NCBI GenBank assembly: GCA_039679715.1
Contig: JBDKUM010000070.1
Coordinates: 1-63,656 of the forward strand
Source: Phycisphaerales bacterium
GTDB taxonomy: Bacteria; Planctomycetota; Phycisphaerae; Sedimentisphaerales; UBA12454
Direction of reading: 5' to 3'
DNA length: 63,656 bases
Both the position numbers and the translations under genes were made by a program. Below the pieces are notes generated by a model. The model was not told where the DNA came from. It made no database searches and saw only the letters and a program-made list of their open reading frames with translations. Positions 1-63,656 of the stretch are shown here, in pieces. Positions within the stretch are counted from its first letter, which is position 1, and each line of letters opens with the position of its first letter.

Positions 1-1
1 T

Positions 2-499
2 AAATGCTTTGAAGAATTTGCAAAGCAAGGACTACCGCAAGCCCAAATTATATTAGGCTCAATGTATGAAAAAGGTCAAATTGAGATTGATGACCATTAC
101 TTCAACCTTGAGGAAGGCTACCAATGGTATATTTTAGCTGGTTTAAAAGGAGCAATTATTAATGAAGATGATAATTCATTATGTAAAAGGATGACTCCCC
201 AACAGATTGCAAATGCTCAATACGAAATTGGATGCATTCGTAATCGAGGTTTTACTGGCCGTATTGATGATAAAAGTTTGATTAATCTTAAGGAAGCTGT
301 TAGATGGTACACAAAATCTGCAAAGCAGGGACATAAGGAAGCTTTATCGGAACTTGCACATATATATTGTAAAAACCAGTATGTTCCTCAGAATTATGAG
401 GAAGGTTTTAAATTCTTACTTAAATACATTGAGATGCTTCATGATGAGAAAAATACAAGTATTGAAAATGATACAAAAATAGATGACATTCCATTTTAA
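2..499 (+). CDS. Sel1-like (SLR/TPR-type) repeat protein, 5' end lies outside the window
   Basis: Frame 2 is open from the window edge (KCFEEFAKQGLPQAQIILGSMYEKGQ...). The Sel1 signature recurs as A..G...A...LG.MYE.G and AVRWYTKSAKQGHKEALSELAHIY. The track ORF 62..499 is only its internal Met. Confidence 0.6.
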   Translation, partial: KCFEEFAKQGLPQAQIILGSMYEKGQIEIDDHYFNLEEGYQWYILAGLKGAIINEDDNSLCKRMTPQQIANAQYEIGCIRNRGFTGRIDDKSLINLKEAVRWYTKSAKQGHKEALSELAHIYCKNQYVPQNYEEGFKFLLKYIEMLHDEKNTSIENDTKIDDIPF

Positions 500-773
500 T
501 TAAAACATAACAATGTTCGTTGAAGCGTAGCGGAAACCCTGTGGGTAAACTGGTAAACTAGGGACAGCGGGGCTGTTGGGACAATCGGATAATAATTGCA
601 ACCCTCTGAGGCTGTTGCGACGATGTTAAAAACCATAAAATCATATTGCATACCATCTCCATTGAAATAATCAAATACGCTATACTGCTTGGCAGTATAC
701 TGCATTGCAGTATAGTTAAAAAAATAAAATCAGCAAAATCAGTGTAATCAGCGATTAAAAAAATCTCTATTTA

Positions 774-2876
774 TCAATTATGGAATTGAACTGCATCCTG
801 CTCTTCGAGAAGTTTCGACTGGTCTCCTGTCGTAATACAAACTTCAACAAAAGCATTTGCTTGATTTGGCCAAATGAATGTGGTTACCGACTCGGCCGGC
901 AAAGTGTAAATAAAATATTGACTGTTCCAAATTATTTTTAGATTGTGCGAAGATGTGGAAGTATTTACAGCCATGCAGACTCTTGAGCCGTCAGGATTTA
1001 CAAACGCGATATTCTTAATTCCTGAACCAACTGAAGCAGGCGTATTAATTCTGTATGCGCCGCTCTGGACAAATTTACTTATTTGTCCCAGGCTATAATA
1101 TTGCGGCCGAGGTGTAACCTCTCCCGTTATAGTATTTACAGTAACAACGCCATAGCATTGACCGCAGCCGCCGGCAATCTTCGGCCCGTTATTCTGATCA
1201 AGAGCCAGGTTCCATTTTACGAAAGTCTTAGACCAATTCCGCAGCACATCAATTATAGTTTCAGAATTATTAATCAAATGATAAGAAAAACCTTTATCCA
1301 ACCAGCCGCCGTCAGACCACTCGGTATAATAAATATCTTTATCAGTATGAGCATAGTAAACGGTCGATTGCGCAGCAACATCACCGCTATAACCGTGAAA
1401 AGCTGTTCCAGCTATATAGCTTGCCGCCAGAGAATCAGCCAGAACTGTAAGCGGATATGTCGTATTATCCCAGTTATGGTCGTAGCAAAATATTTTTGTT
1501 GTTATACCGGCATCTATAAATTTCTGGCCGACTAATTTAATAAGCCTGATTTGTTCTGCTGTGCTCATTGCCATAACAGGATAATCTGATGATGCAAGCA
1601 GCGGTTCATTTTGAACAGTAATTGCATGAATATCTATACCTAAATTCGCGTAGGCCTGGATATATCGAACGAAATAATTAGCGTAGGTATTATAAACATT
1701 ATCATCATCTATCAAAGAACCAGAAGTAAACGATTTTGAAGTTTTCATCCATTTTGGCGCACTCCACGGACTGCCCATAATTTTTATATCGGGATTAATC
1801 ACCATGGCTTCGAGCAAAACAGGAGTTATATAGGCAGCGTCTGGCGAAATTGAGAAAAATTGAAGATTGTAATCGCTGGTTGCCGATCCCGGGATTTCAT
1901 CATACGAATAATCTGCGCGTCTGCGCATATCTGAAGTTCCCATAGGCTGACGGAGAAAATTTAAACCGATTCCATTTTCAGAATCGAAAAGCTGTGTAAG
2001 GATTTCTGCGCGTTTTTGCGCATTGAGATTATAAAGCAAGTACGCGGAAGAATCTGTTAAAGACGCACCGAAACCCTCAATCTGCTGATATGTTTGTGAA
2101 TCGTTGACTGTTAGTGAAATGCCTTCGTCAACAGGTTCGTAATAGTTTAGCCATTGTTCAGCAAATACCTTCAAATCCTGAATACCAATTAAATTATCTC
2201 CGCTCAAATCAAGATTGGTTTCATTTTGCTGCCATTTATTTGCCAAAAGATTATAATCAGCCAAATCCACCCGGCAGTCATTGTCAAAATCCGGATCCGG
2301 CAGTACACAAGCCTCATCGTATAGAATTGTACCTCTCAATGCGCCTTCAAGCATAAATGACGCTGAAACAGCGCCGGCCGGTGCCTGCTTTGTAAAAGTA
2401 TATCGAGACCAGGCTAAATTTTCCGAGCTGTTAAAAAGTTCGAGTCTTTGAATGCTGCCTATTCTATTATTCGAGGAATTTTTCCACTCAATAAGCAGTG
2501 CGCCATTCGGATAACTGACGGGATTCCAATGTTCTGTTTTCGCATCGACGCTTAAGGTGTACAAGCTGCCTGATGATACATTAATTGTCTGTCCCCATCG
2601 TACATATTCGCCAGAATAGTAGGCGCCTGTGTTGACATAATTTGCGCCGGTTGCGCCGACCGCGGGAGCATTATTTTTCCATGCAGACCAGCCGCCGCTG
2701 CCCCCTTTCCACCAATAATCAGGATTTGTTTGTTCGTTCCACGGATTATTAGTGCCCTCCTCGAAACCCGGATTCAACAAAAGATTGCCGAAAGATAAAT
2801 TTGGAAGCAGACCTATTAATATAAATACCATTATATAGGTATGAAAAGACTTGCGAAATCTTCCCCAATTTTTCAT
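774..2876 (-). CDS. Secreted glycoside hydrolase family 30 (glucosylceramidase/beta-1,6-glucanase-like) with an N-terminal CBM-like module and a dockerin-like segment
   Basis: Track ORF is 774..2954. I moved the start to ATG 2876 (MKNWGRF... followed by the hydrophobic signal ...LIGLLPNLSFG). GH30 hallmarks are GFGASLTDSSA, SPWSAPKWMK and ITVQNEP. The N-terminus (NLLLNPGFEEG...) looks like a CBM. It is followed by DFDNDCRVDLADYN...DLSGDNLIGIQDLKVF. Confidence 0.82.
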   Translation of the reverse strand: MKNWGRFRKSFHTYIMVFILIGLLPNLSFGNLLLNPGFEEGTNNPWNEQTNPDYWWKGGSGGWSAWKNNAPAVGATGANYVNTGAYYSGEYVRWGQTINVSSGSLYTLSVDAKTEHWNPVSYPNGALLIEWKNSSNNRIGSIQRLELFNSSENLAWSRYTFTKQAPAGAVSASFMLEGALRGTILYDEACVLPDPDFDNDCRVDLADYNLLANKWQQNETNLDLSGDNLIGIQDLKVFAEQWLNYYEPVDEGISLTVNDSQTYQQIEGFGASLTDSSAYLLYNLNAQKRAEILTQLFDSENGIGLNFLRQPMGTSDMRRRADYSYDEIPGSATSDYNLQFFSISPDAAYITPVLLEAMVINPDIKIMGSPWSAPKWMKTSKSFTSGSLIDDDNVYNTYANYFVRYIQAYANLGIDIHAITVQNEPLLASSDYPVMAMSTAEQIRLIKLVGQKFIDAGITTKIFCYDHNWDNTTYPLTVLADSLAASYIAGTAFHGYSGDVAAQSTVYYAHTDKDIYYTEWSDGGWLDKGFSYHLINNSETIIDVLRNWSKTFVKWNLALDQNNGPKIAGGCGQCYGVVTVNTITGEVTPRPQYYSLGQISKFVQSGAYRINTPASVGSGIKNIAFVNPDGSRVCMAVNTSTSSHNLKIIWNSQYFIYTLPAESVTTFIWPNQANAFVEVCITTGDQSKLLEEQDAVQFHN

Positions 2877-3055
2877 CAAAAAAACCGCTCCATATATTTC
2901 CATTTTACTAAAAATCGCCGGCAAAGTCAATTTTAGCTTGACTATACAATGCATTATTTTATAATAGCAACCGGTTTTTAATAAATCAATATAAAAATAA
3001 TAAAACCAGCAGATTATTCAATTTTTATCGTTTATAATATAAAAAAGAAGACAAG

Positions 3056-4417
3056 ATGCACAATATAGGACATAATAACATAAGAATTATTCTTACCTGC
3101 AAAGATTCGCAGAACCTTTTATCAGAAAATGATACGGTAACTCTGACTAAAAAATCGTATTCAAGCAACCTGCAAAGTATCGAACTTGATACCTCCAGAA
3201 CTTTTCAAGTAATAAAGGGTTTCGGCGGAGCATTTACCGAAGCAGGTGCCTATGCACTTTCGCAGGTGAATCCGAAATTAAGACAAGAAGTTCTTAAAGC
3301 ATATTTCGATGATGTTAACGGAATCGGGTACTCTCTTTGCCGAACACATATAAACAGTTGCGATTTCAGCCTGAACAATTATTCATTCAATGATACACCT
3401 GACGACTACAAGCTGGAGAATTTTGATATCGAACATGACAGGAAACTTCTCATACCCTTTATAAAGGATGCGATGCAGACATCAAAGACAGGTTTCAAGC
3501 TGTTCGCATCGCCATGGAGTCCGCCTGCGTGGATGAAAACCAATGGACAGATGAATAATGGAGGCAAGCTCAAACCGCAATGCAGGAATGCGTGGGCTTT
3601 ATATTTTGCCAAATATATAAAGGCTTATATGCAAGCCGGTATCCCGATTTGGGCGGTAACAGTGCAAAATGAACCGGATGCTCTGCAAAGATGGGATTCA
3701 TGTTTATATTCAAATAGTGAAGAGCGAGATTTTCTAAAATTTTATTTGGGGCCGACACTTGCGGAACAAGGACTGTCACACATCAAAATAATTGTATGGG
3801 ATCATAATAAAGATATTCTTGTTGAGAGAATTTCTACAATTCTTTCCGATCCGGAAGCGGCTAAATATGTATGGGGAATAGGTTTTCACTGGTACGCTGG
3901 AACTTTTTTCGAAAACCTCGCTAAGGTGCATAAGTTTTTCCCCGACAAACAGCTTCTTGCGACTGAAGGCTGCCATGAAGGCGGAGTAAAACCGGGAAAC
4001 TGGCAAACGGGCGAAACTTATGGCAATGCGATTATCGGAGATTTGAATAATTGGGCTGTAGGGTGGGTTGACTGGAATATGGTGCTTGATGAAACAGGAG
4101 GACCAAATCACGCAGACAATTTTTGTGACGCACCAATCATAGCTGATAAAATAACGGATAAAATTCATTATCACAGTTCATATTACTATCTTGGGCATTT
4201 TAGTAAATTTATCAGGCCAGGAGCAATTAGAATTCAATGCGAAACAATGAGCGATAAACTTCAGGCGACCGCATTTCAGAATCAGAACGGAATAATAGCG
4301 GCGGTGGTTATGAACCGTTCTGAAGAAAAAAACGATTTTTGTTTAAAGATAAAAGATTATGCCGCTCAATTGACAAGCCCGGCTCATTCCATTCAAACGC
4401 TTTTGATAAATCAGTAA
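3056..4417 (+). CDS. Glycoside hydrolase family 30 (glucosylceramidase-like), no obvious signal peptide
   Basis: Motifs: GFGGAFTEAGA, SPWSPPAWMKTNG, acid/base VTVQNEP and nucleophile region LLATEGC. It is a paralogue of the gene at 774..2876. Confidence 0.88.
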   Translation: MHNIGHNNIRIILTCKDSQNLLSENDTVTLTKKSYSSNLQSIELDTSRTFQVIKGFGGAFTEAGAYALSQVNPKLRQEVLKAYFDDVNGIGYSLCRTHINSCDFSLNNYSFNDTPDDYKLENFDIEHDRKLLIPFIKDAMQTSKTGFKLFASPWSPPAWMKTNGQMNNGGKLKPQCRNAWALYFAKYIKAYMQAGIPIWAVTVQNEPDALQRWDSCLYSNSEERDFLKFYLGPTLAEQGLSHIKIIVWDHNKDILVERISTILSDPEAAKYVWGIGFHWYAGTFFENLAKVHKFFPDKQLLATEGCHEGGVKPGNWQTGETYGNAIIGDLNNWAVGWVDWNMVLDETGGPNHADNFCDAPIIADKITDKIHYHSSYYYLGHFSKFIRPGAIRIQCETMSDKLQATAFQNQNGIIAAVVMNRSEEKNDFCLKIKDYAAQLTSPAHSIQTLLINQ

Positions 4418-4434
4418 CAATCAGGAGGCAAAAA

Positions 4435-6318
4435 ATGGCATTCTTATTCAGATGCATAATAGTTGCATTAATTTTTTCTTGCGCTTCATTTGCGGATAAA
4501 CCTTCCAGGCTGCCAATGCTGAAAGCTAAAGGTACTGTAATTACGGACGGCAATAACACCGTTATTCTCAAAGGCACAAATCTTGGTCATTGGCTCATGA
4601 TGGAAACGTGGATGATGCATTTCTATGATGAAAAAATCAGAGACCAATATATGTTTGAATTAAACCTGCAACAGCGATTTGGGACAAAAGAAAAAGATCG
4701 CCTGATGGATTTATTCAGATCAAATTGGATTATTGACCGAGATTTTGAAATTATTAAATCATTTAATATGAATTGTGTTCGGCTTCCGTTTTATTATCAA
4801 CTTCTTGAGGACGATAATAATCCCATGCAGCTTAAGGCGGACGCTTTTCGATGGCTGGATTATGCGGTTAACACAGCGGAGAAAAATGGGCTTTATACAA
4901 TATTATGTCTTCATGGGGCAGCCGGTGGACAAAGCACGATGGGACATTGCGGCAGAGAAGATTATAATAAATTCTGGTCTGACCCTAAATATCTTGAAAG
5001 AACATGCTGGCTATGGAAGCAGGTAGCACAAAGGTATAAAGATAGAGGCAGTGTCGCAGGTTACGACTTACTCAATGAACCATGGGGAGCGGACATATCA
5101 AAACAAATTGAAGCATTTAAAGCTATTTACAATTCAATCAGGACGGTTGATAAAAATCATATAATTTTCATCCAGGGACATGAATCTCTAAAAGAATTAG
5201 GCAATCCGAAACAGTATGGATGGGAAAATGTTGTTTATTCCTTACATCGCTATCCCGGGATTTTTGACGGCGGGCCGCCAACACGTGAGAACCAGACAAG
5301 ATTCCTGAAATACTATCTTGCGGAAATTAACAATGAATTACATGAACTGAACGTTCCATTTTTTATGGGCGAATTCAATGTTCTTTACACAAGCGCGGGC
5401 GGAGCGGAAATGATGCGGAGGCACTTTGATTATTACGCAAAATATAATTGGGCGGCAACAATGTGGGCCTACAAAATTTTAACAATCCCGAATGAAAAAC
5501 GCAGAGGCTATTGGGAGATGGTAACAAATAAAGAACCAATTTCTGAAATTGATTTTAAAACTGCAAGTATCAGCGAGATCGAAAAATACTTTAAATTTCT
5601 ATCGTCAGATTACACTTACTATGCCGAGCTTAAAGAGGCACTGACGCGTAAAGAGCCGCTTACAGAGTTGGCTGATCCCCCGCCGCCAGCTAAGCCTATT
5701 GTCGTATCGCCTTACAATGAGGATTTTAAAGGATGGCAGGGGACAGATATATCAACTGCTATGCGAACTGATTTGAAGATTCCGATTCCCGGCGGACAAA
5801 AGGTTTATTCTGATTCCCAAATTGATCTTTATGGGTCTGGCGCAGATATTTATTTATCAAATGATCAGTTTCGCTTTATATGGAAAAAAATAGATGGTGA
5901 TTGCGAAATATCCGCCACTTTAGATGAGCTGACTTTTACGCACATGTTCGCAAAGGCAGGAATTATGATACGTGAAGATTTAAATGATAATTCAGTTTGC
6001 GCAATTTTTGCTGCCAGACCGGCAGGTGAACTGGAATTTATAAGCAGAGTGCAAAAAGGGCAAAGCGTGAAGACAGACGGCCATCTTGGGCATGATTATC
6101 CGGGAATTAATTTAAAGCTGATACGCAAAGGAAATGTTATCGAATCTTATCATTCCAAAGATAATGAAGCTTGGGAAAAATTCATGACAATCGAACTGCC
6201 GGCATTACCCAGGACAGCGTATGTTGGTTTGTTTTGTTTAAGCCATGATAACAAACAATTGGCCAAAGCCTCATTTAGAAATGTCAAACTAAGTGGAAAA
6301 GAAGAATTTCAAAAATAA
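4435..6318 (+). CDS. Secreted glycoside hydrolase family 5 with a C-terminal ConA/LamG-like (DUF1349-like) module
   Basis: Track ORF is 4339..6318. I moved the start to ATG 4435, 6 nt after AGGAGG (4423-4428), which gives the signal peptide MAFLFRCIIVALIFSCASFA. GH5 motifs are LLNEPWG (acid/base) and FFMGEFN (nucleophile). The C-terminal ~190 aa read FRFIWKKIDGDCEI...YVGLFCLSHD. Confidence 0.8.
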   Translation: MAFLFRCIIVALIFSCASFADKPSRLPMLKAKGTVITDGNNTVILKGTNLGHWLMMETWMMHFYDEKIRDQYMFELNLQQRFGTKEKDRLMDLFRSNWIIDRDFEIIKSFNMNCVRLPFYYQLLEDDNNPMQLKADAFRWLDYAVNTAEKNGLYTILCLHGAAGGQSTMGHCGREDYNKFWSDPKYLERTCWLWKQVAQRYKDRGSVAGYDLLNEPWGADISKQIEAFKAIYNSIRTVDKNHIIFIQGHESLKELGNPKQYGWENVVYSLHRYPGIFDGGPPTRENQTRFLKYYLAEINNELHELNVPFFMGEFNVLYTSAGGAEMMRRHFDYYAKYNWAATMWAYKILTIPNEKRRGYWEMVTNKEPISEIDFKTASISEIEKYFKFLSSDYTYYAELKEALTRKEPLTELADPPPPAKPIVVSPYNEDFKGWQGTDISTAMRTDLKIPIPGGQKVYSDSQIDLYGSGADIYLSNDQFRFIWKKIDGDCEISATLDELTFTHMFAKAGIMIREDLNDNSVCAIFAARPAGELEFISRVQKGQSVKTDGHLGHDYPGINLKLIRKGNVIESYHSKDNEAWEKFMTIELPALPRTAYVGLFCLSHDNKQLAKASFRNVKLSGKEEFQK

Positions 6319-6712
6319 TAATAATTCTTCTATATTCTTAATAAGATTCACTGATACAAAGTTATAAAAATGTGTTTATACGGATCCCAAAAAATACTCG
6401 TGCGTTATCCGCGGCTTAAGCGAAGCTAAACTCAATGACTTACAAAAACCTCACGACGCGCGAGTAATAATACCAATTGGTATTATTTTGGGGTTATACC
6501 ATTTCCATTTGGATTCACGTGCTTTATCCTTTGCCATCAATCTCGCCGCCATAATGATCTTAACGAGTATTAAACAATTTAACTCCTTGACAAAGGATTA
6601 AACATAATGTAGATAAGACTTTGCGGCACAAATTTACGAATGCAGTAACCCCGTTTCTGAAGCTTTGCAGTAAAAAAAAGGATGCTTTTTAATTCTCAAG
6701 TGAAATCAAAGT

Positions 6713-7864
6713 ATGACAATATATAAACTGGCTTTTATTATCGAACGATATTTTGAGTTCGGAGGGCTTCAGCGGGATATGAGGCGCTTAGCTCTGGCCT
6801 GCGCTAAACAAGGTCATGAAGTAACCGTTTACACAAATGAATGGAACGGTCCACAAGAACCATCAATAAACGTTAAAATAATTAATGCCAGAATGTCATC
6901 AAACCACCGTACTATAAAAAAAATAGAAGATTTCGTTCACGAGCTTAGACGAGAAAATAAATTTGACTGCATAATAGGTTTTAACAGGATTGACGGATTA
7001 GATGTCTATTTCGGCGGCGATATTTGTCTTAAGGCAAAACTACTAAAGAATCATCAAATGTGGATGCGTTTTCTGCCGCGATATCGAACCTATCTCGAAT
7101 TGGAAGCGGCAGTTTTTGGACCCACAAGCAATACCGAGATTATGCTCATTTCCCCAAATGAACTAAAAAATATTCAGCAAGTTTATCAAACAGCCTCCGA
7201 ACGAATACATTTGCTGCCTCCGGGCATTGATCGCATTCGCTTTGAATCAAATCCTTTGCCTGCCGAAAAAAGAAAACAATTTCGTGCGGAGTTTAATACG
7301 CATGATAAGGATTTTATGATACTCACAGTCGGTTCTAGTTTTTATACAAAAGGAATTGACAGAGCAATACAGGCAATCTCAAGTCTGCCAGAGGATTTAA
7401 AAAAACGCTGCCGGTATGTTGTAGTCGGACAGGGAGATGAAAATAAGTTTAGCACAATAGCCCGAAAAATTGGGATAAGAGATAAAGTTTTTTTCACGGG
7501 CGGACGAAACGATATCGCATGCTTTTATTATGCTTCAGATGTTTTAATACATCCAGCTCGGACAGAAAATACAGGAACCACCCTGCTTGAAGCAATGCTG
7601 ACCGGACTTCCAGTCATTGCTACAGAAAATTGCGGATATGCTCATTATATTCAGCAAGCAAATGGCGGAAAGGTTTGCAAAGAGCCTTTTAATCCAATAC
7701 AACTTAATCAAAATCTTAGTGAGATTCTGACAGATGATCAACTTCGCAAACAATATGGTATAAATGGCAAAGAATATTGTCGGAATGCGAATATATACAG
7801 CATGATTGAAGAAGGTGTCGAAGTCATCCTAAATCGTGCCGAAAAAAACAGAGAAACCAAATGA
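6713..7864 (+). CDS. waaG: LPS core glucosyltransferase I (GT4), WaaG/RfaG-like
   Basis: From memory it aligns end to end with E. coli WaaG: FEFGGLQRDMRRLA vs FPFGGLQRDFMRIA, GLDVYFGGD vs GLDVYFAAD, and VCGYAHYI-type NCGYAHYIQQANGG. It has a GT4 EX7E region. Confidence 0.85.
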   Translation: MTIYKLAFIIERYFEFGGLQRDMRRLALACAKQGHEVTVYTNEWNGPQEPSINVKIINARMSSNHRTIKKIEDFVHELRRENKFDCIIGFNRIDGLDVYFGGDICLKAKLLKNHQMWMRFLPRYRTYLELEAAVFGPTSNTEIMLISPNELKNIQQVYQTASERIHLLPPGIDRIRFESNPLPAEKRKQFRAEFNTHDKDFMILTVGSSFYTKGIDRAIQAISSLPEDLKKRCRYVVVGQGDENKFSTIARKIGIRDKVFFTGGRNDIACFYYASDVLIHPARTENTGTTLLEAMLTGLPVIATENCGYAHYIQQANGGKVCKEPFNPIQLNQNLSEILTDDQLRKQYGINGKEYCRNANIYSMIEEGVEVILNRAEKNRETK

Positions 7865-8691
7865 TCTATATCCATCCAGACTATTCAAGACTATTCAAGA
7901 AATTTCAAAATGTAGATGATTTTCTCTGCATTAAGGTTGACCTCGTTCGGGATTTCAAAAATCGGAAAACAGGCAGGTTTGTTATAGATGGTCATGGTTT
8001 TTACATCAAAAAACATTTTGAATGCGGCTGCGGTATGATATTGGATGAGCTTTTACATCTTAGAAAACCGCATATCGGCGCAGAACACGAAAAAAATGTT
8101 CTTAATAAACTCCATGCGATTGGTATTGATACAATGAAGGTCGTCGCGTTTGGTAAGGAAGGCAAATCACTTGACAAACAGCGATCCTTTCTTGTTACTG
8201 AGGAATTGACGAATGTCAGGAGTTTGGAGGATATATGCAAAAAATGGCCGACAGATCGTCCTTCGGCAACTTTTAAAAAATCTTTAATTAATCAGGTTGC
8301 ATTAATTGCTCAAAAACTTCACAGCAATGGCTTGAATCATCGAGATTTTTATCTATGCCATTTTCTGCTGGATATTTCAGGATTTGCCAAAGAGAATGAA
8401 ATTCGACAGCCAAAATTGTTTTTGATAGACCTGCATCGTGCGCAAGAGCGATCGCAAACGCCATATCGCTGGAGGGTAAAAGATATCGGAGGGCTATATT
8501 TTTCTGCAATGGATATTGGCTTAAAGCAGCGAGATATATTCCGCTTTATGCGTAAATACAGTGGTAAATCGCTTAATCAAACTCTGCATGAAGACAGACG
8601 ATTCTGGAAAGACGTTCAAAATCGCGCAACTAAGATGTATAAAAAAGAATCTGCCAAATGCGCAGCTCGTGAAGGAAAAATAAAAAATTAG
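7861..8691 (+). CDS. waaP: LPS core heptose(I) kinase, WaaP/RfaP-like
   Basis: 4-nt overlap with waaG. From memory it matches E. coli WaaP: NHRDFYLCHFLL vs NHRDCYICHFLL, IDLHRAQ, RWRVKDIGGLYFSAMDIGLKQRDIFRFM vs [28 protein letters not shown]. Confidence 0.85.
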   Translation: MIYIHPDYSRLFKKFQNVDDFLCIKVDLVRDFKNRKTGRFVIDGHGFYIKKHFECGCGMILDELLHLRKPHIGAEHEKNVLNKLHAIGIDTMKVVAFGKEGKSLDKQRSFLVTEELTNVRSLEDICKKWPTDRPSATFKKSLINQVALIAQKLHSNGLNHRDFYLCHFLLDISGFAKENEIRQPKLFLIDLHRAQERSQTPYRWRVKDIGGLYFSAMDIGLKQRDIFRFMRKYSGKSLNQTLHEDRRFWKDVQNRATKMYKKESAKCAAREGKIKN

Positions 8692-8723
8692 ATTACTGAA
8701 TAATTAGAATTAAATATTAAGAC

Positions 8724-9770
8724 TCATTTCTGTATATATTCAAATTTCATAGGGGTTCCGGCTTTTAGTTCAATTAGTGCCTTTTTACCTACCACATCTT
8801 TCAAATATTTAGTAGGCAAACCATTTGCCGGTCTTATTGACCGAATATTGTCTTCTGTAAAAGTCTCACCTTTTTTGATATCCTTGACAACAAACAGAGA
8901 ACGGGCAAAAACGCGGCTTTGCTGGGAGACTTCATAAGATGGTGCACCAAGCAATTTTTCAGTATTTCGAACGGTGCGAACCATTTGCGAAAACTCTTCA
9001 ATGTTTAAAGAGAATCCTGCGTCTGCGCCTCCCAAAGCCCTGTCCAGAGTAAAATGCTTTTCGATCACCGATGCCCCCAATGCAACTGCGGCTATTGGAG
9101 TTTCAACATTCATAGTATGGTCGCTAAGTCCGACCGGTACATTGAATTTTTCTTTCATATCCGGAATAGACATCAGGTTCATTTTTTCAAGCGGTGCAGG
9201 ATACGCACTATTACACTTAAGCAGGATAACTTCCTTGTTGCCTGTTCTGTAACAAGCATCAATTGCCTCATGTATCTCTGTTTCCGAGCAGATTCCTGTT
9301 GAAATGATTACAGGTTTTCCTTTAGAGGCGGTATATTCAATAAGTGGAATATCCACCGCCTCAAAAGATGCTATTTTGTAGGCAGGTACATTCATCTTTT
9401 CAAGAAAATCGATGGCTGTCTTATCAAATGGGCTGGAAAAAAGTGTTATGCCGATTGAGTCAGCGTAATCTTTCAACAAAGGCTGCCATTCCCAGGGCGT
9501 ATAAGCCTCCTTGTACAGGTCATAAAGATATTTGCCGTCCCACAATGTGCCGCCTTTGATCTTGAACAATTCACTTTCGCATTTCATTGTAATAGTTTCA
9601 GCGGTATAGGTCTGTAATTTGACTGCATCAGCACCGGCCTCTTTAGCTGCATGAATCATCTTCTTTGCAAGTTCAAAATCACCAGTATGATTGGCAGAAA
9701 TTTCTGCTATAATATATACAGGTTGATTCTCGCCAATCAACCGATCATTTATTGTTAAATTTTTGTTCAT
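8724..9770 (-). CDS. pseI: Pseudaminic acid synthase (NeuB family)
   Basis: IIAEISANHTGDFELAKKMIHAAKEAGADAVKLQTY and the PseI-typical LWDGKYLYDLYKEAYTPWEW. There is a C-terminal SAF/antifreeze-like domain. It is the last gene of the pse operon. Confidence 0.9.
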   Translation of the reverse strand: MNKNLTINDRLIGENQPVYIIAEISANHTGDFELAKKMIHAAKEAGADAVKLQTYTAETITMKCESELFKIKGGTLWDGKYLYDLYKEAYTPWEWQPLLKDYADSIGITLFSSPFDKTAIDFLEKMNVPAYKIASFEAVDIPLIEYTASKGKPVIISTGICSETEIHEAIDACYRTGNKEVILLKCNSAYPAPLEKMNLMSIPDMKEKFNVPVGLSDHTMNVETPIAAVALGASVIEKHFTLDRALGGADAGFSLNIEEFSQMVRTVRNTEKLLGAPSYEVSQQSRVFARSLFVVKDIKKGETFTEDNIRSIRPANGLPTKYLKDVVGKKALIELKAGTPMKFEYIQK

Positions 9771-9776
9771 ACCAGT

Positions 9777-10499
9777 TTAATCCATTCTATTTTGCATACA
9801 ATCATTATAGGCCTGTTTCACTATATCAATATGGGATTGGTTAAATTCCGGCGAAGTCCGTCTGATTCTACGGAACGAACGGTTCAAAGAATTCCTGGCT
9901 CTAATTGCCCATCGGCAACGCGGATGAGAATATCGAGCCTCACGATCAATCATAACAATCGAACTCTGATCACTATCCATCACAATAATATCTTTAAGGC
10001 GGAGCGAACCATAAAAGCCATGCCTGTGTAATCTTGCCAGCAGTGTTCCGTATGAACGCGGGAGACGAACGTCTTTATCCTGCATATTCGTCAGGTTCAA
10101 TACTTTGTCTAAGGGCGTGCCTTTGACTTCATCTACAAGAATAAATCCATATTGCGGCATGCCCCATTTCCGCTTTTCGCCGACAGCAATACAATTCATA
10201 ACTGGAAACTGAAACTTCTGCAGCGAACAAATATGAAGATACTCCCTAAAAGGAGCAGAATAAGCCATTGTGCCAAACAGATACGACTCAATCGATTTTG
10301 CGACCGAACATATCAGCCGTCGTTTCAAATATACAGTTCTGCCTGCCCCTTCAATCCTGAGAATTTCGTTACGGTCTCCTTTTTCTACAACACTGCCGAC
10401 CTCGGAAAACATTAGCTGTTCAAAGGTATGCAGATTCATTTCTTCCAGCCACGAATGGTATTCTTCTTTTATGATGAATTTAATATTTTCCTTGGCCAT
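9777..10499 (-). CDS. Lipopolysaccharide kinase (Kdo/WaaP) family protein embedded in the pse operon
   Basis: Small kinase-like fold: TVYLKRR (Lys region), LARLHRHGFYGSLRLKDIIV (catalytic-loop-like), MIDRE. Size and layout resemble the Kdo/WaaP family. Substrate unknown. Confidence 0.6.
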   Translation of the reverse strand: MAKENIKFIIKEEYHSWLEEMNLHTFEQLMFSEVGSVVEKGDRNEILRIEGAGRTVYLKRRLICSVAKSIESYLFGTMAYSAPFREYLHICSLQKFQFPVMNCIAVGEKRKWGMPQYGFILVDEVKGTPLDKVLNLTNMQDKDVRLPRSYGTLLARLHRHGFYGSLRLKDIIVMDSDQSSIVMIDREARYSHPRCRWAIRARNSLNRSFRRIRRTSPEFNQSHIDIVKQAYNDCMQNRMD

Positions 10500-10549
10500 A
10501 GAGTTTTATGTGAATTTAAATATATGCTAAGCTGCTTTCTCTATTAATT

Positions 10550-11173
10550 TTAAATTTTTTCCATCAAAAACCAGGTGATGTCGTCTTGCGGAAAATTATT
10601 ATCTCGCCGATAAACAAATTTATAATCAATAAGTTCAAGATCTTTGAATTTATCGAGCATTTCACCCGCAAAATCTCTTTTAAACAGCTTGTTTTCATAC
10701 TCCCTGTATGGGATTGCCACCGGTGATGGATTGTAGTACTCTGCAACACAAATATACTTTGAAGATGTATCATACATTTTCTGGTAAACTTTTTCAAGTT
10801 CATCCGGATTAATATGGATCAAGACGCCTTTTGTGAATACAAAGTCATATTTTTCTTTTGGTTCAAAATCCAGGATAGAAATGTTATATACAGTTAAATT
10901 ATCTATCTGCTTGAGTTGCCGGCATGCATTTGCGTTTATTTCAATTGCGGAGATTTTCACATCAAGCAGAATTCTCTTAATCGCGTGTATATTCATGCCG
11001 ATATTTGCGCCAAACTCCATAAATGAATTTACATCCCTTGTTCGTTTAAAAATATCTGCAAAAAAGGCTGTATCTGCATTAAGCAATTGGTTTGATTTAT
11101 TTCTATTAACGTATTCATTTCCGAACTCACCGGCCCAAAATGATTCCTGTTCTGTCTTGAAATCTTTAGTCAT
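10550..11173 (-). CDS. Pseudaminic acid biosynthesis-associated methyltransferase (class I SAM MTase)
   Basis: N-terminal FWAGEFGNEYVNRN plus FMEFGANIGMN (SAM motif I). From memory this matches the Pse-associated methylase family. Confidence 0.7.
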   Translation of the reverse strand: MTKDFKTEQESFWAGEFGNEYVNRNKSNQLLNADTAFFADIFKRTRDVNSFMEFGANIGMNIHAIKRILLDVKISAIEINANACRQLKQIDNLTVYNISILDFEPKEKYDFVFTKGVLIHINPDELEKVYQKMYDTSSKYICVAEYYNPSPVAIPYREYENKLFKRDFAGEMLDKFKDLELIDYKFVYRRDNNFPQDDITWFLMEKI

Positions 11174-11221
11174 TTCATTTCTCTCAAATTAGATGTTTTG
11201 ATTTTTCCCAAGTTAACTCGT

Positions 11222-12451
11222 TTATCCATGTCTTTTTATAAGAGGTTGCAATTCTAATCTATGAAAAAATTCTGCTTTTATAGTCTCTTCTGCTGCTGAT
11301 ACAAAACCAGCTTTTACAAAAGCCCGTTTTGAACTTTCATTATTTTTCTTAATATATGCGACAACAGGTAAATCGCATGCAATCTGAACCATACGGCTAG
11401 CCTTGGTTATTGTCCAAGTACCTAATCCTTTACCTCTATACTCACTATTTATAGCGATTGAAATAAGCCACTGCTCCGATTCAAGCAAGTCAAATCTCAC
11501 TTGTCCTACAAATTTGCCCGCATAACTTTCAACTATATAAAATTTAACTTTGTCATTTTCAAGCTTTCCTTTAAACCAGTTTTTATGATCTTCTAATTCT
11601 ATCCTATCCCTCGAGATTGATTGCATCCGCACTTCAGGACTGTTATTTAGATTGTAAACCGCCATAAGATCAGATTCCCTTGCTTTGCGGATCAACATTT
11701 GCTTATTGATGTTTCTGAAAAAGTTCGCATCCTTTACAAAATCGGTCAAATTTTCCTCTGAATCTTTTTTTGTTTCGATACTTACCATCGCGCTCGAAGG
11801 CAGCAAACTAATTAATTCATCCAAATTATACTTCCCTTGCCCGAAGTGCTCATGGCTATCAAATTCTCCATGAAGATCGCCATCACTAAGATGATACATA
11901 GTCGGCTCAAGTTTGATAAATTCTTTTAGGAAACTTATATATTCTATCTTATGTGAATTGGCAGCGCAGATGGCATGTCCGATATCAAGGCAAAATCCGA
12001 CATTGCATTGCTTCATGATAAATTCTATTTCTTCAGGCAGATTACCTGTACATATCACATTACCAAAACCAAGATAGGGCTTATTTTCTATCAGAATACG
12101 AGAATCTTTGATTTTGCTCAACTGCCGGGCAGTTTCTTCTATGCTGCCATCAACTCCGGGATGAAAAATAATATATTCGGCATTTAATGCATTGGCAAAT
12201 TTTATAGCTTGGTGGGCCAACTTGATATTATCATCTTTCTTTTGTGGATCGGCAAAATTAAGCCCGTTTCGAAAGTGCGGGCCGTGAATTACATAAGGCA
12301 CCTGCAGCTTTTTCCAAAAATCAATAAGCTCCAAACTATCCGGAACTGCATACAATTCTATATAGTCGTAAAAACCCTCTTCGAAGAGCCTTTTGGCTTC
12401 ATCAAAGTAATTTTTATTTATTGACCATAATTTTAATCCTATTTTGTGCAT
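11222..12451 (-). CDS. Fusion: xylose-isomerase-like TIM barrel + GNAT N-acetyltransferase (PseH-like)
   Basis: The N-terminal ~250 aa are sugar-phosphate isomerase/AP-endonuclease-2-like (IIFHPG, CLDIGHA, HLSDGD). The C-terminal ~150 aa are GNAT with a PseH-like layout (LIRKARESDL...HKNWF...INSEYRGKGLG). Confidence 0.7.
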   Translation of the reverse strand: MHKIGLKLWSINKNYFDEAKRLFEEGFYDYIELYAVPDSLELIDFWKKLQVPYVIHGPHFRNGLNFADPQKKDDNIKLAHQAIKFANALNAEYIIFHPGVDGSIEETARQLSKIKDSRILIENKPYLGFGNVICTGNLPEEIEFIMKQCNVGFCLDIGHAICAANSHKIEYISFLKEFIKLEPTMYHLSDGDLHGEFDSHEHFGQGKYNLDELISLLPSSAMVSIETKKDSEENLTDFVKDANFFRNINKQMLIRKARESDLMAVYNLNNSPEVRMQSISRDRIELEDHKNWFKGKLENDKVKFYIVESYAGKFVGQVRFDLLESEQWLISIAINSEYRGKGLGTWTITKASRMVQIACDLPVVAYIKKNNESSKRAFVKAGFVSAAEETIKAEFFHRLELQPLIKRHG

Positions 12452-13032
12452 TTGAACAGATATCTAAAAGGTTCGCTGCTGCATTGAGGGATTTTGCTTA
12501 CAAATTTGCACGAGAAATCAGGCAGAGCAGAATTAAGCCATTCTTGAGCGTATTGTTTAACACTGTTTTCATTATTATCTTCGAACAGATTACCATTTAA
12601 CTTGCCAAATTTTCGATTCAATGCAGCAAATTCAATGAGAAAAATTTTATTGCTTCTATTTGCCAACTTCGACACGTAGGTGCGAGCGACTTCATCGCCA
12701 TGTTGTTCTATTATTTGATGATGAACCGACAAAAGCAGTATTGCATCAAACTTGGGCAGCTTATCTATCATCTCGGCATTCATTTCCACATTACCAAAAA
12801 AAGCCTTTTCATAACGGTAATCAATTCCTCTGAAATCTAACTGCTTATCAACGCCGACTGCAAAAATTCCATTTGCGCCCATAGCACGAACGATCTCACC
12901 TGCATTGCATCCCACTTCCAAAAGAGAACCTATTTGCATTTCTTTCAGTGCATTGGCAATATGACTTATTTTAACTTTTGTCTCTCTTCTCAATTGAAAC
13001 GATTTTTGTTTTTTAAAAAAATTTCTAATCAT
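12439..13032 (-). CDS. Class I SAM-dependent methyltransferase
   Basis: LLEVGCNAGEIV (motif I) and DAILLLSVHHQ. 13-nt overlap with the downstream gene. Confidence 0.6.
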   Translation of the reverse strand: MIRNFFKKQKSFQLRRETKVKISHIANALKEMQIGSLLEVGCNAGEIVRAMGANGIFAVGVDKQLDFRGIDYRYEKAFFGNVEMNAEMIDKLPKFDAILLLSVHHQIIEQHGDEVARTYVSKLANRSNKIFLIEFAALNRKFGKLNGNLFEDNNENSVKQYAQEWLNSALPDFSCKFVSKIPQCSSEPFRYLFKCTK

Positions 13033-13036
13033 GCTT

Positions 13037-13672
13037 TTAACCTTTTCTATAATTATTTAATGAAGGAATTGCAGTTATATGAACGCATCCGATTTGGGCC
13101 GGGATAGGTAAATTTAAAATCGAGGCAATCGCGAAACGGTGTATGCCTCCCAGGCCGAAGATTGGTTTTCCATTCGGTCCTAAGTGGATTAAAATTCCGC
13201 CTTCTTCCCTAAAATTATTGCTTTTTATTTCACTTCTTTTTCTTAGTTTCCCTTCTTTTTTTATAGTTTCAAACATTTCATCCAGTTTTTTATATCTCGC
13301 GATAATATCATTTCGATTTTTGCAGTGATCAACAGCTCTTTGGCTTTTTGCTATAAGATTTTCCATGAACTCGTAAGCTCCCGTTTGTTCCCATGGAATA
13401 CCATTAACCCAATGAGCTATACAAAATTTGAATTTCGGCACTTCTCGTATTGATACTGACGAATATGGCCAATCTGTATCAATAACAACACCTGAAGCAG
13501 ACCTGCCCGGCGTTCTCGTCGAAATACCATCTATGCAATGTTCACATACTTTAGGATAAACGATTATCCTTTCCGCGTATTTAGGCGCAGCCGAACCATA
13601 TCGTATTTTATTTACAATATCGCGTAGAATTTTGTCGGTTCGTGTAATATATTTTTTTATTTTCAATTTCAT
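13037..13672 (-). CDS. Hypothetical protein in the pse operon (possible ParB/Srx-like GGIHRFAIA motif)
   Basis: Tightly packed in the operon, with a 0-nt gap to pseF. Only a weak GxHRxAxA resemblance was seen, and no family could be assigned. Confidence 0.5.
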   Translation of the reverse strand: MKLKIKKYITRTDKILRDIVNKIRYGSAAPKYAERIIVYPKVCEHCIDGISTRTPGRSASGVVIDTDWPYSSVSIREVPKFKFCIAHWVNGIPWEQTGAYEFMENLIAKSQRAVDHCKNRNDIIARYKKLDEMFETIKKEGKLRKRSEIKSNNFREEGGILIHLGPNGKPIFGLGGIHRFAIASILNLPIPAQIGCVHITAIPSLNNYRKG

Positions 13673-14383
13673 TCAGACTTCTGGTTTTTGTATATTGATC
13701 GCTTCCGAACATCGGTACAACGACTCCGCTATAATCCAGTCATCAAGTGTATCGATATCCTGCGCCTCATAACGAGGCACTTCGAAATAAGCCGTATTTG
13801 AGGTCATCAAAGATTTTTCTTTCATCACCGATTCGGTCTTAAACCAGTAAAATTGCCCGCAATCATGATAAAAAGGCTCAAGGTCCTGTGATCTGGTGTT
13901 TGCATATTCAGGTTGAGCGTAAACGATGCGCCCATTTTCTATCCTGAACGCTCTTTGTAAAGGGAATTCGAATTCTACAACAGAATACAAGGTATCGGCA
14001 TTTTCTTTAAATAATACTTTTAAACTCTCTTGCAATTTTCCCGAATTTACAAAAGGTGCAGTGGGATAAAGACAGCAGCCGTATTCAAAATTTTTCCCCT
14101 CCGCCCTGTATCGTGAAATAACTTCCACTAAAACATCCACTGTTTTTGAGTGATCCTCCGAATTTTCCCTGGAACGCATAAATGGCACTTTTGCGCCATA
14201 CTGAATCGCTATCTCGGCTATCTTATTATCATCTGTTGAAACCATCACCTCATCGAACAATTTGGATTCGATCGCGGCCTCTATGGAATAGGCAATGATT
14301 GGTTTTCCACAGAAAGGTTTGATATTTTTTCCGGGGATACGCTTGCTTCCGCCCCTTGCCGTTATTATTGCGACACTGCTCAA
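13673..14383 (-). CDS. pseF: Pseudaminic acid cytidylyltransferase (CMP-NeuAc synthetase family)
   Basis: AIITARGGSKRIPGKNIKPFCGKPIIAYSI is the canonical CMP-nonulosonate synthetase N-terminus. 4-nt overlap with pseC. Confidence 0.85.
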   Translation of the reverse strand: MSSVAIITARGGSKRIPGKNIKPFCGKPIIAYSIEAAIESKLFDEVMVSTDDNKIAEIAIQYGAKVPFMRSRENSEDHSKTVDVLVEVISRYRAEGKNFEYGCCLYPTAPFVNSGKLQESLKVLFKENADTLYSVVEFEFPLQRAFRIENGRIVYAQPEYANTRSQDLEPFYHDCGQFYWFKTESVMKEKSLMTSNTAYFEVPRYEAQDIDTLDDWIIAESLYRCSEAINIQKPEV

Positions 14384-15501
14384 ATTGCCAGCTCCTTAAT
14401 TATCTTCACAATTACTTTTATATCTTCTTCTGTCAAATCAGGGTATAAAGGCAAAGACAATTCCCTGCGATAATAATTTTCCGCTTTGGGGAAATCACCC
14501 CATTTGAAACCGAGCTTTTGATAATATGGCTGGGTATGTACCGGTATATAGTGAACCTGGAGAAATAAACCTTTTTCGCGGAACTTATCGAAGAGTTCTT
14601 CTTTTGATATTTTGATTTTATCAAAATCAATTAAAAGCGGGCAAAGATGATAACAAGCCTTTGAATAAACCGGTTCTTCAAGAAGTGAAAAACGTTCGTC
14701 ACCTTTGAAAGCCTCAGCATACATGGCAAACAGCCTTCTCCGTTTTTCAGCAAAAATCCCAATTCGTTTTAATTGGGAAATTCCAAGTGCAGCCTGAATA
14801 TCTGTCAACCTGTAGTTGAATCCCAAATCTCTCATTTCATATTCCCAACGATTTTTCCGGTATATGCCATGACTTCTTAAAGCAAGCAGTTTTTCGTATA
14901 AATCCTTATCGTTAGTAGTAACCGCCCCGCCTTCACCGGATGTTATTGTCTTTACCGGATGGAATGAAAAAATAGTTGCTAATGAGTGCGCACAATTACC
15001 AACCTTCGAACCTTTGTATTCAGAGCCTATCGCGTGAGCTGCGTCTTCAATTATTAATAGATTGTGTTTTTTTGCTATTTGCGCGATTTTTTCCATATCA
15101 CAGCAGATGCCGGCAAAATGAACAGGAATAATCGCCTTAGTCGCTTTGGTGATATGCTTTTCGATTTCCAAAGGATCGATACATGCTGTTTTATTATCAA
15201 TGTCGGCAAACCTGACTGTGCCGCCGGCATACAAAACGCAGTTTGCCGAGGCGAGGAAAGTATTCGGCGAAGTAATTACTTCATCTCCCTGCTTAATACC
15301 TGCCGCAAGAGCAGCTATATGCAAAGCGGCAGTACCGTTGGCGACCGCGACGGTATATTTAGCTCCCGTATAATCGCATATTGCCTTTTCAAATTCTTTT
15401 ACTTTTGGACCCTGCGTAAGGAATGGACTGTCAAATACCTTCGTCACTTCCTGTATATCACCGGGGCTTATACTCTGTTTGCCGTAACTATAAGTCATCA
15501 T
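14380..15501 (-). CDS. pseC: UDP-4-amino-4,6-dideoxy-N-acetyl-beta-L-altrosamine transaminase (DegT/DnrJ/EryC1 family)
   Basis: YGKQSISPGDI, VANGTAALHIA, and SFHPVKTITSGEGGAV (PLP lysine region). Operon context. Confidence 0.88.
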   Translation of the reverse strand: MMTYSYGKQSISPGDIQEVTKVFDSPFLTQGPKVKEFEKAICDYTGAKYTVAVANGTAALHIAALAAGIKQGDEVITSPNTFLASANCVLYAGGTVRFADIDNKTACIDPLEIEKHITKATKAIIPVHFAGICCDMEKIAQIAKKHNLLIIEDAAHAIGSEYKGSKVGNCAHSLATIFSFHPVKTITSGEGGAVTTNDKDLYEKLLALRSHGIYRKNRWEYEMRDLGFNYRLTDIQAALGISQLKRIGIFAEKRRRLFAMYAEAFKGDERFSLLEEPVYSKACYHLCPLLIDFDKIKISKEELFDKFREKGLFLQVHYIPVHTQPYYQKLGFKWGDFPKAENYYRRELSLPLYPDLTEEDIKVIVKIIKELAI

Positions 15502-16430
15502 TTGGCCTGTTGATTAAATGCAAATATTCTCTGAACAAATTTCCTTGGATGTCGAAACGGGAACCATAAAGCATCTTGCAAGCACTGCTTTGTGTAGTTA
15601 GCCATAAGTAAGTTGTACAATTCCTTTCCTTCGATTGCGTCATTAATTCCAATTTCCTGTTCTACCGCTTTTTTCTGTTCTTCAGTTATTCCAACTTCAG
15701 GATATGTCGAAAAAAGCTTAACGATATAATCAAAGTACTCTCCTGCCTCTATGATTTTTTCTAAAACATTTTGTTTGTATTTATATCTTATCGTTGCAGT
15801 TTGGGGACCATAGATAAAAAACGGAATTCCCATTTCTACAGAATAAAAAAGGTAAGAACCAAAGTAATTTGAGGTTGTGTATTTGCATTGCCTAAGTATT
15901 TCGTAGAACTTATCAACAAAGTCGGGTTCTTCTCTCACCCCTGCTGTAACTATTTCAAAGCCGTTCTGACGATATATTTTGTCGAAACCTAACTGAAAAT
16001 CATGTTCGTGGATACATAATTTGATTGGATGAAAATTCGCGGGTAGTCTTTTTAGCATCGTGCAATATTCTTCTCTGTCGAAAACACCTTCTTCTTTTAA
16101 AGTAGAGTGCATAGGATAGGCGACAGTTCCGCATCTATTGTCAACCGTGGTAATATTCATCATTCTTCGATATTGAACAAATGGAGAACCAATAATATAA
16201 ACCGGTTTTTTCGAATATCGCCGCCAATTATCAAGCCTGCGCTTATTATAAACCAGCATCAATCTTTTTTTACTCCTCAAATCATTTACAGGCTCATCAT
16301 TATAAGGAGTATGTCCATGTTCATAACGGCATGGAAGAGGTTTGTCTTCAGGAAATCCAGACATCAAGCGGATAATTCTGTTGAGACTGTATTTTCTATC
16401 TTCATCATGAAATAATTTATCACTTATCAA
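15498..16430 (-). CDS. Hypothetical protein in the pse operon
   Basis: 4-nt overlap with pseC. No motif I can assign. It does not look like the canonical GT-B PseG. Confidence 0.55.
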   Translation of the reverse strand: MISDKLFHDEDRKYSLNRIIRLMSGFPEDKPLPCRYEHGHTPYNDEPVNDLRSKKRLMLVYNKRRLDNWRRYSKKPVYIIGSPFVQYRRMMNITTVDNRCGTVAYPMHSTLKEEGVFDREEYCTMLKRLPANFHPIKLCIHEHDFQLGFDKIYRQNGFEIVTAGVREEPDFVDKFYEILRQCKYTTSNYFGSYLFYSVEMGIPFFIYGPQTATIRYKYKQNVLEKIIEAGEYFDYIVKLFSTYPEVGITEEQKKAVEQEIGINDAIEGKELYNLLMANYTKQCLQDALWFPFRHPRKFVQRIFAFNQQAK

Positions 16431-16459
16431 TCAGAATCTCCAGTCATAATGTTAAAATC

Positions 16460-17518
16460 CTACAATCTAATTGCTTCATTAATCAAATCTTTGCGACGCC
16501 ACAAACCGTTGATGTCTTTTGTCACCAGTGTTCGATTAGCATGCTTATCGACAATCTCATCAAAGTGCTTTTGAGTTATTCCAATTGTGGAGCAAAAGTC
16601 CGCTTTTGCTAAGGGGTCGCAAATATAATCTCGTTCTTTTATCAGAGATTCAGCCTGGTGTTTACTTAATTTACCTTCTCGAACAAAACGGCAGGCGATA
16701 TCCGAAACTCTTTGAAAACCAAATTTTACAAATTTAGTCCAAAGATGAATTAGATATGCAACGCTATCTATTTGCGTATAGTTTTCAATACTCCCTTGTC
16801 TAGGCCATTCATTGAAATCATCCAGATCCTTAAAACCAATCTCGCGAGCAGACTGAAGTGAACTAGTTATTGAATATGGGTAAATGGCGCCCATAAACAC
16901 TATCTTCACATTATCATCCGATGCCGGATGAAAAATTTCCAGTTCTTCGCTGGTTCCATATTCAAAAGCTGAATTTTCTCCAAAGAAAACTGTCCGAATC
17001 CCCATTTTTTTTGCCATGTTAACTGGAACCTCGTATATTTTTTCTTCAATCCATTTAAGAGGATGCAGTTTCTGTTCGAAGTCTTTAAGTGTTTCTCGTT
17101 TAAATGTTTGTGGTTTGCACCTGAAAGTTATATGGTCTAAATCATACCGACTGACCAGATTGTTAATATTGTGCAGACCAGCTTTTGTATGCGAAAATTC
17201 ATCTGTAACAGTAACCAGCAAAGGATTCTTTACTCCATGTTTCTCGATTAGCTGACGAACTATACAATGTGAATCTTTGCCTCCCGAAACAGCTATCAAA
17301 CAATCGTATTCTACATCACCTTTGTTCTCTTCAATAAATTTGGTTAACCATTTCTGTCGTCCAACAAAATCTACATGTTTTTTATTATCCTGATTGATGC
17401 ATGCCAGACAAACTCCATCTTTCTCACCGGTATGAGGGCGTGTTCCTAGAATAAAGCCGCATTTACTACAAATCCTGATACCATTATTATTCTTCACCTT
17501 CGAATTCTCCTTTAACAT
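16460..17518 (-). CDS. N-acetyl sugar amidotransferase (PP-loop ATPase, PseA/WbuX-like)
   Basis: N-terminal Cys-ribbon (CSKCGF...CLAC) followed by the PP-loop VSGGKDS. This family makes acetamidino derivatives in nonulosonic-acid loci. Confidence 0.75.
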   Translation of the reverse strand: MLKENSKVKNNNGIRICSKCGFILGTRPHTGEKDGVCLACINQDNKKHVDFVGRQKWLTKFIEENKGDVEYDCLIAVSGGKDSHCIVRQLIEKHGVKNPLLVTVTDEFSHTKAGLHNINNLVSRYDLDHITFRCKPQTFKRETLKDFEQKLHPLKWIEEKIYEVPVNMAKKMGIRTVFFGENSAFEYGTSEELEIFHPASDDNVKIVFMGAIYPYSITSSLQSAREIGFKDLDDFNEWPRQGSIENYTQIDSVAYLIHLWTKFVKFGFQRVSDIACRFVREGKLSKHQAESLIKERDYICDPLAKADFCSTIGITQKHFDEIVDKHANRTLVTKDINGLWRRKDLINEAIRL

Positions 17519-17558
17519 TAGTTATATTACACAGATTTTTCCAAATCGCTGTCTTCGT

Positions 17559-18551
17559 TTAACAGAGTGCCGAAATCAGATTTCTCATCTGGCCTATTGT
17601 GAGCCATTCCGAGTTATTTCCGCTATGATACTCAAAACGTTCCGGGACGGGTTTGCCTTTTAAATCATACTTTGCCAAATTCCACCATTGCATGTTAGGC
17701 CCAATGATGTAGTATTTCCCAAAATCGCAGGTATTTATCGAATCTTCTTCTGATATCATCATTTCGTGAATCTTCTCTCCTGGTCGAATTCCAACTTCTT
17801 CAATTGGAAGATCAGGAGCCATTGCCTTTGCAAGGTCTGTGATTTTCATGGAAGGAATTTTCCTGACAAATAATTCTCCGCCATGCATCACCTCCAAAGC
17901 ATGCAGCACCATCTCTACTGCTTCTTCAAGAACGAGCCAGAAACGAGTCATACGGGTATCAGTTATCGGAAGTGATTTGGCTTTTTCAGCAATCAACTTC
18001 TGAAAATAGGGAATCACAGAACCTCTTGAACCTGCCACATTCCCGTATCTTACAACGCTAAAACGTGTTTCTTTTGAACCAACATACGCATTGCCCGCGA
18101 TGAATAATTTGTCGGAACATAATTTTGTAGCACCATAAAGATTGATTGGCGAACAAGCTTTATCCGTGCTTAATGCTACTACTTTTTTAACTTTTTTATT
18201 TATGGCCGCATTAATAACGTTTTCTGCGCCAATCACGTTGGTTTTAACAGCTTCGAAAGGATTGTATTCGCATGCCGGAACCTGCTTAAGAGCCGCGGCG
18301 TGAACAACAATATCTACACCATCCAAAGCACGGCAAAGACGTTGTTCATCACGCACATCTCCAATAAAAAATCTCATTTTTGCATTGCCGGCAAACGGAG
18401 GCATATTGCTCATTTGAAATTGTTTATACTCATCTCGCGAGAATATAACTATTCTTTGAATTTCAGGATAATTCCTTAGAATCGTTTCTGCAAATTTTTT
18501 ACCAAAAGATCCTGTTCCCCCTGTAATTAGGATCGATTTTCCATTTAACAT
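17559..18551 (-). CDS. pseB: UDP-N-acetylglucosamine 4,6-dehydratase (inverting)
   Basis: From memory it is near-collinear with C. jejuni PseB: ILITGGTGSFGKKF, FFIGDVRD, STDKACSPINLYGATKL, TRFSVVRYGNVAGSRGSV, ITDTRMTRFW, GEKIHEMMIS. Confidence 0.9.
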   Translation of the reverse strand: MLNGKSILITGGTGSFGKKFAETILRNYPEIQRIVIFSRDEYKQFQMSNMPPFAGNAKMRFFIGDVRDEQRLCRALDGVDIVVHAAALKQVPACEYNPFEAVKTNVIGAENVINAAINKKVKKVVALSTDKACSPINLYGATKLCSDKLFIAGNAYVGSKETRFSVVRYGNVAGSRGSVIPYFQKLIAEKAKSLPITDTRMTRFWLVLEEAVEMVLHALEVMHGGELFVRKIPSMKITDLAKAMAPDLPIEEVGIRPGEKIHEMMISEEDSINTCDFGKYYIIGPNMQWWNLAKYDLKGKPVPERFEYHSGNNSEWLTIGQMRNLISALC

Positions 18552-18673
18552 TTAGTAATCCTTTATTTTGTTTTGAGAACGACTATGGTAACAGCAAGAC
18601 CCATCCGAGTCAATGACCTTAGAGATGCATCCCCTATTTAGAAGAAATAATAAGGCTGCAAAGAAAACTACAT

Positions 18674-18747
18674 TGGGCGATACAGGATTCGAACCTGTGA
18701 CCTCACGGGTGTGATCCGTGCGCTCTAACCAGCTGAGCTAATCGCCC
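18674..18747 (-). tRNA. tRNA-Val (anticodon CAC)
   Basis: The reverse complement folds as a cloverleaf: acceptor GGGCGAT/ATCGCCC, D-arm GCTC/GAGC, anticodon stem CACGG/CCGTG with loop ATCACAC, T-arm ACAGG-TTCGAAT-CCTGT, discriminator A. CCA is not encoded. Confidence 0.9.
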
Positions 18748-18766
18748 ATATTTCAAAAACCTGCAT

Positions 18767-18829
18767 GAAATTATAGCCTAAAATTGATATGCACAAAATG
18801 AATTTATAGTCTAAAATTGATATAAACAA
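18767..18829. promoter_or_regulatory. Two 30-nt direct repeats (26/30 identical, 33-nt period) upstream of the XRE/S24 repressor gene; candidate operators
   Basis: GAAATTATAGCCTAAAATTGATATGCACAA (18767-18796) and GAATTTATAGTCTAAAATTGATATAAACAA (18800-18829). They lie 90-150 nt upstream of ATG 18919. Confidence 0.4.
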
Positions 18830-18918
18830 GCAAATTTCCCAGATAATTATATTGCAAAAAACAAGAGTTAAGTTATATATTTAGCTAACAAACTTAAATA
18901 ATAGTTAAGGAAAACTAT

Positions 18919-19695
18919 ATGTCTCTAGGGCAAATTATCAGGAATCGCAGGCGGGAAATTGACCTCACCTTAGATGAGGTCAGCGCAAAAACGGGGTTTT
19001 CAAAACCATACTTATCCACTATTGAAACTGGGAAAGTAAAAAATCCCCCTACTGATGAGCTGTTGCGAAAACTGGAAGAAGTCTTGCAGGTCAAGCCGGG
19101 TACTCTCCGCCATGCGGCGAATCTGTATAGAATGCCCGCCGATGTTCGTCAGCAATTCGAAGCATCCGAAGCCGAAAATGAAAGGCTCCGCAAGCTAATG
19201 CAAATGATCAAAGATAAAAAAACCAAAGACAAAGAAATTCATGAACTGCTTTCGAATAATGAACCGCTGGCTAATAAAGAAGTTTTTGAGAAGGGGCCTG
19301 GAAAGCTTATACCTGTAATAAACCGCGTTTCGGCAGGTTATCCAGTTGATTTCGATGATTTGCAATACCCCGCGGGCTTTGCAGATGATTATGTCCGCTG
19401 CCCTGATGTAGATGACGCAAATGCTTTTGCGGTCAGGGTTATTGGTGATTCGATGGAACCAAAATTCATCGAAGGCGATATCGTAATTTTCGCGCCGAAT
19501 CTTGATGTCCGCAATGGCGATGATTGCTTTGTACGTATGAAAGAGCCGCATGAATCGACTTTTAAGCGGGTATTCTTCGAGAGCAATGAGAAAGTCCGTC
19601 TCCAACCGAGAAATGAAAAATATCCGCCAATGATAATCGAGGCCGGCAGGGTTGACGGCTTGTATCGGGCAGTAATCAAGTACGAAAGACTATAG
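18919..19695 (+). CDS. LexA-like repressor: XRE-family HTH + S24 self-cleaving peptidase domain
   Basis: N-terminal HTH_3 (LTLDEVSAKTGFSKPYLSTIETGK). C-terminal S24 with catalytic Ser in VIGDSMEP and Lys in STFKRV. A long charged linker joins them. Confidence 0.8.
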   Translation: MSLGQIIRNRRREIDLTLDEVSAKTGFSKPYLSTIETGKVKNPPTDELLRKLEEVLQVKPGTLRHAANLYRMPADVRQQFEASEAENERLRKLMQMIKDKKTKDKEIHELLSNNEPLANKEVFEKGPGKLIPVINRVSAGYPVDFDDLQYPAGFADDYVRCPDVDDANAFAVRVIGDSMEPKFIEGDIVIFAPNLDVRNGDDCFVRMKEPHESTFKRVFFESNEKVRLQPRNEKYPPMIIEAGRVDGLYRAVIKYERL

Positions 19696-19755
19696 AGCGG
19701 GCAAAATCTTGCGTTGAAAAAGATTAGAATTCGAGTATAATAGGCCCAGCAATTT

Positions 19756-19829
19756 GCACCCGTAGCTCAATTGGATAGAGTCACGGACTTCGAATCCGAA
19801 GGTTGCAGGTTCGAGTCCTGCCGGGTGCG
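19756..19829 (+). tRNA. tRNA-Arg (anticodon UCG)
   Basis: Acceptor GCACCCG/CGGGTGC, D-arm GCTC/GAGT, anticodon loop CTTCGAA, T-arm GCAGG-TTCGAGT-CCTGC, discriminator G. From memory it is close to E. coli tRNA-Arg. Confidence 0.88.
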
Positions 19830-19836
19830 ATAACCA

Positions 19837-20300
19837 ATTCAAAAATCAAAATTTAAAAATTAAAATTGAGGAAAGATTTTCAATAATGCGCAAGACAAAA
19901 CTTGCGCGTTCTTTGAAAAAAGTGATTCAAAATGACACGAAAAAGTGTGAATTAAGCGAAAAAAAGTGTTCAAAAAGCGTCCAAAAGTAGTCAATAAGTA
20001 GCCAGAAAGCGATGAAAAGTGGGGGAAAAGTGAACCACGGATTTAACGGATTTACACGGATAATTTAACCACGAATGAACTCGAATGGACACTAAATTCA
20101 AAATTTAAATATCAAAAATCAAAATGACACATCAAAAATAAAAAACATCATCTGGCGGTTGCGGTAACAAGGCTCGTTTCGGATGTAGTTTTTCGGTTGC
20201 GGAATAAAAAGCGGGCCGAATATATTTTTTCTAATCGCTGATGACACGGATTTCACTGATTTTTTTCACCCACTCGGCTAACGAACTGATTGCCTTACTT
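19837..20300. repeat. Long non-coding array of degenerate 'stutter' words downstream of tRNA-Arg
   Basis: No ORF of 60 aa or more. Runs of re-copied words include AAAAGTG-type (19920-20030), CACGGATTTA/ACGGATTTA/CACGGATAATTTA (20036-20092), AAATCAAAA-type (20096-20150) and ATCGCTGATGACACGGATTTCACTGAT (20234-20260). Confidence 0.55.
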
Positions 20301-20303
20301 TTT

Positions 20304-23300
20304 TCATTTTATTATCACCTCTGTTGTCTGGCCTGTAGTTAAGGCAACTTCAGTTTTACCTGTATAAAACGGTTGGTTTGTATAATCGTTTGCGGCATAG
20401 TCCATCTCGAAAATTTCATAGTCAAGCAGGAAACGGCCAGCGGGCAGATTAAGCTGCGGCTTTGGGCTTACAATAGATCTAAACTGCTCTTCGGCTTGTA
20501 AGTACACAGGAAGGCGGTCTGTTTCAGAAAAATGCATCTTCAATTTATAAATTTCATTGTTTTGGAGATTTTTAGCTTTGCAATATACAATCACAGTTGG
20601 TTTTGTTATTAATTTTTTAAAATTTTCATCCATCACAAATTTCACAATCGCACTTTTCTGAAGTTTAATTTGCTGAGAAATATCTGCATCATCTTCAATT
20701 CGTATATTTTCCAGCGATGCCGGCAGAAAACCATCCAGTGACGCAAAAAGGAAATAATTACCTTTCGTCAGATTTTCAAATTTAGTCATTCCATTTGCGT
20801 CTGTTTTAGCGAAAGGAGAAATGGAATTCATAAATTCATCCGCTAAGCTGCATGCAGCATTTTCGAGAGGAATATTACTTTCGTCGGTAACAAGGACCTG
20901 CAATTTCGAATTGGCCGGCAAAAACTTTATTTCAGGTGTTTTACCATTTTCAATTAGAAACTGTTCTGAAAGAACCTGTAATTTCTTTGTTCGAAGTACA
21001 AGAAAGTATTTACCGGGTTTTAGATTTGAAAGTTTAAAAGTGCCATCAGAACTAATCATATCCGCAGATGAACCATATTCCCAATTCATCTTTATTTTTC
21101 CTGAAGGCGAATTAATATCCTTAGGATTCCATCTCCTTGCCATTATAGATAAATTCTGCTGCCCGATGAATTCAGATGGAATTCTGCCGCTAACTGTTGC
21201 TGAACCGAAATCGATATTCACACTTGAGTCTGATTTGATCTCTATCTGCTTAGTCTCATGAATCCTGTCATAATTGCCTCTTGAAGCAGATTGCGAAAGA
21301 TAATAGCTTGCAGTAATTTCGTAATTGCCGGGGGATAAACCGGTAATTTTATAATGACCGTTGCTGTCGCTAATAGCACCTTTGGAAAAACTCATTTCAT
21401 TGTCTCGACTTCTGAATAAAACATGCGTGCCGCTTAAAGGGATATTGGCTTTAGTGATCAAACCTGAAACAGTGAAGCCTTGTTCATTTCCAAAATCCAT
21501 TTTTAGCTTTTGTCCCGATGAGAAGGCTAATCTTTTAGAAGCTAAAGAAAAACTAGTACCATTGATAAAGGGCGATATTTGCGAGAAATATAAATTTGCA
21601 GCCGGGAGTTCAGTAAAATGATAATCTCCATTAGCATCAGTAACAGCTTCCTTTTGAATGTAGCCCATATCTTTTAACTTGAAAACATTGTATAAATCGC
21701 AGTTGATTCTGATTCCCTGAACGCGTTTGCCATCAATAAATACTGTTCCGAAAAGTTCCGCACCTTTTTCGAGCATAATTTCTGAAAGCATATCTTTGTC
21801 ATCAGGCAAATTCAGTTCTGAATCAATGTAAGGTGCAAAGCCTGGCGCTATAACATAAATTCCTCTTTTTCCGCTGCCAATCGAATCGAACCTGAAAGTT
21901 CCATTTACATCTGTCAGGAAAGTATCATTGCTTGACCAGTGTTCACCATTCATCGAGAGGCGATTTTCCTTTGAAAACCACCGCACAGACGCTCCTTTGA
22001 CAGGCTGATTTGCTTCATCCACTACTTTGCCTACGATCATAGAAGCTGTCATAAGTTTGAAAACGATTCTGTTCGGGTCGTCTGATATAGCCTGGACACG
22101 GACAGGATCTAAGGTAAGAATGTCAAAGCCTTGAGCACAAACTGTGATTGAATAATTTGCATCGACTGGGAGAGTTTCTCTGCCTGTATCAAAAAGGCCG
22201 TCTGGATTTGCAAACTCATAACCCTGCCGGTTCCAATCCGCATTAAAACCTCCTGGAAAACCATCATTATATTTACTGCTGTCGAGTTTAACATTGAACT
22301 TTTGTATGGGCTGACCAGTTTTGCCGTCGATGACACGGCCGTAGATTCTTCCTGCGATTTTTACAGTGATAATATTTTCCTCCGCACTGCCAATCACGAT
22401 TTCGGGCATTACATGTGAAAATGATTCGCCCCAGACTTCGAGGATCATTTTGCCCGAAACAGGCGCATTTTCTATTGTAAAGGAGCCCTGTGCATCAGTT
22501 TTTAAAGTGCTCCTACAATCAGAAAGATTAGTGACGCCGTCGATTTCACGAATACTTATGTTTGCATTTGCAACAGGATTACTAAGATTATCAATTACTT
22601 TACCATGCAAAGGTTTTGGTGTTTCGAGTTGAATATCAACCTGTTTTTGAGTTTCATTTTCTGAAATTGTAAATCTCTGAACATAAGGCGGATATTGCGG
22701 ATTAACGGCCCAGAGCACAAGCTGACCTTTATCCACATTTTTCAATTCATAGTATCCATTGGCATCAGTTTCATTTTTTACACAATTCCACATAGCCCGA
22801 GATTCAGTATTTCCAACGGTAACTTTTGGCAGAGGATTGCCAAGCGGATCGGTAACTATGCCGTAAACAGTAATACCTTTTTTCAGAACTACGTTAATTT
22901 TTGCTGTTTTACCAGCGGAAGCAGGGGTGAAATTTATAGATACCTGCGGAAAATTTTCAGATTTTACATGCATTTGATAATTGCCGAAAGAAGGATCAAG
23001 GCCGTCAAGTTCGTAAAACCCATTTGCATCTGTAAGTACCGATTGATTTGAAAGATGAAAAGCTGCAACAAAAGCACCAGCGACAGGATTGTCTGATTCG
23101 TCTTTGACAAAGCCGGCGACCTTGCATGATGGTGAGAGACTTATCTTTATGACTATTGAATTTACGTCGGCATCAATTCTATTCTTCAGGAAATTTTTTA
23201 TGGAGATGTTGATTTTATCCGAAGCATAATTCTGTGCGGTGATATAGATACTGCTATCATATCGATTGTCTAAACCGCAAATTTCGAAAAAACCATTGGA

Positions 23301-23477
23301 GTCGGATGCGGCGGTAATTTTGCCGCTGGCCCCTCTGTAACTTATTTTTGCATTCACAATTGGTTTGTTTGTCTGTTTTTCAACAACCCGGCCTCGAAAG
23401 CAGTTGGAATCGTAAATCTCTGCGTGCGATAATGATAAGATAACGAGTACAAGAAAAATACCTCTGCATTCTTTCAT
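20304..23477 (-). CDS. Large secreted protein made of about ten carboxypeptidase-regulatory-like (CarboxypepD_reg/Ig-like) domains
   Basis: Signal peptide MKECRGIFLVLVILSLSHA. A ~80-100 aa module recurs: G.V.D....P...A.V......TDANG.F.L..L..G.Y. Confidence 0.75.
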   Translation of the reverse strand: MKECRGIFLVLVILSLSHAEIYDSNCFRGRVVEKQTNKPIVNAKISYRGASGKITAASDSNGFFEICGLDNRYDSSIYITAQNYASDKINISIKNFLKNRIDADVNSIVIKISLSPSCKVAGFVKDESDNPVAGAFVAAFHLSNQSVLTDANGFYELDGLDPSFGNYQMHVKSENFPQVSINFTPASAGKTAKINVVLKKGITVYGIVTDPLGNPLPKVTVGNTESRAMWNCVKNETDANGYYELKNVDKGQLVLWAVNPQYPPYVQRFTISENETQKQVDIQLETPKPLHGKVIDNLSNPVANANISIREIDGVTNLSDCRSTLKTDAQGSFTIENAPVSGKMILEVWGESFSHVMPEIVIGSAEENIITVKIAGRIYGRVIDGKTGQPIQKFNVKLDSSKYNDGFPGGFNADWNRQGYEFANPDGLFDTGRETLPVDANYSITVCAQGFDILTLDPVRVQAISDDPNRIVFKLMTASMIVGKVVDEANQPVKGASVRWFSKENRLSMNGEHWSSNDTFLTDVNGTFRFDSIGSGKRGIYVIAPGFAPYIDSELNLPDDKDMLSEIMLEKGAELFGTVFIDGKRVQGIRINCDLYNVFKLKDMGYIQKEAVTDANGDYHFTELPAANLYFSQISPFINGTSFSLASKRLAFSSGQKLKMDFGNEQGFTVSGLITKANIPLSGTHVLFRSRDNEMSFSKGAISDSNGHYKITGLSPGNYEITASYYLSQSASRGNYDRIHETKQIEIKSDSSVNIDFGSATVSGRIPSEFIGQQNLSIMARRWNPKDINSPSGKIKMNWEYGSSADMISSDGTFKLSNLKPGKYFLVLRTKKLQVLSEQFLIENGKTPEIKFLPANSKLQVLVTDESNIPLENAACSLADEFMNSISPFAKTDANGMTKFENLTKGNYFLFASLDGFLPASLENIRIEDDADISQQIKLQKSAIVKFVMDENFKKLITKPTVIVYCKAKNLQNNEIYKLKMHFSETDRLPVYLQAEEQFRSIVSPKPQLNLPAGRFLLDYEIFEMDYAANDYTNQPFYTGKTEVALTTGQTTEVIIK

Positions 23478-23751
23478 TTTGTTTCTCCTTAAAGATGCCG
23501 GATTATATCATCTTTTCAGGGAACATAAAATAAAAAAAGCAGGTCTGCCCCTACATTATGACACCCGCCACCTTTTATGAGGGCAGGCAGGTGCGGCGTC
23601 ATGGAATTAAATATCAAAAGCGTCGTCCTACTGGCGATGGCTAAACAACCCCGGCGCTAACGCTTGGGGCTCTGAATCTGCATTAAATAATGGTTTATTG
23701 CGTTGTTACCTATAAAACGGTATAATAATGTAAAATGACGGGAGACTTAAT

Positions 23752-24780
23752 TTGAAGAATTGCAATCAATTATTTGATTATGCCATCAATCAAAAAGCAA
23801 CCGATATTCATATTTGCGCGGGAGCACCTGTGCAATTTCGTATCGGAGGAAAACTCAAACCTGTAATGGAAGAAAAACTTACCCCTGAAAAAAGCAAAGA
23901 AATCTGCTATGAGATGCTCACGGCAGAGCAGATTGAAATTTTTGAGCATAATCTTGATTTTGATTTAATGCGGGCTTATAACGGCGCGCGATTTCGCATT
24001 AATATCGGTTTTTTTAATAGTACAGTCGGGGCAACAGTACGTGTACTTTCAGGTGAGCCGAGAACGCCGGATGAATTGTTCCTGCCGGAGATTGTTAAGA
24101 CGCTGGCACAAAGAGAGAAAGGATTGGTTCTCATTACAGGCAGCACCAGTCAGGGCAAAACAACAACAATGTCGGCCATGATAGATTACGCAAACGCAAC
24201 CCAGAAAAAACATATCATTACGATAGAAGATCCAATCGAATATATCCATAAAAATAAGAAAGGTATTGTTCGACAACGCGAGATCGGGCGAGATACCAAA
24301 ACTTTCGCAAGCGGCCTGCGAGCTGCGCTTCGGCAAGACCCGGATATCATAGCTATCGGTGAAATGCGGGATTATGAAACGATCAAAATAGCATTGACCG
24401 CGGCGGAGACGGGAATCCTGGTTCTTTCCACTTTGCATATCATTTCAATTGATAAGATGATTGAACGCATTTTAAGTTACGGGCCGGATGAAAGCGAAAA
24501 TACTATCCGTTTTCTATTGGCAGAGACATTGCAGGGAGTTATTCATCAGGAATTGCTGCCATTGGTTGGCGGAGGCCAGAGGGTTGCATGTGAAATAATG
24601 ACTAGTACAAACAGCGTTAAAACCATAATCAGACGCAAAGGCGGTTTTCACCTGCGAACTGTTATCGAAACCGGCAAAAAATACGGGATGTGTACGATGG
24701 CTGAAGAGGTTGAAAAACTGCTTGGCGAAAAGCTAATCAGTCCGGAGATTGCACAAATTGTAATGTCGAATTATGCATAA
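23752..24780 (+). CDS. pilT: Type IV pilus retraction ATPase PilT-like (TTG start as in the track)
   Basis: ATDIHI, Walker A GSTSQGKTTT, Asp box ITIEDPIEY, Walker B DPDIIAIGEMRD, His box ILVLSTLH. No other pilus genes are nearby. Confidence 0.82.
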   Translation: MKNCNQLFDYAINQKATDIHICAGAPVQFRIGGKLKPVMEEKLTPEKSKEICYEMLTAEQIEIFEHNLDFDLMRAYNGARFRINIGFFNSTVGATVRVLSGEPRTPDELFLPEIVKTLAQREKGLVLITGSTSQGKTTTMSAMIDYANATQKKHIITIEDPIEYIHKNKKGIVRQREIGRDTKTFASGLRAALRQDPDIIAIGEMRDYETIKIALTAAETGILVLSTLHIISIDKMIERILSYGPDESENTIRFLLAETLQGVIHQELLPLVGGGQRVACEIMTSTNSVKTIIRRKGGFHLRTVIETGKKYGMCTMAEEVEKLLGEKLISPEIAQIVMSNYA

Positions 24781-25239
24781 ATCACACCCTGCGCTGGTCA
24801 GGGTGCTAAACGGCAGACCGGCCAGAATGGCAGACGAATACCTCAATTCACACAGACAGATTATACATAATAAAAAAATATTACCTGTTTTAGAGGCTTT
24901 AAATGCGGGTTGGCGGGTTTTTCAAATTTAACGGCATAATAATGGTACGTCAGTTGCACCTCTATAGTATAGGTATCGCTAAAAATATGTTTTTTCAGTC
25001 GGCAATCAAAATAGAGTTAAAAAATGCGGTTTTTTCATGAAGCAGTACTCTTTTTTGGTCGATATTTTAGCGTTATGATAGTTTCATCATAATAAGGTAA
25101 GCCAATCGTCCTATAATGCGAACAATACGGCGATAAAAACATATAATAATGGTAAAAGATTGAAAATTTAATACTTTAGATTTAGAATTTACTAAGAATT
25201 TTATTCCGGCAGGAATAAACAACTTGAGAGGTAAAATAT

Positions 25240-27798
25240 ATGTTTGAACGTTTTACGGACAGAGCACGGAAGGTAATGGCACTTGCGAACCAGGAAGCGC
25301 AAAGGTTCAATCACGAATATATCGGGACAGAACATATCCTGCTCGGACTTGTTAAAGAAGGTTCGGGAGTAGGCGCTAATGTTCTGAAAAATCTCGATGT
25401 CGATATAAAGAAGCTTCGTCTGGAAGTTGAAAAACTCGTAAAGAGCGGTCCTGATATGGTAACGATGGGCAAACTTCCGCACACGCCACGCGCAAAGAAA
25501 GTAATCGAATTCGCAATCGAAGAGGCACGTTCTCTTAATCATAATTACATCGGCACTGAACATCTGCTTCTTGGCTTGCTTCGCGAGACCGAAGGTGTAG
25601 CGGCACAGGTTCTTATGAATCTCGGATTGAAACTCGAAGATGTACGTCAGGAAGTTTTGAATCTGCTGGGAGCCGGTGTTGAAAATTCGATGCCATCGCT
25701 TGATATGAAGATGGATCCGACAATGGGCGGCAAAGCCGGCGCGGCAGGACAAAAAAGCAGAACGCCTGCGCTCGATAGTTTCGGCAGAGATTTGACACAG
25801 CTTGCGGCTGAAGGCGAGCTGGATCCTGTTATCGGCAGAAGAATTGAGATTGAAAGACTTGTGCAGATTCTTTGCAGAAGAACTAAAAACAATCCTGTAC
25901 TTATCGGCGAAGCTGGTGTTGGTAAGACCGCTATCGTTGAAGGTCTGGCCCAGAGAATTACAGACAAGCAAGTTCCTGAGATACTTCGCGATAAGCGAAT
26001 CGTATCGCTTGACCTTGCCTTGATGGTCGCAGGCACGAAGTACAGAGGTCAATTTGAAGAAAGAATTAAAGCAGTTATTAATGAAGTCAAACGCGCGAAG
26101 AACGTTGTATTGTTCATCGATGAGCTTCATACACTTGTCGGAGCGGGCGGCGCTGAAGGCGCTATCGACGCTTCGAATGTTTTGAAGCCTGCACTTTCGA
26201 GAGGCGAGGTACAATGTATAGGCGCGACGACTTTTGACGAATACAGAAAATATGTCGAGAAAGACGCAGCACTGGAAAGAAGATTCCAGACGATAGTAGT
26301 TGAACCGCCGAGCAAAGAAGAAGCTGTTGAAATTCTTAAAGGTCTTCGTGACAGATACGAAGCACATCACAGAGTGTCGTTCAGCAATGAAGCTTTATTC
26401 CAGGCGGTTGAACTTTCGAGCAGATACATTACAGGAAGATGTCTGCCGGATAAAGCGATTGACGTTATAGATGAAGCGGGCGCTTGCGTTCGCTTGAAAA
26501 ATATGACAGCGCCGCCGAACATGGCGGAAATTGAAGCTGAAATCGAAAAGATACAGCTTGAAAAAGATGAGGCTGTAAAGACAGCGGATTACGAAAAGGC
26601 GGCTGCACTTCGTGATCAATGCCAGAAATTGCTGGATAAAAAAGCATTAGTTCAGCAGGAATGGTATGACAAGAATAAGGAAAACGCGGGCGATGTAGAT
26701 ACTGAAATCATCGCGGAAGTAGTAAGCAAGATGACGGGCGTACCGCTGAAGAGACTTGAAAAACAAGAAGCACAAAGACTGCTTGATCTGGAAGGCGAAC
26801 TGCATAAGCGCGTTGTCAGCCAGGATGAGGCTGTTCAGGCAATCGCGAAATCAGTTCGCAGAAGCCGAAGCGGATTGAAAGATCCGAATCGTCCGATGGG
26901 TTCGTTCATATTCATCGGGCCAAGCGGCGTTGGCAAGACATTGCTTGCCAGAGCTTTGGCTGAATTTATGTTCGGCGATGAAGACGCTTTGATCCAAATC
27001 GATATGAGCGAGTACATGGAGAAACATAATGTCAGCAGGCTTGTCGGCGCACCTCCGGGATATGTCGGATATGAAGAAGGCGGCCAGTTGACTGAACGCA
27101 TCAGACGCAGACCATACGCGGTATTGCTGCTTGACGAAATTGAGAAGGCGCATCCTGACGTTTATAATATGCTTCTTCAGATTATGGAAGAAGGCCGATT
27201 GACTGACAGTTTCGGCAGACATATCGACTTCAAGAATGTCATCCTTATTATGACAAGCAATATCGGTGCGGATCTGATTAAGAACCAGGCAGGTTTCGGA
27301 TTCGGCAAACGTACCGCTGAAGCGAACTATGAAAAGATGAAAGACATGCTTAATAAGGAAGTGGAACGTCATTTCAGACCTGAATTCATCAACAGGCTCG
27401 ATGATGTTATCGTCTTCCATTCGCTGACAAGAGAAGATTTGAATACGATTGTCGAGTACGAACTTAATAAGGTATTCAAACGGCTGATTAAACAAGGCTA
27501 TCGTCTTGAAATCGAGCCGGCGGCAAAAGAATTCGTGATTGAGAAAGGTTATAACACCGAATTCGGCGCAAGACCTCTTCGCCGTGCGATCGAACGGTAT
27601 ATTGAAGATACGCTTTCAGAAAATATTCTTCGCGGCGAATTTAAAGGCAAGAATGTAATTAAAATCGCAGTACAGGATGAAGATCACCTGAAGTTCGAAG
27701 GCTTATTTGAAGAAAGAGCAAAGCCGGAAGTTGTAGGGGCTGGAAACAAACCTGATCAGGGTGCAAATCCGACTGAAAACCCGACTGAAGGAACATAA
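25240..27798 (+). CDS. clpC: ATP-dependent Clp protease ATP-binding subunit ClpC (class I AAA+)
   Basis: Double Clp_N repeat ([20 protein letters not shown].../...[15 protein letters not shown]), Walker A GEAGVGKT and GPSGVGKT, a UVR-like middle domain ([19 protein letters not shown]), and a GAGAGG RBS upstream. Confidence 0.93.
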
Positions 27799-27816
27799 CG
27801 ATTTAAAATTTAATAT

Positions 27817-30800
27817 TTAAAATTTAAAAAAGCCCGTTGATTTTTTCGATGGGCTTTTTTTGTTGGGTAGTTTTGGAGGAGATTTCTGCGGCTGGATTTT
27901 TCCTGTAGTAATGCGTTCGAACTGCACGGCATCGGCGCAGGTGCTTGGAGGGCTGCCGATTGGCGCGGTGATTGTTATGCTGTATTGAACCCCTGCGTTC
28001 ATCGGATATTGGCCAAGTTCGTTCCATTTGCCGCCATTTTCAGTTTGATTTATTGTCAGATAATCGGTTTGCCCGCTGTTTTGGATTTCGACAGGAACGG
28101 CAGTGCTTCGAGAAGCAAGCGCAGTCCACCACATCGAGACTTTATATGTTGATGTGATATCCGGTATGAAATTCCAACTATACGTTGAGCCGCTGTAGCC
28201 CCAGAAAGAATTTGAGCCGTAGGGGTCAGGTGCGGTTGAAATAGACCATATTCCGTTACATGATGTTTGCGGGTCGCCGTTGTCGATAGTGAAAGTCGAA
28301 CCTGCTTCACCGATAAAAATTGATTGGGTCGCTGGTTGAGACCATTGATTTTGATTATCGCATACGATGAAAGATATTGCGTGGCTTCCTTCAGAAAGAT
28401 TATTCGAATCAAACGAAAGCTGGGCACTCAAAACACCATCGCGGCTGGAATGCCAGTTGTAAGCTAAGATTGAACCATCGGTATCGGTTGCTGATCCTGT
28501 AAATGAAATTGTCTGGCCAACAGGAGAGGGATTCGGTGAGATGGAAATTATCGATGCGGTTGGAGAAATATTGGCTGAAGTTTTACTCTCAAATTTAACG
28601 GCATCTGCGCAGGTTGTTTGTGAGCCGCCTGAAGGAGCGGTGATTTTTACATTATATGTGTTGCCGGCAATCATCGAGAAATCGCCCAGGCTGAACCATT
28701 GACCTCCAAAGAGCTGCTGATTGATTACGAGGTTTGAACCGCCGCTGCTGTGCTGGATGTTAACAGGTATTGAACAACTCCTGGCCTCTGCCGAAGTCCA
28801 CCAGATGGCGACATTATAATATGCAGTTTCCTGGGGCTTGAATATCCATGTGTAAGTCGCACCGTTTGCGGATAATAGCGAGCTGGTGCTGTAAGGATTC
28901 AGGGCAGATGAAAATGTCCACGAGCCGGTAGATGCAGTGCTGCCGGTAAGGCCGTTATCGATGATTGTTATTCCCGCAGGCCAAAAGAGGTTCCACATAT
29001 CACGAATGTAATGGCCGCCGAGGATTTCACCGCCGCCGGTAACATCGGCAGTAACCCAGCGGTGTACGTAATCAAAAAATTCGTCATGCAGCCAGAGATT
29101 TTCCGCTCCCACGATTTTTATCGCGATCGCCTGGCCTACCCAGGTGTTCGATGTGCAGCAATTTCGATATGACGGGCAGCCATCGACTAACTGGTCGGCG
29201 TCGCGGCAGTCTCGTGCGCCGCTTCCTTCGCAATGTTTGGTATATTGGCTGACGCAATTTCTGCCCCAAAGAGCTTTGCCGGAAGAATTATAATATGTTT
29301 GTGTGTCTTCGGCACCGAGGAGGTTATAAGTTTGCGAGATGTTTTTCATTCCATCGTTGTCGAGCATAATACCTGCGAAAATTATCGGCCATTTTCTGCC
29401 GTTATCGTGTCCCGCTTCACCGGCCCACGTTGTGCCATTTATACGATTATAATATAAATCAATACCGGTCTGCACAAAACCTATGAGAAGCGGATTTAAC
29501 TGCTCGGCAGTATAATCAAGCATGAGAAGGCAGGAGGCCTGATTTGTCGCGGTTCCGATTTCACGGCCGTAGTTGGGCATATTTTTCACAGGATGAATAA
29601 GTCGCACGGATGAATGGTTTTTATGGTCAAGCCAGGTATTCTGAAATTCACGCGCGACCCAATTAAGATGCAAAAGACTGGGTTTGGAGGTCAGCGGCAG
29701 AGCGGGCAGCAAATCGGTGCGAAGAGAATTTTTATCAAAGAATGGTTTTTCAGTTCCTGCATAAGGCGGACGAAAAATATTCGGGGGCGGGACAGAGGGC
29801 AAAGTTGTCAAAACAGCGGCACTATAAAGATATGAATGGAAATCGCCCTGATAATTATAGCGAACGCAATAATCTGACATGTCGAGATAACCATAGGTAC
29901 AATCAGTAGGTTGAGCTATTATCGATGCTGATGAGATTAAGGAATTAACCCCGTCAAGAATGAGCGGATATTGAATAATTTGGTCTGGGTTGAAACCTTC
30001 GCCGCGGCCGTCATAGGCATGATAAAGATTGCCAATCGGATTAAGCATCGAGCCGTTGCGAAAAGATACGCCTGAACCTGCGGGAGCAGGTGTGACGGAA
30101 TTAATTTCTACAGGTGCAAGTATCCAAAAATCACCATTGCAAAATTGCCCGATTCTATATTCGTCGTCAAATGTCCATCTTATGCCATTGCGGTAAACTT
30201 CATGGCTGTAATATTGACGGTCGGGCCAATCTGTTGTTTCGAAAATAGTCGCTAAATTGCTGTCTGTTTCACCATCGGTCAGGATATGTATAATATCCCA
30301 TGGGCAGGTGTTTGCTCTTATCTCTTCGATTGAATTAAACGGATTAGTTAAGCCGTCTCTTCCGGGAGTTGTATTACTTACACGTATGAAATATTCATTT
30401 CTCTTGGGATAATGGAAGCCTATATCAACTGGAGCGTCATCCTGCATCTGATTCCATGAAGTCGTGTGCCCCTGCATTCCTTCATTGTCCGGGTCGCGGC
30501 CGGCATTAATAAGTAATCCCCCGCCGCCCTGGTTATTGTTTAGAAAATATGAACCAAGCGAAGTATTTGCAGTGTCGAACGGGGTGCATGTACAAACGGC
30601 ATAATTCGAGCCTACGGGAAGCGAATTGTAAAAACCATTGTACGAGTATCGCATTTTAGTTTCTTCCCAGTACATGCTGCGAGGTCTTGAACTGTTAAAA
30701 ATATTATTAAAAATATCTGCCCTGCCTTCAATGCTATAACCGGCGAAGTAAATATCATAATAATTTTTGGCCAACGTATTATTACTTATTTCAAGAACCG

Positions 30801-31437
30801 CGTCAGATAAATTTTCCCACATAAAATATATGCCGGCAGCATTATTGGGGGAATCATTCGTGATAAGGTTATTTTTAATTTGATAAGTGCCGTAAGCCGC
30901 ATAATCAACAAAACCGCTAATCCCCGAATCGGAGAAATTGCTTATTATATTGTTTTCAATTTTTCCCGAAACCGAGGCCTGCCATAGAACATCAATGGCG
31001 TTAACGGCCCAGCAAACTTTACAGAATGAGATGTTTCCGCACTGTGAAGTGTACAAGCCATTCCAACAGCCGGGCCAGGGCGAAAGATTGGAATCGATAA
31101 TCGCGCCATATTCAGAATCGTATTTGCTTGTGAAAATTATATAATTATAAGCATCGCCGCTGATGTTTAGAATGCCTTCTATGGCGTTAAAATATTTTCC
31201 ATTTTCAAATTTTATAACAGTTCCCGGTTCAATTGTTAATTCTACGCCATCGTCGATAGTGAGATTTTCAATTATAAAATATGTGTTTGCAGCGTACCAG
31301 GTTTCGTCCTGTGTTAGTATTCCGCTCTTACATATTATAGACGAGGAAGCATTAGCGTAATTACCATTAATAAAAAAAAGAAATACAACAATGCAATAAA
31401 GGCGGGTTTTTGCCCTACGCCGAAATGCTTTATGCAC
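27817..31437 (-). CDS. Large secreted protein: N-terminal right-handed beta-helix-like region, central unknown region, C-terminal PKD-like module flanked by two copies of a golvesin/Xly-type binding module
   Basis: Signal peptide ...FFINGNYANA. Beta-helix-like NNIISNFSDSGISG/NNLITND repeats. Two ~120-aa internal repeats (about 28589-28955 and 27916-28285), each ending TCADAV(K/Q)FE. A PKD-like SISPNPSPVGQTISFTGSATDTDGSI lies between them. Confidence 0.75.
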   Translation of the reverse strand: MHKAFRRRAKTRLYCIVVFLFFINGNYANASSSIICKSGILTQDETWYAANTYFIIENLTIDDGVELTIEPGTVIKFENGKYFNAIEGILNISGDAYNYIIFTSKYDSEYGAIIDSNLSPWPGCWNGLYTSQCGNISFCKVCWAVNAIDVLWQASVSGKIENNIISNFSDSGISGFVDYAAYGTYQIKNNLITNDSPNNAAGIYFMWENLSDAVLEISNNTLAKNYYDIYFAGYSIEGRADIFNNIFNSSRPRSMYWEETKMRYSYNGFYNSLPVGSNYAVCTCTPFDTANTSLGSYFLNNNQGGGGLLINAGRDPDNEGMQGHTTSWNQMQDDAPVDIGFHYPKRNEYFIRVSNTTPGRDGLTNPFNSIEEIRANTCPWDIIHILTDGETDSNLATIFETTDWPDRQYYSHEVYRNGIRWTFDDEYRIGQFCNGDFWILAPVEINSVTPAPAGSGVSFRNGSMLNPIGNLYHAYDGRGEGFNPDQIIQYPLILDGVNSLISSASIIAQPTDCTYGYLDMSDYCVRYNYQGDFHSYLYSAAVLTTLPSVPPPNIFRPPYAGTEKPFFDKNSLRTDLLPALPLTSKPSLLHLNWVAREFQNTWLDHKNHSSVRLIHPVKNMPNYGREIGTATNQASCLLMLDYTAEQLNPLLIGFVQTGIDLYYNRINGTTWAGEAGHDNGRKWPIIFAGIMLDNDGMKNISQTYNLLGAEDTQTYYNSSGKALWGRNCVSQYTKHCEGSGARDCRDADQLVDGCPSYRNCCTSNTWVGQAIAIKIVGAENLWLHDEFFDYVHRWVTADVTGGGEILGGHYIRDMWNLFWPAGITIIDNGLTGSTASTGSWTFSSALNPYSTSSLLSANGATYTWIFKPQETAYYNVAIWWTSAEARSCSIPVNIQHSSGGSNLVINQQLFGGQWFSLGDFSMIAGNTYNVKITAPSGGSQTTCADAVKFESKTSANISPTASIISISPNPSPVGQTISFTGSATDTDGSILAYNWHSSRDGVLSAQLSFDSNNLSEGSHAISFIVCDNQNQWSQPATQSIFIGEAGSTFTIDNGDPQTSCNGIWSISTAPDPYGSNSFWGYSGSTYSWNFIPDITSTYKVSMWWTALASRSTAVPVEIQNSGQTDYLTINQTENGGKWNELGQYPMNAGVQYSITITAPIGSPPSTCADAVQFERITTGKIQPQKSPPKLPNKKSPSKKSTGFFKF
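27825..27861. terminator. Bidirectional intrinsic terminator between convergent clpC and the 1206-aa gene
   Basis: AAAAAAGCCC (27825-27835) pairs with GGGCTTTTTT (27851-27861) around a 15-nt loop. A-run and T-run flanks make it bidirectional. It lies inside the last codons of the minus-strand ORF. Confidence 0.5.
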
Positions 31438-31580
31438 AATTTTCTCCCGCTAAAAGATAGAACGTATTTTTATCATCTATAATAAAAACGCAAAGGTTTG
31501 AAATAGGGGAAAGGCAGTAAATTTAAGATTTAAGATTGAAGATTGAAGATTTTATGAATTTATGATAGCATAATCAAACT

Positions 31581-32435
31581 ATGCCAAGTCATAATTTAGC
31601 AAGAATGAAAATAGACGACTATGATATCGTCGGCTACTCTGTAGCGGGCGAGGAAACTGTCGTGTCAATGCCTCAACTCGATGTCTGTTTCGACATCGGC
31701 AAGGCACCGGATCAGCTTGTAAATATAAATAATGTGCTGCTTACGCATGGGCATATGGATCATTCTGCCGGGATTGCCTATTATTTATCACATAGGAAAT
31801 TCGTAGGACAAAAGCCGGGGACTGTTCTGGCATCGGAAAATATCCTACAACATATTGATGATATAATCAGGACATGGGGCAGGCTTGACGGAAACCGAAT
31901 TCCGGCAAATCTGGTCGCGATGAAAAGCGGAGATGATTATTTTATTAAGCCAAATCTCTTTGTACGTGCATTTGCGACAAAGCACAGCAAAGGTTCGCTT
32001 GGGTTTTGTGTTATTGAGAAAAAGAAAAAACTCAAAGAAGAATATCTCGGGCTTTCAGGGCATGAGCTGGTTGAACTAAAGAAAAAAAATATTCAAATAG
32101 ATTATCCGGTTGAAACGCCATTAGTTTCTTACCTCGGCGATACCAGTTATATGGATTTCAGGCAATATGATTACGTTGCCAAAAGCAAATTTTTAATTGC
32201 CGAGTGCACTTTCGTCGCGGATGAGCATACAGACCGCGCGCTTGCGGGCGACCACATGCATATAGACGATTTTCTAAAATTGCTGCATGAACTTGATAAT
32301 CAGTATGTCATCGTTACGCATTTGAGCCAGAGGACGTATATAGTAGAAGCGAAAAAAATATTGAAGGAAAAATTAAGTCCCGCCCTTTATGAAAAGACTT
32401 TTCTGCTGATGGACAGAAAACACCACATAAGATAA
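31581..32435 (+). CDS. MBL-fold metallo-hydrolase (RNase Z/BN-like)
   Basis: HxHxDH motif in LLTHGHMDHSAG, with later H/D ligands (KHSKGS, LGDTS, THLS). Confidence 0.75.
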   Translation: MPSHNLARMKIDDYDIVGYSVAGEETVVSMPQLDVCFDIGKAPDQLVNINNVLLTHGHMDHSAGIAYYLSHRKFVGQKPGTVLASENILQHIDDIIRTWGRLDGNRIPANLVAMKSGDDYFIKPNLFVRAFATKHSKGSLGFCVIEKKKKLKEEYLGLSGHELVELKKKNIQIDYPVETPLVSYLGDTSYMDFRQYDYVAKSKFLIAECTFVADEHTDRALAGDHMHIDDFLKLLHELDNQYVIVTHLSQRTYIVEAKKILKEKLSPALYEKTFLLMDRKHHIR

Positions 32436-32482
32436 ATAAAAAATCAAAATTGCGGAATCCCGTCATAGACGGAATACTGTTT

Positions 32483-32881
32483 TTATTGTTCAGTTGATTC
32501 TTTTTTCAAATCACCGATTGAGCAAGGCTCGGCGACTTTTCTATAGCCAAGAGCCTGCACTATTTCCAAAACTTCGGTCCAGGTCGGGAAAGGTCTGTTG
32601 TTTTGCTTTTTATATTGGTCAATCGCCATGACAAATGAAAACTGCTCATCAGTCATCTGGCCTTCTTCGGCAGCTCGGCGGTCGTCTGTGCGTCTCCTGC
32701 CGGGGCCGCGGCGACGGTCAAGGTCAACTCTTCTATCAGCGACACATACGCGTTTTGCGGATGTTTGCTCTCTCTGCTCTGAATAACAATTGTCTAAATC
32801 TGTTTTATATTCTTCCACGGCTAATACCTCATCTCGGTTCATTTCAATTTCCATTTCCATCATTGAAGTCATAACGTTCAT
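32483..32881 (-). CDS. Hypothetical acidic/Arg-rich protein with a conserved-looking C-terminal helical domain
   Basis: RRVDLDRRRGPGRRRTDDRRAAEE followed by FSFVMAIDQYKKQNNRPFPTWTEVLEIVQALGYRKV. The start is uncertain: Met codons at 32881...32842, and 32842 would remove the 38-nt overlap with the upstream gene. Confidence 0.55.
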   Translation of the reverse strand: MNVMTSMMEMEIEMNRDEVLAVEEYKTDLDNCYSEQREQTSAKRVCVADRRVDLDRRRGPGRRRTDDRRAAEEGQMTDEQFSFVMAIDQYKKQNNRPFPTWTEVLEIVQALGYRKVAEPCSIGDLKKESTEQ

Positions 32882-33167
32882 CTTCCCAATTTATGTCATT
32901 AAACGCATCATCCAAAAAACAGTCGAAATCCTGCTGCGACTCAATAATACGTTGAGCGTCGTCAAGCAGGCTTTCAGGAACCATCACCGCTGTTCCGATT
33001 ATCGCCATCGAATAACTTTTCTGCGTAGCTGTTACCGCAGGAATGTTATGCCTTATAAGAATGTCGCGATATTCATTCGCAAAATCGACATCCTCGGCGA
33101 TAGCGACCGTAACATAATCCTCCAAAGCCGATTTCTGGTTATCACTATTTTTTTCATCACTAATCAT
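32844..33167 (-). CDS. Small DUF2007-like (putative signal-transducing, GlnB-like fold) protein
   Basis: YVTVAIAEDVDFANEYRDILIRHNIPAV...TAVMVPESLLDDAQRII fits the beta-alpha-beta layout of DUF2007. Weak call. Confidence 0.5.
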   Translation of the reverse strand: MISDEKNSDNQKSALEDYVTVAIAEDVDFANEYRDILIRHNIPAVTATQKSYSMAIIGTAVMVPESLLDDAQRIIESQQDFDCFLDDAFNDINWEDERYDFNDGNGN

Positions 33168-33441
33168 AATTTTTACTTTCGTGTTCTAAACCGTTCCGAA
33201 CTCATAGCCGGAATTGGTATAAAACCACTTCTTATGGTGTTTTCGACCAAAAGTAAGCCCGAATTAATCTAAAAAAGTGAATGAAAGAGCTAATAAATGC
33301 AAAATTTTGCATATTTTCTGATTTTTTTAGTTGCAAAACGTCTTATAAATGCACAGAATAGCGTCCAGAAAGTCGACCTTGTCGTGAAAGGCCGATAATA
33401 AAAGGAATTGTTGTTTTAATTTTGCACGGAGGAATCCTGAC

Positions 33442-33636
33442 ATGGCAAAGAAAAAAGCTGGAAAAGAGTCTTTGATTGTAGCAAGTAAAGTCAAAGCGTA
33501 TGTAAAGAGCAAAAAGATGATGACATCTGCTGATGCTCTGGGCGCTTTGAGCGATAAAATTTATTGCATACTTGATTGCGCTTGCGAAAGAACAAAGCTC
33601 AACAGACGCAGCACTTTGAAACCACAAGATCTGTAA
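33442..33636 (+). CDS. Bacterial histone-fold protein (DUF1931 / HBb-like singlet histone)
   Basis: 64 aa and Lys-rich. SLIVASKVKAYVKSKKMMTSADALGALSDKIYCILDCACERTKLNRRSTLKPQDL follows the pattern I recall for Bdellovibrio Bd0055 and Leptospira bacterial histones (LVV.SKVK..IK.K......A...LS..I..L......A...GRKT....D). GGAGG RBS at 33428-33432, with its own terminator downstream. Confidence 0.65.
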   Translation: MAKKKAGKESLIVASKVKAYVKSKKMMTSADALGALSDKIYCILDCACERTKLNRRSTLKPQDL

Positions 33637-33660
33637 TAGTTTTACAGAACTAAAACAACG

Positions 33661-33728
33661 AACCGGCCATTTGAAATCTGAAATTTTCTTATGAAAGTCT
33701 CAAATTAACAATGGTCGGTTTTTTTTTA
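33661..33728 (+). terminator. Intrinsic terminator after the histone-fold gene
   Basis: AACCGGCCATT (33661-33671) pairs with AATGGTCGGTT (33710-33720; 11 bp, one G-U). A T9 run follows. The loop is unusually long (~38 nt). Confidence 0.5.
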
Positions 33729-33945
33729 ACCCCACTTAATAAGTTTTTTCCTGAAATTGCTTTTTATATACAAGATACATCTTTTTTATACTTTTAGATT
33801 TATTTAGGTCCGATAACTATCAAAAACCTCACTCATGAGGCTGAAAAATGATTTTATGGGAACAATTAATTAAGGATAGGCCGTAAAATTACCGAAGATA
33901 TATATATACAAAAAAAATGGGTTTTTTATTTGGAGTTCATTAATC

Positions 33946-35253
33946 TTGAAGGTATTCATGCTAGGATGGGAATTTCCGCCGTTTATCAGCGGAGGTTTGG
34001 GCACTGCTTGCTATGGTTTGACAAAAGCCATGAGCAAATTGGGCCTTGAGATTACGTTCGTATTGCCAAGAATGGTACGGACGGACAATCTTTCCAGCCA
34101 TATCAACTTGCGAACACCGGCAGACATCAAAGGAAGTTTTCTCGAAGAATGGGAAACCGACGAGATTAAAAACATGAGAATCAAAACGATCGATTCTCCT
34201 TTGAAGCCATACGGCAACGCCGAAACATATAAAACTCAAATCGAAGAAATCATCCGCAACAAACAGCAGAGAATGACCGGAATTATTAATAATGATCATT
34301 TACAGGACAACGGTCATTATGCCGGCGATATGTATGCGGAGGTTCACAGGTATGCGGCGGCGGCTGTAAGACTTGCACAGCAGGAAAGTTTCGATGTCGT
34401 GCACGCACATGACTGGATGACATATCAGGCAGGTATCGCGGTTGCGGCAGTCAGCGGCAAACCATTGGTTATACATGTACATTCGACCGAATTCGACCGC
34501 AGCGGCGAACATGTAAATCAAATGATTTACAATATTGAACGAGCAGGTATGCACGCGGCGGATAAAATTATAGCTGTCAGCTATCTTACGAAAAATATTA
34601 TTTTGTCACGTTACGGAATCGAAGGTGACAAAGTTGAAGTTGTTTATAACGGTATCGAGAAGAACGGCCAAAGCCTGGGACTTGGTAAAATCGGAATCAG
34701 CAGAGATGAGAAGATTGTGCTGTTTTTGGGCAGAATCACAATGCAAAAAGGGCCGGAATATTTCCTCGGAGCCGCTAAAAAGGTTCTTGAAGTAATGGAT
34801 AATGTTCGGTTCGTTATGGCAGGTTCCGGCGATATGATGAAACGCACGATTGAACTTGCGGCGCAGCTTGGTATCGGCAGCAAAGTGCTTTTCACGGGCT
34901 TTTTACGCGGCGAAGATGTGCGGAAAGTCTATGAAAGAGCCGATTTGTATGTTATGCCGAGCGTTTCAGAGCCTTTTGGTATCGCACCGCTTGAGGCGCT
35001 TAATAATGATGTGCCGGTGCTGATAAGCAAACAAAGCGGCGTTTCGGAAGTTTTGACTCATGTACTCAAAGCGGACTTCTGGGATGTCAATGAAATAGCG
35101 AATAAAATTGTCGCAGTTCTTAAGTATCCTCCTTTGCAGATGACACTCAAGGAACATGGAAACTATGAGGTCAGAAAGCTGAAATGGGAAGATGCGGCGG
35201 AAAAATGCAGACAAGTATATATGCAGGTTCTCGAACAGGCTCTCTGCGTATAA
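33946..35253 (+). CDS. GT4/GT5-type alpha-glucan (glycogen) synthase-like glycosyltransferase
   Basis: MLGWEFPPFISGGLGTAC (glycogen-synthase-like N-terminus), HAHDWMT, and EPFGIAPLEA (EX7E). Start is either TTG 33946 or ATG 33958. Confidence 0.8.
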   Translation: MKVFMLGWEFPPFISGGLGTACYGLTKAMSKLGLEITFVLPRMVRTDNLSSHINLRTPADIKGSFLEEWETDEIKNMRIKTIDSPLKPYGNAETYKTQIEEIIRNKQQRMTGIINNDHLQDNGHYAGDMYAEVHRYAAAAVRLAQQESFDVVHAHDWMTYQAGIAVAAVSGKPLVIHVHSTEFDRSGEHVNQMIYNIERAGMHAADKIIAVSYLTKNIILSRYGIEGDKVEVVYNGIEKNGQSLGLGKIGISRDEKIVLFLGRITMQKGPEYFLGAAKKVLEVMDNVRFVMAGSGDMMKRTIELAAQLGIGSKVLFTGFLRGEDVRKVYERADLYVMPSVSEPFGIAPLEALNNDVPVLISKQSGVSEVLTHVLKADFWDVNEIANKIVAVLKYPPLQMTLKEHGNYEVRKLKWEDAAEKCRQVYMQVLEQALCV

Positions 35254-35390
35254 AAAATTCAAAATTTAAAAATTAAAAATCAAAATTGTGGAAGGCCTTG
35301 GGCCAATTTTTTTTTATTATATACCTCAAAACGGTTCGTAAATTTTGATTTTTGATATTTGATATTTAATTTAGTTATCAAGGATGATAT

Positions 35391-36611
35391 ATGCCATCGG
35401 TATGCTTTTATTTTCAAGTTCATCAGCCATTTAGGCTAAGACATTATACCGTTTTTGACCAGGACCTCCGATATTTTGACGATTTCAAAAATAAATCCAT
35501 TTGCCAGAAAGTAGCAAACAAGTGCTATCTTCCCGCCAACAGGGTAATTCTTGACCTTATCAAAAGACATGAAGGAAAATTCAAAGTAGCATACAGCATT
35601 ACCGGCGTTTTACTTGAGCAATTAGCGGATTATGCACCTGAAGTGATGAGTACATTCGATGCTCTTGCAAGGACTGGATGTGTTGAATTCATCGCTGAAA
35701 CTTATTATCATAGTTTGAGCTTTCTTTATTCCCGCGGAGAATTCCGTGATCAAATTTTCAAACACATGGATACCATCGAAACCCTGTTTGGACAAAGGCC
35801 AAGGGTTTTCAGAAATACCGAACTAATATATAGTAATGATTTGGCGGCTGAATTGGAATCAATGGGTATTTTCGACGGCGTTATTACAGAAGGCGCAGAT
35901 AAAATTCTGTGGGGCCGAAGTCCGAATTTCCTGTATAAGCCGCCGGGAGAACACAAAATTAAGATTCTGCTGAAAAATTACGCTTTGAGCGATGATATCG
36001 CATTTAGATTCTCAAACAGAGGCTGGAATGAATGGCCTTTGAAAGCGGAAAAGTTCAGCCAATGGGTCAACCAGGTAAACGGCAACGGTTATGTAACCAA
36101 TCTTTTTATGGATTATGAAACTTTTGGCGAACATCAATGGGAAGATACTGGCATTTTCGAGTTCCTGAAGAAACTGCCGGAAGAAATTCTGCGTCATCCT
36201 GATAATAGTTTCAAAACGCCATCAGAGGCGATTGCATCTTATCCGGCAACGGATGTTGTAGATGTGCCGACATTGATAAGCTGGGCTGATACGGAACGAG
36301 ATATTTCCGCATGGCTGGGCAACGCGATGCAATCAAATGCGCTGCACGAAGTTTACCGTATGGAGCAGACGATTAAAAAGACAGGCGATAAAAAGCTTCT
36401 TTCCGATTGGCGAAAATTGCAGACCAGCGACCATTTTTATTATATGTGTACAAAATGGTTCTCTGACGGCGATGTTCATAAATATTTTAATCCATACGAT
36501 TCACCATACGATTCTTACATTAACTTTATGAATATTATGGGTAATCTTGAAAAGAGATGCGGAAAACAAACAAAAAGCCGTAAGAAAGTTAATGATCTTC
36601 AAAGTGCTTGA
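35391..36611 (+). CDS. Glycoside hydrolase family 57 (alpha-amylase/branching-type)
   Basis: FQVHQPFR at the N-terminus and the catalytic-region FMDYETFGEHQW. 4-nt overlap with the next gene. Confidence 0.85.
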   Translation: MPSVCFYFQVHQPFRLRHYTVFDQDLRYFDDFKNKSICQKVANKCYLPANRVILDLIKRHEGKFKVAYSITGVLLEQLADYAPEVMSTFDALARTGCVEFIAETYYHSLSFLYSRGEFRDQIFKHMDTIETLFGQRPRVFRNTELIYSNDLAAELESMGIFDGVITEGADKILWGRSPNFLYKPPGEHKIKILLKNYALSDDIAFRFSNRGWNEWPLKAEKFSQWVNQVNGNGYVTNLFMDYETFGEHQWEDTGIFEFLKKLPEEILRHPDNSFKTPSEAIASYPATDVVDVPTLISWADTERDISAWLGNAMQSNALHEVYRMEQTIKKTGDKKLLSDWRKLQTSDHFYYMCTKWFSDGDVHKYFNPYDSPYDSYINFMNIMGNLEKRCGKQTKSRKKVNDLQSA

Positions 36612-38647
36612 TGAAAAACACAAAAGGAGCCGAAGCAGAAGTGGCTGAACAAACCATCGAAATACAAACCAGTAAACAACAGCTATATATAAGCGAGTAC
36701 GAAAGACTAATCAATACCGAATGGCTGCTGACCAACCGGCGCGGAAGTTTTTCCTGCGGTACCCTGGCGGCGACCAATACCAGGAGATATCACGGGCTGC
36801 TTACCGGTTCTATTACGGCAATGTCCAACAGGACTGTCGCGCTGAATAATTGTCTTGAGACGATTATCACCGCGAATTCGCAATATAATCTGAATCATCT
36901 CGAATTCGACCCCCCTTCTTTGGAACAGCCGACCGCACTTCCGAAAGGCTATGCTAAAGATATCGGGATGCACCTGACATATTTAACAGGACAATTCAAG
37001 CTTGTTAAGAGTATTTATCTTTCGAGCGAATCGGATATTGTCGCGATTGCGTATGATTTCAGCAATGTACATGAAAAATTCGAGTTTAATGTCCGGCCGT
37101 TGGCGGCTTTGAGGAATTATCATTCGCTTGGGAAAAGAAATGATAATTTCACTTCCGAATGGCATGAAGATTTTCTATCAATAACAAATAATGATATGCC
37201 CGATGCACATCTTTTCATGACAACAGACGAGATGGCTTTTGTCGAAGATAAGCAATGGTGGCATAATTTCTTTTACAGGGTGGAAAAGAGACGCGGATTC
37301 GATTACACCGAAGATTTATGGTCGCCGGGATATTTCAGGCGGACAATAGATGGGCCTGTACGGATAGTTTTATGGGCCGGATTCGGCGATGCTTCTTTTG
37401 CGCATAAAATGTCGGGTCTGGATATCGATGTAATCATCGATGATCTTAAACTGCAAAAGAAACAGCTTATAAGTAATATGAAGAATCGTGATGAAATGAC
37501 GCAGCAGCTTGCGCTGGCGGGTGATCAGTTCATTATCGATAAAAAAGTTGAAAAAATGAAAACAAAATCGATCATTGCCGGTTTTCCGTGGTTTGCCGAT
37601 TGGGGCAGAGACGCATTTATCGCACTGGAAGGTTTACTCCTTTGCCCCGGCAGATACGACGACGCAAATGCTGTTTTGCTGAATTTCGCATACAACGCGG
37701 ATGAAGGAATGATCGCTAACTTCTTCGGCGACGACCAGACAGGCGCAAGCTATAACAGCATTGACGCTTCGCTTTGGTTTATTCACGCCGCGTTCAGATA
37801 TTATAAAGCAAGCGGCGATTCACGAGGATTCAGTTCAAGGCTTATGCCTGTAATTCGCTGGATTATCGACTCATATTTACAGGGCACGAAATTCGGAATC
37901 AAAGCGGATTCTGACAGCTTAATAACAGGCGGTAATATCGATACGCAATTAACATGGATGGATGCTAAATGTGACGGCGTGGTTATCACGCCGAGAAACG
38001 GCAAAGCTGTTGAAGTGAACGCATTATGGTACAATGCGATTTGCAACTGCATGGAATTTTACCGCGGCAAAGACGCTGTACTTACCGAAAGATTTTCAAA
38101 TCTGGCCGGTAGAATCGCTGAAAGTTTCACGAGATGCTTCTGGTATCAGCAGGGAAAATACCTTTATGATTACGTCAACGGCGATTATAAAGACCCAAGT
38201 GTACGGCCAAACCAGATTTTTGCCGTTTCGCTGCCGTTTTCACCTTTAGATATTGAAAAACAAAAAGCAGTTGTCGCATGTGTTGAGCAAAATCTGCTAA
38301 CGCCGTATGGGCTGCGAACTCTTGCGCCCGGCGACAGCAAATATATCGGTACATATCGTGGAAATCCGAAAGAACGGGATTGCGCATATCACCAGGGAAC
38401 AGTTTGGCCATGGCTGATTGGCGCTTTTACGGAAGCATATCTGAAAGTCAACGAATACAGCAAGCAAAGCAAAAAAATAAGCGCAGACAGACTCGATAGC
38501 CTGCTCGAACACTTTGAACATAACGGCTGCATACAAAGCATCAGCGAAGTTTTTGACGGCGATGAGCCGCATCTGCCGGGTGCCGCATTTGCGCAGGCAT
38601 GGAGCATCGCGGAAGTTTTGCGGGCTTATTTGATAACGCACACATAA
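36608..38647 (+). CDS. Amylo-alpha-1,6-glucosidase / glycogen debranching enzyme (GDE_N + GDE_C)
   Basis: TRRYHGLL in the N-domain. GFPWFADWGRDAFIAL and YHQGTVWPWLIG in the (alpha/alpha)6 C-domain. Confidence 0.85.
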   Translation: MMKNTKGAEAEVAEQTIEIQTSKQQLYISEYERLINTEWLLTNRRGSFSCGTLAATNTRRYHGLLTGSITAMSNRTVALNNCLETIITANSQYNLNHLEFDPPSLEQPTALPKGYAKDIGMHLTYLTGQFKLVKSIYLSSESDIVAIAYDFSNVHEKFEFNVRPLAALRNYHSLGKRNDNFTSEWHEDFLSITNNDMPDAHLFMTTDEMAFVEDKQWWHNFFYRVEKRRGFDYTEDLWSPGYFRRTIDGPVRIVLWAGFGDASFAHKMSGLDIDVIIDDLKLQKKQLISNMKNRDEMTQQLALAGDQFIIDKKVEKMKTKSIIAGFPWFADWGRDAFIALEGLLLCPGRYDDANAVLLNFAYNADEGMIANFFGDDQTGASYNSIDASLWFIHAAFRYYKASGDSRGFSSRLMPVIRWIIDSYLQGTKFGIKADSDSLITGGNIDTQLTWMDAKCDGVVITPRNGKAVEVNALWYNAICNCMEFYRGKDAVLTERFSNLAGRIAESFTRCFWYQQGKYLYDYVNGDYKDPSVRPNQIFAVSLPFSPLDIEKQKAVVACVEQNLLTPYGLRTLAPGDSKYIGTYRGNPKERDCAYHQGTVWPWLIGAFTEAYLKVNEYSKQSKKISADRLDSLLEHFEHNGCIQSISEVFDGDEPHLPGAAFAQAWSIAEVLRAYLITHT

Positions 38648-38859
38648 AATTAAAATCCTAAGCACCAAATCCTAAACTCGAAACATTTTAATCCTCGATT
38701 CTTCAGGATTTTGCTCCTTGAAAACAAAATCAGAGAGGAAATTCAAAATTAGAATTTACAAATGCTCAAAACAGACGCTTCGCAGGTTTTTGAACATTTG
38801 AATTTTGGTAATTCGAATTTGTTTAGGATTTAGATATTAGTATTTAGGATTTTTTAGTC

Positions 38860-39276
38860 TTATTCTTCTTTTTCGACGGCAACAAGATTTATATAGCCGT
38901 GTTTAACGCCGCGAAGGCTGATCATTTTTTCGCCGAAAGAATTAATATCACACGCCAGTCCCCTGACTAAAAGAACCTCAAGGCAATTATGGTGGTCGAT
39001 ATAAACATGGATTGAAGAAATTGTCTTAATCGGTTTATCATGCCCCATCTTTTTAAAGACTGATGAGATGTGAGCCGTATGATGATCATAGACAAGATAA
39101 ATAGCGCCGATAGCGGGCGTTTTTTTGTGCTCAATTTTTTCCTGCGATAAATGTTCGCGAATCAAATCACGTATCGCCTCTGAACGGTTCTTATAACCTT
39201 TTTCAGAGATTTCTTTATCAAAAATTTTGAGTAAATCGCTTTCAAGCGAAACGCCTATTCGTTCAATATCACTCAT
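38860..39276 (-). CDS. nikR: Nickel-responsive regulator NikR (RHH + ACT-like metal-binding domain)
   Basis: ERIGVSLESDLLKIFDKEISEKGYKNRSEAIRDLIREHL (CopG/RHH). C-terminal His/Cys cluster (VYDHHTAH...HVYIDHHNCLEV). ATGA overlap with the cupin gene. Confidence 0.85.
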   Translation of the reverse strand: MSDIERIGVSLESDLLKIFDKEISEKGYKNRSEAIRDLIREHLSQEKIEHKKTPAIGAIYLVYDHHTAHISSVFKKMGHDKPIKTISSIHVYIDHHNCLEVLLVRGLACDINSFGEKMISLRGVKHGYINLVAVEKEE

Positions 39277-39608
39277 TTGATTTCTCCTTGATCTGAGATC
39301 GGAGCTACGCAGAAGATGTAAATTAAAGGTTCATCTGAATTATTAACAATGTTGTGTTCCGTATACGGAGGAATATAAGCGAATTGCCCTGCCTCTACGG
39401 AAATAATCTTTTTATCTATGATTGCCTGACCTTTGCCGGAGAGAAATATAAGCATTTCTTCCTTATTGCCGGTGCTGTGCAGGCCGCAATCCGTATCAGG
39501 GTTAAGAAAAACTCTTCCTGAATGTAAAGCCTTTGTTTTAGGCGGCTTAAGCAAAGACTGATATTCAGTGCTGTTAGGCAATTCCTGAACAAAAGATTTA
39601 AATGTCAT
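39273..39608 (-). CDS. Cupin-domain protein co-transcribed with nikR
   Basis: Track ORF is 39273..39650. I moved the start to ATG 39608, 7 nt after GGAGG. Cupin motifs: H...E in GLHSTGNKEEMLIFLSGKG, and PPYTEHNIVN. Confidence 0.7.
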   Translation of the reverse strand: MTFKSFVQELPNSTEYQSLLKPPKTKALHSGRVFLNPDTDCGLHSTGNKEEMLIFLSGKGQAIIDKKIISVEAGQFAYIPPYTEHNIVNNSDEPLIYIFCVAPISDQGEIK

Positions 39609-39682
39609 CAGGCGACCTCCAAAAAGATTAATTCCGGATATTTTACACAAAACAAAAAAATTTACAAATAATTTGAAATTTC

Positions 39683-39711
39683 TTGACGCGGTAATACTTT
39701 TTTAATAATAT
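39683..39711 (+). promoter_or_regulatory. Sigma70-like promoter candidate for the 39770 gene
   Basis: TTGACG (39683-39688), 17 nt, then TAATAT (39706-39711). The surrounding region contains duplicated GGTAATAC and TTATGCGCA words. Confidence 0.35.
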
Positions 39712-39769
39712 TATGCGCAATGGTAATACGATTTTATTTTTTTTATGCGCAGAAGGAAAATTTTTAATA

Positions 39770-40744
39770 ATGAGGCAAGCAGCAATATTTGTATTAGCAG
39801 TTATCTTCATGTTTACAACAGCAGGCATTAGTGATTTTCATTTTGATTTACAGGAAGTTGATGAATACGGAGTTTATACTGATTCTGATATAGGAACAGC
39901 AAAAATATATACAATTGAAGGAATAATCCTGAATAAACCGCATGAGATGGTTAATACGGCTCAACAATGGCAGATTTTTGTACAGGGAGAAAATGGCGAT
40001 AATGCCGGCACGGCGGTTTTTATGACAAAAACAAATTATCCAACTAGTCAAATTTATACAAACGCCGATTGGTTATATGAAGTAAACAGAGCGGACCATA
40101 ATTTAAATACTGCATATAGGTTTAAACCCGGCGACAGGGTTCGCGTTACAGGTTTGACATGGTTCTATCATGGCAAAACAAATATAAATGAACAACATCA
40201 AATTAATCCGGCATATAATTTTAATATTGAACTTTTGGAATCATCTGCCGGTTTACCCGAGCCGGAAGTTATCACTTTGAATATGATCGTTAATGAGCCC
40301 AATGTTCCGATTTTCGATCATACACGCGCGGCCGGCTGTGAAAAATATCAGGGTATGCTTGTGAGAATAAATGATGTAACTATTCTTGGCAGCAACTGGG
40401 GACCGGGACAAACTATGGAAATTCAGGACGCTTCCGGACTCAGATTTAATCTGCTGCTTGGAAGAGGCGAAGGCTTTACTAAATACACAAAACCGCAGGG
40501 ACAAATTGACGTAATTGGAATCTTCGATCAGGAATCCACCATTGAAAATCCCAGAATCGGCTATAGACTTTGGGTTATGAACTACGATGGAAATGGAAGT
40601 GTTCTGACAGACTGCGGGGTAACAGGTTATCGTTTTAGTGATCTAAATAAAGATTGTTTGGTTGACTTTGAAGATTTTGCCATGCTTGCAGGTGACTGGA
40701 TGAAATGTTCAAATCCGTATGATAATGAATGCACAATACCCTAA
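39770..40744 (+). CDS. Secreted hypothetical protein with a C-terminal dockerin-like segment
   Basis: Track ORF is 39713..40744. The start at ATG 39770 gives the signal MRQAAIFVLAVIFMFTTAG. The C-terminus DLNKDCLVDFEDFAMLAGDWMKC resembles the segment in the GH30 at 774..2876. Confidence 0.6.
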   Translation: MRQAAIFVLAVIFMFTTAGISDFHFDLQEVDEYGVYTDSDIGTAKIYTIEGIILNKPHEMVNTAQQWQIFVQGENGDNAGTAVFMTKTNYPTSQIYTNADWLYEVNRADHNLNTAYRFKPGDRVRVTGLTWFYHGKTNINEQHQINPAYNFNIELLESSAGLPEPEVITLNMIVNEPNVPIFDHTRAAGCEKYQGMLVRINDVTILGSNWGPGQTMEIQDASGLRFNLLLGRGEGFTKYTKPQGQIDVIGIFDQESTIENPRIGYRLWVMNYDGNGSVLTDCGVTGYRFSDLNKDCLVDFEDFAMLAGDWMKCSNPYDNECTIP

Positions 40745-41405
40745 AAATTTAAAAGGCTTTTCACTAGTTGAGCTGCTTGTTGTTATTGCAATCATAGCAA
40801 TACTGCTTTCAATAATGATTCCATCTCTATCCAGAGCGCGCCAACAAGCGAGAATTGTGGTAGTTAATCATGAGCTTAACCAAATCGGACTGGCATTGGA
40901 AGCTTATGAATTCAGCAATCATGACTGGCCAATGGTAAGACCAGATTGCGGAAATGGAGCAGAAAATATGTATTCTCTGCCGCCTGAGCTTATAAAAGGC
41001 GGTTATCTTCCTGGACACAAAAAAGGGTTATTGCTTTACAATGATATTGAAGATAAATTTTATAAAGGACATTCATACAGGTATTTAACTGTAGGGCCGA
41101 CTATCAACGCTTATGGCAAAGCAACTTCATTAAAAATGCCTTTACTTATACCGCTTTCGTATCCATCAGGCACCTGTTCAGAATTAAAAGAATATAGCGA
41201 AAAAAAAGATTCGCCAATTAAATGGATTGTATTCAGTGTGGGCCCTAATTACGATTTTAAAAATATAAGCAGAGGATTTCCATTTGATAAAGGATTTCCA
41301 TCGGTCAAGGATTTCTGGTACACTCCGCAAACAAAAAAAGGTCTTCTGTTAAGAATAAAACTGAAGAATGATCAGCACATCGGTACATTTCAGAAAAGCA
41401 AATAA
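40719..41405 (+). CDS. Prepilin-type N-terminal cleavage/methylation domain protein (pseudopilin-like)
   Basis: KGFSLVELLVVIAIIAILLSIMIPSL is a class III signal with a G/F cleavage site and E+5. It overlaps the upstream gene by ~20-26 nt. Confidence 0.8.
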   Translation: MIMNAQYPKNLKGFSLVELLVVIAIIAILLSIMIPSLSRARQQARIVVVNHELNQIGLALEAYEFSNHDWPMVRPDCGNGAENMYSLPPELIKGGYLPGHKKGLLLYNDIEDKFYKGHSYRYLTVGPTINAYGKATSLKMPLLIPLSYPSGTCSELKEYSEKKDSPIKWIVFSVGPNYDFKNISRGFPFDKGFPSVKDFWYTPQTKKGLLLRIKLKNDQHIGTFQKSK

Positions 41406-41482
41406 GCAAAAAACCTATTGTCTTTATCCAAGGCTTGTGTATCATTCTGCTCTAAGATTGATACTTATTTAAGGATGGGAAT

Positions 41483-41761
41483 ATGATTAAAGAACCGCAT
41501 ATTATTCTGGGCGTTCATGTTACAGACAGAATGAAGCACATTGTCGGCCAGCCCGGCGGCGTACAGCCGATTTTGACCGAATACGGCTGCTACATCAAAA
41601 CCCGGCTGGGTCTGCACGAGGTTAGCAATAACTTCTGTTCGCCAAACGGCTTGCTCATTCTTGAATTGGCCGGCGATGTGAACAAGTGCAAAGAGCTGGA
41701 ACAGAAACTTACGGCTATCGAAGGCATAAGCGTCCAGAAAATGGTCTTTAATCACGATTAA
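41483..41761 (+). CDS. Small ACT/NikR-C-like domain protein (TM1266-like)
   Basis: A beta-alpha-beta-beta-alpha-beta pattern: HIILGVHVTDR...ILTEYGCYIKTRLGL...GLLILELAGD...LEQKLTAIEGISVQKMVF. The family call is from memory and is weak. Confidence 0.45.
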   Translation: MIKEPHIILGVHVTDRMKHIVGQPGGVQPILTEYGCYIKTRLGLHEVSNNFCSPNGLLILELAGDVNKCKELEQKLTAIEGISVQKMVFNHD

Positions 41762-41904
41762 GTCTCTATCGGATAATTGTCCAGGATGGGATAGTATTTA
41801 AAACTATTTTTTCATAGGACAATACGATTAATCCGCAGCAGGTAAATGACCTTTTAGAAAGAGTCAGGAACGGCGATGTTTCAGTCGAAGAGGCGCAAAC
41901 TGAA

Positions 41905-42606
41905 TTGCTGCACCTCTCATTTGAAGACTTAGGCTTTGCACGCGCACATCAAAATCTAATCCACTATGGAATGCCCGATGTAATTTACTGCCCGGGCAAA
42001 AACATAGAACAAATCGTATCAATGTTTTTGTCTCTTGCCGAAAAAGGCAACAATATCCTGGCGACAAGAGCTGATGAAAGAATTTTCGATGCATTATTAA
42101 GAACCGGCAGACTGCCGAGAATTAGATTCGATAAAACCGCAAAAACAATCACCCTCGAACAGAAAAAACTCGACCATATTACAACTGTACTGCCGATAAT
42201 TACAGGCGGTACAGCGGATTTGCCCGTCGCGACCGAAGCGAAAGTTACCGCAGAGATTATGGGCCAGGAAGTCGAGTTTATCAGCGATGTCGGCAAAACC
42301 GGAATGTATAAACTTATTATGCATCTAAAGAAAATCAGGGAAGCGAATGTTGTTATCGTTGTAGCGGGTATGGAAGGTTCTTTGCCGGGGATTGTAAGTG
42401 GAATGGTTGATTGCACAGTTATAGCTGTTCCCACAAGTATAGGCTATGGCGCCAGCTTCATGGGCATCGGGCCGTTATTAACAATGCTTAACAGCACCGC
42501 GCCGGGTGTTTGTGTTGTGAATATCGATAATGGTTTTGGCGCTGCGGTCAGCGCTGTGATGATAAATAAAAAAATTCAGTCTGAAAAATCAAGTTTAAAG
42601 CTATAA
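41905..42606 (+). CDS. larB: Nickel-pincer cofactor biosynthesis protein LarB (PurE/AIR-carboxylase-like)
   Basis: EDLGFARA...MPDVIYCPGKNIEQI...ILATRA, then the PurE-like core ITGGTADLPVATEAKVT...VVAGMEGSLPG...VIAVPTS.GYG. 41905 is a TTG. The frame is open and looks homologous from 41818 (see findings). Confidence 0.8.
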   Translation: MLHLSFEDLGFARAHQNLIHYGMPDVIYCPGKNIEQIVSMFLSLAEKGNNILATRADERIFDALLRTGRLPRIRFDKTAKTITLEQKKLDHITTVLPIITGGTADLPVATEAKVTAEIMGQEVEFISDVGKTGMYKLIMHLKKIREANVVIVVAGMEGSLPGIVSGMVDCTVIAVPTSIGYGASFMGIGPLLTMLNSTAPGVCVVNIDNGFGAAVSAVMINKKIQSEKSSLKL

Positions 42607-42633
42607 ACTTTATGATTATTAAAATATGAAAGC

Positions 42634-42745
42634 TTGAGATTGCTTCGTCGATTTGCGAAGCTAAAGCTTCGCAATCTTTCTCGCAATGACAGATTTGCGT
42701 TTTTTGTCATTGCGAGGGAGTACTTTGTACGACCGCGGCAATCTC
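42634..42745. repeat. Nested palindromic element of the GTCATTGCGAG / CGAAGCAATCTC family (two units head to head)
   Basis: GAGATTGCTTCG (42635-42646), hairpin GCGAAGC-TAAA-GCTTCGC (42655-42672), CTCGCAATGAC (42680-42690) inverted to GTCATTGCGAG (42706-42716), and GCAATCTC (42738-42745) closing onto 42635-42642. Confidence 0.6.
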
Positions 42746-42782
42746 AATCGTCGAACTTTTCAACAGTCCATCCTGATTCATT

Positions 42783-43274
42783 TTACAAATCGAATTCTTC
42801 GATTTTCAAAGTCTCTGTGTCAATGATGCAGAGATTTCCTTTTCCGCAGACCCAATCGGTCGCTTCGCCGGGATTAATGATTATAGTTTTGCCGACTGTT
42901 CGAATATCTCGAAAATGAGTGTGGCCGTAAATTATAATATCATATTTCTGACTTGCAGTGATTTCATCAAGCACGCTGGGCTTGTGTGTCATAAAAATCT
43001 TTTTGCCCGCTATCTCGCCGGTATAAGGATCCTGGTGAATTTCGCCGCCAAAACTTTCAATTACGCTCTTAAGCACAAATTTTTCGCCGTCATTATTGCC
43101 GAAAATAGCAATAAATTTGGCATTAGTGGCTTCCTTAAAAGCGCGTGCGGTGTATTGCGAGACAATATCGCCTGCGTGGAAAATATAATCAACATGATGA
43201 TGGTTGAAAATCTCCACAGCTTTCAATACATTTACATGATGGTCGTGCGTATCGCTTATTATGCCAAATTTCAT
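42783..43274 (-). CDS. YfcE/MJ0936-family metallophosphoesterase
   Basis: MKFGIISDTHDH, HAGD, GNND, GHTH. Confidence 0.85.
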   Translation of the reverse strand: MKFGIISDTHDHHVNVLKAVEIFNHHHVDYIFHAGDIVSQYTARAFKEATNAKFIAIFGNNDGEKFVLKSVIESFGGEIHQDPYTGEIAGKKIFMTHKPSVLDEITASQKYDIIIYGHTHFRDIRTVGKTIIINPGEATDWVCGKGNLCIIDTETLKIEEFDL

Positions 43275-43384
43275 ATTATAACTTTCTCAAATCGAAAACA
43301 ATTATAAAAGATTGTTGAAAAAAGGTCAAACATGTATAATATTCGAGGTTTTCAGTTAATAACCATATTGAAAGGTAATAAAAA

Positions 43385-44596
43385 ATGGCAAGTGCCCCTA
43401 AAGCAAACGCAATTGTAAGTCAATCGGGCGGACCTACCGGCGTTATTAATGCCTCACTGGTCGGCGTTATTGAAGAAGCTAAAAAACATCCTGAAATTAA
43501 AAACCTTTATGGTGCGATTCACGCGGTTAGCGGCGTTGTAAAGGAAAATTTCATAGACCTTATGAAAGTTTCAAACGATGAACTCGAAGTTGTGGCGGCA
43601 AGTCCTTCTTCCGCTTTGGGTTCAAGCAGAGACAAACCGGATAACGAATATTGCAAAAAGATTCTGGATGTTTTCAAAAAACGCGACATTCGATACTTCT
43701 TCTACATCGGCGGCAACGATTCCGCTAACACATGCTATATCATTAATAACATGGCTATCGAAGCTAAATATGAATTAAGAGCTTTCCATGTTCCCAAGAC
43801 AATCGATAATGACCTGCTTGTAACAGATCATTGCCCGGGTTTCGGTACAGCGGCGAAATTCGTATCATGCGCTCTCATGGGCGATGATTTGGATAACAGG
43901 GCATTGCCGGGAATTAAAATCGATGTGATAATGGGACGCCACGCCGGTTTCCTTACAGCGGCTTCGGCTCTTGGCAAACAAAGAGACGACGACGGTCCGC
44001 ATTTGATTTATCTGCCGGAAAGACCGGTTACAATGGATAAATTCCTTTCGGATGTTGACGCTGTTTATAAAAAACTTGGCAGATGCGTTATCGCTGTAAG
44101 CGAAGGCATGAGCGATGTAGACCACAAGACGTGGGCTGAAAAAATCACCGAAACAAATGAACGCGATTCACACGGTAACGTTCAGCTTTCAGGAACTGGC
44201 GCTTTGGCTGATTTCCTCGCATCACAAATCAAAACAAAACTGAAAGTCAAACGCGTTCGTGCAGATACTTTCGGTTATTTGCAGAGAAGTTTCGCCGGTT
44301 TGCAGTCGCCCGTTGACGTATCGGAAGCACGATGGTGCGGCAGGCATGCGGTTCAGTACGCGATGAATCAACTCAACGGTTCGGTTTCCATGAAACGTAC
44401 AGGCAGCGGCAAAAATTACGGCGTTGAACTTTTCAGAACTGAACTTAAAAATGTCGCTGAAAAGACAAAATCTCTGGCTGACGAATATATTAATAAGGAA
44501 GGAAACGGCATAACACAAGCCTTTGTGGATTATGCACTTCCGCTTACAGGCGGTCTGCCGAAAACTGATTATCTGGGCAACAGGCCAAAAATTTAA
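43385..44596 (+). CDS. pfp: Pyrophosphate-dependent 6-phosphofructokinase (PfkA family)
   Basis: IGGNDS replaces the ATP-type GGDG (Asp at the 4th position), and PKTIDNDL has Lys instead of Gly. Both are established PPi-dependence markers. Confidence 0.82.
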   Translation: MASAPKANAIVSQSGGPTGVINASLVGVIEEAKKHPEIKNLYGAIHAVSGVVKENFIDLMKVSNDELEVVAASPSSALGSSRDKPDNEYCKKILDVFKKRDIRYFFYIGGNDSANTCYIINNMAIEAKYELRAFHVPKTIDNDLLVTDHCPGFGTAAKFVSCALMGDDLDNRALPGIKIDVIMGRHAGFLTAASALGKQRDDDGPHLIYLPERPVTMDKFLSDVDAVYKKLGRCVIAVSEGMSDVDHKTWAEKITETNERDSHGNVQLSGTGALADFLASQIKTKLKVKRVRADTFGYLQRSFAGLQSPVDVSEARWCGRHAVQYAMNQLNGSVSMKRTGSGKNYGVELFRTELKNVAEKTKSLADEYINKEGNGITQAFVDYALPLTGGLPKTDYLGNRPKI

Positions 44597-44660
44597 CGAA
44601 CAAACTTTTATTTTATAAGTATTTGAACTTTGAATGTCTATTTCAAGGAAAGGATAGAAT

Positions 44661-45179
44661 ATGAAATACTCAAAGATGATTTTGATGACAGCAGTGATGC
44701 TCATGGTTAGTATGACCATCGCTTATGCCGGCGACAAAAAGGCAAACGAGAAAAAGGCCAGTGTGAAAAAAGGCCAGGCAGTGAAAGCATGTGCTGATGC
44801 TAATGCAGCAGCAAAATGCACAGTTAAAAAAGCGGGAGAGAGTAAAAAGCAGTGCGCCAAAAAAGAGTCTAATATAAAATGTCAGCAAAAATGCAAGAAT
44901 GAAACAGCACAAGCTTCAGGCAAAAAATTGGGCTGGTTATCTTTCCTTAACAGAAAAGAAGTCAAAGCAGCCGATAAAGAAGCAAAGTCCTGCAAAGTAT
45001 CAGAAAACAAGCCGTGCAAAAAAGAATGTAAAAAGGCTTGTCTAAAAAAATGCAAAAAAGCGGCAGATCCAAACACACCAGTCGACCCAAATGCTCCAAA
45101 GTGTGTATCAAAGATTTGCAAAAAAGCCGCAGCAGCTAATGCCAAAAAATCGACAGAATCTGCAACACAAACAAAATAA
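44661..45179 (+). CDS. Secreted Lys/Cys/Ala-rich low-complexity protein
   Basis: Signal peptide MKYSKMILMTAVMLMVSMTIAYA, then 12 Cys embedded in K-rich text (KPCKKECKKACLKKCKK). GGAAAGGA RBS and a strong terminator downstream. Confidence 0.6.
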   Translation: MKYSKMILMTAVMLMVSMTIAYAGDKKANEKKASVKKGQAVKACADANAAAKCTVKKAGESKKQCAKKESNIKCQQKCKNETAQASGKKLGWLSFLNRKEVKAADKEAKSCKVSENKPCKKECKKACLKKCKKAADPNTPVDPNAPKCVSKICKKAAAANAKKSTESATQTK

Positions 45180-45258
45180 ACAATAATCAAAAGGCAAATT
45201 CCAATTTTTGGTATTTGGAAATTTGATTATTGGAAATTGGTTATTGATTATTAGCAAG

Positions 45259-45296
45259 ATGGCTGTATTGAAATTTTCAGTACAGCCATTTTTTTT
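45259..45296 (+). terminator. Intrinsic terminator
   Basis: ATGGCTGTA (45259-45267) pairs with TACAGCCAT (45281-45289). T8 follows. Confidence 0.65.
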
Positions 45297-45331
45297 GCAT
45301 TATTTTTCATTCCTGTTATGATTCACCGATT

Positions 45332-46093
45332 ATGTTTTCATATTTAACAAGTTTTTTGCCGCAGGATTTCAGCCATGTACAATGGCTTATAATGGGTTTA
45401 TGCGCTGTTTTGATAGGTTTAAATAAAACAGCACTCCCAGGCGTGGGAATTGTTGTGGTGCCGCTGTTAGCTTCGTTTTTTTCTGCGAGAACTTCAACGG
45501 GACTAATACTCCCGATGTTGGCATTGGCGGATTTGTTTGCTGTTGGCTATTACCATCGGCATGCAAACTGGAAAATAATTTTGAAGCTCCTCCCTGCCGC
45601 ACTTGTCGGCATCGCAGTCGGCTCTTACGTGATTCGTAAAATTAATGATGATACACTTCGCCCTGTCATCGGCATTATTGTCCTTATAATGGTCATCCTT
45701 AATTACCTTCGTGAAAAACATATCAAACAGGATTTTTCACAGAGTAAAATATTTGCCTCTTCGATGGGCTTCATAGCCGGTCTTACTACTCAACTTGCAA
45801 ACGCTGCCGGTCCGGTGATGGCGATTTACCTGCTTGCTATGAAGCTGCCAAAATATGAATTCATCGGAACCGGAGCATGGTATTTCCTGATTTTAAATTG
45901 GCTCAAAATGGCAATCTTCGCAAGTGAAGGCAGAATTACAACGCAATCGATGGCTGCTGATATTTCGATGCTGCCCCTTATCGCCATCGGTGCGATAGCA
46001 GGCATTTTCATTCTCAAAAAAGTACCGCAAAAATGGTTTAATTTCTTTGTCCAAATCCTCGCCGCAGCTGCCGCTATCAAATTACTTTTTTAG
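45332..46093 (+). CDS. TauE/SafE family sulfite/anion exporter
   Basis: About 8 TM helices with an internal duplication and a GLNKTALPGVG-type motif. Typical size of 253 aa. Confidence 0.78.
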   Translation: MFSYLTSFLPQDFSHVQWLIMGLCAVLIGLNKTALPGVGIVVVPLLASFFSARTSTGLILPMLALADLFAVGYYHRHANWKIILKLLPAALVGIAVGSYVIRKINDDTLRPVIGIIVLIMVILNYLREKHIKQDFSQSKIFASSMGFIAGLTTQLANAAGPVMAIYLLAMKLPKYEFIGTGAWYFLILNWLKMAIFASEGRITTQSMAADISMLPLIAIGAIAGIFILKKVPQKWFNFFVQILAAAAAIKLLF

Positions 46094-46208
46094 TCCGATA
46101 ATAATTTAGCGAATCGTTGCAACATATTACATTTCAGCTTTAACATCCAAAATTTGAATCTACCATCTTATAAAGCCGAAAAATAATTATGCTTTATAAG
46201 GATATGCA

Positions 46209-48035
46209 ATGAAATCTATTAAATTTTCTGTCGGGCAAAAAGCGGCGATTTGCATTGGAATGGTATTCATTATTCTCGTAGGAGTGCTTTACCTTTCCTC
46301 AAATACAGTCATAAGGCAAGGCTTTGAAGATCTCGAATATCAATCTGTTGAGACAAATATTACTCGACTTCATAACAGCATACTGAGAGAATTGGAGAAT
46401 CTTGAAACCATTAACGGAGATTGGGCACCATGGGATGATTCACGCGATTTCGTACTTGGAAAAAGTTCGACTTACGTTGAATCGAATTTGACAGAGGATT
46501 GCATAAAAAATCTTAAACTTAATTTTATGATTTTTTTTGATTTGCAGGGCAAAATAGTCTATAGCTGTTTTATTAATTCCGAAGGAGAATTAGTTAATAA
46601 CATTCCTGAAGATTTAAAACAAAGTTTGCTTTTACAAAAAGAATTTTTCGAAATCAAAGATCCGGCCGAAGCCAAATCGGGTATGATCATTGTTTCAAAT
46701 TCACCGATATTAGTGGCGGCTCAACCTATCTCGAACAGTGCGACTTCATTGCCTTTAAGCGGAACTTTAATTATAGGCCGATATTTTAACGATGTGGTTA
46801 TTGAAAAGCTAAGAAATCAAACATGCCTGGATTTTAAAATTATTGATAATTTTAAAGACCTTAGCTTGCTTTCCCCAACAAAAAATTATATTGAAACGGT
46901 AAATGACAAGTTAATCAGAGGTTATTCCAACTTTTATGAAGTCGGAACTGAAAGATGCGTAACTTTTGAAATAGAAATGCCCAGAGATATATCCAATTAT
47001 GGCAAAAAAGTCATCGCCTGTTTTGTTTTTATCACGGCTGCTGGCGGTTTATTATGCTTAGGTATTCTCCTGTATATGCTGCGTATACTCATTTTTAACC
47101 CAATAAATACACTCAAAAATAATTTTGAAAAGATCGACAAAGATTCCAATTTCAGCACAAAGCTTTATACTGAAAGAGAAGACGAAATTGGAAGTCTGGC
47201 AAGATCTTTCGATACCTTGATGAATCACTTGAAAGAAAGAATAGTTGAACTTGCTGAAAAACAAAACACGACAAATAATCTTAATCTCGAATTAATGCAA
47301 ACAACTGAAAAGCTTCAGGAAGCAAATACAGAGCTTAAAAATTTCGTGTATGTAGCCTCACACGATTTACGAGAACCGCTTCGAAAAATCGTTGTTTTCG
47401 CTGAAATGCTGAAATCTTCTCTCAAAGATAAAATAGAAGGCGGCGATATTGAAAATATGCATTACATGATAGATGGCGCAGAACGAATAAAGAAAATGAT
47501 TGACGGTCTGCTCGTCTATTCGCGTGTAAGCTCACAACCGCATCCATTGCAGAAAGTTGACCTTAATATCATTCTTGAACAGATATGCAAATTCGAGCTT
47601 GCTGTTCTTATCGAAGAGAAAAATGTTATCATAAACAAACCCCAGCCTCTGCCGGTAATCGTTGGCGATACGACGCAAATCACTCAACTCATGCAGAATC
47701 TGATTGTCAACGGCATTAAATACCAAAAGCCCGGCAACAGGCCGCAAATTACAATTACTTCAAAGCCTGCTCCTGACGGCAATGTAAGGATAGAAGTAAC
47801 GGATAACGGAATAGGAATTAAGCCGGAGTATCATAGTGCTGTCTTTACAATGTTTAAACGCCTGCATTCGAAAGAATACGAAGGTACAGGAATCGGACTT
47901 TCAGTTTGCAAAAAAATCGTCGAAAGACACAATGGTAAAATTGGCCTCGATTCACAGCCCGACCAGGGCTCAACATTCTGGTTTACAATCGCAGAAGTTC
48001 ACGCTAAAACCGCTGTTGAGCAAACAACTGCATAA
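46209..48035 (+). CDS. Sensor histidine kinase (periplasmic CHASE4-like sensor, HAMP, HisKA, HATPase_c); no cognate response regulator in the window
   Basis: Two TM segments flank a ~230-aa sensor domain. H-box SHDLREPL, N-box NLIVNGIKY, G-boxes DNGIGI and GTGIGLSVCKKIV. Confidence 0.85.
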   Translation: MKSIKFSVGQKAAICIGMVFIILVGVLYLSSNTVIRQGFEDLEYQSVETNITRLHNSILRELENLETINGDWAPWDDSRDFVLGKSSTYVESNLTEDCIKNLKLNFMIFFDLQGKIVYSCFINSEGELVNNIPEDLKQSLLLQKEFFEIKDPAEAKSGMIIVSNSPILVAAQPISNSATSLPLSGTLIIGRYFNDVVIEKLRNQTCLDFKIIDNFKDLSLLSPTKNYIETVNDKLIRGYSNFYEVGTERCVTFEIEMPRDISNYGKKVIACFVFITAAGGLLCLGILLYMLRILIFNPINTLKNNFEKIDKDSNFSTKLYTEREDEIGSLARSFDTLMNHLKERIVELAEKQNTTNNLNLELMQTTEKLQEANTELKNFVYVASHDLREPLRKIVVFAEMLKSSLKDKIEGGDIENMHYMIDGAERIKKMIDGLLVYSRVSSQPHPLQKVDLNIILEQICKFELAVLIEEKNVIINKPQPLPVIVGDTTQITQLMQNLIVNGIKYQKPGNRPQITITSKPAPDGNVRIEVTDNGIGIKPEYHSAVFTMFKRLHSKEYEGTGIGLSVCKKIVERHNGKIGLDSQPDQGSTFWFTIAEVHAKTAVEQTTA

Positions 48036-48036
48036 T

Positions 48037-48996
48037 CTACGGTAATTCCTGGAGCAGTTCTAGAATTTCTTCCCTTTTGGGCAGAGATTCCTGCGCGCCG
48101 AATTTGGAGCAAGCCAAAGCACCGGCAGCGCATGCAAATTTCACAGCTTTCCTGATATCTGTTTCAAATGCGCAGCAAGCGGCAAATGCTCCGTCAAACG
48201 CATCGCCGCAAGCGGTATGGTCAACAATTTTCACTTCAAACGGAGGAATATGTTCCGTCCCGTTTTTATCAACTACAATCGCGCCTTTTCTGCCGAGTTT
48301 TATCACCGCGCACCCAACGCCTCGTGCAATTAAATCCGAACCAATGAGTTTAGCGGCATGAATATTGGGATTTTGTGCAGTGCTAAGTTCCGCAGCTTCG
48401 ATGAAATTTGGAACTATAATATCAGCGGTATAATAGTCACGCGGCAGTTGGCCGCTTTGAATTTGGAATTGCTCGGTTGAAAGTTCAGGGTCAAGAATTA
48501 CTTTTGCATGTGAAAGTTTGCCCGCTCGAATCGCCGCATTAACAAAATCCTGCGGTAATTGCGCATTTACAAGGCAGGCATCTGCACTTGAAATTACTCG
48601 CTCGAACTCGGATGTATTTATCTCCGCCGGTGTTAGAGCTTTATTAGCGCCTTCTGAAATAATTGTCCTGTTTGCTCCGGCACTATTTACAAAAGAAACG
48701 CTCACGCCCGTAGTTTTTGCTTCAGCCTCAAACAAAAAATCGCTATGTACTCCATATTCGGCAAGATTATCGCGAATTAGTTCCCCAAACTGGTCTTTGC
48801 CCACCTTGCCGACGAGATAAACTTCACAATCGCAAAGCGCAGCCTGTATCGCCTGGTTCAAACCGCAACCGGCCGGCGTGTATGAAAAACTGCTGCCGTA
48901 TATCGTCTGCAAATCATGGGGAAAATGCTCACATCGCATTGCAATATCAATGTAAACATTACCTACAACTACAATCTTTGGTTTAGCACCCGCCAT
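48037..48996 (-). CDS. PfkB-family carbohydrate kinase (ribokinase-like)
   Basis: Track ORF extends to 49035. The start at ATG 48996 gives MAGAKPKIVVVGNVYIDI. NxxE and the DHTACGDAFDGAF anion-hole/catalytic motif are present. Confidence 0.8.
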   Translation of the reverse strand: MAGAKPKIVVVGNVYIDIAMRCEHFPHDLQTIYGSSFSYTPAGCGLNQAIQAALCDCEVYLVGKVGKDQFGELIRDNLAEYGVHSDFLFEAEAKTTGVSVSFVNSAGANRTIISEGANKALTPAEINTSEFERVISSADACLVNAQLPQDFVNAAIRAGKLSHAKVILDPELSTEQFQIQSGQLPRDYYTADIIVPNFIEAAELSTAQNPNIHAAKLIGSDLIARGVGCAVIKLGRKGAIVVDKNGTEHIPPFEVKIVDHTACGDAFDGAFAACCAFETDIRKAVKFACAAGALACSKFGAQESLPKREEILELLQELP

Positions 48997-49181
48997 AAAC
49001 ACCTTAATCTTAATCTTTATACAAAATACAAACAATTCCTATCTTTTGCAATACACTATTTACTTAATTAACTTAAAAGAATTTGACTTGAGTTGAGCAT
49101 TTAGATACACTAAACGTATAACTCCAAAGAATAAAGAATATCTTTGTTACAGTCTCTACTCCTCTTATCTGGATAATTTTT

Positions 49182-50621
49182 ATGGACAAAAAAGAAAATT
49201 GTGGTCTTTTTGGAATTTTCGGAGACCCCGATGCCGCCGAAAAGACTTTTTACGCTTTGCACAGTCTTCAGCATCGCGGCCAGGAATCGGCCGGGATTGC
49301 CTCAAGCAATGGCGAAGCAATTAGATTACACGTCGGAATGGGACATACCACACGGGTTTTCCGCAGCAGCAAAGACGTCCTTTCAATGCTCAAAAATCCC
49401 ATAGCAATCGGGCATGTCCGCTATTCGACAAGCGGTTCACGCAATGTATCCAATGCCCAGCCTCTTCTAAGTGAATATTCACGCGGCCAGGTCGCCGTCG
49501 CACATAACGGCAATTTGATCAACGCAGCTCTACTGCGGGATGAATACGAAGCATATGGCAACATTTTCAAAACTTCAAACGATACTGAAATTATTATTCA
49601 TTTATTAGCAAAACCATCTCATGTTGCCAAACCAGACCCGCTGGGGCATGTTCTTAATCATTTACAAGGCTCATTTTCTCTGCTCTTTTTGTTCCCTAAC
49701 AGGATCGAAGCGGCAAGAGATTCTTACGGCATCAGGCCTTTATGCATAGGCAAAACCAAAAACGGCGATTATTGTTTCGCAAGTGAAACATGTGCTTTCG
49801 ATACTATCGACGCTGAATATATCCGCGAAGTCGAGCCGGGCGAAATTGTAACTGTCGATAAAGACGGACTGCACAGCAGATTTTTTGTAAAACCGGGAAA
49901 CATCAAGCCCGCGCACTGCATTTTCGAGCATATTTATTTTGCAAAACAAAGCAGCTATATCTTTGGCGAGAATGTGCACGAAGTTCGCAGAAAATGCGGC
50001 GAACAAATAGCCAGGGAACATCCGGTTGATGCTGATGTTGTTATTCCGGTTCCAGACTCCGGGACATCGGCGGCTATCGGCTATAGTGATGAAAGTAAAA
50101 TCCGATTCGATATGGGTTTTGTGCGAAGCCATTATGTCGGCAGAACATTTATTGCGCCCGGACAGGAAATGCGAGACCTTGCGGTTAAACTTAAACTATC
50201 GGTTGTTAAACCTATAGTTCAAGGAAAACGTGTAGTTGTTGTCGATGATTCAATCGTTCGCGGAACTACCACAAAAGGCAAAATTACCGCACTTAGAAAT
50301 GCAGGTGCAAAAGAAATACACATGCGGGTTAGCTGCCCGCCAGTATTGTTTCCATGTTTTTACGGCGTTGACTTTCCCACAAAAGAAGAATTGGTAGCGC
50401 ATGGCAGAAGCATGGATGAAATTAAAGAATTTCTCGATGTTGACAGCCTGGGCTATATTTCACTTGAAGGAATGCTCGCCTGTGCATCGCTGCCGAAAGA
50501 CCATTATTGTACCGCATGCTGGAATGGCAAATATCCCGTTCCTGTTACTTCGGTTGTCGGCAAGTTTATGATGGAACGTTATCAGATGCAGCTTTTCGAT
50601 GATGAACCTGTACAACTGTAA
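49182..50621 (+). CDS. purF: Amidophosphoribosyltransferase (propeptide and Fe-S type)
   Basis: MDKKENCGLFGIFG (Ntn Cys after a short propeptide), PRTase motif VVVVDDSIVRGTT, and C-terminal cluster cysteines (CFYG...YCTACWNG). Confidence 0.93.
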   Translation: MDKKENCGLFGIFGDPDAAEKTFYALHSLQHRGQESAGIASSNGEAIRLHVGMGHTTRVFRSSKDVLSMLKNPIAIGHVRYSTSGSRNVSNAQPLLSEYSRGQVAVAHNGNLINAALLRDEYEAYGNIFKTSNDTEIIIHLLAKPSHVAKPDPLGHVLNHLQGSFSLLFLFPNRIEAARDSYGIRPLCIGKTKNGDYCFASETCAFDTIDAEYIREVEPGEIVTVDKDGLHSRFFVKPGNIKPAHCIFEHIYFAKQSSYIFGENVHEVRRKCGEQIAREHPVDADVVIPVPDSGTSAAIGYSDESKIRFDMGFVRSHYVGRTFIAPGQEMRDLAVKLKLSVVKPIVQGKRVVVVDDSIVRGTTTKGKITALRNAGAKEIHMRVSCPPVLFPCFYGVDFPTKEELVAHGRSMDEIKEFLDVDSLGYISLEGMLACASLPKDHYCTACWNGKYPVPVTSVVGKFMMERYQMQLFDDEPVQL

Positions 50622-50629
50622 AAGTATAT

Positions 50630-50705
50630 GAGTGAATGTGTAGATGAGTAAATGGGTAATCAGAATTGATCACTCATTTACCCATTTACCCTTTTACTCA
50701 TTTAC
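50630..50705. repeat. Imperfect palindrome built from 8-nt stutter words between purF and purM
   Basis: The left arm GAGTGAATGTGTAGATGAGTAAATGGGTAA (50630-50659) is the complement of the right arm CTCATTTAC/CCATTTAC/CCTTTTAC/TCATTTAC (50673-50705). Confidence 0.5.
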
Positions 50706-50725
50706 TTAATTTTTAATGGATTAAA

Positions 50726-51793
50726 ATGACTGAATATTTGACTTATGCAAAATCGGGCGTTGACATCGACGCCAACGACGTGATGGTCGAAAGAATTCGC
50801 TCATCGGTACAAAGCACCTATGGTCCACGCGTGATAGACATCCATGGCGGTTTCGCAGGTTTGTTCAGACTCGATTACTGCGAAAAAATCTTCAAAAAGA
50901 ATTACAAAAATCCCGTGCTCGCCGCCTGCACCGATGGCGTCGGCACAAAGATGCTTGTCGCTCGCGATATGAACAGATACGATACTGTCGGATTCGACCT
51001 TGTCGCGATGAACGTTAACGACATGCTCGTAATGGGTGCAGAACCACTGTTCTTCCTCGATTATCTGGGCGTAAATAAACTTGAGCCTGCCAAAATCGCC
51101 GAGCTTGTCGAAAGCATTTCTGCCGCTTGCAGACTTTCAAATTGCGCTCTAATTGGCGGCGAAACTGCCGAAATGCCCGACATTTACAAAAAAGACGATT
51201 TCGATATGGCAGGTTTCGCTGTCGGCGTTGTCGAAAAAAACAAAATAATAACAGGCACAAACGTTAAAATCGGCGACACCATCCTCGGCCTCGCCTCTAG
51301 CGGTTTGCACAGCAACGGCTACGCTCTGGCCAGAAATATATGCTTTAAAAAATTGAAATTGAAAGTCGACGACGTAATTAAGGAACTGGGAAACAGAACA
51401 ATTGGCGAAGCTCTTTTAACACCGACAAAAATTTATGTTCGTCCGATTTTGAAGCTTCTTTCTCAATACAAATCCAAAAAAGTCATTCACGCTATGGCGC
51501 ATATCACCGGCGGCGGTTTGCCCGGCAACGTCCCGCGCGTTCTGCCAAAAGGCTGTGATGCCGTTCTTGATAAATCCGCATGGAAAAGAGAACCGATTTT
51601 CGATTTCCTGATGAATAAAGGGCCGGTCGAAGAAGAAGAAATGTTCCGCGTTTTCAATATGGGCATCGGCTATGTTTTAATCGTCGCTCCCGATTTCACA
51701 TCATCAGTGGCTGAAAAATTACGTGTATCAGGCGAAACAGTTTTCAAAATCGGTACAATCCGCCGCGGAAACCAAAACGTAATTATTAAATAG
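50726..51793 (+). CDS. purM: Phosphoribosylformylglycinamidine cyclo-ligase (AIR synthetase)
   Basis: YAKSGVDIDA, ACTDGVGTK, DLVAMNVNDM, GGETAEMP, HITGGG. Confidence 0.93.
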   Translation: MTEYLTYAKSGVDIDANDVMVERIRSSVQSTYGPRVIDIHGGFAGLFRLDYCEKIFKKNYKNPVLAACTDGVGTKMLVARDMNRYDTVGFDLVAMNVNDMLVMGAEPLFFLDYLGVNKLEPAKIAELVESISAACRLSNCALIGGETAEMPDIYKKDDFDMAGFAVGVVEKNKIITGTNVKIGDTILGLASSGLHSNGYALARNICFKKLKLKVDDVIKELGNRTIGEALLTPTKIYVRPILKLLSQYKSKKVIHAMAHITGGGLPGNVPRVLPKGCDAVLDKSAWKREPIFDFLMNKGPVEEEEMFRVFNMGIGYVLIVAPDFTSSVAEKLRVSGETVFKIGTIRRGNQNVIIK

Positions 51794-51835
51794 CGTTCAG
51801 CAATTAGCGTTTACGCTGTACGCTTAAAAAAAAGA

Positions 51836-52837
51836 ATGCTTAAAAAAAGACCACCATTGCTGATATCTTTTCCGATTGCAGTAATATTTTATACTGCCTT
51901 TGCTGTTTTTCTTTTTTACCCATATCAGCAAAATCTTACAAATTACAAAATTCTTTTTCCAGTTGAAACCGTTATAGCTTCAGCAGGCGTTTTCATTCTT
52001 TGCAGAAGATGGGTGCTTTCCTTTTTCGCATCGCTGGCCGGAGGTGCGGTATATGGTTTTGGAACTTATGCATGTTCCTTTTTATGTTTTCATCCTTTTG
52101 CGGGGCTGGTTTACGCCCTGCTGCCGTGGACTTTTATACCTGCGGTCTTCTTTTATCGCTGGACAAAGCTTGACAGACTGAACACAAAAATTATTTCAGG
52201 CATGCTCGTATTTCTTTCTGTTCTTTTCATATTCGCGGCCTACCATTTTGCCGCGATACATTATTTATTTCCCATACCTATTCAAACTCAATTACTGCCG
52301 AAATCTCTTCTCGGCATCATCGACCCTATCGGAGTCAAGCAGGATATTTTCGCTCCCGGTTTTTATCACGTTTGCATTACCGGCCTGATTATGGGCACCG
52401 CTGTTCTGATACGAACTCGGCGAATCGGAATTATAGTTTTATTTACTCTTGCTTTATCTGCCGCTTTTACCAGGCCTATTTTGAATGTTCCGCCGGTAGT
52501 GTGGGCTTCGATACCTGTTATGATTTGCTCTATTGTAATTGCCTGCGGCCTTGAAACGATTGTTCTTGCCGGCGCAGGCGATGGCAAATGGCTTATTTCA
52601 ACGATTGCGATTTTGCTGCTGTTGAGTATTGTCGACGTTTTCATCAAGCATACCCAGCCGGGCATTATACCGCTTTCAGCCGTTTTGTATGGCTTGGGAG
52701 TTGTTTCAATCCTCGCGATTTATTTTATTACAGAGACAAACAAAGCATGGCATCTCCTGCGAATGTTCATTCTGTACACCGCGGTCTTTCTCGATATTTT
52801 CCTAAGCACCATGCACAACATCAATTCCATTTTTTAA
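51836..52837 (+). CDS. Polytopic membrane protein, unknown function
   Basis: About 9-10 hydrophobic helices across 333 aa, with no recognisable motif. Confidence 0.6.
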   Translation: MLKKRPPLLISFPIAVIFYTAFAVFLFYPYQQNLTNYKILFPVETVIASAGVFILCRRWVLSFFASLAGGAVYGFGTYACSFLCFHPFAGLVYALLPWTFIPAVFFYRWTKLDRLNTKIISGMLVFLSVLFIFAAYHFAAIHYLFPIPIQTQLLPKSLLGIIDPIGVKQDIFAPGFYHVCITGLIMGTAVLIRTRRIGIIVLFTLALSAAFTRPILNVPPVVWASIPVMICSIVIACGLETIVLAGAGDGKWLISTIAILLLLSIVDVFIKHTQPGIIPLSAVLYGLGVVSILAIYFITETNKAWHLLRMFILYTAVFLDIFLSTMHNINSIF

Positions 52838-52909
52838 TTTCTATACCTCTGTGGTCTCTGTGTTCTCTGTGGCTAAACAATAAATCTCTGTGGCACGCGC
52901 AAAAAAAAC

Positions 52910-52939
52910 GACGGGGCATTAAGCCCCGTCTTTTGTTTT
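52910..52939 (+). terminator. Intrinsic terminator
   Basis: GACGGGGC (52910-52917) pairs with GCCCCGTC (52923-52930). TTTTGTTTT follows and an A8 run precedes, so it may act bidirectionally. Confidence 0.65.
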
Positions 52940-53075
52940 ATGGCTCTTTCTTTTTGCGTTTTAGCCTTTTGCCTGCTTACCGTTTACCATCAGCCATGTC
53001 GATACGCATCGAGATGATATGCCGGCTTTGCTAAACTTGACTCTTATCGAGACATCGAGCCATTTAGTTTTTTAT

Positions 53076-53108
53076 GTCATTGCGAGCCTTTTAGGGCGAA
53101 GCAATCTC
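53076..53108. repeat. Single unit of the GTCATTGCGAG...CGAAGCAATCTC family
   Basis: GTCATTGCGAG (53076-53086), a 10-nt spacer, then CGAAGCAATCTC (53097-53108). Confidence 0.55.
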
Positions 53109-53250
53109 TATTAAAAGCCTAATAAAAAAATCGGCACGTTGCTGAAAAAAATTGAACATTTTTTATAATTTTTTAAAATATTTTTTTATTAGCAATCTGC
53201 TTTATAATAAGTTAAATAATATCGGTCTCTTAAATAAAAGGATATTAAGT

Positions 53251-54408
53251 ATGCTTAATTTTACATTTCAAAATCCAACTAAAATTGTTTTTGGCAAAAA
53301 TGAAATCTCTCAATTAAATGCCCTTATAGACCCAAAAGCTAAGGTTCTGTTAACCTTCGGCGGAGGCTCTATTAAACAAAATGGGATATATACACAAGTT
53401 AAAAAAGCTTTGAAAAATCGTAAGACTGTCGAATTTGGCGGAATCGAACCGAACCCGTCTTACGAAACTTGCATCAAGGCGATAGAACTTGGCAGAAAGG
53501 AAAAAATTAATTTCATTCTTGCTGTCGGAGGCGGTTCCGTTATGGATGGCTCCAAATTTATTGCCGCCGGTATTCCATTCAAAGGCAAAAATGTATGGCA
53601 AATTGTAACTTCACAAGGCTCAGCCGTTAAATCCGCGATTCCTCTGGGAACTGTCGTTACACTGCCGGCAACAGGTTCAGAGATGAATATTTTTGGAGTC
53701 ATCTCACGCAAAAGCACCAAAGAAAAACTCGCATTCGGAAACCCGTTATGTTATCCGCAATTTTCCATTCTCGATCCGCAGGTTACTTATTCCCTGGATA
53801 AAAAACAATTGCGAAATGGCATTGTTGATACTTACGTTCACGTTTGCGAGCAGTATGCGACAAAAAACATAAATGCGTTTTTGCAGGATAGATTTGCTGA
53901 ATCAATTTACAAAACGCTCATAGATGTCGCTCCTGCTGTAATGAACGGCAAAAAAGATTATACCGCACGCGCAAACTTTATGTGGTGCGCGACAATGGCG
54001 CTTAACGGCCTGATAGGTCAAGGCGTTGTGCAGGATTGGAGCACGCATAGCATCGGCCACGAAATGACTGCTTTCTTCGGACTGGCGCACGCAGAAACTC
54101 TCGCGATTGTACTGCCGGCGGTTTGGAAATATGAATTGAATAACAAAGCCGATAAACTTGCCATGCTCGCCGAAAATGTCTATGGCATAAAGAAAGGCAC
54201 GAAAAAACAAAAAGCAAACGCCGCCATCACAAAGACGATTGAATTTTTCAATTCCGTTGGTATGCCGACAAAATTATCAAGCTATAAATTAACTCCGGCA
54301 GATTGCGATGTTATTGCTGAACGTGCCGCAAAACAAGGCTGGAACATCGGCGAAAATTTTGATATCGACCCAAAAGCTTTGCGAAAAATATTCAAATTGG
54401 CAAAATAA
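53251..54408 (+). CDS. Iron-containing alcohol dehydrogenase (YqhD/butanol dehydrogenase-like)
   Basis: Track ORF starts at 53152. ATG 53251 follows AAAAGGA and gives MLNFTFQNPTKIVFGKNEI. Motifs: GGGSVMDGSK and the metal-site WSTHSIGHE. Confidence 0.88.
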   Translation: MLNFTFQNPTKIVFGKNEISQLNALIDPKAKVLLTFGGGSIKQNGIYTQVKKALKNRKTVEFGGIEPNPSYETCIKAIELGRKEKINFILAVGGGSVMDGSKFIAAGIPFKGKNVWQIVTSQGSAVKSAIPLGTVVTLPATGSEMNIFGVISRKSTKEKLAFGNPLCYPQFSILDPQVTYSLDKKQLRNGIVDTYVHVCEQYATKNINAFLQDRFAESIYKTLIDVAPAVMNGKKDYTARANFMWCATMALNGLIGQGVVQDWSTHSIGHEMTAFFGLAHAETLAIVLPAVWKYELNNKADKLAMLAENVYGIKKGTKKQKANAAITKTIEFFNSVGMPTKLSSYKLTPADCDVIAERAAKQGWNIGENFDIDPKALRKIFKLAK

Positions 54409-54419
54409 ATTTTAAGGTT

Positions 54420-54622
54420 GTAGGGGCAAACCCATGTGTTTGCCCTATATCAAATTGTTTACGATAAAAAAATGGATAGTCCTGCGTAGCTTTATGCGAA
54501 GCAGGATGCGGGAAAGGTTTAGAAAGGAGGAGGTACTAAACCTTTTGCCCCCACATCCATTTGTCATTGCGAGGAAGTCCTGCGTAGCTTTGCGAAGCAG
54601 GATGACGAAGCAATCTCAGGCT
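54420..54622. repeat. Cluster of three repeat families downstream of the ADH gene
   Basis: GTAGGGGCAAACCCATGTGTTTGCCCTAT hairpin (54420-54448). Two copies of the palindromic GTCCTGCGTAGCTTT(A)TGCGAAGCAGGATG (~54480-54509 and 54578-54605). GTCATTGCGAG (54563-54573) ... CGAAGCAATCTC (54606-54617). Confidence 0.55.
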
Positions 54623-54647
54623 TTAAAATTACTAGTAATTTTGATTT

Positions 54648-56300
54648 TTACATTTTGTTATATCTTGGCCCGCCGCTGCCTTCGGGAACTGTCCAGCGAA
54701 TATTATCGAACGGGCATTTCCGCTGACATGTTTTGCAGTGCAGGCAGTTCGAAGCATTTGCGGGCTTAACTTCATCCTGCACAGTTTCATATACACCCGC
54801 CGGACAGAATGTAATACATGGCGCGTTAAACTTCGGCCTGCATTGCTGCATACAAATATTTCTGTTAATTATCGTCAGATGGCTCGGCTGCTCTTCACGA
54901 TGCTGCGTGCCCGCCATCGCGGTAAATGTATCTTTATCATAACTTTTCGCGGGTTTATATTTATATTTTTCCGAGGACATTACTTTGTAGTCTTCTTCGA
55001 CCTCGAACAACGGCCCCTTCTGTCCGAGCACAGACAATGGCATTCCAAACAGCGGCCCCAGCTTGGCGACATTCTGCCTGAACTTCGACGCAAGTTTCAT
55101 TTCGGCAATTACTCCCATCAAGTTGAGCAGTTCGGTATATTTTGAAGCTGCCGCGGTATAATTATTTGTCGATTGCGCGATCGCCTTTGCCGCCGCAATC
55201 CCGCTTTTGATTGCATTATGCAGCCCTTTGATTTTTATCATATTTACAAAGCCCGCGCCATCGCCGAGGATTAATACATTCGATCTGCCCATCGCGCTTG
55301 TCTGCGTATTTCTCGGCAAAGCGAAATAACCGCCTTCGGGAATCATCTTCGCACCAGCCTCAACGATGCTTCCGCCTTCGATAAATTTTTTCACGTAACT
55401 ATGATTTTTAAAATTCGTCAATGCATCCTGCGGATTGAAATCGCAATATTTCCAATCAAGGCCGACAATCATAGATACCGCAATATGATTTTGACTTATC
55501 GGGTGCATTGTTCCGCCGCCGAACATTGCCGGCCCCAGTACAGGCACCCACAGCGGCCAGCCCATCGCATGAACCGCCCTTTCAGTTGTGAATTTCGCGA
55601 ACTGCTCATCGCTGACCCTTATTAATTCCTTAACGCCGACAGAGTAAAGCTGTTTTGCGTGTCTCTCAAGCGATGCTTTTCTGATAAATTTTTCTGTAAC
55701 AAGCCCGTCGCATCCCTCGGCAAGAATTATAACATCCGCGTTGATGATTTCACCTGCGACATAATTGGGCAGTTTGCTTCCGTGTTTATCAAGCCCCTGG
55801 TCTACGAGTTTAATTCCTGTCGCGATATTTTTCTGCGTATCGTAAATTATATCTTCCGCCGCGAAACCATGAATAACCTCAATGCCCATTTCCTTTGCAA
55901 GTTGAGTCATCCATTTAGTAAGCTTGCTGATGGATAAAATATAATCACCCTGATGATTCATCATTCCGAAATTGATTTTGAACATACCGGCAAGTTTAAG
56001 TATCGGATGAATATTGAACGCCATTTTACTGCCGGCAAAAAACATCACGTTATCTTTTTTAACTCGATAACTGAAAATATCTTTTGCCTGCTCGGTATTT
56101 TTCCAACCCGCTTTGATATCATCGAGCAGCATTTCAATCGCACCTGCTTCGACCGTCGCGCCTGAAAGATTATGATTGCCGCCTTCTGCCGCCTTATCGA
56201 TAACGCAAATTTCCGTTTGCGGCAGCAATTTCTTCAGCTTCATCGCCGCCGACAAGCCCGCAGGCCCCGCTCCAACTATTAATATTGATGTTTTGTTCAT
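54648..56300 (-). CDS. Electron-transfer flavoprotein:quinone oxidoreductase (ETF-QO; FixC-FixX-type fusion)
   Basis: FAD fold ILIVGAGPAGLSAA. C-terminal 4Fe-4S region CPAGVYE...CLHCKTCQRKCP...IRWTVPEGSGGPRY. Confidence 0.88.
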   Translation of the reverse strand: MNKTSILIVGAGPAGLSAAMKLKKLLPQTEICVIDKAAEGGNHNLSGATVEAGAIEMLLDDIKAGWKNTEQAKDIFSYRVKKDNVMFFAGSKMAFNIHPILKLAGMFKINFGMMNHQGDYILSISKLTKWMTQLAKEMGIEVIHGFAAEDIIYDTQKNIATGIKLVDQGLDKHGSKLPNYVAGEIINADVIILAEGCDGLVTEKFIRKASLERHAKQLYSVGVKELIRVSDEQFAKFTTERAVHAMGWPLWVPVLGPAMFGGGTMHPISQNHIAVSMIVGLDWKYCDFNPQDALTNFKNHSYVKKFIEGGSIVEAGAKMIPEGGYFALPRNTQTSAMGRSNVLILGDGAGFVNMIKIKGLHNAIKSGIAAAKAIAQSTNNYTAAASKYTELLNLMGVIAEMKLASKFRQNVAKLGPLFGMPLSVLGQKGPLFEVEEDYKVMSSEKYKYKPAKSYDKDTFTAMAGTQHREEQPSHLTIINRNICMQQCRPKFNAPCITFCPAGVYETVQDEVKPANASNCLHCKTCQRKCPFDNIRWTVPEGSGGPRYNKM

Positions 56301-58384
56301 ATCGTTTTTGCCAATGCATTTATAAGTTCCGGAACAAGTTTCTCAATCGTTCCAACCATATAATAATCACAATGTTTGAAAATCGGTGCGGCCGGATCGC
56401 TGTTGACCGCGACAATTATATCGCTGTTTGCCACGCCGATCATGTGTTGAATCGCGCCGGAAATTCCAAGAGCGACATAAAGTTTCGGGCCAATCGATGT
56501 GCCTGTCTGGCCTACCTGATGAATGCGGTCGATAAATCCCTGCTCAACCGCCGCGCGTGAAGCACCTTTCTCAACGCTCGTATGCAGCTTCTGTTTCAGC
56601 GCCTCGATAAGACCGCTTAACATTTCTTCATAATTGTCTCTGCTCTGCATTCCTTTTCCGCCGCTAACAACAACATCAGCTCCAAGATTTACTTTGCCGT
56701 GTCCTTTTTCTATGTTGATTATATCAAGGCTTATATCCGCTTGTGATATTTGCGCTGTTTCTTTTATTACCTTGCCGATTCGTGTCGCGTCCGCCGGCAA
56801 TCTTTTCATAACCCCCGGCCGTGCTGTCGCCATCTGGCAGCGAGAATCTTTCGTGCAAATTGTCGCCATCACATTCCCGCCAAGCGCCGGACGTGTCTGC
56901 ATTAAAATCGCTACCTGATTTTTCCTGCTGCTGTCCCGAATATCAAGACCGGTGCAATCAGCCGTCAATCCGCAGCCGAGCCTGTATGAAATCATTGGCG
57001 CTACAATCCTGCCCTGCGGCGTCGCCGCAAAAAGTACAATCTGCGGCCAATATTTTCCAATCGTATCCGCAAAAACTTTGCGATATGTAATCGGGTCGAA
57101 CTTTTCAAGCAGCGGATGCTCGATTGCATAAACAAAATCCGCCCCCGCTTCAATCAATTTTTTGGTTTCTAATTTATTTCCAGCTATTACTACTCCAACC
57201 TCTGTGCCTAATGAATCGGCCAGGTGCCGTGCTTTTCCGATAAGCTCGAATGTCGCGGGATGAATTTTATTTTCATCGCATTCCGCCGCTACCCAGACCT
57301 GTCCTTTATATGAGGATTCAACAGCCTGCAAGCCTGCAAGCATATCTTCAAGCGCTTTCTTATGGAAATGCTCACCGGCGGAAGCCAAAATTTTCGCTTT
57401 CATTTCTTCTGTAATATCTTCAAGCTTTTTAATCTCAAGTTTTTCTAAAATATCGGAAAGTATTTTATAATCTTCGCTTTCCTTTTTCGTACCTTCAAAA
57501 CTTCTGTCAAAATTTTTTCGCCTTGCAGGCAGCATGTATCCATTATCATCTGAACTGCTGTTTTTATTTTCCTTGCCGAAATTTTCGAGGATTTTTTTTA
57601 CAAGCTCATCGCTGCCGTTAACCTGCTCACATTTTCGCATAGTCTTGCCCGGCGGGAAAACAGAAATCACTCTCGTCTTGGAGCCTGTGATTCCGATATG
57701 AGTCGCGTTGATGTCGTTTGCACCCCATTGAACAACTCTGAATTTGTTGGCCATCCGTGTTCCGCAAAATGTCGCGAACAGCGGGTATTCATATTTAGCG
57801 ACTGTAATTACAGCCGGACTTTTTCTATTGCTGATTACCTGGCTTCCGCCGCTGATAATGCCTGTAAATTCGAAGCGTCCATTTTCATATTGAACATTCG
57901 TAACGTAAGGCACGCATGGCATATTTAATTCTTCAGCGATTTGCGCCGGCACCTGCGCGGTATCGCCGTCAACCGACTGCATTCCGCAAACAACGTAATA
58001 ATCATTCGAGCCGCCAAGCAGTTCAGCGGCGATTTTTTTTATCGCGAACGCCAGCGGATTAGCAGTTGCACAAGTATCCGCTCCGCCCAGAGCCTTATCC
58101 GTCAGCAGCACCGCATTATCGCAGCATCTTGCCAGGCTGTATTTCAAAACCTCTTCCGCTGCAGGCGGTCCCATCGTCAGCGCGATGATTCTGCCCTGCT
58201 TGTCGCTTATCTGGTTCATGCGATGAGCTATCGCCAATGCCTGCGTATCAAGCTCATTGATAACACTAGCCAGTCTCGATCTAATCAGAGTCCCTGTCTC
58301 CAGATTAAAAGCATTGTCTGTAATCTGCGTAATATCAGGAACTTGTTTTACTAATACAATATAATCACTCATAGTTTTCTTCAC
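56297..58384 (-). CDS. Single-polypeptide fusion of ETF beta (N-terminal) and ETF alpha (C-terminal) subunits
   Basis: EtfB part: IVLVKQVPD...ALTMGP...VVCGMQSVDGDTAQVP. A ~110-aa charged linker follows. EtfA part: VWVAAE...LFAATPQGR..APM...VVVSGGKGM...LYVALGISGAIQHMIG. 4-nt overlap with ETF-QO. Confidence 0.85.
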   Translation of the reverse strand: MKKTMSDYIVLVKQVPDITQITDNAFNLETGTLIRSRLASVINELDTQALAIAHRMNQISDKQGRIIALTMGPPAAEEVLKYSLARCCDNAVLLTDKALGGADTCATANPLAFAIKKIAAELLGGSNDYYVVCGMQSVDGDTAQVPAQIAEELNMPCVPYVTNVQYENGRFEFTGIISGGSQVISNRKSPAVITVAKYEYPLFATFCGTRMANKFRVVQWGANDINATHIGITGSKTRVISVFPPGKTMRKCEQVNGSDELVKKILENFGKENKNSSSDDNGYMLPARRKNFDRSFEGTKKESEDYKILSDILEKLEIKKLEDITEEMKAKILASAGEHFHKKALEDMLAGLQAVESSYKGQVWVAAECDENKIHPATFELIGKARHLADSLGTEVGVVIAGNKLETKKLIEAGADFVYAIEHPLLEKFDPITYRKVFADTIGKYWPQIVLFAATPQGRIVAPMISYRLGCGLTADCTGLDIRDSSRKNQVAILMQTRPALGGNVMATICTKDSRCQMATARPGVMKRLPADATRIGKVIKETAQISQADISLDIINIEKGHGKVNLGADVVVSGGKGMQSRDNYEEMLSGLIEALKQKLHTSVEKGASRAAVEQGFIDRIHQVGQTGTSIGPKLYVALGISGAIQHMIGVANSDIIVAVNSDPAAPIFKHCDYYMVGTIEKLVPELINALAKTI

Positions 58385-58671
58385 TTAATACGCTTAATAT
58401 TTTCCACTATACAACAAAAAATAAATATAAGGCACAACTTTTTTTTTATAACTATCTTGCTTTTGTCAGAAATATAATTTTTCGTGTCTTTGTGCCTTAG
58501 TGGCTAAATAGTTTATGTTTTTGCATTAATTTGCTGTTTTGTACACGCATTCTGTTAAAAAAATGTCAAAATGCCTCTTGTCTCTTGATTCAAAAGCCAA
58601 AAAGTTGTTTAATCATCCGTGGAATTGTGGAATTGGAAATAGTATTTAGTCCTATAATTAAAGGGTAACAA

Positions 58672-59298
58672 ATGGCAGATTTAAAAGCATTAAGCGAAGC
58701 TGTAATTAAAGGCGATCAGAACAAGGCTCTTGAAATCACAAAAGCCGCAATTAGTGAAGGCATGCCTCCGGCCAAGATACTAAATGATGGTTTGATCGCA
58801 GGTATGAACGTTATTGGCGTTCGTTTCAAAAATAATGAAGTTTACATTCCTGAAGTCTTGATCGCCGCACGCGCAATGAAGACCGCTTTGGAAGTTCTGG
58901 AACCAAAACTCGTAGAAGCAGGCGTACAGCCTTTGGCAAAGGCAGCTATCGGCACTGTTCAGGGCGACTTGCATGATATCGGCAAGAACCTCGTTGTTAT
59001 GATGCTCAAAGGCGCTGGTTTCGATGTTATCGACCTCGGCGTTGATGTATCAGCACAAAAATTTGTCGATAAAGTTAAGGAACTCAAACCCGCGGTTGTC
59101 GGCATGAGTGCACTTTTGACAACAACAATGCCTTCAATGGAAAAAACAATCCAGGCAATCAAAGCCGCCGGCCTGAAAGTAAAGACAATGATTGGCGGAG
59201 CACCTGTTACACAGGCTTACGCTGACAGAATTGGCGCTGATGGTTACGCCGCAGATGCCGCTTCAGCAGTCGATTTAGCAAAGTCTCTTCTTAAATAA
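58672..59298 (+). CDS. Corrinoid (cobalamin-binding) protein of the methyltransferase-cognate type (MtbC/MttC-like)
   Basis: A B12-binding_2 helical cap followed by a Rossmann domain with DxHxxG (GDLHDIGKNLV), SALLTTTM and MIGGAPV. Confidence 0.85.
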   Translation: MADLKALSEAVIKGDQNKALEITKAAISEGMPPAKILNDGLIAGMNVIGVRFKNNEVYIPEVLIAARAMKTALEVLEPKLVEAGVQPLAKAAIGTVQGDLHDIGKNLVVMMLKGAGFDVIDLGVDVSAQKFVDKVKELKPAVVGMSALLTTTMPSMEKTIQAIKAAGLKVKTMIGGAPVTQAYADRIGADGYAADAASAVDLAKSLLK

Positions 59299-59343
59299 AG
59301 ATTTTGTCATACCCGCGAAAGCGGATATCTATTTGATTTGACA

Positions 59344-59372
59344 AAAACCCCCGGTCTTTCCGGGGGTTTTTT
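59344..59372. terminator. Strong bidirectional intrinsic terminator between the corrinoid gene and the orphan cassette
   Basis: CCCCCGG (59348-59354) pairs with CCGGGGG (59360-59366). A5 lies upstream and T6 downstream. Confidence 0.72.
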
Positions 59373-59658
59373 ATCGACAGAAAAACAACCATAAAGCAAC
59401 TATGGTTGGTCCGCCAATTGCATTTTCAATTTTATCTTGTATATCCTTCAAAGTTCCAATTTTTCTATTGGCATTATCATAGATATCGTTGCCTTTAAGT
59501 ATCGCAACTTTTCGATTGCGTTCATCATATATATCAATTCCACGAATAGTTGCAGTCCGGTGATTTCTTTCGTCATAGATGCCATCGCCTTTGATTGATG
59601 CGATTTTATGATTTCTACTGTCGAATAAATCATTACCCTTAAATTTATACGGTTTCAT
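59371..59658 (-). CDS. Small repeat protein: four tandem 16-aa KGxDIYDxxNxKxAxI units plus a C-terminal hydrophobic anchor
   Basis: Track ORF is 59371..59670. The second Met (59658) sits 5 nt after GGAGG, so it is the preferred start. Repeats: KGNDLFDSRNHKIASI / KGDGIYDERNHRTATI / RGIDIYDERNRKVAIL / KGNDIYDNANRKIGTL. The tail is IGGPTIVALWLFFCR. Confidence 0.6.
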   Translation of the reverse strand: MKPYKFKGNDLFDSRNHKIASIKGDGIYDERNHRTATIRGIDIYDERNRKVAILKGNDIYDNANRKIGTLKDIQDKIENAIGGPTIVALWLFFCR

Positions 59659-59673
59659 TCTTTCCTCCATTTT

Positions 59674-60213
59674 TTATAACTCTTGAACTTTTAAATCTGC
59701 CTTTAACGTAAATGCACGAAAAGGCGATATATTTGAATTCAGTTTAGGCCCGAATACAAAAAGCCATCTATTTTCAGGAACACGGAGCATTCGATCTTTG
59801 CCCAATTTATTAATGTAAGCTTGTAAAACTTCCTCTATCTTTGTTTTCCCGGTAAAATTGAAATATGCTGAAATGATTTTCAAATCAGCAATGATATGTG
59901 TTAATTTACAAATTTCTCCATTCCAACTCTTATCATTTTCGTGCTCGTAAGCTATCTTAAGTTCCCAATCGTATTGCTGTTTAGTAGTATTTGTAACATA
60001 TCCTATTATATCAATATTATAAAACTCACGCTGTGTATGTATTTTATAATCCTCGGTTATAATCTTTTCAGTTATTTTTTTTATTTGGCTCGTCCACTCT
60101 TTCGATGATGTGTATGCTTTCTGATTCTCCTCTTTTTGTAAAACGTTTATTATTTCTTTAGAATATAGCTTCCAAAATATTTCGGGCTCTAATGAAAGTG
60201 ATTTTAAATTCAC
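59674..60213 (-). CDS. Hypothetical protein with a PD-(D/E)xK-nuclease-like motif
   Basis: GTG start 5 nt after AAGGAA. FYNIDIIGY (D68), 15 aa, then WELKIAYEHEN (E84-x-K86), in alternating hydrophobic strand-like context. 3-nt gap to the next gene. Confidence 0.55.
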   Translation of the reverse strand: MNLKSLSLEPEIFWKLYSKEIINVLQKEENQKAYTSSKEWTSQIKKITEKIITEDYKIHTQREFYNIDIIGYVTNTTKQQYDWELKIAYEHENDKSWNGEICKLTHIIADLKIISAYFNFTGKTKIEEVLQAYINKLGKDRMLRVPENRWLFVFGPKLNSNISPFRAFTLKADLKVQEL

Positions 60214-60228
60214 AAAAATTCCTTTATA

Positions 60229-60603
60229 TTAAAGTGAAACTGCTTCACTAATTCTACCTGCTTTTTTACAATCACTTAAAGTAACAAGTCCAATTCTGCC
60301 TTCATCTTTGGAATCTCTGGATAAAGAAAGATATAGCGCTGGAGACATTTCATAAATATTGTAAATACCATTTTCCTCTTCGAAAGCAGCAAATACAACA
60401 TCAATCCTTTCCAGCATTGCGTATGTACAGCCAATTTGATTATTTCCTTTTTTGGCACACCTAATAGTGATTAATCGTCCTTCATATGCAAACTCATTGC
60501 TATTATCAGTTATAGGTGCGGCACCAATTTTTTCTGCAATATTACGGGCCATCATATGCCCATATTCGTTTGCTCTTGCTCCGCTTGTTCTATCTTGAGG
60601 CAT
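60229..60603 (-). CDS. Hypothetical 124-aa protein, first gene of the orphan cassette
   Basis: ATG is preceded by AGGAATACAAA. No motif recognised. 15-nt gap to the next gene. Confidence 0.5.
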   Translation of the reverse strand: MPQDRTSGARANEYGHMMARNIAEKIGAAPITDNSNEFAYEGRLITIRCAKKGNNQIGCTYAMLERIDVVFAAFEEENGIYNIYEMSPALYLSLSRDSKDEGRIGLVTLSDCKKAGRISEAVSL

Positions 60604-60649
60604 TTTGTATTCCTAAACTGTTAATTCGGATTTGTTTCGGATTTCGATA

Positions 60650-61084
60650 TTAGTGCTTCGGATTTAAATTTTCTTCCGGGTACATAAATTCCGGCACTCT
60701 TTTTGGTTTGCCATTCTCATCAATACAAGCCAGTACGCTTGAGCCTTCGGCCAGCAAAAGTCCAAGTCCCGGCCGGAAAAGTTTATATGAATGCTCAATT
60801 CTCGCCGCCGTAACCCTCGTGCATTCGGTAACCAGTTCCAACTGTTCATCATAAAACGCCGGCCTGCGATATTTAACATGCAGCTCCGCAACTACCATAT
60901 AAAATCCTTCGCGTTCGAGATCTTTATACGCCAAACCGTTAGCGCGGAGCAATTCTGTACGTCCCATCTCGAAATATATCGGGAAAACACCATGATGAAC
61001 AACCCCGCCCTGGTCGGTTTCGCAATATCGGGGTATGACCGTGATTTTATGTATCTGAACAGTAGTTTTTTCAGGAAATTCCAT
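60650..61084 (-). CDS. 4HBT/YbgC-like acyl-CoA thioesterase (hotdog fold)
   Basis: VIPRYCETDQGGVVHHGVFPIYFE (catalytic Asp region), ~140 aa. Confidence 0.8.
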   Translation of the reverse strand: MEFPEKTTVQIHKITVIPRYCETDQGGVVHHGVFPIYFEMGRTELLRANGLAYKDLEREGFYMVVAELHVKYRRPAFYDEQLELVTECTRVTAARIEHSYKLFRPGLGLLLAEGSSVLACIDENGKPKRVPEFMYPEENLNPKH

Positions 61085-61284
61085 TTTTCAGCGTCCTATT
61101 GTTTAGCCGTCGCCGGCAGCGGCGATACAATAGGGATTACGGTAGCAAAAATCCAAAAAAATTCAAGCACCCCATTAAAAATAGCTGAAAAGTCCTAAAA
61201 AAATGCCCAAATATCGCCCCAACAAGCACTTTTTAGCCTGCGAAAATATTATCAAATTTAATTAAAAATTAAAATTTACCTAAA

Positions 61285-61313
61285 TTGACATTTATACTAA
61301 AATCTGCTAAGAT
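61285..61313 (+). promoter_or_regulatory. Sigma70-like promoter candidate upstream of the lipoprotein-cdaA genes
   Basis: TTGACA (61285-61290), exactly 17 nt, then TAAGAT (61308-61313). It would give a ~150-nt leader. Confidence 0.45.
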
Positions 61314-61467
61314 ATAGACATAAGTACCGAACAGTTATTAAAAACAAAACAGTTCTGCCGGAAGCAGACTCCTTAATTTTACATTTTGATTTTTAATTTT
61401 TGATTTTAACCTGACCTTTGGTCAGTTTAACTGTTGTTTTTAAACGTTATTATTAGTATAAACTTTT

Positions 61468-61770
61468 ATGAGGGAAAGTATGAAGATTAGAATTATGCTC
61501 GACGTATTGCTTGCGGTTGTTCTGGTTGTGTTCGCGGTCTCGGTTAGCGGCTGTAAAACTGTTAGTGAATCAGCCGGTAACACCGTTCTCGGCACACATC
61601 AGGCGGTGGGGTCTGTAATCGGCGGTCATGGTCTGGGCGAAACTGAAAAAGAAAGAACAGATGATATTTCCAGACAGCTCCGTCTCAACGGCTCAATGAT
61701 GATTGACGATATTGACGCCTGGATGATGACTGACAGAGCAAGCAGACTTACAGAATATTCTGTAAGATAA
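61468..61770 (+). CDS. Small lipoprotein
   Basis: Lipobox ...VVFAVSVSGC. The start could be 61468 or Met 61480. Confidence 0.6.
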   Translation: MRESMKIRIMLDVLLAVVLVVFAVSVSGCKTVSESAGNTVLGTHQAVGSVIGGHGLGETEKERTDDISRQLRLNGSMMIDDIDAWMMTDRASRLTEYSVR

Positions 61771-61925
61771 TAGAATTTGAATCTCTATCATTATGAAAGA
61801 GAATTTATTTAGTTAAATGGCTGCGGTTTTCGTTGCTCGAACGTAAGACGAAATACGTCATACGTAACGAGTATCGTAACCGCAATCGAAATACGTAAAA
61901 CAAATAAGCTTTAAGGGATTGATGC

Positions 61926-62795
61926 ATGTGGATTGATGCGATAATTGAATACCTCCGCCGTGTCGCAACTTATAATCCGCTTATTGTTATTATTGAATTG
62001 CTTCTCATCGGCTTGGTTGTCTACTGGGCTGTTAATTTCCTTGAAGGCACACGCGGCGAAAGACTTTTCCGAGGCGTTATCATCCTCCTGCTTGCAGGCT
62101 CAATGATCCTTAAATTGCTCGTTACCAGCTTCGGCTTCGAAAGACTTCAATATCTCTACAGCAGTTTTTTAATTCTCGTTTTGATTCTCGCTGTCGCGGG
62201 CTTTCAGCCTGAAATCCGCAGAATGCTCATCCGCATTGGTGAAACAGGAACTAATTTCCGAAGTTCAAGCCAAAGACAGCTTTCACAAACTGTCGAAGAA
62301 ATGATCACCGCAGTTAACAATCTTTCAGAAAAAAAGATCGGTGCCATTATCGTAATTGAACGGCAGGTCGCGCTTGGCGAATTTACCGAAACAGGCGTTC
62401 GCATAGATGCACAGGTCAAATCCGCGCTTCTCGAATCGATTTTTTACCCCGGCGGTGCACTTCACGATTTAGCCGTTATTATCCATGGCGATAAAATCGC
62501 CGCTGCCAGAGTGCAGTTACCTTTAGCCGAACTTGGAACCGTTAAAGGCGTGCTTGGCTCCAGGCATCGTGCCGCGATTGGAATCACGACAGGCAGCGAT
62601 GCTTTCGCTATCGTTGTAAGCGAGGAAACAGGTATCGTCAGTATCGCCGAAGAAGGAAAACTCGACAGGCATATTACCGAAGAAGAATTGAGAAAGAGAC
62701 TGACAAATATCATTGTCGATACCGCAGGCTTTGCCGCACGATTCAAAAGAAATAAAGAAGAAAAACAAAATCAAGCCCATCAGGAACTAAGTTAA
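61926..62795 (+). CDS. cdaA: Membrane-anchored diadenylate cyclase CdaA (DisA_N/DAC domain)
   Basis: Three N-terminal TM helices. DAC motifs: GAIIVIE, PGGALHDLAVII, LGSRHRAAIGIT, IVVSEETGIVSIA. Confidence 0.88.
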   Translation: MWIDAIIEYLRRVATYNPLIVIIELLLIGLVVYWAVNFLEGTRGERLFRGVIILLLAGSMILKLLVTSFGFERLQYLYSSFLILVLILAVAGFQPEIRRMLIRIGETGTNFRSSSQRQLSQTVEEMITAVNNLSEKKIGAIIVIERQVALGEFTETGVRIDAQVKSALLESIFYPGGALHDLAVIIHGDKIAAARVQLPLAELGTVKGVLGSRHRAAIGITTGSDAFAIVVSEETGIVSIAEEGKLDRHITEEELRKRLTNIIVDTAGFAARFKRNKEEKQNQAHQELS

Positions 62796-62804
62796 CATAG
62801 ATTG

Positions 62805-62837
62805 ATCGTTTCTTTTCATTTGAACGATTTGTTTTTT
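62805..62837 (+). terminator. Intrinsic terminator after cdaA
   Basis: ATCGTT (62805-62810) pairs with AACGAT (62823-62828). TTGTTTTTT follows. Confidence 0.55.
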
Positions 62838-62940
62838 AACTACCCCCTCTTATTTACTTCTATTCAATTTTTGGCTAAGAACGAATTTGCGCATTAGAAA
62901 AAGTGCGCGGAAATTTTTTTTTAAAAAATATATTGTTTGA

Positions 62941-63040
62941 AGCCTGAGATTGCTTCGTCGTTTTTGTGTTAAAAACCACAAAAAACTTCCCCCCTAAAGG
63001 GGTTGAAATCGCAATGTGACAGATTCAGAGTCTGTCATAA
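62941..63040. repeat. Reverse-oriented copy of the GTCATTGCGAG/CGAAGCAATCTC family with extra hairpins
   Basis: AGCCTGAGATTGCTTCG (62941-62957) is the complement of CGAAGCAATCTCAGGCT at 54606-54622. It is followed by the TTTTTGTG/CACAAAAA hairpin, TCGCAATGTGACAG and the TGACAGA/TCTGTCA hairpin. Confidence 0.5.
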
Positions 63041-63461
63041 ATTATTCCTTATAAAACTGCGCAAGGTGGGACTATATAGGGGGGAACATAATTGATTTAG
63101 GTTTAAAAGAGCGCAAGAAAATTTGCGCAAGGGAAAATACCCACGTAATATTTTGAAAATGCTACATAGTTTTTTTTAATGCTACCATTATTTTAAATTT
63201 GCTACGCAAATTTAGCGTACAGCGATTAGCGAATAGCGTATACTTGCGCGAATTTTACAAAAGCGCGAAAAGGTGTAAAAAAAGCAAGAAAAAGTATTAA
63301 AAAAGTATTAATTCAAGGGTGAAATTAGAAAATTTGAGAAAAGAGGAAATCAATAATTGCACGCAATTTCTTTTTAGCCACTAAGGCACTAAGACACAAA
63401 GATTTTTTGTATCACTGATGACACTGATTTTATGATAAATTATGTAAACAAAGGAGCTACA

Positions 63462-63656
63462 TTGAAAACAAGAATTGATGAATGTGATATGGGGGAAAGC
63501 AGATGCTACAGATTCGAAAGGGTCGCCTACAGAAGGAAAAATGAAATTATTAAAAAAATCCGGCTGCTGGGCAACTGCTCCAATAAAAGTTCTTATGATT
63601 ATTACGAATTTCAAATCCAAGATATATTTAAAGAAATTCAAAAAGAACTCAAAATC
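63462..63656 (+). CDS. Possible 5' end of a gene running off the window (unknown product)
   Basis: TTG 63462 lies 5 nt after AAGGAG (63451-63456). The frame is open to the window end (KTRIDECDMGESRCYRFERVAYRRKNEIIKKIRLL...). A second frame (ATG 63478) and an antisense ORF are also open in this AT-rich stretch, so the call is weak. Confidence 0.3.
   Translation, partial: MKTRIDECDMGESRCYRFERVAYRRKNEIIKKIRLLGNCSNKSSYDYYEFQIQDIFKEIQKELKI

What the first reader, a model, noticed from the sequence alone, without database searches (positions are those of the whole stretch)
33442..33636. Stand-alone bacterial histone-fold (DUF1931/HBb-like) gene with strong expression signals
Seen: a 64-aa Lys-rich ORF with a GGAGG RBS and its own terminator.

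The sequence LIVASKVKAYVKSKKMMTSADALGALSDKIYCILDCACERTKLNRRSTLKPQDL follows the helix-strand-helix pattern I remember for the singlet bacterial histones of Bdellovibrio (Bd0055) and Leptospira: LVV-SKVK--IK-K...A...LS..I..L...A...GRKT....D.

Established knowledge: such proteins were only recently shown to be abundant nucleoid constituents with unusual DNA-binding modes.

Inference: a PVC-group homologue would be a chromatin protein candidate. The two Cys residues in helix 2-3 (CILDCAC) are unusual.
Basis: partly seen in the sequence, partly recalled or inferred. Interest (0 to 1): 0.65.

Follow-up and report, generated by a model that had tools for sequence, protein, structure and literature searches.

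The report
Planctomycete face-to-face bacterial histone gene
This small, transcribed gene encodes a true bacterial histone of the tetramer-forming "face-to-face" class already solved in Leptospira, so it is a good but expected chromatin-protein candidate in an uncultured planctomycete, notable mainly for cysteines along its central helix.

Summary
The 64-aa ORF at 33442-33636 (+) is real, under purifying selection and transcribed. It is a singlet alpha3-truncated histone of the face-to-face (FtF) class. It is 54% identical without gaps to Leptospira perolatii HLp (PDB 9QT0, E=4.9e-17; family profile 2.3e-26). Matches to Bdellovibrio HBb (38%) and archaeal HTkC (34%) are weaker. All FtF signature residues are present: the alpha1 lysine K18, the dimer-dimer residues R50 and N54, and RxTxxxxD (R56, T58, D63). 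The HLp DNA-contact residues are almost all kept. It is not a Pfam DUF1931 member: there is no significant hit, and true DUF1931 proteins are pseudodimers. The expression signals are conserved across about 80 species-level genomes. They are a T-rich tract plus TTGCAA-N17-A/T-rich hexamer promoter, a GGAGG Shine-Dalgarno sequence, and a hairpin plus U9 terminator. It is the only locus in the 63.6-kb window with exact RNA contigs in all three metatranscriptomes examined. The family and its presence in Planctomycetota are already published, so this is a new member of a known kind. The one unusual feature is clade-specific: 86% of close relatives carry a Cys at position 42 or 46, against 2-17% in more distant relatives. 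The tetramer, DNA wrapping and any cysteine function are inferred, not shown.

The parts
33325..33336 (+). T-rich tract plus TTGCAA, putative -35 element of the histone promoter
   Evidence: The motif T{3,}N0-3TTGCAA is present within 200 nt upstream in 72 of 78 orthologous loci, at a median position of -110. It occurs in 56 of 1600 control windows, 3.5%. It occurs once in the window, with 0.09 expected. Its function as a promoter is inferred.
33354..33359 (+). CAGAAT, putative -10 hexamer 17 nt after TTGCAA; predicted transcription start near 33366
   Evidence: In orthologous loci the hexamer at the same 17-nt spacing is TAATAA (27), CAAAAT (13), CATATA (13) or CAGAAT (3). An RNA contig begins at 33397, downstream of the predicted start. 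Inferred, not mapped.
33428..33432 (+). Shine-Dalgarno GGAGG, 9-nt spacer to the ATG
   Evidence: Read directly. An SD-like sequence lies at -20 to -5 in 76 of 78 orthologous loci.
33442..33636 (+). Coding sequence of a 64-aa FtF-class alpha3 histone (7.05 kDa, pI 9.8): Lys-rich tail 1-8, alpha1 about 9-23, loop 24-28, alpha2 29-53, loop 54-60, one-turn alpha3 61-63
   Evidence: RNA contigs 33397-33623, 33436-33622 and 33520-33670 match with 0 mismatches.
33660..33727 (+). Intrinsic-terminator-like long hairpin followed by a U9 run
   Evidence: Fold z = -4.98. The stem is kept in L001 and L002 with different loops and changed stem bases. A hairpin (dG <= -10) plus T5 lies within 200 nt downstream in 56 of 78 loci.

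Best explanation
The gene encodes a nucleoid-associated histone of the bacterial face-to-face (FtF) alpha3 class. By analogy with its solved relative HLp, two chains form a head-to-tail histone-fold dimer through their antiparallel alpha2 helices. Two dimers then join face to face through the end of alpha2, loop 2 and the one-turn alpha3. The residues involved are R50, N54 and R56, with the R56-D63 clamp shaping loop 2. The resulting basic tetramer binds DNA without sequence preference through backbone contacts and wraps roughly 60 bp. The contacts come from A14-S15-K16, K18 and K22 on alpha1 and from the T28 / S57-T58 loop bridge, helped by a Lys-rich N-terminal tail. The gene is a monocistronic, well-expressed unit with its own promoter, strong ribosome-binding site and terminator. 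Shown here: homology, signature residues, selection, conserved signals and transcription. Inferred: dimer and tetramer formation, DNA wrapping and abundance at the protein level.
For: Sequence: there is a gapless 59-residue alignment to HLp 9QT0 (E=4.9e-17, 54% identity). The family profile gives 2.3e-26 to HLp, 2.1e-8 to HBb and 6.2e-6 to HTkC.

Signature: Schwab 2024 (PMC11390915) define FtF by HMM positions K16, R48, N52, R54, T56 and D61, and note that bacterial dimers lack R48 and N52. The query has K18, R50, N54, R56, T58 and D63. R50, N54, R56, T58 and D63 are invariant in 120 of 120 close homologues, and K18 is K or R throughout. HBb has S and D at 50 and 54.

HLp residue map (PMC12701072): 7 of 9 distinct DNA-contact residues are identical, and the other two changes are G->A and T->S. 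The three tetramer residues that the authors call conserved are kept, and so is the RD clamp.

Fold: the AF2 monomer shows helices 2-23 and 29-53 and a turn at 61-63, which is an alpha3-truncated histone fold.

Expression: exact RNA contigs appear in three metatranscriptomes. This is the only locus in the window seen in all three. Its depth is second-highest in X2 and highest in X3.

Conserved promoter, SD and terminator.

Distribution: 390 species-level genomes encode a relative, and the best 80 are nearly all Planctomycetota/Phycisphaerae. This matches the published distribution.

Against: Three of the six residues in the HLp dimer-dimer hydrogen-bond network differ: S52->L53, T61->Q62 and F63->L64. 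One dimer-core leucine is a cysteine here (L47->C48).

The RNA evidence comes from assembled contigs, which are only semi-quantitative. No protein-level or DNA-binding data exist for any planctomycete member. I could not test whether the genome also has HU, IHF or Dps, because the genome search was shut.
Confidence: 0.82

Rival explanations
1. It is an HBb-like 'bacterial dimer' histone that stays dimeric and bends or coats DNA rather than wrapping it as a tetramer.
For: There is significant similarity to HBb (E=0.007 for the single sequence, 2.1e-8 for the profile). Bacterial dimer histones also occur in Planctomycetota (PMC11390915). Three of six HLp tetramer-network residues differ. The oligomeric state was not tested.
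Against: R50 and N54, the residues that bacterial dimers lack, are present and invariant in 120 of 120 homologues. Identity to HLp is 54% against 38% to HBb. The E-values differ by 14-18 orders of magnitude.
Confidence: 0.08
2. It is a histone-fold protein with a narrower, locus-linked or condition-specific role rather than a global chromatin protein. For example, it might work with the two conserved divergent small genes or regulate the adjacent glycogen cluster.
For: The microsynteny is very stable. The two small upstream genes are present in 62-63 of 70 loci and the GT5 glycogen synthase in 73 of 76. The histone shares a 250-490 bp divergent intergenic region with the small genes.
Against: Each gene has its own signals, and the histone has its own terminator. 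The solved homologues bind DNA non-specifically and are top-2% expressed (PMC12701072, PMC11390915). The histone transcript was detected while none of its immediate neighbours gave RNA contigs. The synteny may simply reflect vertical inheritance within one order.
Confidence: 0.07
3. It is a spurious or decaying small ORF.
For: It is short and has no Pfam or NCBIfam hit.
Against: There are 783 homologues with a third-position-dominated substitution pattern. RNA contigs cover it, and the match to a solved protein is highly significant.
Confidence: 0.01

Closest known systems
HLp, face-to-face histone of Leptospira perolatii (PDB 9QT0/9QT1/9QT2; Hu et al. 2025, PMC12701072)
   Same: It has the same length class (63-65 aa) and aligns without gaps at 54% identity. 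The alpha1 'paired ends of helices' motif ASK, K17/K21, the MTS loop 1, R49/N53/R55 and the R55-D62 clamp are all kept. It also has a basic N-terminal tail and is a stand-alone gene.
   Different: G29->A, S52->L, T61->Q, F63->L and L47->C. Cysteines replace A41 and D45. The neighbourhood differs: Leptospira hlp sits by smc, map and a DUF350 gene, whereas here the gene sits between two unknown small genes and a glycogen cluster. There are no experimental data for the planctomycete protein.
HBb / Bd0055, 'bacterial dimer' histone of Bdellovibrio bacteriovorus (PDB 8CMP, 8FVX)
   Same: It is an alpha3-truncated singlet histone with the SKVK alpha1 motif, an RxT...D loop-2 clamp and high expression.
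   Different: Identity is only 38%. HBb has Ser and Asp where this protein has the dimer-dimer residues R50 and N54. HBb is a dimer that bends DNA.
HTkC, archaeal FtF histone of Thermococcus kodakarensis (PDB 9F2C; Schwab et al. 2024, PMC11390915)
   Same: It belongs to the same FtF class by profile (E=6.2e-6). Its tetramer is torus-shaped and it carries the RxTxxxxD motif.
   Different: Identity is 34%. It has no N-terminal tail and is archaeal. Glu stands in place of N54 in the pairwise alignment.
DUF1931 (PF09123) pseudodimeric histone-fold proteins (Aquifex Aq_328, Thermus; PDB 1R4V, 1WWI)
   Same: A distant histone fold. The PDB depositors even labelled HLp 'DUF1931 domain-containing protein'.
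   Different: DUF1931 proteins have two folds in one chain and lack DNA-binding residues. They form a separate sequence cluster (PMC12701072). There is no significant PF09123 hit here.

Membership tests
Face-to-face (FtF) alpha3 histones | Significant sequence similarity to solved FtF members | tested here: met
   HLp 9QT0 at E=4.9e-17. By profile, 2.3e-26 to HLp and 6.2e-6 to HTkC 9F2C.
Face-to-face (FtF) alpha3 histones | Dimer-dimer residues R48 and N52 of the FtF HMM, which are absent from bacterial dimers | tested here: met
   R50 and N54 are present and invariant in 120 of 120 close homologues. HBb has S and D at these positions. The criterion comes from PMC11390915.
Face-to-face (FtF) alpha3 histones | RxTxxxxD loop-2 motif (RD clamp plus DNA-contact Thr) and the conserved alpha1 lysine (HMM K16) | tested here: met
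   R56-S-T58-L-K-P-Q-D63 and K18.
Face-to-face (FtF) alpha3 histones | Torus-shaped homotetramer of two dimers, which is the feature the class is defined by | not testable with these tools
   Only single-chain AlphaFold2 was available. It needs AlphaFold-Multimer, SEC-MALS or a crystal structure.
alpha3-truncated histone family | Histone fold with alpha3 reduced to 3-4 residues | tested here: met
   The AF2 model shows helices 2-23 and 29-53 and a helical turn at 61-63 at the C-terminus. Its pLDDT of 68.9 is moderate. The protein ends one residue after D63, as in HLp.
alpha3-truncated histone family | Fold-level match to solved histones | tested here: inconclusive
Bacterial dimer histones (HBb class) | Clusters by sequence with HBb and lacks R48/N52 | tested here: not met
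   38% identity to HBb against 54% to HLp. R50 and N54 are present.
DUF1931 (Pfam PF09123) | Pfam hit above the gathering score | tested here: not met
   0 families for the query at E<=10. Only 4 of 61 relatives hit, with a best E of 0.039.
DUF1931 (Pfam PF09123) | Pseudodimer: two histone folds in one chain | tested here: not met
   A 64-aa single fold.
Nucleosomal archaeal/eukaryotic histones (PF00808, PF00125) | Pfam hit and a full-length alpha3 of about 10 residues | tested here: not met
   No hit for the query. There are sub-threshold hits in 1-3 of 61 relatives. Alpha3 is a single turn.
Major nucleoid-associated protein (functional class) | High expression | tested here: inconclusive
   It is the only locus in the window with exact RNA contigs in all three metatranscriptomes, and its contig depth is highest or second-highest. 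Contig depth is only semi-quantitative, and there are no proteomics data.
Major nucleoid-associated protein (functional class) | Non-specific DNA binding and nucleoid association | not testable with these tools
   It needs EMSA, TPM, ChIP or microscopy.

The most novel reading that the evidence does not exclude
The Phycisphaerae-type FtF histones may have evolved a thiol-lined (Cys42, with Cys or His at 46) face of alpha2. By helical geometry this face points away from the dimer core. In a face-to-face tetramer it would therefore look into the central cavity or the dimer-dimer gap. That would make the tetramer redox- or metal-responsive, through a disulfide lock or a Zn, Cu or Fe site. It would be a prokaryotic parallel to the Cys110/His113 copper site proposed at the eukaryotic H3-H3' interface (10.1101/350652). 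Support: 86% of 211 close relatives have Cys at 42 or 46, against 17% and 2% in more distant bins. Cys46 is commoner when position 42 is not Cys (Fisher p=0.011, not corrected for phylogeny). His46 occurs only together with Cys42 (17 of 17). Cys is confined to alpha2 positions 42, 46 and 48. Where the side chains sit in the tetramer was not modelled.
Probability: 0.08. Interest if true: 0.75.

Novelty: new member of a known kind. Interest (0 to 1): 0.4.

Why it matters
Bacterial histones were recognised only in 2023-2025, and just two have been characterised: HBb as a dimer and HLp as a tetramer. Planctomycetota are listed in those surveys as carrying FtF histones. The paper library searched holds no experimental characterisation of a planctomycete member, and every close relative found here comes from an uncultured genome. 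This locus provides a clean, transcribed, monocistronic example with all FtF signature residues. It also provides a promoter, ribosome-binding site and terminator architecture conserved across about 80 species. It is therefore a reasonable candidate for testing whether histone-based chromatin extends to the PVC superphylum, whose condensed nucleoids have long been debated. The clade-specific cysteines give a concrete biochemical question. The finding does not change the picture of what bacterial histones are.

Tried and rejected
- **Pfam and NCBIfam scans of the ORF:** no hit even at E<=10. The per-member Pfam scan of 61 relatives gave only sub-threshold hits. The histone families (DUF1931, Histone, CBFD_NFYB_HMF, CENP-X) scored no better than unrelated families.
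- **Consensus promoter and terminator scan:** it found no + strand promoter in the intergenic region upstream of the gene and missed the terminator, which has a long loop. Comparative analysis replaced it.
- **The 16-bp palindrome at 33297-33312 as an operator:** it is absent from all 12 related loci, including those encoding the identical protein. I rejected it as a conserved element.
- **Whole-genome questions** (paralogues, HU/IHF/Dps): the genome search was shut. Only the window could be checked, and it holds no paralogue.
- **Mobile-element or phage origin:** rejected, because the gene sits in a conserved chromosomal context next to glycogen metabolism genes.
- **The two conserved upstream small proteins:** searched against PDB, Pfam and NCBIfam without result.

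Full report
**Observation**

The ORF is exactly as described. It runs from the ATG at 33442 to the stop ending at 33636 on the + strand and encodes the 64 residues MAKKKAGKESLIVASKVKAYVKSKKMMTSADALGALSDKIYCILDCACERTKLNRRSTLKPQDL. The protein is 7.05 kDa with a pI of 9.8.

GGAGG lies at 33428-33432, nine bases before the ATG. Downstream, 33660-33721 forms a long hairpin followed by nine U. The 106-nt stretch folds at -30.4 kcal/mol, z = -4.98, and no shuffle out of 200 folds as well.

The frame is under purifying selection. Against 44 gapless orthologues, differences fall 471:212:1321 on codon positions 1:2:3. Synonymous codon changes number 1028 and non-synonymous 463. The overlapping antisense ORFs are therefore by-products. 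The CILDCAC stretch has three cysteines, not two.

**What it is**

Pfam and NCBIfam give nothing, even at E<=10. A search of solved structures is decisive instead.
- The ORF aligns without gaps over 59 residues to chain 9QT0_A at E=4.9e-17, with 54% identity.
- It aligns more weakly to 8CMP/8FVX (E about 0.007, 38% identity) and to 9F2C (E=0.11, 34% identity).
- A profile of 61 relatives raises these to 2.3e-26, 2.1e-8 and 6.2e-6.

The literature identifies these chains. 9QT0 is HLp of Leptospira perolatii, a tetrameric bacterial histone that wraps about 60 bp (PMC12701072). 8CMP and 8FVX are HBb/Bd0055, a dimer that bends DNA. 9F2C is HTkC, the archaeal face-to-face (FtF) histone with a torus-shaped tetramer (PMC11390915).

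**Class membership**

Schwab et al. define FtF histones by their tetramer. They list the conserved HMM positions K16, R48, N52, R54, T56 and D61, and note that 'bacterial dimer' histones lack R48 and N52.

The query has K18, R50, N54, R56, T58 and D63. Positions 50, 54, 56, 58 and 63 are invariant in all 120 closest homologues. HBb has Ser and Asp at 50 and 54.

I mapped the residues named in the HLp paper onto the query (query number = HLp number + 1).
- DNA contacts: A13, S14, K15, K17, K21, T27 and T57 are identical. G29 becomes Ala and T56 becomes Ser.
- RD clamp: R55-D62 is kept.
- Dimer-dimer network: R49, N53 and R55, the three the authors call conserved among tetrameric bacterial FtF histones, are kept. 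S52, T61 and F63 become Leu, Gln and Leu.
- Dimer core: conservative changes except L47->Cys48.

The defining tetramer could not be modelled, because only single chains can be folded here. I therefore file the protein as an FtF-class alpha3 histone on sequence criteria, with the quaternary structure untested.

It is not a DUF1931 (PF09123) member. That family consists of pseudodimers lacking DNA-binding residues (PMC12701072). Only 4 of 61 relatives touch the model, all below threshold.

**Distribution and context**

- The word-indexed search found 783 homologues. Every one that a source named was called 'hypothetical protein', and none had a precomputed Pfam domain. Those with a taxon came from Planctomycetota, Phycisphaerae or Sedimentisphaerales MAGs.
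- The exhaustive search of 1.84 billion representatives found 217 clusters at E<=1e-3, some of them doublets of about 120 aa.
- 390 species-representative genomes encode a relative. The best 80 are all uncultured: 79 MAGs and one single-cell genome. The identical protein occurs in 'Planctomycetes bacterium GWF2_42_9'.
- The neighbourhood is strikingly stable. Two small divergent genes lie upstream in 62-63 of 70 loci. A GT5 glycogen synthase and a GH57 enzyme lie downstream in 73 of 76 and 67 of 71 loci.
- This differs from the smc/map/DUF350 neighbourhood of Leptospira hlp.
- There is no paralogue in the window. The whole genome could not be searched.

**Expression signals**

The consensus scan found no + strand promoter in the intergenic region upstream of the gene. 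Comparison did find one.
- A T-rich tract plus TTGCAA lies upstream in 72 of 78 loci, at a median of -110 from the ATG. It occurs in only 3.5% of control windows.
- Seventeen bases later comes an A/T-rich hexamer: TAATAA 27, CAAAAT 13, CATATA 13 and CAGAAT 3.
- In the window these elements are TTGCAA at 33331-33336 and CAGAAT at 33354-33359. They predict a transcription start near 33366 and a 5' UTR of about 76 nt.
- An SD-like sequence is present in 76 of 78 loci, and a hairpin plus T run downstream in 56 of 78.
- In the closest loci the terminator stem is kept while the loop and some stem bases differ.

**Transcription**

One DNA run holds the whole stretch. Three metatranscriptomes from the same wastewater study hold exact RNA contigs at 33397-33623, 33436-33622 and 33520-33670. 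They hold nothing on the immediate neighbours.

I laid the same runs on the rest of the 63.6-kb window. Only scattered short contigs appeared, in genes for a large surface protein, ClpB, PFK, PurF, PurM, ETF-QO, a histidine kinase and an unknown 172-aa ORF.

The histone gene is the only locus detected in all three runs. Its contig depth of 9.16 is second-highest in the window in X2, and its depth of 7.82 is the highest in X3.

This fits the high expression reported for HLp-type and HBb histones. Contig depth is only a rough measure, however.

**Mechanism**

By homology, the protein most likely forms a head-to-tail dimer and then a face-to-face tetramer. The tetramer's basic rim, together with the Lys-rich tail, would bind and wrap DNA non-specifically, so the protein would act as a nucleoid-organising protein. 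Homology, signature residues, selection, conserved signals and transcription are shown. Oligomeric state, DNA binding and abundance are inferred.

The main rival is an HBb-like dimer (about 0.08). It is disfavoured by R50 and N54 and by the much stronger similarity to HLp. A locus-linked role (about 0.07) is suggested only by the synteny.

**The cysteines**

- C42 is present in 105 of the 120 closest homologues. C46 is present in 44 and C48 in 34.
- Across 174 domains from 50%-identity representatives, Cys42 is rare (14), and three or more cysteines in one domain is uncommon (9 of 174).
- In 211 distinct sequences at least 70% identical to the query, 86% have Cys at 42 or 46. This compares with 17% in the 50-70% bin and 2% below 50%.
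- Cys46 is commoner when position 42 is not Cys (21 of 50 against 37 of 161; Fisher p=0.011, uncorrected for phylogeny).
- His46 occurs only with Cys42, in 17 of 17 cases.
- Cys is essentially confined to positions 42, 46 and 48.

By helical periodicity, positions 42 and 46 lie on one face of alpha2, away from the L36/I40/I43/A47 core stripe. That is my inference, not a modelled result. In a face-to-face tetramer this face could look toward the other dimer.

A redox or metal role, parallel to H3 Cys110/His113 (10.1101/350652), is not excluded. It is speculative, at about 0.08.

**Novelty**

Both the family and its occurrence in Planctomycetota are stated in PMC11390915 and PMC12701072. This is therefore a new member of a known kind. 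It has some value as an uncharacterised phylum-level representative, and it carries a clade-specific cysteine feature worth a bench test.

Noticed in passing
window 32483-32881 (-) and 32844-33167 (-): Two small divergent genes (about 124-132 aa and 107 aa) accompany the histone gene in 62-63 of 70 species-level loci. They have no Pfam, NCBIfam or PDB match. The longer one has an acidic N-terminus, an Arg-rich middle (RRRGPGRRRTDDRR) and a conserved C-terminal segment ([35 protein letters not shown]). A relative of the shorter one has a faint DUF2007 hit. A possible functional link to the histone is untested.
   Followed up: partly
It holds TTGCAT on both strands, resembling the TTGCAA -35-like element. 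It is absent from all 12 related loci, including those encoding the identical histone, so it is not a conserved element.
   Followed up: yes
window 44661-45179 (+): A 172-aa ORF with no Pfam or NCBIfam hit carries the deepest RNA contig of the window in run X2 (11.8) and a contig of depth 6.9 in X3. It is an uncharacterised, apparently well-expressed gene.
   Followed up: partly
L042 and L048 (JBEKGR010000002.1, Sedimentisphaerales MAG SPRUCE 258): One genome carries two histone copies about 7 kb apart. The second copy (L048) lacks the usual flanking genes, so paralogues exist in some members of the clade.
   Followed up: no
proteins P0149, P0152, P0153, P0157 and others: Relatives of about 118-130 aa match the query in two stretches. 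They look like tandem doublet (pseudodimer) versions of this alpha3 histone and are distinct from DUF1931.
   Followed up: no
L054 (JAIVYN010000033.1): A contig labelled 'Candidatus Aegiribacteria sp.' holds an 80%-identical histone with the full planctomycete synteny: both upstream genes, GT5 and GH57. It is probably a mis-binned contig rather than a transfer.
   Followed up: no
window 33946-36611 and onward (+): A glycogen-metabolism cluster lies immediately downstream of the histone gene in nearly all relatives: GT5/GT4 glycogen synthase, a GH57 enzyme and a GDE-type debranching enzyme. It gave no RNA contigs in the three metatranscriptomes.
   Followed up: partly

Follow-up and report, generated by a model that had tools for sequence, protein, structure and literature searches.

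A candidate accessory islet of three AT-rich genes between the thioesterase and corrinoid protein genes of a Phycisphaerales bacterium

Three AT-rich open reading frames lie between a thioesterase gene and a corrinoid protein gene in the window (the whole stretch of 63,656 nucleotides of Phycisphaerales DNA that was analysed). A sequence-only reading had taken them to be one undescribed defence or toxin module, and this raises the question of whether the three genes belong together at all. We consider it just probable that the 1.23-kb segment is a variable accessory islet, made of a resident gene (A) and a separately distributed gene pair (B-C), for which a role in genetic conflict is the likeliest.

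Layout and composition of the segment

The features of the segment and its boundaries in the window are as follows.

60650-61084, minus strand: 4HBT-type thioesterase gene, left boundary (Pfam 4HBT_2/4HBT, E 1e-13)
60604-60649, minus strand: spacer of 46 nt, from the thioesterase stop codon to the gene A start
60603-60229, minus strand: gene A, ORF of 124 aa
60213-59674, minus strand: gene B, ORF of 179 aa with a GTG start
59371-59658, minus strand: gene C, 95 aa (99 aa from an alternative ATG at 59670)
59343-59371, both strands: bidirectional intrinsic terminator hairpin
58672-59298, plus strand: corrinoid (B12-binding) protein gene, right boundary (Pfam B12-binding, B12-binding_2)

The thioesterase and corrinoid protein genes are the native housekeeping flanks. 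Between them, the layout that had been described earlier was confirmed: three same-strand ORFs are separated by gaps of 15 nt (A/B) and 3 nt (B/C), and A, B and C alike are preceded by ribosome-binding sites of the AGGA/GGAGG type, that of gene A (AGGA) lying within the 46-nt spacer. The ATG at 59658 is the better supported start of gene C, as GGAGG is located upstream of it and the N-termini of homologues agree with it. The strong bidirectional terminator was also borne out; its 12-nt arms are perfectly complementary around a 5-nt loop, and its folding energy is -22.0 kcal/mol on one strand and -22.6 kcal/mol on the other (z about -4.5). Gene C and the B12-binding protein gene, which is convergent with it, share this terminator, whose sequence is unlike that of the terminator at the corresponding place in the relative L007.

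The spacer had been described as made of repeated words, of which its length stood and its content only in part. Copies of TTCGGATTT are found at 60625, 60636 and 60657 (in the whole window, 5 copies versus 1.66 expected by chance), but only two of the three AAATCCGAA/TTCGGATTT words fall within the 46 nt, and the third TTCGGATTT copy is within the thioesterase coding sequence. In a blastn comparison with L007, the alignment ran from the thioesterase gene to 60632, resumed at 60616 and broke again after A, so that the spacer is conserved with L007 at its two ends; the part next to the thioesterase gene, shared as it is with L007, is therefore native 3' flank and lies outside the cassette. No RNA structure was supported for the TTCGGATTT spacer (z -0.6). 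As no promoter-like site was found in its 46 nt, where the promoter scan performed no better than on shuffled sequence, the cassette may be transcribed together with the thioesterase gene. No direct or inverted repeats (insertion scars) were found on either side of the segment, and the Rfam and tRNA scans returned nothing near the cassette.

The three genes are compositionally foreign. The GC content of the cassette was 0.332 versus a window mean of 0.407, so that it ranked among the lowest 0.24% of windows of equal size, and GC3 was 0.21-0.28 in the cassette versus 0.41-0.50 in the flanking genes. The AT-richness that had been noted by eye thus held, but the tetranucleotide deviation ranked only within the top 6%. 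As a side observation, the GC3 of gene A is low although the gene seems old at the site.

A resident gene with a predicted restriction-endonuclease fold

Comparison of the site with a relative, which had been proposed earlier, showed that L007 holds A and a different downstream gene in the gap between the thioesterase and corrinoid genes. The order in L007 is DAC, thioesterase, a 178-aa membrane protein, the A orthologue, a 233-aa CxxC protein, B12-binding protein and ETF, with amino acid identities to the window of 91% for the thioesterase and 95% for the B12-binding protein. The slot downstream of A, which is occupied by B-C in the window, contains in L007 the unrelated 233-aa Cys-rich protein, and the content of the site between the thioesterase and corrinoid genes varies between relatives. 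Synonymous divergence from L007 was similar for gene A (dS 1.2) and for the flanks (0.78-1.25). Gene A appears to have been at the site before B-C came, and to have been present already in the common ancestor with L007.

The AF2 model of A (pLDDT 88.8, pTM 0.82) was matched by Foldseek in the PDB to PvuII, NhoI, the N-terminal domain of Eco15I and Hjc (probability 0.98-1.00, TMq up to 0.62), and its matches in BFVD included restriction endonucleases and resolvases. On this model, A has a predicted PD-(D/E)xK restriction-endonuclease-like fold of the PvuII/BisI-like kind. The claim of a nuclease-like protein in the cassette is thus upheld, at the level of a fold model, for A, the product that had not been recognised, and not for B, to which it had been attached. 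The family of A is small (25 homologue clusters; 26 clusters among 5.8 billion proteins), and a genome scan of about 185,000 species' genomes found two MAG loci only. Residues E37, T46, R48 and R66 are invariant and E75, E85 and R96 nearly so; E37 and T46-x-R48 are found in 25/25 members, at positions spaced like catalytic residues. A lacks the canonical catalytic residues, D of strand 2 and (D/E/Q)xK of strand 3, and has E..TxR instead.

Likeness to the PvuII/BisI family (NhoI/Eco15I) is seen in the Foldseek probability of 1.00 and TMq of 0.56-0.62, and also in the spacing of the site: E17-(20)-E37-(9)-T46-x-R48 of A is close to E49-(20)-D69-(10)-Q79-x-K81 of Eco15I, where the mapping onto the BisI active site was made via spacing and predicted secondary structure, not structural superposition. 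However, E, T and R stand in A for the catalytic D, Q/E and K of the BisI family, and the A protein is shorter (124 aa versus about 155-170 aa). In the window copy, Met replaces the helix-1 Glu, which is present in 17/25 A relatives; mutation of the counterpart of this position in Eco15I (E49A) abolished activity (PMC11347163). Sequence homology to NhoI was undetectable (hhalign probability 0.1% against the A profile), and the A profile found no BisI-family or PvuII chain among PDB sequences. Neither A nor its 25 relatives gave anything above threshold in Pfam, NCBIfam, PADLOC or PHROG.

The adjacent cognate methyltransferase of type II restriction-modification was not seen here: a crude regex motif screen found no methyltransferase-like ORF in the window cassette or at 73 A/B loci. 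This lack of a methyltransferase near A is a further likeness to the BisI family, whose cleavage depends on multiply methylated GCNGC (PMC11347163).

The fold matches of A also include the Hjc (archaeal) and RecU (bacterial) resolvases, which are of similar size (about 120-140 aa) and have the superfamily fold in common with A. It could be that all of these genes have ordinary accessory roles, with A an Hjc/RecU-like resolvase or a DNA-binding regulator, B a metabolic hydrolase and low GC a property of the families. This would fit the retention of A at the site for as long as its flanks, under purifying selection, the location of some B genes beside housekeeping genes (e.g. a purQ-like gene), and the absence of matches to A and B in IMG/VR, INPHARED phages and PLSDB plasmids, for which reason no mobility vehicle was identified. 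However, TM-scores of A were lower with Hjc/RecU (0.38-0.49) than with PvuII/BisI (0.57-0.62), the canonical E-D-ExK site is lacking, and the extreme rarity and patchiness of A misfit a core recombination and repair function. Moreover, the gene A neighbourhoods are hypervariable, the neighbours at ten loci being mutually unrelated, and the dN/dS of gene A was 2-4x that of the flanking genes. We regard ordinary roles as unlikely.

A gene pair that recurs in three lineages

By sequence, B belongs to a widespread family of uncharacterised proteins of about 190 aa (357 clusters at E<=1e-3; 50% identity clusters). A polar cluster is conserved in it, consisting of E63, D68, E90, H91, E92, N93, E100 and K103; among 93 members, D68 and E92 were each found in 93, E100 in 91, E90 in 90, K103 in 89 and E63 in 82. 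This cluster suggests that B is probably a metal-dependent enzyme. The PD-(D/E)xK signature that had been proposed for D68, E84 and K86 did not withstand the alignment: D68 is conserved in 93/93, but position 84 is D32/N10/S9/H9/E6, position 86 is R30/E28/K17, and [DE]xK is present at 84-86 in only 8/93 members.

A different arrangement is suggested by the BamHI-type PD-(D/E)xK active site, which consists of E77, D94 and E111-x-E113. E63..D68..E90-x-E92 of B may be likened to it, as the residues are chemically alike and come in the same order (E, D, ExE), but the E63-D68 spacing is far shorter and B has no sequence or profile match to a solved structure. The AF2 model of B, made from 5 sequences only, had a pLDDT of 57 and was without a Foldseek match at E<0.4. 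Searches with the 93 members of B in Pfam, NCBIfam and PDB sequences gave nothing usable; PADLOC gave two chance-level matches only, PHROG gave nothing above threshold, the extensions of longer B relatives contained no Pfam domain, and hhalign of the B profile with the A profile detected no relation. In a cluster look-up, the only public name returned was 'hypothetical protein'.

The four 16-aa repeats and hydrophobic tail that had been described for C were confirmed, the repeats starting at residues 7, 23, 39 and 55. They are of a beta-hairpin type with a KGxD-type turn and loops rich in Arg, Lys, Asn and His, and the protein is basic (pI 9.5). In Pfam, C scored 36.0 bits with PF21785 (E 6.8e-9), just below the gathering cutoff of 38, and 18.8 bits with PF21784; close C homologues bear precomputed PF21785 matches. 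No match was found in NCBIfam, PADLOC or PHROG. The beta-flower fold, described in 2023, is made of tandem beta-hairpin 'petals' and an enclosed C-terminal hydrophobic helix (PMC10584680), and C resembles it in its hairpin repeats, its basic/polar loops and its C-terminal hydrophobic helix, yet has four repeats where the best match is a five-fold model. On these matches, C is a putative beta-flower protein (Pfam PF21785/PF21784, clan CL0395). As the fold is without known function, this match gives no mechanism. That C is a small membrane protein, as proposed earlier, is rendered doubtful by the match and by the tail itself (best 19-residue Kyte-Doolittle 1.16; apolar run of 15 residues), which is probably a barrel plug and not a membrane anchor; C is more probably cytoplasmic.

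B and C form the only recurring unit, which is found in three lineages: the window, P0003 (L001-L004, L014, L015) and L074. Across these lineages the B-C gap is 3-25 nt and the identities are 64-67% for B and 59-71% for C. The gene upstream of the pair differs between the lineages: it is A in the window, and elsewhere an IS3 transposase, a transposase fragment or an HTH-like gene of 124 aa whose overlap with B is 4 nt. Most B genes are solitary. At distant B loci, on context contigs that are mostly short metagenome fragments, gene A was present at 0/31 loci with enough upstream DNA, and gene C at 0/46 with enough downstream DNA; these 46 also had no single conserved partner in common.

This distribution bears on the idea that B-C is a toxin-antitoxin or addiction module, in which a toxic nuclease-like B would be held by C, a small basic inhibitor, the pair hitch-hiking with IS elements and A being unrelated to it. 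Linkage in three lineages with short gaps and joint divergence, transposases immediately upstream of B-C in L003 and L074, and invariant charged residues of B that suggest catalysis are all consistent with such a module. However, co-inheritance across the family was not observed, the linkage being confined to three close lineages; the distant B genes have neither a C-like nor any other constant partner, and a toxin normally would not persist alone. Gene C is itself found without B in L075, and neither protein matches a known toxin-antitoxin family. We therefore give this idea only a small chance.

The islet as a whole

The adjacency of A and B was found in the window only, and A, B and C were together nowhere outside it. 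This outcome largely refutes the single-module reading, in which A, B and C act as one dedicated module (anti-phage, abortive-infection or toxin), B being its PD-(D/E)xK nuclease effector and C its membrane component, and which had itself named the failure to find the genes together in other genomes as grounds for its rejection. Operon-like spacing, one shared terminator, the foreign composition and the presence of a nuclease fold in the cassette speak for it, as do the defence genes that adjoin A homologues in L008 and L013. Against it, A has other partners elsewhere, B is mostly solitary and C can stand alone; E84 and K86 of B are not conserved, and the tail of C is too short and too weakly hydrophobic for a typical membrane helix and suits the plug helix of a beta-flower. 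There is also no PADLOC match in the cassette. We consider a single module very unlikely.

The assignment to defence fared in part. Two A homologues adjoin known or candidate defence genes (PADLOC, L008 and L013: bSEFIR 1e-85, PDC-S31 3e-22), but the evidence for defence is thin: as A, B and C have no PADLOC match and no above-threshold match in Pfam, NCBIfam or PHROG, a defence role depends on the context of these two loci. The segment resembles defence islands and integration hotspots in its conserved flanks, its variable AT-rich content of unrelated nuclease-like or uncharacterised genes and the PADLOC genes beside A homologues at two loci. It differs from them in that the islet is only 1.2 kb and is without integrase, tRNA or flanking repeats, that one of its genes, A, has been there as long as the flanks, and that no component is a recognised defence protein.

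In the accessory-islet reading that we prefer, two units would share the site. The first would be A, a rare stand-alone protein of restriction-endonuclease fold that is closest to PvuII and to the modification-dependent BisI family; the second would be the B-C pair, which travels jointly and in which the acidic cluster and one lysine of B resemble a metal-dependent active site. A, B and C would be transcribed jointly, starting either in the short spacer or on the thioesterase side, and transcription would end at the shared terminator. A may bind DNA as a PvuII-like dimer and either cut it via its non-canonical E..TxR site or only bind. B may be a hydrolytic enzyme, probably directed at nucleic acids, and C may bind B or an anionic ligand and so modulate B. 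A role in genetic conflict (defence or addiction) would be likelier than one in core metabolism.

A bolder form of this model would make B-C an undescribed two-gene conflict module (a D..ExE..K nuclease-like enzyme of a new family, under beta-flower control), A the founder of a new family of stand-alone PvuII/BisI-like nucleases with an E..TxR active site, and the site a micro-hotspot. We put this forward only tentatively, as an improbable extension. If true, the B-C module would place the beta-flower fold in a functional context for the first time, and the locus would be a micro-hotspot in which a resident nuclease gene stays and the effector genes downstream of it are swapped.

Each part of the islet is of use apart from these models. 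A, which is compact and easily expressed and combines a confidently modelled PvuII/BisI-like fold with an unusual invariant E..TxR, could test the extent to which the PD-(D/E)xK active site can drift. B offers a way into a widespread dark family that is unannotated and whose putative active site is clear, and B-C is the only genomic association found here for a beta-flower protein. The locus is also a caution that genes packed tightly into a 'cassette' of odd composition may have moved independently and form a mosaic, not one system.

Spurious or decaying frames within AT-rich intergenic DNA, which low GC and the lack of database names or family matches might suggest, are ruled out by conservation and purifying selection, since homologues have conserved length and motifs, the fold model of A is confident and each gene has its own ribosome-binding site. 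The dN/dS of A, B and C was 0.06-0.15 wherever dS was unsaturated, and values of 0.15 or less where synonymous divergence is unsaturated indicate that A, B and C are real genes under purifying selection.

Layout and composition of the cassette

The sequence-only reading had described three same-strand ORFs with gaps of 15 nt (A/B) and 3 nt (B/C), closed by a strong bidirectional terminator, and we recovered both as listed below.

Features of the AT-rich cassette
60603-60229, minus strand: gene A, ORF of 124 aa
60213-59674, minus strand: gene B, ORF of 179 aa, GTG start
59670-59371, minus strand: gene C, ORF of 99 aa (95 aa from the second ATG)
59343-59371, both strands: terminator hairpin, 12-nt perfect arms, -22 kcal/mol on each strand, z about -4.5

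All three are real genes: homologues with conserved length and motifs were found for each, and dN/dS was 0.06-0.15 wherever synonymous divergence was unsaturated. The second ATG of C, at 59658, is the better start, because it sits behind GGAGGAAAG and its N-terminus (MKPYKFKGND) aligns with the starts of the homologues (MKAFKMKGND, MGAYKMSGND), all 95 aa long. The hairpin was absent from the output of a consensus terminator scan, probably because its A and T runs pair and lengthen the stem. The 46-nt spacer between the thioesterase gene and A, previously said to be made of TTCGGATTT words, does contain two exact copies; however, a third lies inside the thioesterase coding sequence, and the TTCGGATTT-type stretch closest to the thioesterase belongs to the native flank. 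The word occurs 5 times in the window, versus 1.66 expected by chance.

The proposed deviation in composition held for GC, which was 0.332 in the cassette versus a window mean of 0.407 (sd 0.031 among same-size windows, only 0.24% of which were as low), but less so for tetranucleotide distance, where the cassette ranked only in the top 6%. GC3 was 0.21-0.28 in the cassette genes versus 0.41-0.50 in five flanking genes. This AT-richness is real, yet not unique within the window, as two other stretches, near 10-11 kb (10050-12200) and 46 kb (45850-47700), also have a GC of about 0.337. The former falls within a long minus-strand gene cluster, and the latter contains a membrane protein together with the N-terminal portion of a histidine kinase. 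The strongest tetranucleotide outlier of the window (25201-27798) is an ordinary-looking plus-strand gene for a ClpC-type AAA+ chaperone (852 aa), overlain by a 389-aa antisense shadow ORF. Elsewhere (18673-20144), tRNA-Val(CAC) and tRNA-Arg(TCG) lie on either side of a 258-aa ORF (18919-19695) that is followed by three short AT-rich tandem repeats (19836-20144); this region could be an integration-prone spot.

Distribution of the genes and history of the site

We ran HMMs of A, B and C across every ORF of the surveyed loci, which on the B side comprised 59 metagenome loci from the B profile and loci from exact look-up of close homologues. C followed B exclusively among close relatives of B (64-67% identity), namely in the window, the P0003 lineage (loci L001-L004, L014, L015) and locus L074. 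All 46 distant B loci offering 350 nt or more of downstream sequence lacked C, and all 31 offering 420 nt or more of upstream sequence lacked A. Upstream of the B-C pair lay a gene for an unrelated HTH-like 124-aa protein, overlapping B by 4 nt, in the P0003 lineage, an IS3-type transposase in L003, and a transposase fragment in L074. No neighbour was common to the distant B genes, the recurring ones being a Zn-ribbon repeat protein (9 loci), a phosphatase-like protein (4), an AAA+ ATPase (4) and a purQ-like gene (3). C occurred without a B partner in L075, and the neighbours of A at ten loci were mutually unrelated. The three genes are thus not a conserved unit, and a single three-gene system is unsupported.

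The Zn-ribbon protein, the most frequent B neighbour, lies up- or downstream (L020, L027-L032, L043, L045), combines an N-terminal CPKC..CPKC with repeated 'FGKP..YYKCKDGY' modules, and has no Pfam match. The phosphatase-like protein, directly downstream of B in L047, L058, L062 and L068, is small, of dual-specificity/tyrosine type, and carries an HCxxGxxRS motif, with Pfam DSPc and Y_phosphatase3 matches below threshold. The solitary C homologue in L075 has palindromic REP-like sequences on both sides (20-110, 455-540), for example GCGGATATGAG..CTCATATCCGC and GAGCGTATCTG..CAGATACGCTC.

Locus L007, taken from a 441-kb contig, is syntenic with the window and carries, in order, DAC, the thioesterase, a 178-aa membrane protein, an A orthologue (69% aa identity), a 233-aa CxxC..H..CxxC protein, a terminator, the B12-binding gene, ETF and ETF-QO. 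The nucleotide alignment between them ran through the thioesterase gene to 60632, resumed from 60616, in the ribosome-binding-site region of A, and ended near the A 3' end. The dS of A (1.2) was level with the values of the flanks (0.78-1.25); its dN/dS (0.15) was 2-4 times theirs, and the gene was AT-rich in both lineages (GC3 0.21-0.25). Because the alignment resumes at A and its dS matches the flanks, A was already at the site in the common ancestor. What is lineage-specific in the window is the stretch of about 59299-60251, comprising B, C and its terminator.

Just downstream of the L007 thioesterase gene (7293-7410), an imperfect inverted repeat, CGAAATCCGAAACAATA / TATTGTTTAGGATTTCG, surrounds about 75 nt that include a small hairpin (CCAAAAC..GTTTTGG); its AAATCCGAA words also occur in the window spacer. 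A small repeat element and a regulatory site are both possible readings.

Predicted folds and conserved residues

A and its 25 relatives had no match in any profile library scanned, and the product had earlier been left unplaced. A confident AlphaFold2 model (25 sequences, pLDDT 88.8, pTM 0.82) changed this: Foldseek against the PDB matched PvuII, NhoI, the Eco15I N-terminal domain, Hjc, RecU, MepB and DpnI, with TMq of 0.56-0.62 in the PvuII/BisI group, compared with 0.38-0.49 in the case of Hjc, and matches in BFVD were chiefly unnamed phage proteins, together with a restriction endonuclease and some resolvases. As modelled, it is A that demonstrates the restriction-endonuclease fold of the cassette. 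The residues essential in Eco15I are E49, D69, Q79 and K81 (PMC11347163). Judged from spacing and predicted secondary structure, the A blocks E17, SNE37F and T46-I-R48-CA, the latter two invariant, would map onto this active site with almost the same spacing, but with E, T and R standing in for D, Q/E and K, respectively. Glu occupies position 17 in 17 of 25 members and is kept in the L007 orthologue, but the window A has Met17 (60553-60555) where the spacing puts the essential helix-1 Glu. Membership in the BisI family was rejected, as sequence homology with NhoI was undetectable (hhalign probability 0.1%). Given these fold matches, A at least looks like, and may also work like, a small dimeric DNA-binding protein of restriction-endonuclease fold outside that family. 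It is rare, with 26 clusters among 5.8 billion proteins, two loci in the genomes of about 185,000 species (a Pirellulales MAG and a deltaproteobacterial MAG), and zero matches in phage and plasmid collections.

B had four relatives by word-indexed search, and 357 clusters at E<=1e-3 (36 at E<=1e-30) by exhaustive profile search. The PD-(D/E)xK signature first assigned to it (D68/E84/K86) did not survive alignment of 93 members, in which E84 and K86 were variable and [DE]xK appeared there in only 8. Conserved instead were D68, E92 and G155 (93/93), W97 and E100 (91/93), E90 (90/93), K103 (89/93), N93 (85/93), E63 (82/93) and H91 (78/93). The invariant acidic residues, together with the lysine, point to a putative metal-dependent active site. 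Their order, E..D..ExE, is reminiscent of the PD-(D/E)xK motif in its BamHI form. Foldseek found no match on a poor model from five sequences only (pLDDT 57); no member matched Pfam, NCBIfam, PADLOC or PDB sequences, and no known domain was found in the N-terminal extensions of longer relatives. Nine separate stretches of P0142, a 6119-aa protein from the profile search, align with positions 34-86 of the B profile, its N-terminal helical part; this may be an artefact of low complexity or repeats.

C matched Pfam PF21785 (five-fold beta-flower; E 6.8e-9, 36.0 bits, cutoff 38) and, more weakly, PF21784, and its homologues carry precomputed PF21785 matches. The protein has a pI of 9.5 and lacks a signal peptide. 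The four 16-aa hairpin units and hydrophobic tail described earlier are present, but a membrane protein is doubtful, as the apolar tail has 15 residues and its best 19-residue hydropathy is 1.16. According to the paper that defined the fold, a hydrophobic helix at the C-terminus sits inside the barrel in many beta-flowers (PMC10584680), and such a helix would account for the tail better than a membrane anchor.

The cassette as a probable mosaic, and its defence context

On balance, and with moderate confidence, we read the cassette as a mosaic micro-islet, in which a resident, rare restriction-endonuclease-fold gene (A) lies beside a separately mobile pair, B-C, whose products are a putative enzyme (B) and a beta-flower protein (C). 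The sequence-only observation was largely right, but distribution does not support the single system drawn from it. The families are new; their kind, orphan genes of nuclease fold that occupy a variable spot, is already known. They are of value for a widespread, dark family of enzyme-like proteins (B), an unusual restriction-endonuclease-fold site (A), and a first partner in genomic context for a beta-flower protein (C).

A conflict-related role of the islet genes is plausible. The A homologue in L008 has a bSEFIR gene (PADLOC, E 1e-85) about 2.8 kb upstream, with unannotated genes between them, one having a weak Mrr-like match. In L013, a PDC-S31 candidate (E 3e-22) is immediately downstream of the A homologue, the two forming part of an islet between genes that by eye look like housekeeping genes, and an HI1420-type antitoxin gene abuts one A locus. 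A crude screen of 73 loci found no methyltransferase-like ORF. These defence-gene neighbours are suggestive, if anecdotal, and A may be inclined to have further nuclease-like genes as neighbours.

D..ExK or D..QxK-like motifs were seen in neighbours of A homologues at L078:1815-2354 (minus strand) and L008:6694-7911 (plus strand); one such neighbour is a 179-aa protein with 'DIVF..YRVELK', and another a 405-aa protein with a weak Mrr_cat_2 match (E 5e-4).
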